A DNA stretch of 61,263 nt, counting the filler, from Squatina squatina (Eukaryota): assembly GCA_031763465.1 (NCBI GenBank). It is 3 parts of 3 records of this genome, joined end to end, with 100 filler letters (N's around TTAATTAATTAA, not from the genome) between each part and the next. Parts side by side here need not be neighbours in the genome. Positions count along the whole stretch, not along the records: positions 1 to 20,804 come from JARFOE010000234.1; 2 more parts are not named here. One strand, given 5' to 3'. A program made the translations under genes and the position numbers. This document shows positions 1 through 61,263 of this stretch, piece after piece. Under the pieces are notes generated by a model, which did not search any database, had not been told where the DNA came from, and saw only the letters and a list, made by a program, of their open reading frames with translations. How positions within the stretch are numbered: the first letter of the stretch is position 1; each line of letters begins with the position of its first letter.

Positions 1-646
1 ATCTGTTGTTAGTTGAAACGTTAGTTAAGCAAGGAAGAGAAGACAATTGGAAAAAAGACAGTGACCATGGACAATGACTTTCCACAGGAATCCCCCATAG
101 GTGCAGCCTGAGTATTCCAGAGGAAAGCAAACCACACAAGGCCAAAGAAGAGAACTCATTGTTTTTATGCTCATATCAAAAGAGCGTTATACAACTTTGT
201 GTCCAACTTCATCTTTGAGGACACTGGGAAGTAGGAGTTAACTGCAGCATACAGTGTTGTACTGTGGTCCTGCTGTGATTGATTTGGCTAGGTTGGCCAT
301 CAATATAACTGGGATTTGGAGTGCGTGGGACAAAGGTGATCTAATGTAGGCATCTTTTAAACTTTTAAATTGTACAACTCTTCCAACCTACCAATGTGTT
401 CATGTTAGGATGGGGGATGGTGAGATTCATCTGATACTCTTAATGAAGGTAGACTACATCTTTGAATTTTTGATACAATATTGCTGACATATTGTGTGTG
501 AGTTAGTGTCTATCGATCCAACAATGTCTATGAGGATATTAGCTTGACAAGCAACAAGGATCTCACCAAAGGCTGGCAATAAGCCAGCTTCATGTTTCAA
601 AGTCTGTGTCATTAGACAACACACTCCGAGTAACTATCCTAAATAC

Positions 647-778
647 CTTGTCATAGGAGACGGTATCGAACATTTCCTTTATCTGAGTTGGATTTTCTGC
701 TGATGTGGATATGGGACGGGATGAATTCATTGAATCTCTTCCCATGGCTCCAAAACATGTGTTCAAAAAATAATCATC
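647..778 (-). CDS. ERAP2: ERAP2-like exon containing the catalytic Tyr (VSYDK)
   Basis: 132-nt phase-0 exon (cag...gtattt) after an 87-nt intron. It translates as [44 protein letters not shown], close to recalled human ERAP2 DDYFLNVCF...[27 protein letters not shown]. Confidence 0.87.
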
Positions 779-865
779 CTGTAAAGATCCAATATTAAAA
801 GAAAGAATTAAATAGAGTCAGATATCCTGCAATAAACTGATAAATAGTGAGAAAGGTTTACTTAC

Positions 866-979
866 AACTTGCAGCTCTGGATAGGTGGCATCAACAGAGA
901 TAAACTCCATGTACCTGGCAAAGCCTTCATTCAGCCAGATGTCATTCCACCACTCCATTGTCACCAAGTTACCAAACCA
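866..979 (-). CDS. ERAP2: ERAP2-like M1 aminopeptidase, internal exon carrying the third zinc ligand (NEGFA motif)
   Basis: 114-nt exon bounded by ttttag and gtaagt. It translates as [45 protein letters not shown] and ATYPELQ resemble ERAP2 more than ERAP1. Confidence 0.85.
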
Positions 980-1282
980 CTAAAAAAGTATCATAAGATA
1001 TTAATTAAGGTTCCAACGAGCATTTTTTTTTAAATGGTCAATTCTAATTGGATAATTATTGAAATGATGTACTGTGAATCTCAACTGGGCAGATGGATAT
1101 TAGTTAATATTTCAATGGCTGTGCTTCTAATTTCAAATGTGAAACACAAGGGTTCTTAGAAGGACTACATACCCATCTCTCTNNNNNNNNNNNNNNNNNN
1201 NNNNNNNNNNNNNNNNNNNNNNNNNNNNNNNNNNNNNNNNNNNNNNNNNNNNNNNNNNNNNNNNNNNNNNNNNNNNNNNNNN

Positions 1283-1491
1283 GTATTACTGAAAGAGGAT
1301 GGAACGACTGGATCGGAAAGTAACTTGCAGCTTTTGGAATACCCACCATATGAGCAACTTGCACTTCAGGCTGGTGCACCCTTGTACTCTGGAAACACGT
1401 ACTTGATTACTATTGACTACATTGCCAATCTGTCAGAAAGCTTCCACGGCTTTTACAAGAGCAGTTATAAAACACAAGGTGGTGAACTCAG
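1283..1491 (+). CDS. ERAP1: ERAP1 first coding exon, 3' part (5' end lost in gap)
   Basis: Translates as VLLKEDGTTGSESNLQLLEYPPYEQLALQAGAPLYSGNTYLITIDYIANLSESFHGFYKSSYKTQGGELR, ending at a donor ag/gtaaaa. Matches ERAP1 NLSETFHGFYKSTYRTKEGELR. Confidence 0.9.
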
Positions 1492-2224
1492 GTAAAATAT
1501 ATCCTATTCCAAGGAGAAAGAATATAAACAGACGTTGGACATTTGAAATGAAACAGAAGGTTGAGGCTTTTTCTCAGAGCCAGTCTGACAAAGGGTTTCA
1601 ACCATAGAAGTCAAGTTGTCTTCTGTTTGAGGGGCTGACAAACCTGCCGTGTATTCCAACAATCTCTGTTTTTATTTCCTATTTTAGTTTTTTCCCGTGT
1701 TGTTGATTTGATCATTTGTATACTGATTAAGTGGATTTAGGTTGTTTTACATAATTACATAGAAATTACAGCTCACCCAGTCCATCTTGTTGTTCAACCT
1801 CCTCATGAGCGCTTGTTCATGTAAATCAAGATTTTTCTTGCAAATGTTGCAGTGAGCCTTGCAGAATAATTATATTGGCAAAGAAAAAGATCCGTTTAAA
1901 GTAAACTAATAACTACGGGATTTGTATATTGTCTTAATAAATTTCCCTTTTAGTTTAAATTTAAAAATCTTTACTTGTGAACCTTCTAAATGGTGCACTT
2001 TGGACTTGAAGGTAGATTCAGATTTTGAGGGTGAATTTCCATGGGGGTTCATGCCATTTTTACAGGTTTTCCACAATTCTTGTGCCGAAGTAACAGCGAC
2101 AGAAGAACCATTGCGGAAATTCATCGTGCAGTATCAAATCTGGATACCAGCTATAGAGAGCCTGAGTGAAACAAAAATCTCTCCTCGTAATTTAACTCTT
2201 GGAGTCCAGGTATCATTCTGGTAA

Positions 2225-2508
2225 ACCCACACTGCACTCTCTTCAACCCCAGTATATCCATCCTAAGGTGTGATGCTCAGAACTGCTCACAGTATTCCAG
2301 GTGTTGTCTAACCAGGGCTTTGTACAGCTGGAGTTTAACTTCTATCCCCTTGTATTCTAGTCCTCTCAATATAAAGGCCAGCATTCCATTAGCCTTTTTG
2401 ACTATCCATTATCGTCTTCCTTTATTTTAGGCCAAGTCATTGAATATATTCAAGAAGGAGAAAGATAGATAGATTTCTAGATACTAAAGGCATCAAGGGA
2501 TATGGGGA
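2225..2508. mobile_element. CR1 LINE fragments
   Basis: Minus-strand C-terminal RT-region sequence (cagaactgctcacagtattccagg) and a plus-strand 3' fragment (attcaagaaggag...ggcatcaagggatatgggga). Confidence 0.7.
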
Positions 2509-3166
2509 NNNNNNNNNNNNNNNNNNNNNNNNNNNNNNNNNNNNNNNNNNNNNNNNNNNNNNNNNNNNNNNNNNNNNNNNNNNNNNNNNNNNNNNNNNNN
2601 NNNNNNNNAAAATGGTAACTACCTAGTAAAATGCTTTTTAAATACCTTTTAAACAATCTGTTAATGATTTGAGTTGGCTCCCCTGCCGTGTGGTGCTGGG
2701 TCTGTGAACCGCAGGCAGACCCAACACTTGGGAAACTGACATGGAGGTGGATTGAAAGCGGAATTCCGCCCCGCTGTTAATCATTGTCATTTTGACGGCG
2801 GACCCGGCTCCAAACTCACACTCGCAGCCCCGGTAAAACTCCGGCCGTTAATTTTGCTTCTCTCTCCACAGACCCTGCCTGGCCTGCTGAGTATTTCCAG
2901 CATTTTCTGTTTTTGTGTAAACTAGTTGTTTGACAGCTATTTCCTGATGACCTGTGAAAAAATAATTTTGGCTGAATTCTGTCTTTTGTTGAAATCAGTG
3001 ACAATGTTTGATTTCCTCCCCTTTTGCAAAAGCACCTTGGGATATTTTGCTATATTGAAAGTGCTATTTAAAAGCACACTATAGGTTGTGTTGTGCAATG
3101 TTGGCTCTGCAACTGTCCAGCCATGTGTCAGGAAACACTGAAGTAAGTTATTTTTCCCTCCGACAG

Positions 3167-3287
3167 ATCTCCGTGTATTCCGTCCCAGACAAGATCAATC
3201 AGACTTCATTTGCATTAGATGCAGCAGTGAACCTCCTAGATTTTTATGAAGACTATTTTAATATTCCATATCCAATGCCAAAACAAG
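3167..3287 (+). CDS. ERAP1: ERAP1 internal exon
   Basis: 121-nt exon (cag...gtaaag). Translates as ISVYSVPDKINQTSFALDAAVNLLDFYEDYFNIPYPMPKQ, versus ERAP1 [40 protein letters not shown]. Confidence 0.92.
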
Positions 3288-3462
3288 GTAAAGAACCAAC
3301 ATACTGACAATGTAATACATTTAATTTTGTTTTTCTATTATTTTTCCTTTGTAATTTTATTTTCTCTGTGCTATTTTAAGGCACTGGCTTATGGTCACAA
3401 AAAAAATATTTTTAAACTATAGCACGGTTGTTAAAACTGTTTATTTTAATTGATTAATTATT

Positions 3463-3970
3463 GGCCCCTAATTTGCAGCCCCTATGGGCGCGTATGAGGT
3501 GTGTACGCGCCTGGAAGGACCGCACAAGTTCGGGTTTTCAAGTGCAAAGTACACGAACGAAAACCCAGAACTTGCAATCCGTCAAGAATCTTCTTGACGG
3601 ATCCAATGCATCCCCGAGAAAAGGTCATCCGCGAGCGGAGAGTTTGGCTATTTGCCCAACTTCTGCCCAGCGAATGCCCACAAATTCCTACACCTGGTGA
3701 AAGCAGGCATAAGGCCTGCTTTTACCAGCGTAAGAGTTTGAAAAAAAGTATTTATTTTTTTTTAATCATTTAAATATTAAAAAAAACTGTACAGTAAGAT
3801 AAGGTTACTTTTAGCCCCTTTAAAACATTTAAGTTTATTTTTTTTTAAAGTTCAATTATTGTTTTAAGTATTCAATTAAATTACATTTTAGTTAATTTTG
3901 TGCGTGTATAAATGTGTAGATGTCTTTTTTGGGGTATTTCCATTCATGCTTACGGGGTTTCTGTACATAC
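3463..3970. mobile_element. Non-autonomous Harbinger-like DNA transposon end
   Basis: Begins ggcccctaatttgc in a TA-rich site, with a CpG-rich subterminal region. A similar terminus (ggccctgaaattgc) occurs at 16302. Confidence 0.5.
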
Positions 3971-4070
3971 NNNNNNNNNNNNNNNNNNNNNNNNNNNNNN
4001 NNNNNNNNNNNNNNNNNNNNNNNNNNNNNNNNNNNNNNNNNNNNNNNNNNNNNNNNNNNNNNNNNNNNNN

Positions 4071-4440
4071 ACAAGTCCCCCCAGCAAGACAATGGGGGTT
4101 AGATAAAGGGTGAGGAAGTAGTTGGGGGCGGGGGGGGGAGCGGGGGTTGGGAGAGAAAGAGAGGTGATGGAGCAAGGGAGACAACGGAAGAGGATGGGAA
4201 GACAGAGAGGAATAGCAATGGTGTAGCAGAGGGGCAATAGGGATGAGGAAGAGATGGGTGTCTTTTCTCAGTGGAAGGCAGGGAGCTATACTAGGGCGAG
4301 CCTCATTTTCATTTGGTGGGGAGGAGAGGAGTGATTTTCTTTTTGGGGGGGAGAGTGAATGGAATTGGAGTTAACTTGGATGAATAATTGGAAAGTAGGA
4401 GATAGGGATAAAGGAAATGCTCTGTGATTGGAGGAATGTG
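4071..4440 (+). repeat. Purine-rich (GA/GG) low-complexity tract
   Basis: Strongly G/A-biased sequence with G runs. Confidence 0.7.
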
Positions 4441-4925
4441 ACAAGTACATTCTGTTATCTCAGCTTTTCAGACTCACCAGGTATGATGAATATAACCATA
4501 TAAATGACTAATATGTATAAATCAACATTAATTTCTTTTTCTGTGGAAAAGATACAATATGGGTAGCAATCTTGGCTCAATCTGTACTGATTCCAATCCC
4601 TCCAATGAAAAGCTTTTGTGAACCTGATAACATTTTCTCAGAATCTTTTTTAAAAAAGTAAAGTTTTTGTCTGATAACTATTTGCAAAAATTTGCATTGT
4701 GATAGAATAACTAAACTTGGTGATTTACACAAGGAACCAGGAACTAATGGGACTTGGTAAAACTGGGCTAATGTTGCAACTTAATGTAAGTATGTTTACA
4801 CTGTATGTAGAATATGCTATTTCCATGCAAGATTCATTGAACAGCAATAGAAGCCAGCCAGCACTGTCTGACAATGAAGCATTGTTGCAATGTAATAGAT
4901 TAAGTGTATGAAGTTTGAATTGCAG

Positions 4926-5057
4926 GGAGCTTGCATTCTGAACATGCTGATGGACTACCTGACGGAAGATGTTTTTAAAACCGGCATTATTCGTTACTTA
5001 CGACGCCATAGCTATGCAAATGCAAAAAATGAGGATTTGTGGAACAGTCTGACTAAT
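4926..5057 (+). CDS. ERAP1: ERAP1 internal exon (GACILNML)
   Basis: 132-nt exon (tgcag...gtaagc). Translates as [44 protein letters not shown]. Assigned to ERAP1 by strand and order. Confidence 0.85.
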
Positions 5058-5371
5058 GTAAGCTGAAGTGTTTCCACATGTAAAAACATATTTGTTAATG
5101 TAGCTGCTGTAGGGTGATTATCCCTACAAACTATAGTTTAGTACTATTCTCCAGCTTTGCAATCTCTGAGTAAAATTAATGAGGCATTTGCATTCATGAT
5201 CATTCCTGTATACCATTTCTTTTCATGAATCAAGGATGGTAAATATTTTATTTATAAATATCATTTATTTCTTATACTACTCAGTGTTCCTTCACTAAGT
5301 GGCCTGCTGTATGTCTGCCAATGTAACTAGCGCTATTAGTCACATGACATAATCATGAAAGAAAAAAAAAT

Positions 5372-5680
5372 TGCATTTCTATATCACATTTCACGACCTC
5401 GGGACATCCCAGTGAAGTAGTTTTGGAGTGTAGTCACTGTTGTGATGCAGGAAGCGCGGCAGCCAATTTGTGCACAACAGGATCCCACAAACAGCAATGT
5501 GATAATGACCAGATAATCTGTTTTTAACTATATTGATTGAGGGATAAATATTGGCCAGGACACCATGGATAGCTCCCCTGCTCTTCAAAATAATGCCATG
5601 GGATCCTTCACATTCACCTAAGAGAGTAGGCAGGGCCTCGGTTTAATGTCTCATCTGAGAGACGGCACCTCCAACAGTGC
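5372..5680 (-). mobile_element. tRNA-derived Deu-domain SINE (SacSINE1-like)
   Basis: Core gagggataaatattggccaggacacc...aatgccatgggatc, shared with copies at 16022, 33260 and 34540. Confidence 0.8.
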
Positions 5681-6419
5681 NNNNNNNNNNNNNNNNNNNN
5701 NNNNNNNNNNNNNNNNNNNNNNNNNNNNNNNNNNNNNNNNNNNNNNNNNNNNNNNNNNNNNNNNNNNNNNNNNNNNNNNNGGCCTCTTCAGGGGGGGGAA
5801 AAAAAAACCTCAGCTTGTAAAGTTTCTCTTGTAAAGATTGTGTGAGCGATGTTGCTTTTGTATTTAATAAAAAGCTTTCCATGTACAGTTGTGTGGGAAT
5901 CTTGAGCAATACTTCTAATAGGGTGATTTGACTTAAATTACCATAATGTAACAAATGAATTTGACTCCGAGCCCCAACAATCTGTCTGCAGAAAGGGCCT
6001 CTACTTCATTCCTCTGTGCCCCCACCTGAACTAATTCTGAGCTTGACTCTATGCCGAGCTCCTCTTCCGCCATCTTCACCCCTGTGCCTACCTTTTTTGG
6101 TCAGGAGATCCTATTTCCCCCTCCCACAACACCACCCCCACCCCCCCATCCAGTCCCTGCCCATCTATATCCACAACATCTGCTGATGCCCTCTGCTAAT
6201 TTAATGAATAGAATGAAAATCGGGCTGGTCCTATAATGGTGAGCAATCCACTCCGCCAGATGGAGTCCATGTGGTGAAGATGAAACTTGACCCTATTAAC
6301 TCATCTGTTCATTCCACAGAAGCTGCCTGACCTCTGTTGTTTGCAGCACTTTCTCCTTTTGTTTGATATGCAGTAGAAGTTAAGGTTCTTAAACGGTCAT
6401 CTATCTCTTTGTATGACAG

Positions 6420-6581
6420 CTTACCCACTGATGTTGCATTAGCAATCTTTGCTGTTGGAGCCCAGACAACGGAAGGATGGGACTTCCTATTTGAGAAGTA
6501 CAGACGCTCGCTCTTCAGTTCTGAGAAGAGCAACATTAAGGCTGCCCTATTAACCAGCAAAAATACAGAGAAACTTCAGTG
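6420..6581 (+). CDS. ERAP1: ERAP1 C-terminal domain exon
   Basis: 162-nt exon (cag...gtaaac). Translates as LPTDVALAIFAVGAQTTEGWDFLFEKYRRSLFSSEKSNIKAALLTSKNTEKLQW. Confidence 0.9.
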
Positions 6582-7756
6582 GTAAACTATATTAAGCATT
6601 CCAAATCAAAATATTGTTATTTTCTTAAATGGTGGAAATTTAAGCTTGCCTTTATGTACAATAGGCCTTCTCTAAAGTAGCACGGCATAGTGAAAATCAT
6701 AAATTCTCTGGACAAGCATTGTTATTGCAGACTGTACTTTATATGGTAATTAGAATGATTCTGTAAAATCTTCTTCTGTACACTGGTGTGCGTCTGTTTG
6801 TGGTTTGTTTTGTCTTATGCCTGCAACTGTGTTTTTACTGTCACCCCTATTGTCACTTCATTTTTACCTTTTCCACTTTTTAAATTAATTTTCAAATGTT
6901 TTAGCTGTTNNNNNNNNNNNNNNNNNNNNNNNNNNNNNNNNNNNNNNNNNNNNNNNNNNNNNNNNNNNNNNNNNNNNNNNNNNNNNNNNNNNNNNNNNNN
7001 NNNNNNNNNTGTTTGATAAAGCTCCTGTGAAGACCCTTGGGACGCACTACTGCGTTAAAGGCACTATATAAATACAAGTTGTTGTCGGTTCAATCCAACA
7101 ATTACATCCCGTATGTCCTACAGCAGTAAAATCAAGAAGTTTGTGAATAAACCCTTTCCTACTTGGGCTGCAGGAGCTTGTGCCATTTTGGTTGGGTGGG
7201 GTTTTTTTTTAAAAAAAAGGATTACCTCTGCCAACAGATAGATATGAGGTCTTGAATAATGCTGATCTTGCTTCATTTTCGTGGGAGTGGGTTTCAAGCG
7301 TATGTGGAAATTAGATACGAAAGCACCGTAGGTGTCAACCAAGACTGCAGTAAATCATATGTTGTCTACAACACATTCATCCAAGGAGCTCATGCTGTTA
7401 AGGAGCACTAAACCCAGTGCTGATGTCGAACAGTCCTTTCAATGCATTTCTTGCATTGATTTTTACTGACTTGTCTATAGTGTGTTGAGAGCATTCCCTA
7501 CAGATTATTCTCAACCCCTGAACTTTTTTCTTTTTAAGAATCTGGTTCTGACAACTAGTTATTCTTTTATGAGACCTGTCCTACATTATTTGTTTCATCA
7601 CATGGATTTTACAGTTATCAGGCGTTGTATATCGCACTTTTAGAAGAGAAAACATTTGCAAACTAGACCTAACATAATATAGAGCGCTCTGACCAGAAGG
7701 GCCGAGAAAGGATGTTCTCTTTAAAAGAGAAAAATCTCAATTAATCTGTTTTCTAG

Positions 7757-7909
7757 GTCCGAAGATTTTTTGAATCTTTGAAGGATAATGGTTCACAGCT
7801 CCGGTGTGTTCAACAGGCAATTGAAACAATTGAGGAAAACATCCGATGGATGGACAAGAATTTTGTTAAGATCAGTACATGGTTGGAGAATTTAAAGACT
7901 CTGGATTAA
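7757..7909 (+). CDS. ERAP1: ERAP1 last coding exon with stop
   Basis: Acceptor ttttctag, then VRRFFESLKDNGSQLRCVQQAIETIEENIRWMDKNFVKISTWLENLKTLD*. Matches ERAP1 GSQLRCVQQTIETIEENIGWMDKNF. Confidence 0.93.
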   Translation, partial: VRRFFESLKDNGSQLRCVQQAIETIEENIRWMDKNFVKISTWLENLKTLD

Positions 7910-7976
7910 TTCAATAACCATCGTTTTGCATTCTTTCTACACTCCTCGACTTCCTTAAAGCAACACTGTTCCTTCC

Positions 7977-7982
7977 AATAAA
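7977..7982 (+). promoter_or_regulatory. Candidate proximal polyadenylation signal of ERAP1
   Basis: AATAAA about 70 nt after the ERAP1 stop codon. Confidence 0.4.
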
Positions 7983-8774
7983 ATTTTTGTAAAAGTCTGC
8001 AAACATACCATCTTAAAGTTATATCATCATCCAGGTAAAATGATATTTACCAGGTTTGAAAATCAATGTGCAGTGATGCAATTGGTGATGCAGTAACATC
8101 ATCATCACTTATCATAACTGGACTAAAAGAAAAATGATTAAAAAGTGCTAGGTGAAGCCCATTTTGCAGCACCATAACATGTATTGCATCTGCTGCAGGG
8201 TAAATATTCTGGCAGGCAGCACAAGAGTTGTGAATTTTTAAAGTGCTCTTTTTTTTTGTTTTTGTTGCAGGCACTGAAAAAACGTGGTCCACTAAAATTC
8301 CACAGTAAAACACACTGGGCCTTTTGAAAGTTTTTTCCTAGATTCTGGAATAACTTTAATTTAAACTTCCACAGTGTAACTTTCACAGCTGACTGCATTC
8401 TTAAGAGCAAAATGATTGGGCTTGAAATGACTGCCCCTGCCTTAAATCAAAGAAATATTTTAACAGCATTTATCCTTGAAGAGCACGGCCTCTTAAAACC
8501 GTTCCTCATCCCTTCTATTGGCAACTCCTCCAACAAGACAATTGTGATTGGTGATTCTTAGTACCTTAGTTAAGAACCTTGAAAGGATAATGATTCACAG
8601 CTGCTTTGTCTATGCAAATAATTACATATATTTTGGGCTGTTTTGAAACCTTTTTGGCACCTGTTACTGGAACAATGACAGCATTTTTTGCCAATGTTAT
8701 ATACCTACTTACCACTGGTTAGCCCGAAATCTCTTCGAAAGGTGGTAGATAAGAGGACGAGGTGCCGTGGACTA

Positions 8775-9113
8775 GATTTTAGTGCTGGTTCAAATACAGC
8801 CTAGACTGATGAAATAAAAGTTTCCCCTGTTGCAAAAACCTTGTTTAAAGTGAGTTTCAGCAGTGTCAGTCCAGTTCCTACCACAGCAAAAAAATGGTAT
8901 TAAATGGCAATCTCGTTCAGAGAGTGTGCAGGATAATTGGCTTGGGGAATAGAAAAATCTATTAGGGATGCTGTCCTGAGGTTGAACCATATTGTTAGGG
9001 CAGCGAGCTTTACTGTTCGAAAGCTGTCCTGGAATAGTTGATATTGGGAGTTTGACATGTAATGTGCCTAACTCCCAGCATTAATAACTCGCCTTGATGA
9101 GGGCAAAAAAAAA
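8775..9113 (+). mobile_element. LF-SINE-like ancient SINE
   Basis: B-box-like ggttcaaat, then tcagtccagttccta and gaggttgaaccatattgttagggcag resembling the recalled LF-SINE consensus, and an A-tail. Confidence 0.5.
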
Positions 9114-9391
9114 TTAAGTGTAAGATTGGAAACAATGCAAAATATGATCTTATTGCAAAACAGTTTTTGTGACTGATAAATAAGTTAACATATCCAGTGC
9201 TTTACACAAATATTGTTTTTTTCAAATAATAAAGACTCTGCATGCCCTTTCCAACCTTTAAATGGAGAGAAATCCGATAAAGCACTTCCCTTTAATGCAT
9301 TAAAAATAATTAAACAAATGCTGGAGTGACTGGCTTCCAACTTTCACTCTGTGCTAGTATACATCCCAAACATTGCCTGCTACACTGGAAA

Positions 9392-9573
9392 GCCCTGATG
9401 TTCTGCAGAGGTTCTGGCAGTCTCCTGCCATAACTCTGGGGAGTTGTGGGGTGGTGAGGGGCACGACCATCGAAACCCCCCCAGGGAAATGGTGTAAACC
9501 TCTCTATTTTGCAGTTTCTTAGACAGGGATTCTGCCAATCTCACGCTGAGAACCCCTGCAGAGCTTTAAGAGC
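9392..9573. mobile_element. Small palindromic MITE
   Basis: Inverted arms tctgcagaggttct and agaacccctgcaga. Confidence 0.5.
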
Positions 9574-9797
9574 TTGGCCCAGTCTTCCTCGTTTGTTCCG
9601 TCCCTTGCAGGATTCTGTTGAGTTCATTGTCCACCTCGTGTCCTTGCCAGTTTCTCCCCCACTCCACCACCATGGAAAATTGACCACTGGTACATAAAAG
9701 ACAAAGAATAGCTTCGTATGGTATCTTCTGAACATTGATAGATCAGGGACATGGTTCAGTACAACCTAGATAAAATTTTAAGGATTATTGTGTTATA

Positions 9798-10657
9798 AAC
9801 AACAACAAGAACTTGCATTTATATAGCACCTTTAACATAGAAAAATGTCTGATGGTGCTCCACAGCAGCATAATAGTACAAAAAATATTGACAAAGNNNN
9901 NNNNNNNNNNNNNNNNNNNNNNNNNNNNNNNNNNNNNNNNNNNNNNNNNNNNNNNNNNNNNNNNNNNNNNNNNNNNNNNNNNNNNNNNNNNNNNNNTCCA
10001 AGGTGCTTCAAATGAGTGTTATCAAACAAAATTTGACACCGAGCCACATGAGATATCAGGACAGGTGACCAAAAGCTTGGTCAAAGATGTAGCTTGTAAG
10101 GTTTGCCTTAGAGGAGATATTTAGGGAGGGAATTACAGAGCTCTGGGCTCAGGCAGCTGAAGGCACGCCCACCAATGGTGGAGTGATTAAAATCGGGGAT
10201 GTGAAAGAGGCCAGAATTGGAGGAACGCAGAGATCTCTGAGGGTTGTAGGGCTGGAGGAGATTAAAGAGATCAGGAGGGGTGAGGCCACTGAGGGATTTG
10301 AAAACAAGGACGAGACTTTTAAAACAAGGCATTTTTGAACCGGAAACCGATGTAGGTCAGCGAGCACAGGGTTGATGGGTGAACGGGGCTTAGTGCGAGT
10401 TAGGATCTGGGCAGCAGAGTTTTGGATGAGCTAAAGTTTATGTCAGGTGGAAGATGGGAGGCTGGCCAGGAGAGCAACAGAATAGTTGAGCCTAGGAGGT
10501 AGCAAAGGCATGGATGAGGGTTTCAGCAGCTGGTGAGCTGAGGCAGGTGTGGAGTCATGTGATGTTGGAGCGAATATGTGGTCGGAAGCTCATCGCAGGT
10601 TGTACACCGTCTGGTTCAGCTTTAGACAGTTCCCAGGGAGAGGGATGGAGTCGGTGT
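9798..10657 (-). mobile_element. L2 LINE 3' fragment
   Basis: Minus-strand LADLHRFPV...FKSLVLVFKSLSGLTPP...LRSS...GGRAFS (L2 ORF2 C-terminus) and a (TTG)n tail. Confidence 0.85.
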
Positions 10658-11116
10658 TGATTACACTGCATAGTCTAAGGCACTTTCTGACTCAGACTGA
10701 AAACACAAGAACTGTACATCCTAATGCACTGCAGCAATTACCACACAATATCAAAAATGTAACATTTTTTGTGGCGTAAAATATTTTAGCAGTAAACATT
10801 TCCTACAAATATAGCATCCTTCCCACTTAGAAAAAAGATTTCAGTTTTTAAATATATAAATCCAGTTTGAGAACCTCCAGAAAGCCTGTAATGTTTCAGT
10901 GATGTAAAGCTAGAGTCAGTAAGTTGAGTTAGAATTTCTATTATGCTCAATGTTGAGTGTTCAATACATTACGTTCCCATAAATTCTGTTACAGCAGCTC
11001 TTTATAAAATTGAAAGNNNNNNNNNNNNNNNNNNNNNNNNNNNNNNNNNNNNNNNNNNNNNNNNNNNNNNNNNNNNNNNNNNNNNNNNNNNNNNNNNNNN
11101 NNNNNNNNNNNNNNNN

Positions 11117-11740
11117 TCTGGGATGCAGACCATCAGGCCCTGGGGATTTATCTGCCTTCAATCACATCAATTTACCTAACACCATTTCCTGACGAATGAG
11201 CTGCATCGGAGTGTCAGCCGAGATTCTTTCTGCTCAAGTCCCTTGAGTGGAACTTGAACCCACAACCTTCTGACTCAGAGGCAAGGGTGCTACCCACTCA
11301 GCCATGGCTAACACACTAGTGCGTTGATGTAGTCTATATTGTTTTTAGCATGGCGTTTGATAGGATCCCACATGGTAGGCTGGTCATGAAAGTAAAATCT
11401 CATGGGATCCAAGGCAAAGTGACAAGTTCCCTTAGCAGAGGGGTCAATAACCAGGGGGCATAGTTTAAAAGTAAGTGGTAGGAGGTTTAAAGGAAATTTG
11501 AGGAGAATTCTTTTCACCCAGAGGGTGGTGGGCGTCTGCAACTCACTGCCTGAAAGCGTGGTAGAGGCAGAAACCCTCAGAGCATTTACAACGTACTTGC
11601 ATATGCACTTGAAGTGCTGTAACGTACAGGGCTACGGACCAAGAGCTGGAAAGTGGGATTAGGCTGGATAGCTCTTTGTCGGCCAGCACGGACACAATGA
11701 GCCGAATGGCCTCCTTCTGTCCTGTAACTTTCTATGATTT
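11117..11740. mobile_element. Nested repeats: CR1 fragment (-), SINE head (-), CR1 3' end (+)
   Basis: KSPGPDGLHPR motif; a SINE head at 11195-11312; a CR1 3' UTR ending in ccgaatggcctccttctgtcctgtaactttctatgatt. Confidence 0.8.
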
Positions 11741-11918
11741 TTAATAGCCTGTGATATCAGCATCATTTCTACTATCGCAACAAAATTATCTAAGTGTGGT
11801 TCCTTACGTTAGAAAGTTGTGAAAAAAATTCTCAATGTTCTGCACATTCACATATTTTGAAAATACAAAATTATTGAAACAATTATTGACTTGGCTCAAA
11901 GTGATTGTTGGACCGAAC

Positions 11919-11992
11919 CTTAGGATCAGGTTGCTTTGGAAATCTGTAATCAGGTGGTATCGATCCTTCAGTTTCTCCCACTCGTTCAGCTG
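11919..11992 (-). CDS. CAST: Calpastatin inhibitory subdomain B exon, copy 1 (5' end in gap)
   Basis: Translates as AERVGETEGSIPPDYRFPKQPDPK followed by donor gttcgg. Fits the calpastatin LGxxxxTIPPxYR motif. It lies tail-to-tail with ERAP1, as CAST does in human. Confidence 0.82.
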
Positions 11993-12092
11993 NNNNNNNN
12001 NNNNNNNNNNNNNNNNNNNNNNNNNNNNNNNNNNNNNNNNNNNNNNNNNNNNNNNNNNNNNNNNNNNNNNNNNNNNNNNNNNNNNNNNNNNN

Positions 12093-12390
12093 ATCCGCCT
12101 GCGCCTACTACTCTGCCTGGTGGTCACTCATCCCTTTTCTGCCTGTGCAGCCTTTACCTGCGGTGCGACCACCTCGCTAAACGTGCATTCCACAATGTCC
12201 TCAGCATTGCAGATGCTCTACAGTGAATCCATCCGCAGTTCTAGATCCGCAATGCAGTCTGCCAGTAGCTGCAGCTAGATACACTTCCTGCAGACATGGT
12301 CGCCAGGGAAACTGGAAGTGTCCCTGATTTCCCACATGATGCAGGAGGAGCATGCCATGGGGCCAAGCTCTCCTGCCATGATTTACCTTA
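12093..12390 (-). mobile_element. CR1 ORF1 N-terminal fragment (degenerate)
   Basis: Translates as CSSCIMWEIRDTSSFPGDHVCRKCI*LQLL...LELRMDSL, the zinc-finger/leucine-zipper start of CR1 ORF1. Confidence 0.7.
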
Positions 12391-12451
12391 GATATAGTTC
12401 TCCTATAGTGCTCAAAATTCTCCTTCAAGAAGAAAATCATTTGAGCTTTAC

Positions 12452-12514
12452 CTTCTGTGTTGCCTTTGGTTTTGCTCCTGGACCAGAGGAGGGAGATGTC
12501 AGTTTACCTTTATC
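12452..12514 (-). CDS. CAST: Calpastatin linker exon
   Basis: 63-nt phase-0 exon with strong sites (tttgtttttgcaacag...gtaaag). Translates as DKGKLTSPSSGPGAKPKATQK, resembling the DKDGKP... linker exons that follow subdomain B in CAST. Confidence 0.7.
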
Positions 12515-12939
12515 CTGTTGCAAAAACAAATTTAATCAGATTTGTCTGAGGGCCATCAGAGTTATTTAGAATTTAAAGCAGCTGGTAAAGCAACAACACA
12601 AATATAGTAAAATACTTCAGCATCCCAGAGAGAAATCACTCCAGTGTACATGTGGTGTGCACACACTAGTGTGAACCTCATTTGATCAGTAAACTCAATA
12701 ACCAGAGCATTTAGTTATATCGCTGGATTAATCAACGAGAGTATTGATGTGTATTGACTTTAGTTTTAGGATAACGATTCAGTACTTACACATTTATAAT
12801 TACTGTGATTTAAGGATCATTTCTGCTGTTGTACTATAATTACAAAATTTTTCTAGCTGTTCTGTATATAGAATATTTTGAAAATGGTGAAGTATTGAAG
12901 CAATTATTGACTTGGCCCAAAGTGATTGTTGGACCGAAC

Positions 12940-13022
12940 CTTAGGATCAGGTTGCTTTGGAAATCTGTAATCAGGTGGTATAGATTCTTCAGTTTCTCCC
13001 ACTCGTTCAGCTTTCTTCTTAG
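12940..13022 (-). CDS. CAST: Calpastatin inhibitory subdomain B exon, copy 2 (5' end in gap)
   Basis: Translates as KKKAERVGETEESIPPDYRFPKQPDPK followed by donor gttcgg. In phase with the exon at 12452-12514. Confidence 0.85.
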
Positions 13023-13122
13023 NNNNNNNNNNNNNNNNNNNNNNNNNNNNNNNNNNNNNNNNNNNNNNNNNNNNNNNNNNNNNNNNNNNNNNNNNNNNNN
13101 NNNNNNNNNNNNNNNNNNNNNN

Positions 13123-13749
13123 CAGGTGCCAGCATGCCGGAGTGTGATGTCTCACACGTATTCAGCTACAGAGGGCCAAAATTAGGACTTCAATGGGCAA
13201 AGCTACATAAGAAGGCTGATAGATCTGCACAAAGAAATGCTTGGTGCATTGGGAAGCCACCCAGAAAGCCTGTTTTCAATGTCAAGGCATGTCGAGGAGT
13301 CCAGCACCAACTTGGCACAAGACTTTATGCAGAGCTTGGAGCCCATCATTTCCAGCATGGAACTGATGAACAACCTCAACAATGCACTTGTGGACCCAAC
13401 CATGATGCATTGTCTGAAGGCCAATGGCTCAGTTTCCATTGTAACACAAGCAGCTTTCACTAAAAATCTGAGTGCTGTAGTGGAAGCTCAGACTGAAGTC
13501 ATGCAGGTCCAGCTTGCTACCGTGCAAGCACAGACTACTCCCATCATAGCTGTTGGTAGCAATGTTCAAAAGGGCTTGCAGGGTGTCACAGCAGTCCAGC
13601 AATGTGTCCTCCAACAGATTACTAGGACAGGTGAGGCTTTGCCCCGGGGGAGTGCCAGTGGTTCCATGGAGCACGAGCCTGCTGTCCTCTCTCAAGATGA
13701 CAGCCTTCGTGCACCCACCCTTCCCATCTGTTGGTGCCTTTATTGTTGC
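13123..13749 (+). mobile_element. Open frame probably from a Harbinger-associated ORF2 repeat family
   Basis: About 170 open codons rich in M/Q/A/S (MLGALGSHPESLFSMSRHVEESSTNL...). It resembles repetitive shark ORFs I associate with Harbinger elements, is bounded by gaps, and is antisense to CAST. Confidence 0.4.
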
Positions 13750-14129
13750 NNNNNNNNNNNNNNNNNNNNNNNNNNNNNNNNNNNNNNNNNNNNNNNNNNN
13801 NNNNNNNNNNNNNNNNNNNNNNNNNNNNNNNNNNNNNNNNNNNNNNNNNATTAGATAGATTTCTTTCATAAAGTAACATTTAGGGAAATAGTACATGAGT
13901 AATTTGAGACATGACATATAGTAAGTATAGCATGCTTGGGAGGAATAGGTGACTTGACCTATGGGCCCAAAAGCTTTCCACCAATAGAGTTTACTTCGTG
14001 CCATGTCTGGGTCTATTGTGGACTAATTGATAGAGATTGATTGCTATGTTGTATCATACGACTACCAGAATAGTAGAAGGTGAACTAGGTGGTCTTTGGC
14101 CTTTTTTCATCTGCCAATTCTTATGTTCC

Positions 14130-15319
14130 GATGAAAAGCACAAATCTTTCCATTTAGTAACAGCAACCTGCAAGTGGCAATAGCTGATGTCAAGAGCTCT
14201 GAATCCTTTGTGGCCATGTGTGTTTTTTTCTCTCATTATATTAATGTCTACGGGCACAATGCCTTTATACTGCAGTTTCATGGTTTACATTGAGGTTGAT
14301 CTTCAACCACTGGCTATCAGTGTACCATGAAGTGCTTTTCTCTTCTGATCATCTAAGTCCTGATGTTTGCCAGTGTCTTTTTAATACCCTTTTGATGCAC
14401 TTTCCACTGTCCTGGCTGAATGAGCCAAAGATCTCAGCAAACAATTGCAGACTGGTTGCTAGGATAACAGATTAAAGCTGCTCTTCCAACTGCTTCCTGT
14501 TTGCAGATGGNNNNNNNNNNNNNNNNNNNNNNNNNNNNNNNNNNNNNNNNNNNNNNNNNNNNNNNNNNNNNNNNNNNNNNNNNNNNNNNNNNNNNNNNNN
14601 NNNNNNNNNNAAAGAGATTGCAACTTGCTGTCCATTTCCCATCATATATCAATCAGAACTTAAATGAGGAACTGCCTTATTGTGAATTTCGTTGGATGCT
14701 TACTGCCCGAATATATCATGTTCTCATGCACCTGCTTCTGCTGTCCAGTGGAATAATTGGCACTTCAGCCATTACAGGCTGTGTTTCCATGAGCATATTT
14801 TTATTTCTGCTGTGAAAGTCCAGTTGAACTTGGTCTAAACCCATTACTTATTAATGCAGGAATTTGTTGTAGATTTATGCATAATGATGTATCATCCAAC
14901 ATTACACAATCTGATTCAGGTTTCAAAAGATTCATAAGTATTTTCAGCATGTATTACTGTTGGTATATATTGCACAGTAGAAATGATCCACTCGCAGTAA
15001 ATTTCCCACTGCCATACTTATTGGAAAATGTCAATGAACATGTTACTGTTGTTGATGACACTGCCAATTTGCTAATAGCTACTGGAAAATGCTGCCTATA
15101 GTGTTAAATATAAGACCTGAATTGTGTTTTCATCTTGCCCATGAAGGGATATTGACTTGCTATATTTTCAATGAGCAGTGGAAGATTTGCTTTCCTGCCT
15201 AATTCCACATCAGAATCTACTTGTTCACTAAATCCTGTGATTTGCTTCCTTATAGTTAGTGAACAGTATTTTTGAAAACATTTCAGTGCTGGAATGGGAT
15301 TAATAATGATTCTCCGTTC
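14130..15319 (-). pseudogene. Decayed large exon-like reading frame, unidentified
   Basis: Strong acceptor at 15320-15321, then one frame with only 5 stops in about 220 codons. Similar stop-poor sequence continues beyond the gap. Confidence 0.35.
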
Positions 15320-15369
15320 CTATTGTGTTCAAAGATGAAAGTTAAAAGATGAAAATATACTCTCCCCCC

Positions 15370-15590
15370 AACAGCTCAATGAGTTTGTCCAGTAATCAGT
15401 CTGAGGCAACAAATTAGGAAGAACCCAGTTTAAATTCTTGGTGTTTGCTGAGCTCAGTCAGGGTGCCATTTGGAATGCAACAAATAGCTTCAGTGCCCTG
15501 GATTAGAAAGAGTACAGGGTCCTAGTCCTCATGTATATTCAATAAAACTAGGTGAAAGTCCACATGTGTGAACATCTGGGTCTGTTGTAA
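15370..15590 (+). mobile_element. Degenerate ancient SINE
   Basis: Contains tgctgagctcagtcagg...cttcagtgccctgg. Apparently the same family as 37290-37680 and 44950-45200. Confidence 0.4.
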
Positions 15591-16021
15591 TCTAATTGAT
15601 ACAGTTTGATTGCTATGATTCCTCAACAACTCCTTTATTAATGTGTCAAGAGATTGGTCTTATTTAATTTAACAATTCCTATGTTCCTAGGATACAATTG
15701 GGTTGGTGATGGCTCCTGCTGTTGAATAGTGTTGACAACAGTGGAAAACATTGGACTAAATGGCTGTAATTTGTTTTAATCACCTTTTTCCCAAAAGGTA
15801 GTTAAGCTATCAGTGTTTTTAACTGTGGCAATAACTTTGCTGTTTTCACAAACAATTCTCAAATGAAAGGACAATGCAACCATCCACATCTCACCCACCA
15901 AACAAAATATTTTCCATTTGGATGGGATGTGGGAACCCTAAGTATCCAACCTGGTAAGTACCTATATGGTAGAATATTGTTTTTAAATTAGGCTTGAGCT
16001 GATAAGTATATATTTTTTTGC

Positions 16022-16300
16022 AGTTGTGGCTCAGTGGGTAGCACACTCACCTCTGTAATCCAAAGGCTGTGGGTTCAGGTCCCACTCCAGGAACTTGACC
16101 ACATAAATCCAAGTGGACACGCCAGTGGAGTACTGCATTGTCAGAGGCATTGTCTTTTGGATAAGATGTTAAACCAAGGCCCATCTGTTCTCTCATGTGG
16201 ACGTAAAAGATCCCATGGCACTATTTCGAAGAGGAGCAGGGGAGTTAACCCCGGTGTCCTGGCCAATATTTATCCCTCAATCAACATAACAAAAACAGAT
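16022..16300 (+). mobile_element. tRNA-derived Deu-domain SINE, interrupted by a Harbinger-like element at 16302
   Basis: A box tggctcagtggg, B box ggttcaggtccc, and Deu core ggtgtcctggccaatatttatccctc. Confidence 0.85.
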
Positions 16301-17189
16301 TGGCCCTGAAATTGCGATCGGAGGCTTCCTACATGTGGTTGCCTCCGATAGCAATTATTTCTACGAACTTACCTTAGNNNNNNNNNNNNNNNNNNNNNNN
16401 NNNNNNNNNNNNNNNNNNNNNNNNNNNNNNNTCCTGCTCCTGTTCCTTATGTTCTTATGGGAAGTGGGAATGGATTACTCAAATTCAGCCCCAGTATAGT
16501 CGTTACAAATTGGATTCACCATGAAAAGGTGCTTACTGTTACATTTCCTCTTCATATGTGAAACCATTCTAACCCGATTGACTCGATTGGCTCTGTAGTT
16601 TGGTCAGCTGCTAAGTTCCCCATCGTTTTATGCTGTCTAATGCAACAAAAATACAACTGGTCGGTTTGTTTCCATTAGCGTCTGATCTTGTGGCCAGTGA
16701 AATCCGATTTGATCCAAGGCCGGAGCTTTAACAATTTCGATCTCTATCCAACCCTCCATCTATCTAATCCGGATGAAGAGTTGCAATATGTTGGTTGCTG
16801 TCAGAAAAACTGCAAAAACTAACTGCAGATACGGCTTTCTGGAAAATGATCTCTCGCCTGTGATTATTGGGCAGTTCTTACCGTATTTTATTTGCTAAAT
16901 ACACTTGCTCTGAATGCAGCATCTTCCCGAACATTGGTGGGAGCAAGATTTCAAATAAATAATTCTAAAAACTGGCGCTAAATGCCATGTTGTTGGCGAT
17001 GTCCATGAAGCTAAACGCAGTGTTGGAAAGTGATGGTTCGAAATGGTTGTCGAGCTCAGTGAATTTCAGCAATGGACAGCTCCCGTGAAAGCTGGGTCAC
17101 AGCTCTTGCACAATGAATTCCTCACACTGTTTTTTAACAATTCCCCCTTGAGGAGCATTTGGTCGATATTGCAGAAGGTACACTGGATT

Positions 17190-17246
17190 TGACGTCAGGG
17201 CGATGCTATACGTAGCATTTGGTGCGTAAACAGTATTTTCCATTCA
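17190..17246 (+). promoter_or_regulatory. PCSK1 proximal promoter: perfect CRE plus forkhead-type site
   Basis: TGACGTCA at 17190-17197 and GTAAACA about 30 nt downstream, about 240 nt upstream of the ATG, in CpG-retaining sequence. Confidence 0.75.
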
Positions 17247-17425
17247 AGCTCAGAGGTTACCACTTTCATTTCGCCTGACAGCATCCGTCTCATTCGAAGN
17301 NNNNNNNNNAGTTTGCTGCCTTCTCACTTACTCCAGCAGCATTCCCGGTCCAGGCAGCGTTTGCGACCATTCTGCGGCTTCTCTTTCTCTGAACCTCTTT
17401 CCTTTTTTTTTGTATCATCAAAATA

Positions 17426-17611
17426 ATGATGAAACAAAAATGTTGTCTTCCGCTGCGACTTGTAGCTGTAGCGGTGATTGCAATTTGCTCTGCTCCGGAC
17501 ACTGCCAATGCAGACAAGCAATACGTTAATGAATGGGCAGTGGAAGTGGTTGGAGGACCTGAGGTGGCGAGAGCTATTGCCGAAGAACTTGAATATGATT
17601 TTGTGGGTCAG
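17426..17611 (+). CDS. PCSK1: Prohormone convertase 1/3 exon 1 (signal peptide and start of prodomain)
   Basis: Translates as MMKQKCCLPLRLVAVAVIAICSAPDTANADKQYVNEWAVEVVGGPEVARAIAEELEYDFVGQ, then donor gtaaat. Matches PCSK1 [31 protein letters not shown]. Confidence 0.94.
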
Positions 17612-18894
17612 GTAAATATTTTTGAACCTATATTAATATATGTACCGGGTAACCCAATTTCTTAAATAGGGAGTGTCACAAGTGAGGTTGGTTTACAAGA
17701 TAATCTCACGGTAAGTCTGGTAACCGATAGTACTTGTGTTGAAAATTAATGACTGATGTTATGGCACCTACAGTATATGTGGAGCGGAAGAGAGTGAGCG
17801 TTGATATTCTAAATTGCTTTCTCAGAAATGTACTCTCACGTTTTACCACAAAAATGGAAAGCGACCAGCTCATATTTAATTTTCCATTTCCTTCTGAAAT
17901 ACGGAACATCATTCAGTCCAAGCGTCCGGCATATTTGTAGTTTGGGGGCCGTCAGTATTGTACAGGAGATGACCACAAACAGATTAATCTAACAACTTCA
18001 AAAGGCATCAACCCTGGGCAACAAGGATGATCGTTTTGTGCACTTGTAAGATTGAATGGTTTGATAGCTAAGTAAAGTGCGACGTTGCACTTAAGTTAAG
18101 CAGATCAGTAACCTTAGTGTATGCATATATGCACATGTATATTTATGCATACGCATCTATATCATATATGTGTCCTCTATTCTCATTTTAACCTATCTAA
18201 AGCGAAATTCTCGATGACGCGCGTTGTGTTACTCAATCCCTTCGTGAGTTTGTGTTCTGAACTATACTTGTAATCAATTTCTAGTACTTGATATGACAAT
18301 TTCACTAACATAGCCCTCGGTAGTCCAAAGTTTATGGGATATATGCGAACATGAATAAACCAATTAGAGAATCGATGACATGTGGGTAGGACCCAGTCTA
18401 TGACATTAAAGAGTGAAAAAAATAGTAAAGGGAAAGAGGCAAAAGGAAGCTGAAAAGACAGGTTAATGTCAGCATCATAGTGCCCTCACTAAAGGTGCTT
18501 TTAGATGTATATTTAAGAGGTTTTGGAAATTTTCGTCTCTTATGCTCAGTTATTAATCTCAGTTATACAGAACGGAGGAGCAGTGAGGATCACAGACCAG
18601 CTATATTCATGTACAGCATATAGGTAGAACGGATGAAGATAGGTATAGATTTAAAGTGATGCCGAGGAGACTGTAATTGAAAATGCATGCTAGGAAAAGC
18701 GAAGAGAAGACTGCATGGATTGTATCATTTTCCACAGGAGTCAAATCGCTCGAATGAATGCGAGTTAGTATTTATTTTTCTATATTTAGTTTATGGTGAC
18801 TGGAAAGAGATGATTCTTCAGCACGTGTGTGGAAGAAAGGTCACTCACTGATCTGACACATTATACGAATTATAGAAATGCCCAAGCAACCAGA

Positions 18895-18978
18895 AGGGGG
18901 AATACACAGCCGCTTAGTCACCATCTGAAAGAGAAGACAGGTAGTGGGGTTTCGGGTGTGCACCCTTCATCAGAAAGA
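18895..18978 (-). mobile_element. Penelope-like element terminus with hammerhead-ribozyme-like core
   Basis: Minus strand reads CTGATGA-A-GGGT-GCAC-ACCC-GAAAC, followed by ...ctctttcagatggtgac...gctgtgtattccc. Related degenerate termini lie near 1580-1680, 2848-2915, 6295-6365 and 60210-60275. Confidence 0.6.
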
Positions 18979-19769
18979 GGAATCATTATATTAAACCAAA
19001 AAAGTAGGAGTTTGATATATACTCTATAAGTTTGTTTGCTTTAAATTGTCGATGGGATGCAGCGTGAGTGACACGTGTAAGAAACGTTATCAAATGGGCG
19101 TATAGTTGGTCGGGACCAAAAAGATTCCAAATCCTACTTTAGATCTGGAACCATATCAGCTCTTCATGCTATAAAACAATCTAATCAATAAATGACAAGG
19201 CTTCAAACTGAACGCAGACTGATTTTTTTTTAATTGACTATAGAAAATATAACCAATCAGATCGCTGGATGTTTAGTTGGCACTCTGTTGACCGGATATT
19301 AAAAGATAAATCCAATCTGGTTATTGGATGGCTCACTTTTCTATTGTTACCTTACTGTATAGAGATAAACCTGGCTATCTGTAACCCTCTCCTCTCTCAG
19401 CTGAGGAATGATGGCTGATATAATAATCCAAAAGAAAGGAGAGGTTTTTTTTAAGTGACGCCAAAACATTTTCTGCTGTGTAAAGTTAGACCTGTTAAAA
19501 GAAATCATTGGGTTCATCTGTCCAATAAACATTTACTTGTTAAGCTTTATTACAATAGCTCATTGCTGACGTTAAATGTTCTCTAAGTTTTAAAGGTTTT
19601 TTGCGATCTTTACATGAATCCTTCTTTATATACTGGGAATGAAAGATGCAATGGCACAACAACAATCTTTAGACACTTTCAAATGCCAGCTTTGTACTGA
19701 TGTCTACATCTGTTGATCAAATCTATGAACTGTGAGCCAGCTGAGCACAGTTGTTAAAATGTATTAAAA

Positions 19770-20480
19770 AGCAAATTTAAAAAGGTAAGTTGACCAGAAG
19801 AAAGCACAAAACGTTAGTGTGCCTGACCAGTGGGTTATAGAGTACCAGCGTAACCTCCAAGGACATGTACGCTACTGTTCGGACCATAAATCCCAATATT
19901 CTATTTGATTTTTTTAATCGCCTTACTACGTTGTTCAGAGTACCATCAATCTCAAGTCCCTTTCTCAGTATTTCTTTCAATTCAAACCCATTCATTCTAT
20001 ACTTACAATGCACATTCTGTTAATCAGTGTGCAGTACTTTGCATATATCAATCAGAAAATATGAGAAGCTAACATGTGATTTTGATATGCAGATCGTCAC
20101 TGTGCATTAACGACTTGCATATCAAAACTATAAAATGATTAACGTTAACAGGATGTGGGATAAACAAATACTGCAACTCAATTACCAGGAAGACAACTTT
20201 AACAAGGCATCTTCAAGGGATTGAGCATTAACAATTTGACTGAGTTCTAGAGGAGGACGGAGGTGGGTAGAACTCAGGAAAAGCTCCATTGAGGATAAAT
20301 GAAATACTTTATAGAATATCCTGAACATGCAGGACAAATAAATTTTGAGGACTAGATAGGAACTGGGCAGACTAAACAAACATGACCTTGAGTGGACTAA
20401 CAGTAAAATACACACTTGAAATAAGTATGAAAAGCAAACTGGAGAAATTCTGTAGGGAGAAAGGTGGGGGAAATGACTGA
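19770..20480. mobile_element. Degenerate CR1 fragments
   Basis: Minus-strand KKSNRILGF...LYNPLVR motif and a plus-strand CR1-like upstream segment. Confidence 0.55.
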
Positions 20481-20488
20481 AGAATTCA

Positions 20489-21003
20489 GGGGCGCCCAAA
20501 TCGTGTTTTGGGCGTTTCTAGCGCTAAGCACCGAATTTCGCGCTAGAAATGGGACTCTTTAAAAATTTTCCTTCAACCCTCCAATTAGTCACTTTACATT
20601 TGGAGCGTTCAAACACGTGCAAACGTTAATGTTAAGGGGTCTATACTGAACTGACTTATTCGTGGTGTTCATGCAAATTCCACAGCTTGCTTCCAACCTG
20701 AATTCCAGAGTTTGCTTCCAACCTGATAGGCCACTTAATAGCTCAGTTGACTTAAGTGCTTCCAACTTCTTTATAGGCCACTTAATAGCTTCCAGCTGCA
20801 TGTGNNNNNNNNNNNNNNNNNNNNNNNNNNNNNNNNNNNNNNNNNNNNTTAATTAATTAANNNNNNNNNNNNNNNNNNNNNNNNNNNNNNNNNNNNNNNN
20901 NNNNCACTGCTCTGATGCGAATTCAGCATCGGAGTGCCTTAGCGCCCAAAACGGGCGTTAGACCACTAGCACCCGTTTAGTGCTCATTCTTCGCCTGCGC
21001 TAA
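20489..21003. mobile_element. Harbinger-like non-autonomous element with internal short direct repeats, spanning the spacer
   Basis: CpG-rich ends sharing gcgcccaaa and ttttgggcg. Internal repeats ttgcttccaacctg (x2) and ataggccacttaatagct (x2). Confidence 0.5.
20805..20904. other. Artificial scaffold spacer
   Basis: 44 N + TTAATTAATTAA + 44 N, giving stops in all six frames. Confidence 0.93.
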
Positions 21004-21804
21004 AGGACCAACAGGGGAAAAAACAGATATGAGATCACTATATTAGCAAAATAGAGAAGCAGTATAACAAGGGAAATGATGAATCAGATATTAGGAGATG
21101 AAGAACTCACCTGATTAAGACAAGTAGTATGATATCAGGGTGAAGCACAGAATTGGCCTTTCTTGTATGATTAATATAATTTAAAATGCAAATGCAATTT
21201 TATCTTCCAAAGATTTCACCTTGAAAATTTTAATAACAATTTCATGTATTAAATATGTAAATGTATATATTGATAGTTTCATTTCATATGGCATGACTTT
21301 AACTTAATGTGTATACTGAATTAAGTTGGTTTTGTTGCCATTTTATATTTCAAAAATAGCTTTTACATGTCTGAGACCCTAACCTGGCTGTAGATGTCTA
21401 ACAGAGATGCAGAGTGGTTTTATTTCCCTCTTGTATTTTTGCTTTTTTTATTTAAAGTGCTTCACTGTATCTTCACGAAGGAAGCTTTACTGGGTGTCGC
21501 CACAGACTATTCTTGATCTTTCCACAATACTAACCAACGGAAGAGTCCATTTTTCTCACATCAAACAGAATGTGCATTTTTTTGCGCAACTTTCTGTACA
21601 TATGGAACTGTGGTGGGATCTGATGGCCTAGGGTCTGGGACACCTGCCGGAAGCAAGCCATCCTCTGTGGGAGTCTACATTCATCTCAGCTGGTCCCACT
21701 CTGCTCGTAGCTAAAGCCACAGCCCAGCACCGCCAAGCAGGTCTGGTTAGAGAGTAGCAGCCTGGTTCAAGCTGATATGAATATGTTTTTTTTTCCATTG
21801 CAAG

Positions 21805-21927
21805 TGAACGTTGTGTGTGGAGAAGACACCCTGGCACACAATCCAATTTCCGTGAGAAAGTGGGACCAATGGTACGCTCGTGCTTGTGGTGTATTAGGAA
21901 CAAGCCATCTGTTGCTCCTCGTTAAAG
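21805..21927 (+). other. Candidate exon, unidentified
   Basis: Long T-tract with an aag acceptor and AG/gtaaat donor. It is 123 nt, phase-symmetric, with one open frame (NVVCGEDTLAHNPISVRKWDQWYARACGVLGTSHLLLLVK). No family recognised. Confidence 0.25.
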
Positions 21928-22425
21928 GTAAATTTGGTCACTGAAAAGAAAATCAACGGTTCAACTGTCATTTTTGGCCAAACACTTAATTCTAAAAGAT
22001 ATAAATAATTACATNNNNNNNNNNNNNNNNNNNNNNNNNNNNNNNNNNNNNNNNNNNNNNNNNNNNNNNNNNNNNNNNNNNNNNNNNNNNNNNNNNNNNN
22101 NNNNNNNNNNNNNNAAGGAGCTGCAGATTTATTTAATATTATTAGGTGTGGAATTGTTAATTTTCAGATTTTACCAACTGCAATCTGCAAAATAAAATCC
22201 CAAAAATGGACCATAGTTAATTAGAAGAGAGTGTCAGACTCACTATTGTGCAGGTGGGGTAGGCTCAGCAAGCTGCACCATACATTCCTACCCAGCTGAA
22301 GTCTGGCCTTTTCCCCAGGTGGCATGTAGTACAGGGACAGAACCTTAACTTAACACTCTTATAAAATGATCCTCCTTCAAGCTTGTCACCACCACCGATA
22401 ATTAATCTTCCTTGTACTCCCTCAC

Positions 22426-22461
22426 CTTATCCAGTTTCTCATGAATGTTTTTCCGGCTGGC
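22426..22461 (-). CDS. Candidate 36-nt micro-exon of an unidentified gene
   Basis: Strong acceptor ctctcctgtctcttttcag and donor AG/gtgagg. The phase-0 frame reads ASRKNIHEKLDK. Confidence 0.5.
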
Positions 22462-23259
22462 CTGAAAAGAGACAGGAGAGGTTAGTGAATCAACTGACAA
22501 AACCCAGAATAGTACAAATTCAGAAAATGCATAAAAAACTGAGTAAGGATGGATAAAATTTACATTTTATCAAGTTATAATTGTGGACCCATACAGTTGC
22601 TTTGACCCTTCAATAAGTAATTTATGAATTGCGCTGCAAAACTAAAGTATAAGTTTTATGATTTTAGCTTGTCCAAGACTACCATAGTTTTGGTCCAGTG
22701 TGCTCCTATAATTCTGTTATCAATCTGCACCCGTTATATAAAAATAAATGTGTGCAGATTTTGAAAAGTATATAGCAATACATTATATAATTTAAATTGT
22801 CATTGTATTGAGTGGAGGCGTATTAATGACAAACAGATATTTCATTTATTCAATTTTAATTTTTGAATTATGAAACCATTTAAAGATAACTAATATGTTT
22901 TCTTTGACTCAGAGTCTGCAACCGCACAAGGTTTGGAACATGGTGTACGTGTTGACTCATTAACTGTCCTCTGAGTTTGGATTATACACTCTTTCTGGGA
23001 ACTTGTCCAAGAGAGTTACATCAGATTCTAGCCATATTCAGCATTAATGTCAGCTAACATTAGGGAATTAATGTTTTATCAGCCAACAATTGCTTAGGAA
23101 CTGAAATCAGGTCAGTTAGTGGCAGCTGAGAATTGGGCTGTCGATGGAGTTTCTGTTTCTGAGCATCATCGGTGTTAACTTTGATAAGTTCTTTTTAATG
23201 CTGATTAGTGGGAGATTTCTCAATATGGAGAGAGTACCCTTAAGACTTCTTTAGCTTTG

Positions 23260-23451
23260 CTAGACCTTCAATAGCTCAGTTGAGTCTTCTGCTTCTTCTT
23301 CTTCTTTCTCTCCTTTGCCTCGCGACACATGAAGCAACCCATTTCTTCCACTGGTTTTATATCCAGCCGATTGTGCTCTGGGTAGTTTCCATAAGGCCCT
23401 TTTAATATGGGCCAATTGTTCGCCTGACTCATAACTTCCTACCAGAAGAAC
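23260..23451 (-). CDS. Candidate terminal coding exon of an unidentified gene
   Basis: cag acceptor, then VLLVGSYESGEQLAHIKRALWKLPRAQSAGYKTSGRNGLLHVSRGKGEKEEEEAEDSTELLKV*. The phase is compatible with the donor at 23812. Confidence 0.5.
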   Translation of the reverse strand, partial: VLLVGSYESGEQLAHIKRALWKLPRAQSAGYKTSGRNGLLHVSRGKGEKEEEEAEDSTELLKV

Positions 23452-23811
23452 CTGCTCAACACAATGGCAGTTATCCTTTATTTGGAAGAAGAGTTGGGCT
23501 CAGCTGAAGTTAATTTGTGTGCCTGCAAAAAAGTACCCCTGGTGTATTCGAGAACAAGGAGGCGAGGAAAATTGATTCCATAATGCCAAGACTATACACA
23601 ATATGGCATAAATATATGGCAATATAGTCTGCAAGCCACTAAATAACTTGGTTTCCTTCAGCTTTAAATAAATGTCTTTGGCCATGTTACAATTGTGCCC
23701 TTAACTTCATCTGAATTTGTTTACTGGGGAAGGAGTTATGGGGTGCATGAAGATGCAATTCACAACTGAAGGTTGCCATAGGCCAGAGCGATAAATGTGT
23801 GAGGCCTTTAC

Positions 23812-23847
23812 CTGTAGCTGAGAAGGCTTGAACTTCATTTCTGGAGG
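23812..23847 (-). CDS. Candidate exon 3' end of the same unidentified gene
   Basis: Translates as PPEMKFKPSQLQ, then CAG/gtaaag donor. The 5' part is lost in the gap. Confidence 0.45.
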
Positions 23848-24530
23848 NNNNNNNNNNNNNNNNNNNNNNNNNNNNNNNNNNNNNNNNNNNNNNNNNNNNN
23901 NNNNNNNNNNNNNNNNNNNNNNNNNNNNNNNNNNNNNNNNNNNNNNNCTCTTTTACTCCCTCATCGGCCATTTACCCAATCATTGTGTTGCTTTCTTCCA
24001 TTTATTTATTTTCATTTTCTCCTCCTTCCCCTTTAAGTCCTTTTACTCCCTTACTATCTGTCTACTATAACTATGGAAAGGAAAAATAAAAATGTGGTGC
24101 TGTACTGGAAGATTAATGCTTCCTTAATGTCCTAGTTCCCTCCGTAATCTACTGTGGAGCAAGAAATGGAAAATCTAACTGTTGCTTCACTGTGAAGATT
24201 TGCATTCCCAGCAAAGGTCCATAACCACAAATCTGGCACTGGTGCAGGTTTGACTTTTGTATAATTGATCACAGTATTTGGTATATTGTGTGCTACAGCT
24301 AACACTGAATAAGATTCTAATCAAAATCAGATGACTATTTTAACATTCTTCCACTACTTGGGATTAACTTGTTCCATAGTGATGCAGCTTTTATAGCAGG
24401 TAGCCCAAAACCTAAATGCTTCCTTAAATTAGATGGCCTCATCCTATGAACTATTTATTTTTCACTCACCATAGCAAGACAGTGTGGGCTCGTCCAAAAG
24501 TAGTATTCATTACACATCTTTCTTGCTCAC

Positions 24531-24589
24531 CTTCAGATTTTACAACTGTCTTTTTGCATGCCAGTGAATAATTGTCTTCATGATGTACC
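24531..24589 (-). CDS. Candidate 59-nt exon of an unidentified gene
   Basis: Acceptor tcttttgattcag and donor AAG/gtgagc. Only one frame is open: VHHEDNYSLACKKTVVKSE. Confidence 0.45.
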
Positions 24590-27500
24590 CTGAATCAAAA
24601 GATCAATTATCATCTTTCATGTTGTGTTTTCCAGTCTTTCCACAGCTTGTCACCTTTTCTTTCAACCTTTTAAAAATGTGCCACTCAATCATATTGAACC
24701 AATGAAGCACATTGTCGGTCAGCAAAGGTTCTCAATATGTGAGTTGAATGAGGCCTTCACACAGTGGCAGATGATGGAATCATTGCACAGAATTTAAATC
24801 GATGGAAATTTTCAGAATTTTCTCATAACTTCATCAAGGTCTCAGATGTGGAGGTATACGAATTGCAAAGAAATTCAAAATTTGTTCCTCCTCCACACCA
24901 AAAAAATAGTTTGTGGTATCAGTCATGAAAGTACATAATCGCATGACTCTGTTGACCTTGGCTGTGATCCACTTGCATTTAGCTCACTAAAGTCCCATAA
25001 TCCTTTGCAGTCTGCTGAATTAATGTGTTACATGTCTGTGTATATTATGTCTTACTGATGTTGCCAGACTCCAGGTTTTAGCCAAATGCATAAGCAGCTA
25101 AGTCTCAAAATTTAAAGATGATTTGGTTCTTTTCAAATGACTAAATCTATCTTTAGAATCTAAGAGTTTATCGGTCAGCTGATTACAGCCTGTGATGGAT
25201 GTCGAGGTTTCCTTACACTTGATGAAAGACAGACTAATAGCACAGTAAAGGAGACAGCATATATTTGATTCTATTTTTAGTTTTGTTTGCAGCACAAAAA
25301 TAGATTGTACAGGAGAGAAAAATCTCCAGCTGTGTTCCAGCTGTTAAGGATTCCTCTTAGGAATTTAGAGTTGGCAAATACTAAATATTTTCTTTAGCTC
25401 ATTTTCCCACAACAATGTATGGTGTTGTTTGAAGAAGCAAACAATTTTCCAATGGGGCACTGGAGACTCTGGTGGCCTCTGTAGAGANNNNNNNNNNNNN
25501 NNNNNNNNNNNNNNNNNNNNNNNNNNNNNNNNNNNNNNNNNNNNNNNNNNNNNNNNNNNNNNNNNNNNNNNNNNNNNNNNNNNNNNNTTCATTCTTCTTG
25601 TTGTAGGGTAGCTTTCACAAACACAGTAGTCTCTGCCTTTCAATTAGATGCGCATAGAGCGTTAAAAAAAATGCTTTAACAGAGTTTCAACTTTCAGTTC
25701 CCAGAATGGAATAACATGTACCAGATATCGTTATATAACTTCTTTTCTTTTCTGTTTGTTCTTGCTGAAATCAATTGGTGTCCCAGAGTGCAATGCTGGC
25801 AAGTGAACAGTGCTGCAGATTACACTGTGCTTTAAGCAATGTCTGTTCAGCATTCTGTAGACTCCCACTGAGTTCATCTGAAATCCTAGAATGCCAAATG
25901 GCCTCTCTAATCTGCATTCTATTCCAGAAAAAATGTACGGCATTTCGTCATCACAGCTGAACGTTCGACTGACTCGGCACGTAGGCCTAGGATTCAAGGT
26001 CCATAAACACTGTGACAGGGCTCCCAGCTGCAGCTGCATCAACAGAAAGGGTTTTTTTGCCCCCCTCTCTCTCCCTCTCACACATTTACCATTGTTTTGT
26101 ACAAATGAAAAAGATCTGAAACCCTGGAAGGTGGGAGAGGGGCTACAATGTAAGGCAGAATCAGTTAATGTCTTACTAAGATATCTCTGTTTAAAGGTTG
26201 TAAAACCTCAGTTCAGTTAATTAGTTTTTATATGACAAGCCAACACAATTCCTTTCCCCCGCACATTTGCAAATAAATTATTTTTATAGGAGTCGGGTAT
26301 AATTACTCAGCACAGATTTGTTTGCCTATTAAAGCTGAAATAGCTCATTGTTCAGACAAGTCTTTCTTAATAGTACATTGTTTGTTTTGTGATTAGTATT
26401 TCCTACCATTTTACAAATAATGTCTGTTTTTTTAACTGACTCAGAGGGGTAGATTTACAAATTTGCGCTCCCAGTGCAGGGTCAGAACGTTGTACTATTA
26501 AGCTTTACTCCAAAACTTCAGCACATCATCCAGGCTGGCAATGCAGTACTGAGGGAGTGTTGCATTGCCAGAGGTCCTTCAAAAAAGATGTTGAACCTAG
26601 GCCCATGGTATTATTTGAAGACAAGCAGGAAGTTTTCCATGTGTCCTGGCCAACATTTTTTCCTGAGCTAACATTACCAAAAAAAAAATAGATTAACTAC
26701 TCATTCATATGATCATAGAATTTACATTGCAAAAGGAGCCCAACAGATTGTCATTTGTGACACATTCCAGTGTTCAAAATGGCTACCAAGCTTATCTACA
26801 CAATAATAGTTAATGTACTTTAAAATAATTCATTATGTTAAGCACATTTGAATNNNNNNNNNNNNNNNNNNNNNNNNNNNNNNNNNNNNNNNNNNNNNNN
26901 NNNNNNNNNNNNNNNNNNNNNNNNNNNNNNNNNNNNNNNNNNNNNNNNNNNNNTCTAAATTGGGCCCGGTTAATTATTCAGAAGTTTTCATGAATTTTCT
27001 TAAAAAAACAAGAGCCTTCATTGATCTCACAGTTTGAACAAACAATTGTTATGCAGAACAATCTCAACCCAACAAAGAACAAACACGATTCCAGAGAAGA
27101 TGCAAAACAATGGAATGGGAGTCAGTTTGTACATTAACCTTATAGATGGCTAAACTTGTATCGCAAGTAGAAAATACCGGCAGCTTGCTTGTATCCTGGC
27201 TAAAACCTGGCTCATCTTGAGGATGATAAACTCCAGTCCCAACTTGTATTCATTTGTTTGTTTGAAATCCCAGGATCAGCAATCAGGACTGGGAAAGACG
27301 CCAATCCCTGGTCAACCATACCAAGAGCCCAGACCTGATGAATATGTAATATAAGTAGGTCATTTCCATCTGCAAGAGGCAACAAGTCATTTTCCATGTA
27401 ATTGACTGAATGGTGGGGATTCATGCTTGACAGATTCACTATTGTGTCTGAAACTGCACCTGACCTGGAGATGGGGCGACACAGGCAGGTTCAACAGGAT

Positions 27501-29134
27501 TACTGTGTACAAGCACAACTAGACTATTTTAATATACGAGTAAAAATGGCGTTAAAATACTATTGGAGGAATTATGGGTCACTGCAAATACAATTAAAAT
27601 ATTTTGTTTTTAAATATGGCATAATGTGCTTTAATAAGGGGCAAAAGTTCACCAGCATGAGTGAACTGAGTATTAAGAGGATGTGGTTAGATGTATGGCA
27701 GCATGCCCAGAACACTTCAAACAATTGGAAGCAAAGACTAAAATTGCTAATAGAGCAATATTCTGCAGATTAAAATTGTATCTATCTATTCACGTCTTCT
27801 CGTACCATTGCTGTCTGACAAATATCAACAGCACGGTATATAGATCAAAAGCATATTTTATGTTGATNNNNNNNNNNNNNNNNNNNNNNNNNNNNNNNNN
27901 NNNNNNNNNNNNNNNNNNNNNNNNNNNNNNNNNNNNNNNNNNNNNNNNNNNNNNNNNNNNNNNNNNNGTGGCACGTGACTGAGAATAATGGATTTTAAAT
28001 AACATCTGCTGTTGAATAACACTAAAATAAACACAGTTTAGGGTATAAGTAATAGACAACAAGGTAAAACAAGATTTACCTCTATCCCTCGGTTGATGGC
28101 TAGTTTTGCTAATCTCACTGCAATAGGCCCCTTAAAAATATAATGGTCAGAAATCATTAGCACAGGTTTACTTAACTCAAGAAACTTAGAACACACATGT
28201 ATATGTCTAGCATATAGTTAGACATTAACTAATAAAGAAATGTATAATATTATGTATAAAAAACTGTAGGCTTTATCATTCCATGTACTGTTACTAATGC
28301 AATTCGTGTAATAGAAAGAGAACAGCTGTTTCCAGTTGGATCATGTGTCGAGCCACATTTGATCAGTAAGGGGCAAGTGTATTGCACTTTTACAAATGAG
28401 TAGTGAGTTCCTCCTTTTTAAAATATATTTCCTAACAAGCTAATTAAACTCCTTTCCCAAAACCCACGTGCAATTTCCCAGCACTATTCAATGCCAGGAA
28501 GTGATAGGATGGAGATTTATTCCTGTGAATTTCCCACACAGTGAGCCCTTGCTCTTCATCCTGCCGTTAAATGATGAAACCAGAAAATTCCCAAAAGCAA
28601 AGGGGAAATTCAGAGAGCGAGTTGCCAAGAAGCATGTCAATAACACCAACCTGCATTTATGTAGGACCTTTAAATGTAGGAAAACATCTCAAGGTGCTTC
28701 GCAGGAATGTAATCAGAGAAAGATTGGCACAGGGTAAACGAGGAGCTATTAGGACAGGTGACGAAAGGTTTGGACAGCCTGGCCACTGGGCACAAGGGAC
28801 CATCAGCTGCAGGAGGCGCAGCTGGGGACCCTTGGGGATGGTCCCCGGCAATCGGGTGGTCAGAGAGACTTGCGGTTGGGGCAGGCAGAAGGGGCCCACG
28901 ATCAGGAGGGGTGAGTGGTGAGGCCGAAGGTTACCTTGAGGGGCTGGGGGAAGCACTCCTGCTTCTCCTGGCCCACCAAGAGTGCTGAAAGAGGCACTTA
29001 CCTTGTGGGGCTGGCAGGTCCCACTTCCCTTTCATTGCTGAGTTTCCCGACCCCTGGGAAAACCTTTCAGCAACAGTAAATTTTAAAACGGGCTCCCAAT
29101 TGCACTGTGGAAGCTTGATTTAAATGTTAATTAA

Positions 29135-29587
29135 GACTCATGACTAAGATCAGAACATGTCAGGGGACAGGAGTAGAATGGATAGCAAGCTGGCTACAAA
29201 GCAGAAAAAGAGGGAGTAGGGGTTAAAAGTATATACTCAAACTGGCAGAATGCGTGAAGTTATGTTCCGCAGGGATCGGTGCTGAGACCACTGTTGTTCG
29301 CCATTTACATAAACGATTTGAACTTGGAAATTGGATGCACGATTTCAAAATGTACAGATGTCCGCAAATTGAGCGGTATAGTTAATAATGAGGAGGACTG
29401 TGGCAAAATATAAATAGATGCTAATACACTTGCAGAATGGCCGTGTAAATGGAAAATTAATTTCAATAGCGGTAAGCGTGAGGTCGTGTGTCTGGGTAGG
29501 AAGGAAAAGGAGGCAACACACTCCTTGGAAAATAAGCGTCTAAATGGGGTAGAGGTGCAAAGGGATCTAGGAATACAGATTCATAAA
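29135..29587 (+). mobile_element. CR1 reverse transcriptase fragment
   Basis: VPQGSVLRPLLFAIYINDL motif, followed by LNGVEVQRDLGIQIH. Confidence 0.88.
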
Positions 29588-30359
29588 NNNNNNNNNNNNN
29601 NNNNNNNNNNNNNNNNNNNNNNNNNNNNNNNNNNNNNNNNNNNNNNNNNNNNNNNNNNNNNNNNNNNNNNNNNNNNNNNNNNNNNNNCTGAATAATACTC
29701 CGTTATCACTTCTCAACCAAATGCAAAGTATTGAGGAAATTAAGAGAATACGGGGTAGATTTTTTCCATTACTGCCTGAAGGTTAAACATCATTTGGGTG
29801 GAGCAGGGAGGACCATATGCCAGTCAGATTTTACTACAACATGACACTGAAGTCTTGATTGCCAATGTTATTCAAAAAATAATGTCAGTCTAAGAAAATG
29901 TTCTAGATTTGGAAAGCATGGCAATGCTTCACCAAATGGGCTATTTGAGGTCAACCAGTTGAAAGGCCTGGGAAGGAGTTTTATGATTTGACAAGAGCAC
30001 CAAAGTAAATAAGATTGTCAAGAACATAAATAGAATATGCTTTGAAGTGTTAACTTTTTAAAGCAATGAATGAAAGAAAGCAAATGCTCATGCAGTCACA
30101 CTGATGAATGTATTGTCAGGTGGCTCACGAGGATGTCCTAATTAAATCACAGTACTCATGTTTAAAGGCCAAAATGCATTGAACAGGGACAGAAGTGAGA
30201 CAGGTGGTGGGCCCTTCCAGTAATAGACATTGAAAATGTATGAGTAGCCCATCCACCAATTTATCAAGAGCAAAATTCTGGAAGGCGCTGATCCGAGAGA
30301 TTGGAAGGCTGCATTACATCTGATCTGTAGTATATTTATTATATTACATAGTTTCTAAC

Positions 30360-32449
30360 AGCCTGGAGTTTCTGCTCAATTGCACTGGCCATTTCGGTGC
30401 AATTCCCTCAATATCGGCAGAACCGGTGCAAAAGATTGTGGAATTTTAATTGCAAATTGCATTCAACGCAACTCGAGTTTCCTCGATCTTTTGTGCTAAT
30501 TTAAAAAAACATGGCGCTAGAAGCCGGCCCTGACCACAAAACTGGTCACACCCCCAAGATGAATTAATCACCATTGTGAGTTTCTGCTAATTGCGCCCAT
30601 TCGCAGGGCTTCGAGGAGGCTCGAAAAATTAAGCTGGTTCTCTTNNNNNNNNNNNNNNNNNNNNNNNNNNNNNNNNNNNNNNNNNNNNNNNNNNNNNNNN
30701 NNNNNNNNNNNNNNNNNNNNNNNNNNNNNNNNNNNNNNNNNNNNCCTTTCATAAATCCATGCTGACTTTGTCCGATGATTTCGCCACTTTCCAAATGTGC
30801 TGCTATCACATCTTTAATAACAGTTGATGAATGGGGAATTAGGGTTTAGGTTATGGTATTGCACTTGATTCATGTACAGCCCGGACAGAAAGGGGCTGTC
30901 TAATTTGTAGCCTCCCTTCCCCTTCCACCTCCTCATGCTTCTGCTCCTTAGCTGCTCGCCTAATAGCTGGTGGTAAGGTCTGTCCCCTCATGATGGCAAG
31001 GTTGTACAGCAACTGCAAATCTTGAGACCTGCTCAGCCGAGTACTCCAAGACTGCTCCAGAGCGGTCCAGGCAATGGAATCATTGCTTCAGGATGCCAAT
31101 GGACTGCTCCATCAGATTTCTCGTGGCAGCATGGTTCTCATTGTATGCATGCTGTACATTTGTGTGGGGGGCTGCGAAACAGAGTCATGAGCTATGTCAT
31201 CAGCGGATAGCCCTTATCACCCAGAAGCCACCCTTTGGTTTGCTGTGGTGGTTGAAATGCACCTGGCACAGAGGATTGCCACAGAATATGAATCATGGCT
31301 GCTGGATGGATACCAGGCATTGACCTGCATGACATGCTGCCTGTGGTCACACACCAGCTGCACATTGAGGGAATGAAACCACTTTCAGTTCAGGTACATG
31401 GCAGAGTTGATATGAGGCACACACAAAGCAAAGCAACGTGTGTGCAGTCAATGGCACCCTGCACCATTCAGAAGCCTGCTATCCTTACAACTACTCGTGC
31501 TCATTCTGCCTGCTTGTCTCTGGCAAGAGGAAATGAGATGAAGTTGTCTCTCTGTGTTTAGAGAGCCTCAGTGATCTCCCGTATACATTAGTGCACTGCA
31601 AACTGTGAAATGTTGCTTATACCTCCAGCCGCAGCCTGAAAGGAGCCAGAAGCATAAAAGTTAAGAGCCATGGTCACCTCGACAGCTGCAGACAGCATTG
31701 TCCCTGCCTGGTTTTGAGTCTGCAGTTGTGGCTGCGATAGTTGGTAGATTTCAGTCACAACTGCTTTTGTGAAGCAAAGCCATCTGATGTATTGGTACTT
31801 GCTGAAGTTGAGGTAAGAGAGTTGCTCCCTGAAGGCCCTTGGCAAATGTGGCCAAGTGCCCTTCTCCCCTCCTCCTCCTCCCTCTTCTCGCAGCTTGTTC
31901 TGCTCTGTGTGCCCTCTCTTTATTCTCCCAGTCATGCTCAATTCCAACAGGAAGGCCTACCAGGTCACCCATGTCTAGGTGAAATTTGTTTCAGCACAAT
32001 CTTTTAAAATCAACAAAAAACTACTTCAGCACCAGCCAGACCAATCCCTGTAGACTATTCAAACTTTACACAAGTATAGAATAGCTCCAAAACATGTGCA
32101 ATTGCACCAGCAGCCAGAAGAAATAATCCAGCAACTAACCTCTAAGTAGTTCATGAACCCTTTAAATATCGTTGGTGGGTTTCCTTCATGCTGTTTAAAA
32201 CGTGTTCAGTTGTGCAAGGTTAAGACAGGGCATAGGCCGGAGAGTGGCATTCAAAAATGTTGCACACTGATTAAGATCATAATCTGCCTGCTCTGCACAC
32301 TACTGCCAGTTGTTAGGTGCGCGCAGGCAAACACTTCAAATATGGCAACTGGTGCACTTCCCGTCAGAAGTGTGCGCACACATCACGGACGCCATTTTCG
32401 AACTCATTGCGGCCAAAAAATGGGTGCTACAGAACCCAATTTCTCCCCC
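30360..32449 (-). mobile_element. Degenerate Harbinger (HARBI1-type DDE) transposon with a nested CR1 fragment at about 30745-30820
   Basis: Minus-strand motifs ALNFYASGSFQ...[24 protein letters not shown] and [10 protein letters not shown], with stops and frameshifts. Terminus aatttctcccc near 32449. Confidence 0.9.
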
Positions 32450-32829
32450 TTTATCTTAGATATGGATGGGTCTTATTCCACAAGTATACAAATAGAGTTG
32501 AGCCTCACAGCTGGCTAAGGTTTACTTAAAATTATTCCCAATCCTGCTGTCATGCAGAAACTGACTCAACCTGACCCAACTCTCAGGCAAAAACCAACTT
32601 AATCTGACGCTATTTAGTGGAGGTAAAATCTCTGAAATAATTGCAGAAACAGTTATAAATTGTGATAGAGAAAACACAGAGGGGTGAGGCAGATGGAACG
32701 AATAGCCTCACTTATATATATACCGATCTTTCCGTGTGCAACATTTAATTTTTAAAATATGTAGATAAAGAAGGACATATTAAACTTTTTAATATGAAAA
32801 TCAAATGCATTTGTGTAGCAATTGATTAC

Positions 32830-33048
32830 TTTTTCCATCAGGCTTTCCTGAGCACTCGCCAGAACGCTCACAAACCCATCCAATGAGCTGAGGAAGTCTT
32901 GTCGTAAAGCGCTTGCCTGAGGACTGCTCAGCTCTCCCCAACCATCATTCATCTTCTTCAAAGCAGGAACAAACACTTCTGACAGGAGGTGTTCTACAGC
33001 TTTCAGCAGCCCAACATCAGATGTATCGAGGACATTAAAATTTACATC
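32830..33048 (-). CDS. DNAH5: Axonemal outer-arm dynein heavy chain (DNAH5 or DNAH5-like), N-terminal exon
   Basis: 219-nt phase-0 exon (tag...gtaatc). Translates as DVNFNVLDTSDVGLLKAVEHLLSEVFVPALKKMNDGWGELSSPQASALRQDFLSSLDGFVSVLASAQESLMEK, versus DNAH5 EVSFNMLD...IFIPAL...GWGEL...[25 protein letters not shown]. Confidence 0.85.
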
Positions 33049-33259
33049 CTAGGAAATTTTTAACAAAAAGATTTGCCTTAGTCATCAGTATTTAATTGGC
33101 GTCTGTAGTTAGTGCATTCCTTTAACATATGAAACATCATTATCATATGCATTATTCCAGGAATCACACAATCTTATGAGGCTGTAGTGTTCAAAAAAGT
33201 GTCCTAAGATGGTAAATGACATCTGAAAAGACTATTAGGAGCACAAAGATTGTAGCTCT

Positions 33260-33490
33260 TGAAAGCAGGGACTTGAGCACACTTCAATGGTTCAGTGAAT
33301 AAACACACCCTGTGATGTGATGCTGACATATACAGAGCAGAAAATCAGTTTTCGTGATATTGGTTGAGGGATAAATATTGGCCAGGTTACCAGAAGAAAT
33401 TTCCTGTTCTTCTTCAAATAATACCAGGAATCTTCTGCATCCACTTGACACAGCAGGCAGACCTCGATTTAACATCGCATCCAAAAGATG
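33260..33490 (-). mobile_element. Deu-domain SINE fragment
   Basis: gagggataaatattggccagg core. Confidence 0.75.
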
Positions 33491-34027
33491 AGGAGTGAAA
33501 TTCATTATCGCCCCCTTTTGGGGGTGGTAACGTTCAGGAGGCGCAAGACTTAGCGCCAGGCACGCAAGTCATGCCCCTCTGTCTCTCTTTCGCTCTCTCT
33601 TTCTCTCGGGATACTTCCCCCGGAAGGAAGTGAAAGAAGAGGAGGAGGGTCCAAGCACTGCATCACTGCATCTCTCACCCGCAGGCACCACCTCAGAGAC
33701 TGGCACTACGCGGTTGTTAGAGGTTAGCTTGGTAGAGGGGTCTGTACTGGGCGATGCACTGGGACCTAGCTAGCTGCAGCAAAGCCAAGGGGTAAGTGTA
33801 GCTCGGGAGCCAGCTCACTTAAGAGAGAGTTCGCACGCGAGCTCTGCTGCACAGGACTCTCCTCCCCATCCTACTCCTGCTCCTCCTCATCCTCCTCCTG
33901 AGGTGGTGGAGGTATGCCTGGTGGCAATGGCTGCGCCCTCATGATGGCCATGTTGTGCAGCATGCAGCAGATGATGACAAAAAGGGACACCTGCTCAGTC
34001 GAGTACTAGAGTACTCCTTCTGAGCGG
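33491..34027 (-). mobile_element. Harbinger fragment (terminus and transposase C-terminus)
   Basis: Minus-strand ICCMLHNMAI motif near 33945-33975 and terminus ggagtgaaatt. Confidence 0.75.
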
Positions 34028-34539
34028 NNNNNNNNNNNNNNNNNNNNNNNNNNNNNNNNNNNNNNNNNNNNNNNNNNNNNNNNNNNNNNNNNNNNNNNNN
34101 NNNNNNNNNNNNNNNNNNNNNNNNNNNATTTCACGGTACGTACTACCCACGTGTAACAACCTATCCAGAGCGATCACAAGATTTATTTGTGCCCATAGAC
34201 GAAGAAAAGTCTCACTGGTGTCCATATTCTTCCATACTATTAAAGTATGCTTTGAGTGAAACCCTTAGCTCTTCACTTCAAATTGCTCCCACTGTTACCA
34301 TCATCAGGGACGGACCAGTTGTTTTATCTATTACTATACAGCTCAAAATACTGTCCATGCACATCCTAAGTTTGGACGGACAACATCTATAATTGTATTG
34401 TTTGTGTATAGTTGAAGTGATTATAGATTGGAAATTTCTCGTGTCAACTAACTTCATGGATATCCCAATGATAACTGTCAACTATTCTTTGCTATCAACA
34501 GAAAATAGAAACCACAAAAAAATCCTTTTAGTAAGAAAT

Positions 34540-34815
34540 ACCGGCATTTATATAGCGTCTTTCATGGCCAATACAGCCAATGAAGTAATTTTTGAAGAGT
34601 GGTCACTCTAAGAAACACAGCAGCTAATTTGCAGACAGTAAGCTCCCACAAACAGCAATGTGATAATGAACAGATAATCTGTTTTAGATGTTAATTGAGG
34701 GATAAATATTGGCTAGGACAGAGGATACTCTTCTTCAAAATAGTGCCATGTGATCTTTTACATCTACCCGAGAGCACAGACAGGGCCTCGGTTTAACGTC
34801 TCATCTGAAAGACTA
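34540..34815 (-). mobile_element. Deu-domain SINE
   Basis: Aligns by eye with 5372-5680 (cccacaaacagcaatgtgataatga...gagggataaatattggc...cagggcctcggtttaa). Confidence 0.8.
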
Positions 34816-36697
34816 CTGCTCTTGTATTTAAGTTCAAGTAATGCAACGGTTCTCAGTGTAAATCGACTGCAAGTAAATTCTTAACATGTAGTTGGCCGTG
34901 AAAGTTCAGCAGTGCGTGTATGCAAAGTACGAGTATGACAACAAGAGGAGGCATCCTGACCTGCAAACTGCCATGGCTTAAATCATGATGTCACTGTTGG
35001 GAATCACACTGTTGTCCAAGCTGATTATTAACTGGGGCTAGATAGACCAGCAACAGCAGAGAGGACTCGGTTAAAAAATATCCTGGTCACCAGTCTTACC
35101 TGGCAGGGTTACCTTACATCGGGGCTGGATACACATTATATAAGGAGCCAATGGTACAAAAGCAATATAAAAGTAGCAAACATCTGTTCATAATCTGGAA
35201 CAAGATCACTGAAAAAATATTCAAACTGTGTGTGCATTCCTAAATGGATGTAATTATAAGTAGGATTTAATAAGCGGATCGCCCAAACCTCATAATTAAA
35301 TGTACTCGTTTTTCTTTGAGGTAGCGAAAGAATTCCATAAAGGGAACTTTGTTGCTATGGTTTTATATTGCTCTTAGCATTCCTAATCCTACAAAATTTT
35401 ACCATTAACATACACATATTTCAGAAACAGTTAATCAAGTTGCATTAAGCTTGCCATTAGTTTTTTTCATTTTATTTTTCCTGTAACTAAAAGCACAGGT
35501 CAGTCGATTACATTCTTTCTGTGGTTACAGTGGTTGAAGGAAAATGAAAAGCATCCGTACTGCATGCCTGTGTTACTGAAGTAACTTCATTGAACAGACA
35601 TTTACAATGACTAAAAGAAATGCTAGAGACTAATTTTTCTATGACTGAGTTATACATGCTACAGAAAAGCTTTTCTTCGTGGCCCATGCTTTTATCAAAT
35701 TGGGTCATGCACTGCAGCATATGAGATAAAGCCATTCTTTACAAATGCCCTCAGCTCCTCAATTTGATAAATTGAAAAAAATTCTAATTCAGAAACAACT
35801 GATGCATTCCTTACTGAACAGTCATCAAAGGAGAAAGCCACATAATTCATCAATGCTTACTCAACAACTGTTGCAACATACATTATTAACTTTTACTTTG
35901 CAGGAGTACAATTGCAATCTTCAGCACCCATGAGTTGGTTGTATTGTAAGCCTTTTATAACAAATATATACACACCATTTGCCCAACACAACTCCAATAA
36001 TCCAGCAATCTCGGGGCCTTTGTGGTGCTGGACTGCTAGGTTTTCTGGACTATTGGATGTTATTCCTAATACTATTAAACACAGTTTTATTTTACTTTTT
36101 AATATGTTACATAGTAGTATAATAAGTTTTCCATTGAACTTGGTGAGTTTAAAGGTAGTGGGAAATATACAAGCACNNNNNNNNNNNNNNNNNNNNNNNN
36201 NNNNNNNNNNNNNNNNNNNNNNNNNNNNNNNNNNNNNNNNNNNNNNNNNNNNNNNNNNNNNNNNNNNNNNNNNNNNATCTTAGCTACGTGGTTGTGGAGA
36301 GGCCAGGAGCCTCCTCACAGGGAGGAGGAAGCTTTGATGCAGTCATCCAAAGTTGTCTCTTGGCAACTGGCTACATTGATGAAAGCTTAGAATCAGGTGA
36401 CCAGCCTGGTGTCTCAGCACAGATAACGAGTGGCCCAGCAGGTCAGGGCTTTGTGGCGGAAAAAAAAGACAAAAATATTTGAAACACTGATGTTACTCAT
36501 GGTAAATCAGATGATACTCCATTTTATAATAACAGAGGCATTATAGCAGATTGCTAAGGTGGACAATAGTAAATTCTTCATTGTTTGAATGAGTTGTTTT
36601 TTTAAAACATAACACAGGACTAAGGCTTCTGTTGCTTGTTCAATTGCTTCTGGGGTGTCATATTCTCTGCATTGCACAGGAAATGTCCTAAACTTAC

Positions 36698-36820
36698 CTG
36701 TTGAGATGCAATTGGCTGTTCCCCTCCAGAAAAGGGAGCAGCTTTCTTGATTCTCAGTTCATTTTGATCTACAGCTACAGAACCTAACTCGGTGATATAC
36801 ATTTCCTCTTCGTTCAGCAT
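36698..36820 (-). CDS. Candidate first coding exon, possibly of the DNAH5-like gene
   Basis: ATG-initiated MLNEEEMYITELGSVAVDQNELRIKKAAPFSGGEQPIASQQ ending at a perfect CAG/GTAAGT donor in phase 0. An upstream acceptor lies near 36935, with an in-frame stop before the ATG. Confidence 0.45.
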
Positions 36821-37289
36821 TCTTCACACACTACAGAAGCATGATAAAGTAGTGTCAGCGAGGAGGAAAGAGGCTCGCAAGACAGTTTCAACACTGCTGA
36901 ATAAGCTTGAGGTAGGATTCTTGGAAGGTTAAATCTAGGGAATAATGCTTTGTATTTCTCAGGAGAAACAGACCTGTGTCATCTACAGTTCACATAGAAC
37001 CCTTCATCACTACCACCTAGATCAGTACTTACAATAGCTCCTTGGACCCCTATGTTCACTGCAATGGCTGTCCTATTTGTCAGAGGCTATCCCCCTCAGC
37101 TCTCCACTACCAGCGAAAGCTGGGTATAAGCCTATTGCTCCAGCACAAAATACTTACAAGGCTAGTTGATTTGACCGCTGAGTTGTAACACTCCTCCATG
37201 GTTCTGAGCAATAAGGTAGCAATGAAAAGCAAGGAGAGTCGTGGGAGATTCTATAGCCAGGTGTACAAGCAGCCTCCCTGATGCTGGGG

Positions 37290-37680
37290 AGAAAGACATC
37301 AAGGAACAGGTGGCAAAACTTCTCAGTAGTATGGTTCCACAAGCACCAATAGTCATCTAGTACCTCACCAAGGTGGGTAATCTTCATATAGGCTGGGTAT
37401 GTTGGCAGGTTACTAGTCAATGGGTAAAAGGTAGCATTACACCTGCTGTTCCCTAACATTCACACAAGTGCATTTGTCAGCCAGGTTCAATGTACAGCAA
37501 TCAGGAGCAGGAACTATGGTCAATATTTCCCCTCCCATGATAAGACTCTGAGACCAGATTTTTGTGATCTGCTGCTCCTTCAGCCAAGACCACCTAAATT
37601 AAGCACAGAGGTCAAACCTGGGACCTTCCTCGCCTATTTGACTCAGTACCACACAATACATTTACTCCATTAGGAGCCCC
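37290..37680 (-). mobile_element. Degenerate ancient SINE
   Basis: The reverse complement shows a tRNA-like head (cccaggtttgacc) and a body resembling 44950-45200. Confidence 0.4.
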
Positions 37681-39820
37681 AAAAAGTTAATTTTTATTTA
37701 AAACTGCTTTACCAAATCAGAATAAAACCTCTTTTTTTCTATTTCATGTTAATCAAACTGCACAGAATACAAGATTTATGTCATTGTTGTAATATGGTTT
37801 TCAGGAAAATGCTACTTAACTGGTGTTGTCACATTGTTACAAATATCAACTCATTGAATCAGGAAACAGCTTGGCTGTCACATCACTGCAGGCTTCCTAG
37901 GAAAGTTTTGATTACAATGAGTACACTATAAAAACAATTAACCAACACAAACAGCAGGATCACACGTGAAAGAAACATGACAAAGTTACCCAAAAGAAGT
38001 TGTTGTGTGCATCAGCAATGAACTGTTTTGAGTGTTGATTTTCCTTTGCTACTTTCAAAGTATATACATTTTCAATTGTATAAACTTTTCCAGAAAAATT
38101 CTGCAATCTTACATCGATTACAAAACTAAAGGGCCCTTATAAAAAATGTTTTTATTTTGACTCTTCCAGTCTTACAATAACAAATGGTGACAGTGTCAAA
38201 ACTTGTTCAAACTCAGCAGTTTGAATTGAAAAAAACAAATGATTGCGTGTTAAGTGGGCCCAGGATATCACCTATAAAAAGGCTCACTCATGCTCTTCTG
38301 AGAATTGCAGTTTGATCATGCTTCCAGGCCCATGTCACCCAACAAATGAGATTACTACACGCTTGTTGTACAACGAAGCTACTAAACAATTAGAAAAAAT
38401 TAAGAAGATTGAGGCTAGTATATTTGTCAAAGAAGAATACTGCATAATCACTCTAGTGCAAACTTTATCTAGAAAAGTAAAGCCCACGGGAGTACTTTTT
38501 GCTCCAAGTACTCCCTTCATTTATAGAAGAAAACAGGGCTGTCCATGGCATTGCTCATTGTACATCAGAGGATATACTGTTTTATAATAAATGTTACCAA
38601 CAGAAAATGACAGGGAAAGTGTGATACAGTGTGAACACAAAACTACGCATAAAGCACAGAGATAATAATCTAATATAGGTTAATCAAATTTAAAATATTT
38701 TCTTTGAAAACCAACCATAATGTGCAAGATTGGGTTGTTTACCCAATATATAGTCGCAACAGGGTCAAAAGGCAAGTTGACGGGACACCGAATAAGATCA
38801 CATAAAAAAGTGGCAAATATGAAGCGCAGGTACAGCAGAGAGCATTTTTTTTTCTATATACACAGTGCTTCTCTTCTTCAGGCTCAGTCTAAAATTTAAG
38901 ATTCAGGTTTACAGTCAGCTGCCTTACTGGCTTGGCACTTAGGTTTTGAAATCTAAGAATATGGCGGCCGGAGCTGATTGATTCAAAACACACCACCAGG
39001 TTTTAGAAGCCTGCAACTACAAGCTGAAGACTGAATCCATTTTCAGCAATTTATTCCAGGAAGCATTACAGGTCAGTCTTATTAAATTTGTTTTCCCAAC
39101 ATTTATCAGCACCTAGTTGCCCTGTGAAGATGGTCACAGGCCTAGTGTCAGCTGTGGCTCAGTTGTTAGCCCANNNNNNNNNNNNNNNNNNNNNNNNNNN
39201 NNNNNNNNNNNNNNNNNNNNNNNNNNNNNNNNNNNNNNNNNNNNNNNNNNNNNNNNNNNNNNNNNNNNNNNNNTTAAATGTACATTGTTGTAGTACAATT
39301 CTAACAGGTCAAGTACACATTTGGGCTGAATTATCTATCCATTCAGCCCAATGTCTTGGAACATGACAGCCTTTTCTAGGACTGATATTACCTAAATGGT
39401 ATCATCCTGAACAAAAGTAGTCCATCGGGTGTATATAGATGCTGACGAGGTAACTGTTGTGCTTGGATAGGAAATAGTGCCAGATTGTTTATAACATAGT
39501 TTTCTTGATTGGAAGCAAAGAAGTAGATTTAGAGGGTCTTAAAGCTGCACTATATTTGCATTTTTTAAATCATACTTTAAAATTTAAATATTACAAAGTA
39601 GAAATTATGTTTATGCTCTCTTACTTATGGATTGTACATGTAGCAAGTGGCACTTTCTAGTATTGCTGAATAAAACTAGATGGCTATTTCCGCTGGACAA
39701 GCATTTTTTTTTTCTTTCAAAAAGACTAAATTTGAATTACTTATTGGCCAGAACAAAGATTAGGTCTATCCTGGAGGTATTTTATTCAAACTTATTTAAA
39801 AGTTAATGCTGGTCACAAAC

Positions 39821-39908
39821 CTGCACAAAATATTCCTGGTACCTCACTGCGCAGTATAAGTGTTCGAACATTTTTATCACATTTTATTTCTTCTATTGCT
39901 TCCGTCAT
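39821..39908 (-). CDS. AUH: AUH (methylglutaconyl-CoA hydratase) exon
   Basis: 88-nt exon (ttttgtttag...gtttgt). Translates as [30 protein letters not shown], versus [33 protein letters not shown]. Same strand as and adjacent to NFIL3, as in human. Confidence 0.92.
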
Positions 39909-39974
39909 CTAAACAAAAGAAAATATTAAAATACAAGTCAAAAAATTCCTAGTGACAATGTCAAAAGAATAGAG

Positions 39975-40977
39975 TTTATAGCATAGAAATAGGCCACTCA
40001 GCCCAACTTGTCTGTGCCAGTTTTTATACTCCACATGTGCATCCTCCCATCCTACCTGCATAACCTTCTATTCCTTTCTTCCTCATAAACTTATCTAACT
40101 TCCCCTTAAAAGGCATCTATGCTATTCGCCTCAACTACTCCATGTGGTAGCAAGTTCCACATTCTGATCACTCCCTGGGTAAAGTAGTTTCTTCTGAATT
40201 CCTTATTGGATTTAATAGTGATTGTCTTATATTTATGGCCTCTAGTGTTGGACACTCCAAACAAGTGGAAACATCTTCTCTACATCTACCCTATCAAACC
40301 CCTTCATAATTTTAAAGACCTCTTTTACATCACCCTCAGCCTTGCCTTTTCTAGGAGAAAAGAGTTCCAGCCGGTTCAGTCTTTCTTGATAATTAGAACC
40401 TCTCAGCTCTGGTATTACCCTTGATAATCTTTTTTGTACCTTCTCCAATGCCTCTATATCCTTTTTGTAATATGGGAACCAGAACTGTACACAGTACTTT
40501 AAATGTGGTGTAAGCAAGGTTCTATACAAGTTTAACAGAACTTCTCTGCCTTTCAATTCTATTCCTCCAGAAATGAGCCCCAGTGCTTTGTTTACATTTT
40601 TAATGGCCTTGCAACTGGTGTTGCTACTTTTAATATTTTGAATCTGTACCCCCATATCCCTTTGCTCCTCTACCCTATTTAGACTCTTATTTTCCAAGGT
40701 GTATCTGGCCTCCTTATTCCTCCTACTAAAATGCACCACCTAACATTTATCTATACTGAAATTAATTTGCCATTTACACACTCATGTAGCAAGTTTATTA
40801 ACACCTTCTTGTATATTGTCGCAGTATTCCTCAGTATTAACTATACCCTCCAATTTGGAGTCATCCGCAAATTTTGAAATTGTACTTCCAATTCCAGAGT
40901 CCAAATCATTTATGTAAATGGTGAACAGCGGTGGTCTCAGCACTGATCTATGTGGAACACCATTTCCCACCTTCCAC
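39975..40977 (-). mobile_element. CR1 LINE 3' portion
   Basis: PLFTIYINDL...ISKFADDSKL, LYRTLLTPHLKYCVQFW and LEKVQKRLSRVIP, followed by a CR1 3' UTR. Confidence 0.92.
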
Positions 40978-41853
40978 NNNNNNNNNNNNNNNNNNNNNNN
41001 NNNNNNNNNNNNNNNNNNNNNNNNNNNNNNNNNNNNNNNNNNNNNNNNNNNNNNNNNNNNNNNNNNNNNNNNNNNNNCCCCCCCGCCACTGGCTGGCGAA
41101 ATCAGCTGAGCGTCCCGTGAGCACCTCCCAGAGGCACTACCCAGGTGATCCAGAACAGTGAATTTCACGCCCTTAGTACATGGAATGTTTTAGAGTGGTC
41201 ATTTTATAGTTTTCAACGAATGACTTTTCTTCTTTTTCTTTCATAATGAATTGATGCACAAACAACAGTAGGAAACAAAAGGCCCAGTTATAATCTTGCA
41301 TAATTAACGTAAAAAAATATTATTAATCCTAAAAACCAAACAATTGTCTAACTGGGAAAGGTGGGAGACCAAAGATGGGAGCCCCGACAAGTAGCCAGTC
41401 ATAAAATTACTGTGAAATTATCTGAAATGTTAAGATTGAGAATATTAATTTCCTTAGAAGTGAGTTATCCATACTGGAAATTCAAATCAGCACAAGTTGA
41501 TTTAGTTGAAGTGGTGCACAGCCATTTGCAATTAACATAGCAATTCTCCAACATAATTCAGCAGTGTCACTGGAACTGTTGCAAATGCAGCTACCTTTGA
41601 TTTTTAAATCAGAGTTGCTCACCTTACATCAATACTTCAAGAATAGAAGAGAACAACAGCTCATGTGATATCACAGCCGAGATGGTGGTATGCAAAGCAG
41701 CCTCTAATGGTAAGATTAATTTTTTTCTCCTCTATTATATCTATATCAAGCAGNNNNNNNNNNNNNNNNNNNNNNNNNNNNNNNNNNNNNNNNNNNNNNN
41801 NNNNNNNNNNNNNNNNNNNNNNNNNNNNNNNNNNNNNNNNNNNNNNNNNNNNN

Positions 41854-42255
41854 AACTTGCATTTATATATCGCCATTAACGTAGTAAAATGTCCTAAGGT
41901 GCTTCACAGGAGTTTTATCAAAGAACATTTGACATGGAGCCACATAAATTAGGGCAGGTGACCAAAAGCTTGGTCAAAGAGGTAGGTTTAAAGGAGCGTC
42001 ATAAAGAAGGAAAGAGAGGTAGAGAGGTGGAGAGGTTTAGGCAGGGGATTCCAGGGCTTAGGGCCTAGGCAGCTGAATGGTTGAGCGATTATAATCAGGG
42101 ATGTTCAAGAGGCCAGAATTAGAGGAACGCAGATATCTCGAGGGCGAGTGGGGCTGGAGGAGATTACCGAAATAGGGAGGGGTGAGGCCATGGAGGGATT
42201 TGAAAACAAGAATAAGAATTTTTAATTCGAAGCATTGCTTATCTGGGAGCCAATG
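41854..42255 (-). mobile_element. L2 LINE 3' fragment
   Basis: HWLP...LKILILVFKSLHGLTPPY...LRSSNSGLL; same family as 9798-10657. Confidence 0.85.
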
Positions 42256-42906
42256 ACAGTAGACAATCTTGTCTCGTGAATTTCCAGTGTATACAAATCT
42301 TGAAGCTGGAGTATACATCCAGGATAAAACACATACAGATGACATAATCTAAACTCCCAGCAGATAAAAATTGAGGAGGTAATGTATGGCCTTGAGCTGA
42401 GCTTGGGAAAGGACCAAGCAACGTGAGTCTCTTCCCATGAACCCTTCCACCCAAGTCACCCAATCCCTCACCATAAACTCTTTCAACTTCCACAGCTAAA
42501 GACCCTGGGATCTGCCAAACAGAGATTTCCAAACCTACAGCATTCCTTTAAATACCTCGATACACCATGCATTGCTCCAACTCCTACACCCAAGTATTCC
42601 TCTTGCCCATCTTTGACACCCACCACCACCTCTCCGCCCACTTAAGCCAAGCTGCCTGCCAAATAAAGACCTCAACTTTATAAATATGCAGACTATAAAT
42701 ATGCTGACTAAAAAATCTATCTCAAAGGGAATTTGTTTTTAAAGTTAGAGTGTTTCTAGCCAAGGCGCATGCACTGGTATTTAAGCCACTGGATACAAGT
42801 GAACATTTATACTTTTTAAACTAAAATACCAGGCATTACATAGGTTCTTGACAATTTCCCTCAGACATTCAACAAAAATCAGGCAAGTCTAATTATTCAT
42901 CAACGG

Positions 42907-42912
42907 TTTAAT
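42907..42912 (-). promoter_or_regulatory. Candidate NFIL3 polyadenylation signal (ATTAAA)
   Basis: ATTAAA on the minus strand about 290 nt after the NFIL3 stop, ending a U/GU-rich 3' UTR-like stretch. Confidence 0.45.
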
Positions 42913-43201
42913 TTTTTTGTACTTGATTTTTCACTTTTTGATGTCCAATAAAACAAAAGGATGAAAGATTCATCCATAGCATTATATCAGGTGTTTGAAT
43001 GTACATAAGTGAATGTTCTCATCATACAGTACAACCTATGTGTATCACAAAGTCCACAAAAGACAAGGTTCATGATGTACAATTCAGACAACACAGGAGC
43101 AGTTGCAAGAAATGACAATTTAACTACAGTGAAATGACAAAACAGTTCCAGTGAAAACTTAGCATAATATAAAATGTACTACTCTACTTCAGTTGGCAAT
43201 C

Positions 43202-43791
43202 TTAGTTGGCAAATCTTTTCTCAGTAGTGCTTTTACCAGAGTCTGAAGCAGCAGCTTGCTGCTTTTCTATGAGTTTTTTCAGTGAAGCAACTTCTGCACT
43301 TAAGTTTGCAATACCTTGTTTTAAGTACAAGTTCTCTGATTCCAAGTGTACTCCTTGATAAATGTTATTGCAAGCAAAGTCTTTTCCAGCAGCAAGCGAT
43401 TGGTTTGTTAGTGCAACAGGGGAACATGACCGCCGAATATTTTTATAAGCCCCTTCCAATTTCTCTTCACTTTCCTTTTGACGCCAAAGTTCTGGTTTGT
43501 GAGACCAATCATTGATGCTTGCTACTTGAATAGACAAAGGAGCAAGCGAAGGGTGTACTGGATTTGAAGCATTGCATTTAAACATTGCTGTACTGTCCAA
43601 TGGGTAAGGTCTTTTCGTAGAAATATTACTGGCAGATGATGGTTGTTTCTCTGGTGTTTCATAATATGCCTCCACATTCTCTACTTTAATCTGGATTGCT
43701 CTAGCCTTGATACGAAGCTTGTGAGGCAATGCAGAAGAGTTTGATTCAGGGACCTTAACTGTAGCATTGTTCACAATTTTGGGTTCCACAG
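43202..43791 (-). CDS. NFIL3: NFIL3/E4BP4, C-terminal half of the single coding exon (bZIP part lost in gap)
   Basis: Contains KVPESNSSALPHKLRIKARAIQIKVE, QVASINDWS and ENLYLKQGIANLSAEVASLKKLI...ASDSG, all characteristic of NFIL3. Confidence 0.96.
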
Positions 43792-43891
43792 NNNNNNNNN
43801 NNNNNNNNNNNNNNNNNNNNNNNNNNNNNNNNNNNTTAATTAATTAANNNNNNNNNNNNNNNNNNNNNNNNNNNNNNNNNNNNNNNNNNNN
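43792..43891. other. Artificial scaffold spacer
   Basis: 44 N + TTAATTAATTAA (43836-43847) + 44 N. It cuts the NFIL3 CDS. Confidence 0.93.
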
Positions 43892-43929
43892 TTCAGACAA
43901 TTTCCCATTCAACAAATTACCTTGAAATG

Positions 43930-44215
43930 CAGTGACTGTTTTTATATAGGTAAATGTGACAGTCATTTTGCACATGGCAAGATCCTCCAAAAATCAATGA
44001 CATGAATGGCCAATTATTCTGGCTGTGTTAATTGAAGACGGAATGACAGTGAAGACATTCGGAGAATACCCCGTCCCTCTTCAGATAGCGCCATGGAATC
44101 TTTAACATCCACTTTAAACATGAACACCAAACACCACTCCCCGAGTACTGCAGTGAGTCTAGATTGGGTGTCAAAACCTGGAGTGAGGCTTGAACCCACA
44201 GTTTGACAGAGAGAG
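43930..44215 (-). mobile_element. Degenerate Deu-domain SINE
   Basis: atagcgccatggaatctttaacatccac and ggagtgaggcttgaacccaca (B box on the minus strand). Confidence 0.65.
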
Positions 44216-44949
44216 GATCTTTCCAAATGATTCTCTCCAAAAAAGAATTAAAACAGTCAACTTAGAAAGTCAAGTTTATCAAGTGGATAGCTGAGCCATA
44301 TAGTAGTGGTGTTGCTAGGAATGGAAATTTGGGTGTGTCTCAACTTATGGTAGACAGGCTATGCTCCTACTGTCAGAATGCTCCAATTCATTGTTGCTGC
44401 AGTCCATGCAAAAAGCTCCCATTGCCAGCAGGGTTGGGTGGCAAAGAGGTAGCTGGTGGCCACTGTCGGAGCTGCCAGGCGTCCATTGTTCACACACTGG
44501 TTCATTTTACCATATTATTGTGGCAAGCCACCATATTCTGCATTGTGCCACTGCCCTTTCAATGCACTTCTACTGCACTGGAGTCGCCAATGGCACCCCC
44601 ATATGGATGGACGGCTGCCAATTTTTTTTTTTTTACTGGCACCAGCAGTTCCACTGCCACAGAAACATCATGACCACTCTCACTAAGTCGACAGGCTCCA
44701 AAGATAGAAGCGACGGGCCATTAACATNNNNNNNNNNAGCTATGCAGCTTTGTTTCTACTGCGGCTATGTCCAACTAATACTGAAAAGAACCTTCCGATG
44801 AATTTGCTTCAACATAGCATTCACTAAGGCTCAGAATTGGATGGGCCTGACTGTTAATTGGTGGGCTGTGGCGGACCCGCCCATGGTTACATCCCTGCCA
44901 TATACACCAGTACTGTTCCCAGTTTGATCTTCAGTTCATAGAATAGCTG

Positions 44950-45200
44950 CAATGGTTCAGGGAAGGAAAATCAGTGCTCCTAATTACGATCCAGCAGCCC
45001 CTGCTGAAATGTATAACTAGGGACATTGGGCAATGGGAAAAAGGCCTTGGTTGTGATGTTTCTGTGTGGGATAGCCTGCCAACACTCACCATTAAGGTTC
45101 ATAAATGAGTAATGGTGATTTCTATGAGGTACAAGAGGAGTCCACTGTCTGGCACTATATTCCAGAGAGGGAATTGATGTCTTTAGGAGAGAAAAATAAG
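44950..45200 (+). mobile_element. Degenerate ancient SINE body
   Basis: atagcctgccaacactcacc...ggttcataaatgagtaatgg...tttaggagag. Confidence 0.4.
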
Positions 45201-45654
45201 ACGACGCTTTAATCCTGCTTTCAAAAGAAACCATATGCCCCACTTACTTGACATTGCTGCCTCTGATTGTATAGTAAATAAGGGCATGGCTGCCTCCATA
45301 GGCCCCAAGTCCTATCTAAATAAGTGGTTTCCACCAGCACCTTCACAGACACTAGTGTCCGGTTGGTAAAATAAACACTGCCATTAGAAAGGCTGCTATC
45401 CTTTCGAGTGACCAAGATCTCAGCCAACCTGTGTGGGGCAGGCCAGCAATGCAATTTCTCTCTCACTGGCCAGTCTGAACCACCTTCAACTACTACGGAT
45501 GAAAAGGTCAGCAGAAATAAAGTTGCAACCTGCAACTCAAAGGCAGTTTTATGATGTTGTTCTAGTACTGTGAAATCTGCCCCACGACATAAATTGAAGC
45601 AGATTTCACAGCCTTGGGAGCCCAAGGCAATATTGCAGAACTACTTCAAGAAGT

Positions 45655-45835
45655 GCTGTGGGAACTGACAGGGAGGAGTTACTGAACTTGACAGTGTGAG
45701 GGAGCTGAATTAACATTGAGTTACAGTTATTAACCCAGTCTGCTTCAATGATCTTGGCATTTTAACTGTGCATGTTAATTAAGCTCCTTCACACTGTCGG
45801 GCTAAGTATTTTCTCCTAGCCAGTTCTCCCAATGA
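45655..45835. repeat. Long inverted repeat (palindromic element)
   Basis: Arms 45690-45716 and 45772-45798 are reverse complements at 25 of 27 positions, with looser pairing both inward and outward. Confidence 0.85.
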
Positions 45836-47705
45836 ACTTATCAGCACTCAATGTTTCAACAAAAATTAAAATCAACAGAGGTTGGCAGAAACAAATAGAA
45901 GGATGTTGAAATTGAATTATCTATGACAGGTACATCCGCCTTAAAATGAGTTTTTGAACAAACAAGAAGTAGGTGGTTAAAGAACAGGGAGAACTTATAC
46001 CAGATTCTAGGTAAACCACCCAGTCCGAAAATCTTCCCTGTGCATATTATAATGTGAAATTGGTTACTGCTGGTCACACACAAAACACAAATAAATTTAA
46101 ATTTAGGTGGCTAAATCCAACAGGCAAAAAATATACATTATCATAGCAGCGCAGTGTCTATTTGGGCATAGAATGCCTGTGAATTGGCACATAAGTGACA
46201 GCCTACAGCAGAAATATTTGCATTTCCTTTCACAAAGTAATATCCTGCCTAAGAAGGACTGCACACATAGTTGCCCACATTTTACAAAGGAAAGATCTAC
46301 CCTGAAGACTGTATAGGATATGTAAAGCTTTCAACAACACAAAGTGTGAATTTTATGCCATGTATTTTTGTACTGAGTTGGATTCCATGGAATTAACTGT
46401 TCCATTTATTTACACAATTAAGTGCAAGCAGGTAAACTTCGCTCTTTTCACTGAATGGGAACTGCCACACACACATGGTTCAGCAACTCTGAAATCCTCA
46501 CTGGGATCTACATTTAACATTGTTGCACCCATTTTATGGACATATATTGATGATTGCTGCACCTGTTTAACAGTACAGAGGTCCACATCTAATCAGCATG
46601 GGATTTCGGGCCACTGCTAAAATNNNNNNNNNNNNNNNNNNNNNNNNNNNNNNNNNNNNNNNNNNNNNNNNNNNNNNNNNNNNNNNNNNNNNNNNNNNNN
46701 NNNNNNNNNNNNNNNNNNNNNNNTTTATTTTATTGATATTCTAAAACAATTGACTGTAACCCTGTAAATTTCAACATGGAATATGTTGGTTGGCTCATAC
46801 GTGGGCAACTGCAGTTCCTCATACTGCGGTGATTAAAGGCAATGCCAATGTCACGTCACCAAGAACATTACCATAGACACAGATAAAAAAAGCAAAAGGC
46901 TCTTACACGTGAAATACCAAATTACGGGTACACACGTGCATCTCGCCTAATGGGATCAACTGTTCAAATGCTCAGATGGATAATAATAACTCCGAATCAC
47001 AATTCAGTTACTTCGGCTAAAATAGTGCACTGTTTGTCAATATTATTAAAATGAAGACAGAAGAAGAATCACTCAGCAGGGAGTAATGATTAGGGAGATC
47101 TTTCACACTCATGAAATATCACCTGTATTCCTGCTTCCCCAGAGATTTTAATTTTATACACGCAGCGCCGAATCGTGGCTGGGACTAATAACTCATGAAT
47201 GCTGCAGGGAGGGTAAAAGTTAGAAGACCAATGTCAGGAGTTTGCAGTGTTTTTCCATATGCTACTTCTGCCAAGCTATGTATCTCAGTTAATGCTGCAC
47301 ACATATCTATTATATACACAAATATATCCTTACTTATGTATTTTTAAAAAAATCTGCAGTAGGCATACAACACAGGACTGCCTGTTAAGTACTGTGATCT
47401 CATGACACAATTTGTAAGTGGTACCAGCTGGAGAGTCAGTTTTGTAAATAAACCAGCGATCTCTCCGTGTCTGTGGTATAAGCATATGTACGGATGCATG
47501 TAGGTGTGTATTTATATTCAATGAAGAATGTTTTAAGCTGGAAATATTTACTGTGGCCGGAACCTATGGTTCAATGCCATGTTTTATCATTATTTATCTG
47601 CCTCTTGGAGTTTTTAGCTATGAGACCAACGACTGGCTGATCGGATTGTGTAATAGTCTAGTTATGCTGCAGCCTCGGAGTCGATATAACGCCATTTGAG
47701 AATAA

Positions 47706-48600
47706 AGGTGCATTTACACTGAACCTACCAGTCTGGGTCCTGCCTCGCTGGAACCTGAACTGTAGCCACCAGCAGGTTCCAGCCAGGCATTGTTCTGCTT
47801 CGAAGAGAGCTCCCGCATCCCTGAATACAAGCATGGGTGGAACTGTGTTCCAACAGTTGTAAATGTAAATGTTGAGAGAGCAGGAAGAGGACAATCTCCT
47901 TCCCTGCTCTAAACATTTAAATTAAGGTAGGGTCGGCTATCAAACTGAGGACTTTGCGTACCAGGTTTGACACCACGATGAAAATACACTCCGTGCAGTG
48001 ATAAACTGAATAGATTGCTTCACGCCGACATCAAACTTTCAGTGTAAATGAAGCTCAAGACTCCAGTTACACTGCTACTTCTATGTCAAAGCATACGGAT
48101 TTTGAGCGTACACTGAAGAGAAAGCGAGAGTTTAGTTCAGTAGTTGGTGGGCTGAATCTTGCGCATAGTAAATAAAACGTGCAAGACCACCTCGACCGAG
48201 CAGCCTTTATTTACATTGGAGTGCAGTTGAGATTTCACCCAGGCAAGACCCAGTTTATACTGGCTGGACCGACGTTTAGCTGCTCCAGAGAGAGCTCCGT
48301 GCTTGAGTATTTACATGAACCCTCTAGCAGCAGATAAACTTTAAACGTGTGGGCAGCTGCATCGGCATTATCTAAGCCTTTAAATTAATTGCAGGCTAGC
48401 TTAAAAAGTGTCCAGAAGGTGTAATACCACCAAGGGTACTTTTGACCGCTGATTTGACACCACGCCGAATTAACACTCCAGGAAGTCTCGTTCGGTTTGG
48501 CTCTAGTCAAGTCAAGCCACGGTTACCGATTTACGTCAGCACTGGTGCCAACCAGAAACTTGTTTGCATAAATGCTAAAGTTATCGTGTAAATGCAGCCT
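47706..48600. mobile_element. Two diverged tandem copies of a 350-400 bp TIR element
   Basis: Copy 1 spans 47706-48055 (gcatttacactgaa / ttcagtgtaaatg). Copy 2 spans 48202-48600 and ends gtgtaaatgcagcct. Shared internal motifs are agagagctcc, tttaaattaa and tttgacaccacg...acactcc. Confidence 0.65.
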
Positions 48601-48767
48601 TGCACTGATTGGATTTTGTATGCAGCTCCGGCCTAACTTGGCTTTATCAGCTTGTGACACTTTTAAAGGAGACGCCAATGTTAAAGCGCTACTTCAGTAT
48701 TAAAGCACCATAAGCTTAGCCTTCTTTCGGTCGACGTCTGTGTTTCTGGTTGCACATAATTTAAAAA

Positions 48768-48840
48768 CCATAGAAAATAGGAGTAGGCCATTCGGCCCTT
48801 CGAGCCTGCTCCGCCATTCAATACGATCATGGCTGATCAT
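48768..48840 (-). mobile_element. Young CR1/SINE 3' end (second copy at 55740-55814)
   Basis: ggagtaggccattcggcccttcgagcctgc...cgccattcaa, running into a gap in both copies. Confidence 0.8.
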
Positions 48841-49633
48841 NNNNNNNNNNNNNNNNNNNNNNNNNNNNNNNNNNNNNNNNNNNNNNNNNNNNNNNNNNNN
48901 NNNNNNNNNNNNNNNNNNNNNNNNNNNNNNNNNNNNNNNNNNNNNNNNNNNNNNNNNNNNNNNNNNNNNNNNNNNNNNNNNNNNNNNNNNNNNNNNNNNN
49001 NNNNNNNNNNNNNNNNNNNNNNNNNNNNNNNNNNNNNNNNNNNNNNNNNNNNNNNNNNNNNNNNNNNNNNNNNNNNNNNNNNNNNNNNNNNNNNNNNNNN
49101 NNNNNNNNNNNNNNNNNNNNNNNNNNNNNNNNNNNNNNNNNNNNNNNNNNNNNNNNNNNNNNNNNNNNNNNNNNNNNNNNNNNNNNNNNNNNNNNNNNNN
49201 NNNNNNNNNNNNNNNNNNNNNNNNNNNNNNNNNNNNNNNNNNNNNNNNNNNNNNNNNNNNNNNNNNNNNNNNNNNNNNNNNNNNNNNNNNNNNNNNNNNN
49301 NNNNNNNNNNNNNNNNNNNNNNNNNNNNNNNNNNNNNNNNNNNNNNNNNNNNNNNNNNNNNNNNNNNNNNNNNNNNNNNNNNNNNNNNNNNNNNNNNNNN
49401 NNNNNNNNNNNNNNNNNNNNNNNNNNNNNNNNNNNNNNNNNNNNNNNNNNNNNNNNNNNNNNNNNNNNNNNNNNNNNNNNNNNNNNNNNNNNNNNNNNNN
49501 NNNNNNNNNNNNNNNNNNNNNNNNNNNNNNNNNNNNNNNNNNNNNNNNNNNNNNNNNNNNNNNNNNNNNNNNNNNNNNNNNNNNNNNNNNNNNNNNNNNN
49601 NNNNNNNNNNNNNNNNNNNNNNNNNNNNNNNNN

Positions 49634-50990
49634 NCAACATTGGACCCTGTCTCACTCCAACCACAAACGCTCTTTCACTCCACACTCAAACTCTCCCTCA
49701 CTCCAACCTTGCTCGCTTTACCACCCCAACCTCAAATCCTCCCTCACTCCAACCTCAACCCTCTCTCAATCCAATCTCGAACCCTCTCTCACTCCAACCT
49801 CGATCCCAGCCTCACTCCAATCTAAAACTCTCCCTCACTCCAAACTCACTCCCTCTCTCAGTCCAACCTCAAACCCTCTCTCACTCCAATCTCAAAACCT
49901 CTCTCACTTCAACCTCAAACTCCTCCCTCACTCCAACCTCAAATTCTCCCTCACTTCAACCTCGACCTTCTCTTATTCCAAACTCGAAGCTTCCCTCACT
50001 CCAACCTCAAACAACTCTCTCACTCCAACCTCAAACTCTCCCTCACTCCAACCTCGCTTGCTCTCTCATTCCAACCTCAAACTCTCCCTCACCTCAACCT
50101 CGACCTTCTCTTATTCCAAACTCGAAGCCTCCCTCACTCCAACCTCAAACAACTCACTCACTCCAACCTCAAACCTTTCTCCATCCAATCTAAAACCCTC
50201 TCTCACTCCAACCTCAAACTCTCACTCACTCCAACCTCGACCCACTCTTATTCGAAACTCGAAGACTCCCTCTCTCCAACCTCAAACAAATCTCTCACTC
50301 GAACCTCAAAACCTCCCTCACTCCAACCTCAAACCTCTCTCAATCCAAATTCAAACCCTCTCTCACTCCAACCTCAAAACCTCCCTCACTCTAACCTTGA
50401 ACTCTCCGTCACTCCAAACTCAAACCCACCCTCACTCCAACATTGAACCCTCTCTCACTCCAACCTCAAACCCTCTTTCATTCCAACCGCAAACTCACCC
50501 TCACTCCAGGCTGCTCGCTCTCTCACTCCAACCTTGAACCCTCTCTCAATCCATACTCGAAGCCTCCCTCACTCCAACCTCGAAAGCTCTCGCAATCCAA
50601 CCTCGAACCCACCTTCATTCCAACCTTGATCCTCTCACACTCCAACATCGAAACCTCTCTCATTCGAACTCACTTCCACTCTCGCTCCAACCTCCAAATC
50701 ACCGACTCTCCAAAGCAAACCGTCCCTCACTCCAACCTCGACCTTCTCTCAATCCAACTTCGAACCCTGTCTCACTCCAACGTTGAAAGCACCCTCACTC
50801 CAACATTGAACCTTCCGTCACTCCAAAATCAAACCCTCCCTCTCTCAAACATCAAAACCTTCCTCACTCCAACCTCAATCCCTACCTGAATCCAACATCG
50901 AACTCTCCCGCAATCCAACCTGTAACCCTCTCACAGACCAAATTCAAACCCTTCCTCACTCCAACCTTGAAATCTCTCACATGCCAACCA
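49634..50990 (+). repeat. Minisatellite with a unit of about 22 nt (CTCTCACTCCAACCTCAAACC-like)
   Basis: Dozens of degenerate tandem copies of CTCACTCCAACCTC; the + strand is very poor in G. Confidence 0.95.
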
Positions 50991-51727
50991 TAGGTTACTT
51001 AAGAAATATTTATAGTACATGGTATTAAAAGGTACTTTATTCATGGTATGGTGTAATAAGTAAGCCTTACAAAATAGCCTGGTGACTCATTCTGAGTGGT
51101 AGTATGAAGGATAGATGGCAAATAAATGTTAAATACCACCCTCTCTTCCTATTCTATCTTGCAAACTATTGTACATAACAGGATAAAATTATTTTACTGA
51201 TGATCACCATGTAAATTAATCCTAGCATAGAGGCAGCAAATATCTAGGTTTTAGAGCTGGTTTACATGGGGATCAAATGGTTTGATTATAAATTGATAAA
51301 CTTGATCCAAAATGGACAAATAGATTATTGGAATGGGGATATTATAGGATTAAGGCAGGCAACATAGAATTCCAGTGGTTAGACTGATTTAGGGCACGAC
51401 TGGGAACAGCTATTTACATAGCAACCCCGATGGTAAATAAGAGCGACACAGGGCCTTATTCACGTAGTTCCTTGGCAAATAGTCAAGTGTTTTGTCTTTT
51501 TACAGCTGCTGGGTGAAAAAGGTCAAAGTACAGATTATTTTACCAGTTGTTGGGTGAATATCATTCATTCAGCTCATTTTTATTTTCCCAAGAAACCACC
51601 AACATGGAGATCTACATTTATTCCTCTNNNNNNNNNNNNNNNNNNNNNNNNNNNNNNNNNNNNNNNNNNNNNNNNNNNNNNNNNNNNNNNNNNNNNNNNN
51701 NNNNNNNNNNNNNNNNNNNNNNNNNNN

Positions 51728-52593
51728 AGTGAGGAGGATAGGGATAGACTTCAAGAAGACAGACAGACCGGTGAAATGGCAGATGAAGTTTAATGCAGAA
51801 AAGTGATACATTTTGGCACGAAGCACGAGGAGGGGCAATATAAACCAAAAGGTACAATCCTTAATGGGATGCATGAACAGAGAGACCTGGGGTATATGTG
51901 CACAAATCGTTGAAGGTGGCAGGGCAGTTTGAGAAAGTGGTTAAAAAAGCATATGGGATCCTTGGCTTCATAAATAGAGGTACAGAGTACAAAAGCAAGG
52001 AAGTTATGAACCTGAATAAAACACTGGTTTGGCCCCAACTGGAGTATTGTGTCCAATTCTGGTCTCCGCACTTTTGGAAGGATGTGAAGGCCTTAAAGAG
52101 GGTGTTGAAAAGATTTACAAGAATGATTCCAGGGATGAGGGACTTCAGTTATGTGGATAGACGAGAGTGCCTGGGGTTGTTGTTCTTAGAGCAGAGAAGG
52201 TTGAGAGGAGATTTGATATGATTTTGAACAACTCTGAGGAGTCTAGACAGAGTAGATAGAGAGAAACTGGTCCCATTGGCAGAAGGGTCGAGAACCAGAG
52301 GACACAGATTTAAGGTGATTGACAAACAAACCAAAGGCGACATGAGGAAAAACTTTTTTTTCCTATAAACACAGCGAGTGGTTAGGATCTGGAATGCTCT
52401 ACCTGAAAGGGTGGTGGAGGCAGACTCAATCGTGGCTTTCAAAAAGGAATTGGATAAGTACATGAAGGAATAAACATTGCAGGGCTACGGGGAAAGGGCG
52501 AGGGAGTGGGACTAACTGAAGTGCTCTTGTAGAGAGCCGGCATGAGCTCAACAGGCCAAATGACCTCCTTCTGTACTGTAACCATTCTGTGAT
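51728..52593 (+). mobile_element. CR1 LINE 3' portion
   Basis: VVKKAYGILGFINRG...QLEYCVQFWSPH...RRLRGDLI, followed by a CR1 3' UTR. Confidence 0.92.
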
Positions 52594-55120
52594 TGACATT
52601 CTCAAAAGGTATGGGAGTTGGGGACTCACCCATGGGAGTGATCAAATATACAAGAGCCAAAATAATCTAGGGTAAGAAAATTAGAGGAAAAAAGTCACAA
52701 TTAGAGATGATGAAAAAGTAGAAGAAAGCAGAGAGACAAAAGGGAGAATGGGTTAGAAAATACTCTTTCACATTCCCCCTCGACCTGGTGACGCAGGTTT
52801 GAAGCAGATAGGAAAACACTGAAAAAGATTAAAAGGTGAAATTTGCCAACGTAAAGTGCAGAACTATCAGTTTCCGTTCACATCTATCTAAATCTAAACA
52901 TTAGCTGAGACAGAAATGTCAGCTTCTATGAATTTAAAAACAGAAAGAGAATGGCAGTATGGAATGAATATGAATAAACAAGGAAAATAATCACCATTCA
53001 TAATCATATCGACTGCCTTAAAACTAAGTGTGTCGGCAGGTACAATAAAAATGTAGGGCATGTCATTCAATACTGTTAATATGAGGGGGTTTTCTCCACT
53101 GTCCGTTCACGTTAAAACACAAAAATGAGAATTAACACAACGTAAATTGAATTAACAGTCACAGCACCATACCCTTAACTCTCCCTTGGGACCAAGTTGC
53201 ACATCATATTACACAAGTGGTGAAAAAGGATTATGCCATTCCTGTGATGCACTTGTAAATAACGTCGACACACGTAGCTTTAAAATCACTGTGCGATTAA
53301 AAAACACAAAAATTCTATATTCTCTATCTACGTGCGGACTGGCACCGTGAGCAATCCTCCACGAATTGTTTCCCGTACATTTTCTGCCGAGGCAAACACA
53401 TTGATTAAAAATGTGGGAAAATTAGTAGAATTTATTATAGGTCTAGTTATCTCGCCGACCCACCCTGGTAATTATTACACATGGAAACTCATTCTGGGTT
53501 GTTTGACAGCTGAAAACATGTTTGCGTCTGTTTAGCAATAACTTCCCGTTACCAGATTAATCATACTCTGGCTTTTTGCTGCTGCGCTTCGGTTTTGATT
53601 TAAGGTGTTGGCCATGGGATACGAAACACTGAAAGATGCGGATGAATAAACATTTGAATGAAGATTTACGGTTCATTTCACTTGTTGCCTGTTTGTATTA
53701 AGCATTCTGGTAATCTCGTTGTAAAACGCTACCTGCCTCGCAGACTTCTGATTGTGTGATCAAGAGAGAAGTTCTAATGAAGCATAAAAACAAAGCGTTA
53801 AAAAGGATTAGACACATTTATTGTCTGCTTTTGATTCTGGCCACTAGTTGGTGTGAGCTGCTGTTTAGCGCCAGGACATACTGAAAAGAATAAACGCTCT
53901 CCGGCAACTTGAGGTTTAAGAAGGATTCTAAAGATCTCCCGGGCATCGTCTGCTTCCAGCCAGCGACAAAAGGACATCGGATGCTTCATTTTTAAATTTC
54001 CATNNNNNNNNNNNNNNNNNNNNNNNNNNNNNNNNNNNNNNNNNNNNNNNNNNNNNNNNNNNNNNNNNNNNNNNNNNNNNNNNNNNNNNNNNNNNNNNNN
54101 NNNNNNNNNNNNNNNNNNNNNNNNNNNNNNNNNNNNNNNNNNNNNNNNNNNNNNNNNNNNNNNNNNNNNNNNNNNNNNNNNNNNNNNNNNNNNNNNNNNN
54201 NNNNNNNNNNNNNNNNNNNNNNNNNNNNNNNNNNNNNNNNNNNNNNNNNNNNNNNNNNNNNNNNNNNNNNNNNNNNNNNNNNNNNNNNNNNNNNNNNNNN
54301 NNNNNNNNNNNNNNNNNNNNNNNNNNNNNNNNNNNNNNNNNNNNNNNNNNNNNNNNNNNNNNNNNNNNNNNNNNNNNNNNNNNNNNNNNNNNNNNNNNNN
54401 NNNNNNNNNNNNNNNNNNNNNNNNNNNNNNNNNNNNNNNNNNNNNNNNNNNNNNNNNNNNNNNNNNNNNNNNNNNNNNNNNNNNNNNNNNNNNNNNNNNN
54501 NNNNNNNNNNNNNNNNNNNNNNNNNNNNNNNNNNNNNNNNNNNNNNNNNNNNNNNNNNNNNNNNNNNNNNNNNNNNNNNNNNNNNNNNNNNNNNNNNNNN
54601 NNNNNNNNNNNNNNNNNNNNNNNNNNNNNNNNNNNNNNNNNNNNNNNNNNNNNNNNNNNNNNNNNNNNNNNNNNNNNNNNNNNNNNNNNNNNNNNNNNNN
54701 NNNNNNNNNNNNNNNNNNNNNNNNNNNNNNNNNNNNNNNNNNNNNNNNNNNNNNNNNNNNNNNNNNNNNNNNNNNNNNNNNNNNNNNNNNNNNNNNNNNN
54801 NNNNNNNNNACCTTTAGGTGGGATTTCTTAAACGTCCCCCTGCTTTCTTCTAGCTAATCGGGGAGAAAACATTAATGCAGAGTGTACAATATATCCAACA
54901 GCTTGTTAGGGGGAGAATACCAATTGGGACGTCACTCAATTAGGTTTCAGATTTTGTCTAGACGAACTTTAGTTTTAGAAAAGAGATGAACTCGCGTCGA
55001 CGGAATTATGTTACAGCGAGAGCTATAAATTTAGCTTGAATGTTATTTATCTCCCCGCCCATTAAACCTCAAAGAGACTGTTGCCAGCGCTGCGATTCCT
55101 GCGACTGCCTCCCATTAGCT

Positions 55121-55395
55121 TTAGCAGAAACGGCAGTCTGGTCAGGCTCAGCAGAATCGGTTCTCCTTTCCTTTAGGGTTAGGGGAATCGGCAGCTTTCC
55201 TGCACGAATTGGAACAAACAACAATCTTATCAGAACTAGCAGAAACTGCAGTCTGGTCAGAGTTAGAGGAATCGGCAGACTTCCGATTAAGGTTAGCAGA
55301 AATACAGTTTTATCAGGGTTACCAGCAACAGCAGTTTGGTTATGGTTAACAGAAATGGGTCGGCGGAAATGGCATCGGGGTTGAAAGAAACGTCT
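55121..55395 (+). repeat. Degenerate tandem repeat with 26-31 nt units
   Basis: About 9-10 units resembling TTAGCAGAAACGGCAGTCTGGTCAGGG. Near-identical units at 55122 and 55237. Confidence 0.8.
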
Positions 55396-58300
55396 CGTTT
55401 TAAAGTTCGGCTGGACAGAACCAGCATCCCGTCCCTTACCAAAATTCACCATACTGCTCAAAATACGGCCCTACCCGGATTCATACCCTGCCGTAAAGCG
55501 GCCAGGCATCAGCAGTCCATCCACATGTAAAGGAGAAAATCCCGACCCAAGCAGCAATATCTTGCCTAATTATAGTGCAGTACCGTTAAAAGTAATAACT
55601 CCTCGCCCACCCCCTCAAGAGTAAGTACATTGGTTTTCGACCAAAATCTGGGAAAAATTGCTGAAAGCCAAACCATTTTCTATAACATGATTACCCACAC
55701 TTCGTTTCTCGATAACTACCTCCCCTCCCCCCACTCCATATAGAAACATAGAAAAATAGGTGCAGGAGTAGGCCATTCGGCCCTTCGAGCCTGCACCGCC
55801 ATTCAACACGATCANNNNNNNNNNNNNNNNNNNNNNNNNNNNNNNNNNNNNNNNNNNNNNNNNNNNNNNNNNNNNNNNNNNNNNNNNNNNNNNNNNNNNN
55901 NNNNNNNNNNNNNNNNNNNNNNNNNNNNNNNNNNNNNNNNNNNNNNNNNNNNNNNNNNNNNNNNNNNNNNNNNNNNNNNNNNNNNNNNNNNNNNNNNNNN
56001 NNNNNNNNNNNNNNNNNNNNNNNNNNNNNNNNNNNNNNNNNNNNNNNNNNNNNNNNNNNNNNNNNNNNNNNNNNNNNNNNNNNNNNNNNNNNNNNNNNNN
56101 NNNNNNNNNNNNNNNNNNNNNNNNNNNNNNNNNNNNNNNNNNNNNNNNNNNNNNNNNNNNNNNNNNNNNNNNNNNNNNNNNNNNNNNNNNNNNNNNNNNN
56201 NNNNNNNNNNNNNNNNNNNNNNNNNNNNNNNNNNNNNNNNNNNNNNNNNNNNNNNNNNNNNNNNNNNNNNNNNNNNNNNNNNNNNNNNNNNNNNNNNNNN
56301 NNNNNNNNNNNNNNNNNNNNNNNNNNNNNNNNNNNNNNNNNNNNNNNNNNNNNNNNNNNNNNNNNNNNNNNNNNNNNNNNNNNNNNNNNNNNNNNNNNNN
56401 NNNNNNNNNNNNNNNNNNNNNNNNNNNNNNNNNNNNNNNNNNNNNNNNNNNNNNNNNNNNNNNNNNNNNNNNNNNNNNNNNNNNNNNNNNNNNNNNNNNN
56501 NNNNNNNNNNNNNNNNNNNNNNNNNNNNNNNNNNNNNNNNNNNNNNNNNNNNNNNNNNNNNNNNNNNNNNNNNNNNNNNNNNNNNNNNNNNNNNNNNNNN
56601 NNNNNNNNNNNNNNNNNNNNNNNNNNNNNNNNNNNNNNNNNNNNNNNNNNNNNNNNNNTGTAAGAATTCTGTATATTTACCAGGTCATCTCTCTGGTCTT
56701 CTCTTTTCTCGAGAAAAGAGCCCCAGTATGAATGCAGTATTATGCTTTGCTGCACTCAAACTTGCCTCACTGTAATGCAAGTTTGGACTTTCTGCACCAG
56801 GAACAGATACTGTATGTCGAAACTACACATCAAATTAATTTGGAAAGATAGGCAAGATAACTATTTAGAATGTTTACGTTCCGTGCTTAACTTTCGATAT
56901 TTCAGACCGGAACACAATAAGCGGGAAATAAAAACCCGGCCTTGCGCGCTGGTATGTAAACAGATTGCAAATCTTCATGTTCCCGAATAGAGACATTGTG
57001 GACGATAGTCCATACTTTCCCATTTTTTCTTTTTACATCATGGATTACAGAGAAGAATGTGAATATTAGGCAGCTCTTTGATCTAACCCTTCGATTGGTA
57101 GGTCCAATGAATTAGTACATGCCTGCTTTAGGCTTTCAAAGTTGTGTTGCTCATTGATCTTTTTATCTCTTGAGGACCGTACTTCCTTTTCGGCTTCCCA
57201 AAGTAACAAGNNNNNNNNNNNNNNNNNNNNNNNNNNNNNNNNNNNNNNNNNNNNNNNNNNNNNNNNNNNNNNNNNNNNNNNNNNNNNNNNNNNNNNNNNN
57301 NNNNNNNNNNNNNNNNNNNNNNNNNNNNNNNNNNNNNNNNNNNNNNNNNNNNNNNNNNNNNNNNNNNNNNNNNNNNNNNNNNNNNNNNNNNNNNNNNNNN
57401 NNNNNNNNNNNNNNNNNNNNNNNNNNNNNNNNNNNNNNNNNNNNNNNNNNNNNNNNNNNNNNNNNNNNNNNNNNNNNNNNNNNNNNNNNNNNNNNNNNNN
57501 NNNNNNNNNNNNNNNNNNNNNNNNNNNNNNNNNNNNNNNNNNNNNNNNNNNNNNNNNNNNNNNNNNNNNNNNNNNNNNNNNNNNNNNNNNNNNNNNNNNN
57601 NNNNNNNNNNNNNNNNNNNNNNNNNNNNNNNNNNNNNNNNNNNNNNNNNNNNNNNNNNNNNNNNNNNNNNNNNNNNNNNNNNNNNNNNNNNNNNNNNNNN
57701 NNNNNNNNNNNNNNNNNNNNNNNNNNNNNNNNNNNNNNNNNNNNNNNNNNNNNNNNNNNNNNNNNNNNNNNNNNNNNNNNNNNNNNNNNNNNNNNNNNNN
57801 NNNNNNNNNNNNNNNNNNNNNNNNNNNNNNNNNNNNNNNNNNNNNNNNNTAAACAGCAGCGAGCAGAACCGCACCTCGCAGCGAGACGCCTCAAAGCAAT
57901 ACTTTCATAACCCATAAAGCACAGGTTGAAACTTATTGTCAAGAGGCACTTGTTGCGATCTGACAAGCTACTTGGCTGCGATTTACCTCGACATATTCGC
58001 ATTAAAATGGTTAGGATTGGGTCTCATCCTCTTCCCCCTTAATTCATTGCATGTTAAAACATATAATGAAACTTTTGACTGTAACAGACAAACAGAAGCC
58101 TGGAACTTCTTTGCGAATGACCGACACATCTTGGACACATCTCAGAAGTGGAAAAAAAAATCCTCATTCTATTTAAGCCAGTGTGTGATATGACTGGAGA
58201 CTGGGATTCTAAAGCCTTTCTGTGACCGCAAAACACATCAACGCCATTTTTCAAATGCAGGGTGGGCATGATGATGGTAAATGCAAGAACGTGCCCGAAC

Positions 58301-59194
58301 TAGGTTCAGAAGTTCACTGCATCCANNNNNNNNNNCAAGTCGGCTTGCGGAGGACCAATAAACTGCGCGTTGGATTTTTCCTATCAGTGGTCCCGTCTCC
58401 TGGCGCCTGTACCACCTGTGTAATTAAAACTGAAAATGTTCATTCGACCTCACGTGACTCACACGTCCTCCCTTGTAAACTCAGTCTAATCTTCCACTTT
58501 TCAGAAAGCAGCTGGTTAAAATGTATCGTCAGGCAACACGAAAATGCTCAGTTGTCACAGTCGTCTGTTTTCCTTCCCTGCTATTCTTCATGAAATGCTT
58601 CCAATACGTGTTGAAAGAGTAGATAATTTATTCCACGCACGTTTTGGGGTGCGTTTTGTAAATAATTTGGTTTGCATTTTAACATAAAGGTGCCGTGCAC
58701 TAAAGCTACTTTTAATAAGATCGCCATCCTTCAGACAGTCTCTATTATGTTCTAATACTTGTTAAATTCATATAACCTACGCACGCTAGCGCTAATTTAG
58801 AAGCGGTGCAGTGAAATAGCTGCAACTTAAAAGTACATTTTACAATTTTTTTTAAGCGATTGGGAATGGAATTGTTTTCTGCAACTCAAAAGGATACCGT
58901 TAGCGAAGTTCGAAGCCTGGACTTAATGCCATCTATCCGATAAAGTTAAGTCACTACAAACACTCACACAATCATGCCCAGTTTAGAATATGCTGAGCAT
59001 CACCGCAGTAAATTTTATGAACGATAACGATATTACGTGGCTCCTGAAATGTGCTATCTCAGTCAATCACCGTTAGAATACAACTCAACATTCACAGCGG
59101 AGGCACAGGCAGCTCGTATCCTCCAAAGAGCTCAGCGATCCGTGCCTTCTCGGCCCTTTTTTCACAAAGGTTTTTTTTTAAACTGCTCGCGCTC

Positions 59195-59289
59195 TCAGGT
59201 TTCAGGGCTGGTCTCCCAGGGGAGGCAGGAGCGGAGTGCGCTTCAATCAAACCCTGACTTCTCCTCTGGGAGCTCAGCCTGAAATCTGA
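59195..59289. other. GC-rich stem-loop of about 95 nt
   Basis: tcaggtttcagggctggtctcccaggggaggcagg pairs, with bulges, with cctgacttctcctctgggagctcagcctgaaatctga. Confidence 0.6.
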
Positions 59290-61263
59290 TCTCGCCCACT
59301 TACTGCCTGCCTCATTCCACGCGTTTTCTTTGGGCGTAATAACCTTTTAGTTTATTGTAAACACAGTTGGGAGGGATGCTGGATCTTTNNNNNNNNNNNN
59401 NNNNNNNNNNNNNNNNNNNNNNNNNNNNACATTCTGGCCGGTATACATTTAAAGAAGCGCTCACAAGCGAAGGCCGTACCGAGTAAATAGGTAACCAAAC
59501 CATCTCGTAATTAAATGGTTTCGTGCTTTCAGAAGGCCCCGAAAGAGGCCACAGAGGCGAGCTGCTGCCGATTTGAAGGCAAACGCAGACGTTACATGGA
59601 AAGTGAGAACAGATTCTGGGAGGGCAGTCGCGAATATTTAGCCAACATTGCGCAAAGAACTTACTCACCTCACCCTCAATCTAGATCATTAATACAATGG
59701 ACGATTTCAACAAATTGCCATGAGGGGCGTTACGCTTATTTTTTCCCCACAACTGCTTTGTACCGTTATCTAAGGTAAAGAAAATACTGAAGAACAAAAC
59801 CAACCAGAATGTACTGAGGAATCAGGCATCCCCACAAATGCCTTTCCAAACTCTTGCATTATCATGCCTTTAGTTTTTTTTAAAAAAATAATAGCATACT
59901 ACGTTCCATGCAAGGAAAACATTACTGTGTCTTAGAAGTGTATTTGTACTACAGTGATGCATACAAACAGAAACTGTTAATATGGCAATGTGAATTGGAC
60001 AGGTTAAGACGTTAAGCAGGGTCCAAGTTAATTAAGCCACCGTCACCGATCAGAGAACAGAAATATTTAAAGAGGCAGAGTCCAAAATAAGAATAATCGG
60101 AAAATTCATGACATTTTAAAAGTGAATGACATGTTTCTTGTGAAGATCGTGATANNNNNNNNNNTGATAGCTCATGCCACATGGGGACTTATGAAACGCA
60201 CACACAAGAAATGTCAATAATTTGTCTTTTAACAGATGCTCATTGGTCGGCTGTGCAGTACCAGCATTTTTTTTTTAATTACTCAATTTACTTAGCGTCA
60301 ACAAAACATTAGATAAAACAATTCGGGACAAGGTGGGTCTAGATTCAGATTCACAAGTCCCTTTGCTGCCTTGTAGTCTCCAGTTAATCTAATCTGATTT
60401 CAAATTCAACGTGACCACAATTGAACTATTTGAGATGGTAACACGTGCCTACACATGACCCAGTACTGTTGTGCAAATACCCGCCCCCCATGGCAACATT
60501 TGATAGCAATTTGTATTTAGACTTCCTACAATTTACTGGTGTCTGGAGTGCAAGGCGAGTGCATTGTATTGAAATAATTCAACCCAAATCCATTTCAGTT
60601 TAGATATGAATGCTTCAATAAACAGGTCAATATATAATCAATTAACATTTTACATGTAGGAGCTTAAAAGTTAAGATTCTGAAGATCTGTATATATTCAA
60701 CGTATGGCTTACAATAGTCACGCTTTATACACGCATTGATGTATGTCCATGTATATCTGTTAAACGAGGCATAATGACTAAATTCGCGTTTACTTCATAT
60801 TTTCTGTTGTCAGGTTACAGCACCCTCAAAAAATTCAATGTAATTGCAGTATTAAAAGAACTATAGTTTGAGAGGATTTTAATAATTAATATGCTAATTT
60901 CTAAATATTTGATTTGCAACATCTCCGTTCTTTAATCAAAGTGGCCAAAACCCTCTAGATTTTTGAATCTTGTGTGGTTTGCTTTCTGCCGTTATAGAAG
61001 TAGTTGCCAATTCTGCGACTTGGATACCTCCAAAATCGTGCATTATGTTGCCTGTTGAGAATCAACAGCTAACTTTACAACAGGGAGCAGTTTTCAACCA
61101 CTGAATGCTCGTGGGGCAGACTTCGACGCTGTAACTTTTTTTTGCATTTCCTCTCGAAGATCCTAGAAAAGCATAAATCAGATATTGAAGTGTTCACAAA
61201 TACTGTAATTGTCTCCTGGTTTAAGGGTGATTCTGAAGCCGGACTCCTAGTTACCAGTATGTA

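Follow-up and report, generated by a model that had tools for sequence, protein, structure and literature searches.

Calpastatin in Squatina squatina: a tandem array of inhibitor domains whose B exons are probably kept alike by gene conversion

The window studied here, a 61,263-nucleotide stretch of Squatina squatina DNA (filler included), contains two nearly identical exons, and we consider it probable that they belong to a shark calpastatin gene with three or more B exons. This gene would be built from a five-exon unit repeated in tandem, it likely has about 7-10 inhibitory domains, and its B exons likely owe their resemblance to gene conversion and unequal crossover and not to recent copying.

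Calpastatin, a disordered protein, is the cell's brake on calpain proteases. Each of its A-B-C domains binds one Ca2+-activated calpain, with subdomain B occluding the active site, and in the textbook molecule four divergent domains bind four calpains. By this established biology, a molecule with additional domains would inhibit a larger amount of calpain. In the mechanism that we propose, phase-0 symmetry would allow units to be added or lost in frame, and ectopic pairing of units would lead to both unequal crossover and conversion. Conversion would have its centre on the B exon, overwriting it and leaving its flanks to drift, and a short-read assembly would break at an identical 77-mer, so that the remaining units would be lost or collapsed.

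The B exons and the repeated unit

Both exons lie on the minus strand. Copy 1 (11919-11992, G variant; AERVGETEGSIPPDYRFPKQPDPK) is the 3' 74 nt of a calpastatin subdomain-B exon and copy 2 (12940-13022, E variant; KKKAERVGETEESIPPDYRFPKQPDPK) the 3' 83 nt; 100-N gaps truncate both at their 5' ends, and the full exon, preserved in a contig described below (L005), measures 96 nt. An earlier note on this DNA had counted two differences in the last 72 coding nucleotides, and alignment confirms the count (3 of 74 over the last 74 nt): GGA/GAA is non-synonymous (Gly to Glu) and TCG/TCT synonymous. The unusual donor gttcgg that it reported is indeed found at both exons, in a common junction AAG/GTTCGG. 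In a self-BLAST the copies align over 156 nt at 91% (E 4e-56). Chance similarity of the two exons was rejected as an explanation, and so was a processed pseudogene, introns being present.

The introns that follow the two exons differ. The post-B intron of copy 2 (12515-12939, minus strand, 425 nt) has no LINE; its first ~50 nt are 94% identical to copy 1 and its distal part is ~20% away from the L005 unit. The proximal post-B intron of copy 1 (11719-11918, minus strand) contains 114 nt lacking in the L005 paralogue and leads to the 3' fragment of a LINE, in which a SINE-like element is nested (11201-11718, plus strand), shared with the L005 unit by descent (88% by BLAST, ~8% mismatch in ungapped columns). 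From the C-terminal motif in its translation the fragment would be of CR1 type, and the SINE-like label is likewise our assumption. The earlier note was right to place this insertion near copy 1 only, since the LINE follows copy 1 and is absent after copy 2. Its description of an intron likeness that fades gradually stands only in part: the first 50 nt are alike, with 3 differences, but the loss is a step, the next stretches showing 4, 3 and 8 differences per 10 nt. Downstream of copy 2 we also found a linker exon that the first reading of the sequence had not included, the B-to-C spacer (12452-12514, minus strand; 63 nt, phase 0, AG/GT ends), with 12 of 63 nt different from its L005 paralogue.

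When copy 2 was searched against its own genome, four matches were obtained: the two window copies and, on an unplaced contig of 5652 nt, G000:C203094 (L005), one at either end. A 77-mer at 11916-11992 is identical to both ends of this contig and marks an assembly-graph repeat junction; the identity stops at exactly 77 bases, as would be expected if the assembly graph had been built with k=77 and this were one of its repeat nodes. The interior of L005 holds predicted exons for a linker (63 nt), subdomain C (120), a second linker (48), subdomain A (90) and subdomain B (96), 139 codons in all, and each of the five is a multiple of three, in phase 0, with canonical AG/GT ends. Thus, two B exons lie in cis on L005, separated by one whole domain, in agreement with the earlier proposal that whole exon-intron units were duplicated.

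Three distinct post-B introns exist in the genome (copy 1, copy 2 and the start of L005), and there must therefore be at least three B exons, however the graph is walked. Against these, the A exon and the pre-B intron were each found once in genome searches that give lower bounds, so that two or more of each must be absent or folded into L005, as one expects if units were collapsed or lost. The calpastatin array is broken or collapsed in this assembly, a fragmented one of 1.15 million contigs. The suspicion that contig breaks point to further copies was well founded, because extra copies do lie outside the window and the breaks fall on the identical 77-mer. A Pfam search of the genome recovered only two B pieces, both below the cut-off, and a genome-wide search with a 17-nt B-core pattern gave six matches, the four known B pieces and two that proved unrelated on inspection.

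Another contig, L009 (G000:C1002722), has at positions 1-1953 a second-linker region with 7.8% mismatch to L005 joined directly to a C-exon region with 19.9% mismatch. It skips A, B and the first linker, and its C exon retains an open frame and a donor while the acceptor AG is gone. L009 would be a chimeric or decayed unit, of the type expected from unequal crossover.

That the gene is calpastatin, as first proposed, is borne out by its homologues and by PF00748 (Calpain_inhib). Among the best homologues, 18 of 19 matches are named calpastatin and one is hypothetical, and all 19 carry PF00748; the sole PDB match is calpastatin 3BOW_C, a weak one (E 1.1). Copy 2 scores 24.9 bits and is the only one of the three B exons above the 22-bit cut-off, copy 1 (19.7) and the L005 exon (21.3) being short fragments. 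The L005 A exon is 80-84% and the C exon 57-70% identical to named shark calpastatins; neither alone has a Pfam match. For the N-terminal L domain one matching exon was found, on an unplaced contig separate from the window (C523254; 76% to residues 79-116 of the Pristiophorus protein P0003). Terminal CAST exons were not found in the window by tblastn, the matches at 49.6-50.9 kb being low-complexity repeat.

The B loop starts with Val-Gly instead of Leu-Gly, in this genome and in 339 of 387 chondrichthyan motifs. Val-Gly, also seen in teleosts, is a conservative, class-wide substitution that marks no family boundary. PMC4057710 describes four calpastatin domains binding four calpains, with Leu-Gly and TIPPEYR as key elements and Leu-Gly reported as essential in mammals, and PMC3632108 gives calpastatin four domains with symmetric exons matching the domain structure. 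A calpastatin fragment also figures in a shark skin protein list in PMC10707392.

The CAST region is flanked by an exon of an M1 aminopeptidase (4926-5057, plus strand; PF01433, E 2e-10), whose last coding exon starts at 7757, and by the first coding exon of a proprotein convertase, divergent from CAST (17426-17611, plus strand; PF16470, E 6e-4, below cut-off). We take these neighbours to be ERAP1 and PCSK1 by synteny, ERAP1-CAST-PCSK1 being the human gene order. The M1 peptidase and S8 pro-domain exons have the expected orientations, in a scaffold order that spans 100-N gaps and is not independent evidence.

Other contents of the window were also noted. Between CAST and the convertase, a contig (13123-13749, plus strand) has a long, degenerate reading-frame-like stretch that is probably a mobile-element relic. 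Elsewhere, 32752-33048 (minus strand) is an exon-like open frame with no Pfam match, presumably similar to the N-terminal region of an axonemal dynein heavy chain; 43202-43789 (minus strand), in a different stretch of the window, encodes the C-terminal portion of a factor of NFIL3/E4BP4 type (PF06529, E 2e-49); and 49644-50967 is a C-rich tandem repeat of 23 bp in ~58 copies, with a higher-order period of 137 bp.

Domain number and homogenisation

The homologue searches returned 228 proteins, and B motifs were counted in a subset of 43, for which a single isoform of each species was picked by hand; the database calpastatins compared are predicted gene models. This count, a check that the earlier note had proposed, gave 7-10 domains in 20 of 22 chondrichthyan species, including sharks, rays and a chimaera (the exceptions are Narcine with 6 and Leucoraja with 5). 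Amniotes have four domains in nine of ten species (Rhynchocyon has five), amphibians have 5-6 (5/5) and teleosts 5 (6/6). Within a protein, mean domain identity is 0.60-0.92 in chondrichthyans versus 0.34-0.43 in amniotes, and internal domain pairs of teleosts reach 0.74-0.95. Pfam stretches number 9, 8, 10, 8 and 7 in the five chondrichthyan proteins checked, matching the motif counts in each, and the two counts agree in all seven whole proteins examined in this way. Thus, many domains are the expected shark state and not an innovation of this lineage, and the expansion would predate the elasmobranch radiation. By analogy with its relatives, this gene likely has some two times as many inhibitor domains as the four of mammals, and the expanded-domain protein that the earlier note had suggested can be rated likely.

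Some irregular arrays were seen in passing. The Rhynchocyon model (P0150) has five B motifs, with domain 3 apparently doubled (0.87 identity). In Heptranchias (P0023) an extra C exon stands in tandem, and in Pristiophorus (P0003) linker and C-terminal segments are repeated, both partial-unit duplications. In the teleost proteins P0098, P0112, P0117, P0058 and P0061, three near-identical internal domains stand between two divergent terminal domains, a layout that suggests an independent homogenised array.

Are domains more alike by lineage or by position? In domain trees of 90 rows each (quick IQ-TREE and FastTree runs on 124-144 columns, with many open forks), lineage prevails over position in Pristiophorus, Heptranchias, the carcharhiniforms and Callorhinchus. 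In fact, seven of eight Pristiophorus domains form their own clade, 99% identical, with support 99-100; seven of eight Heptranchias domains do so with support 88; and most carcharhiniform domains cluster together, while last domains group across orders. Domains of rays, lamniforms and carpet sharks are position-orthologous, and a same-species nearest neighbour was found for only 51 of the 90 domains. Lineage clades in some groups combined with position-orthology in others indicate that homogenisation is episodic, not universal.

In this genome, identity between the copies peaks over the B exon and ~50 intron bases. At near-neutral sites (B synonymous sites plus intron +7 to +50), 4 of 61 differ where 12.5 would be expected (P 0.003), a test in which the 50-nt boundary was set post hoc; synonymous sites alone give no significant deficit (P 0.11 for copy 1 versus copy 2, P 0.25 for copy 1 versus L005). 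All four assembled B pieces carry YRFPK, whereas 55 chondrichthyan proteins, with isoforms among them and hence not independent, have it in none of their 387 motifs. Lineage-wide signatures exist elsewhere too, YRFN in Pristiophorus and YRFT in all eight Heptranchias domains. Since even copies with a 20% difference in their introns have this private YRFPK in common, conversion is the best account. Gene conversion, and not a recent duplication, is the likely cause of the resemblance between the copies, and what looks recent is their homogenisation. Homogenisation had been the second option of the earlier note, and it fits better, given the identity patch at the B exon and the YRFPK motif in all four pieces.

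An old tandem duplication followed by purifying selection alone, with the inhibitory core and a splicing element conserved and no conversion, could yield a similar pattern. Comparison between species likewise shows the highest conservation in B and A (0.77-0.80, against 0.57-0.71 for the other segments), and the synonymous sites by themselves are consistent with such selection. The weak donor, GTTCGG or GTTTGG, may need an enhancer, and a splicing element in the intron behind it could mimic a conversion tract. We regard this explanation as unlikely, because it does not account for a lineage-private YRFPK in all copies, one of which has a 20%-diverged intron, nor for YRFN in Pristiophorus and YRFT across the eight Heptranchias domains.

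Age of the copies

The flanks of the copies argue against a very recent origin. Copy 1 differs from the start of L005 in 46 of 584 aligned columns (~8%), with indels of 114 and 20 nt besides, and the two share the LINE fragment together with the element nested in it; copy 2 differs from L005 in 54 of 264 distal intron columns (~20%). By comparison, contigs built from sequencing runs of related animals, which may derive from another unit, lie 3-5% from the unique parts of L005; these runs contain 6-7% of the sequence words and cover L005 at low depth, with matches dominated by LINE/SINE. As the copy flanks are more distant from each other than this, the copy splits probably predate those species splits.

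A recent lineage-specific amplification, with L005 as the collapsed stack of near-identical young copies, we judge slightly less probable still than selection alone. L005 is a perfect graph cycle, its A exon and pre-B intron were assembled just once, and Pristiophorus, narrowly the closest protein (109 of 139 residues versus 108 and 108), shows the very pattern in its seven 99%-identical domains. However, the window copies are old, their flanks exceeding in divergence the 3-5% of the related-species contigs (with the reservation on unit identity given above), and high domain number is ancestral. The earlier claim of recent amplification in this lineage thus fails on the ~8% and ~20% separating the flanking introns and on the domain counts in chondrichthyans (7-10 in 20 of 22 species). 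The expansion is thus not specific to this lineage, nor is it clearly recent. Some recent amplification could nonetheless coexist with tandem units and conversion as a further layer.

The two window copies are not alleles of one exon, the outcome that the earlier note had named as refuting it; an assembly artefact in which a scaffolder set such alleles in tandem draws on the fragmentation of the assembly and on the LINE/SINE insertion common to copy 1 and the L005 start, but it is highly improbable, as L005 has two B exons in cis around a whole domain, the intron of copy 2 is 20% diverged and LINE-less, which contradicts the allele reading for that copy, and a 2.4-kb flanking control (one only) has no second haplotig.

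Calpastatin beside known systems

The multiplication of the calpastatin domain is real and common to cartilaginous fishes, and there is fair evidence of episodic homogenisation centred on B. We envision calpastatin as an accordion, a broader idea to which we give even chances: a five-exon array of 7-10 domains in cartilaginous fishes would be re-homogenised periodically in each lineage, B-focused conversion sweeping one inhibitory sequence through all domains, possibly tracking calpains, and the four divergent amniote domains would be frozen and derived. The chondrichthyan expansion is already visible in public annotations, and it is already known that exon blocks of symmetric phase can be duplicated in frame and undergo conversion. 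In our literature search no publication turned up on how many calpastatin domains cartilaginous fishes have, and none stating such an accordion model; subscription papers on fish calpastatin could bear on novelty. Salem 2005 and Saito 2006 reportedly deal with fish calpastatin and may discuss domain number in fish. The accessible parts of PMC13664112 and PMC12650998 contain nothing on calpastatin domain number.

Among the database proteins compared, most cartilaginous fishes have 7-10 domains, amphibians and teleosts 5-6, and amniotes four, so that both domain number and homogeneity are evolvable. One can then ask if a molecule gains inhibitory capacity in proportion to its repeats, and if specialisation of domains (mammals) or their homogenisation (sharks) tracks the calpain repertoire. 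A practical warning also follows: short-read shark assemblies break and under-count the calpastatin gene.

Mammalian calpastatin (CAST; PF00748; rat domain 4, PDB 3BOW) has the same A-B-C anatomy and G-x4-[TS]IPPxYR core, and its neighbours are likewise an M1 aminopeptidase on one side and a proprotein convertase on the other. It differs in its four amniote domains at 0.34-0.43 identity, against 7-10 at 0.60-0.92 in most chondrichthyans, and in having L-G where the shark has V-G. Its exons, too, are symmetric and fit the domain structure, though in PMC3632108 human exons are of class 1,1, whereas those of this genome are in phase 0. The predicted chondrichthyan calpastatins (for example Cetorhinus P0001, Pristiophorus P0003 and Scyliorhinus P0020) have the same ~144-residue repeat and near-identical B cores; the L005 exons share 95-109 of 139 residues with ten elasmobranch calpastatins. 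This genome stands apart from them by its private YRFPK, and its C and linker exons are slightly shorter. Teleost and amphibian calpastatins also exceed four domains, but both their number and their mean identity (0.41-0.57) are below those of sharks.

Concerted evolution of tandem exon cassettes leaves repeats that are more alike inside a lineage than across lineages, terminal units that escape, and chimeric junctions. Intragenic systems of this kind resemble the calpastatin array in the last two respects, and in the first for some lineages (Pristiophorus, Heptranchias, carcharhiniforms and Callorhinchus) but not for rays, lamniforms and carpet sharks. The array differs from them in that the unit is 5.5 kb long and has five exons, with a ~130-nt patch around a single exon as its most homogeneous part.
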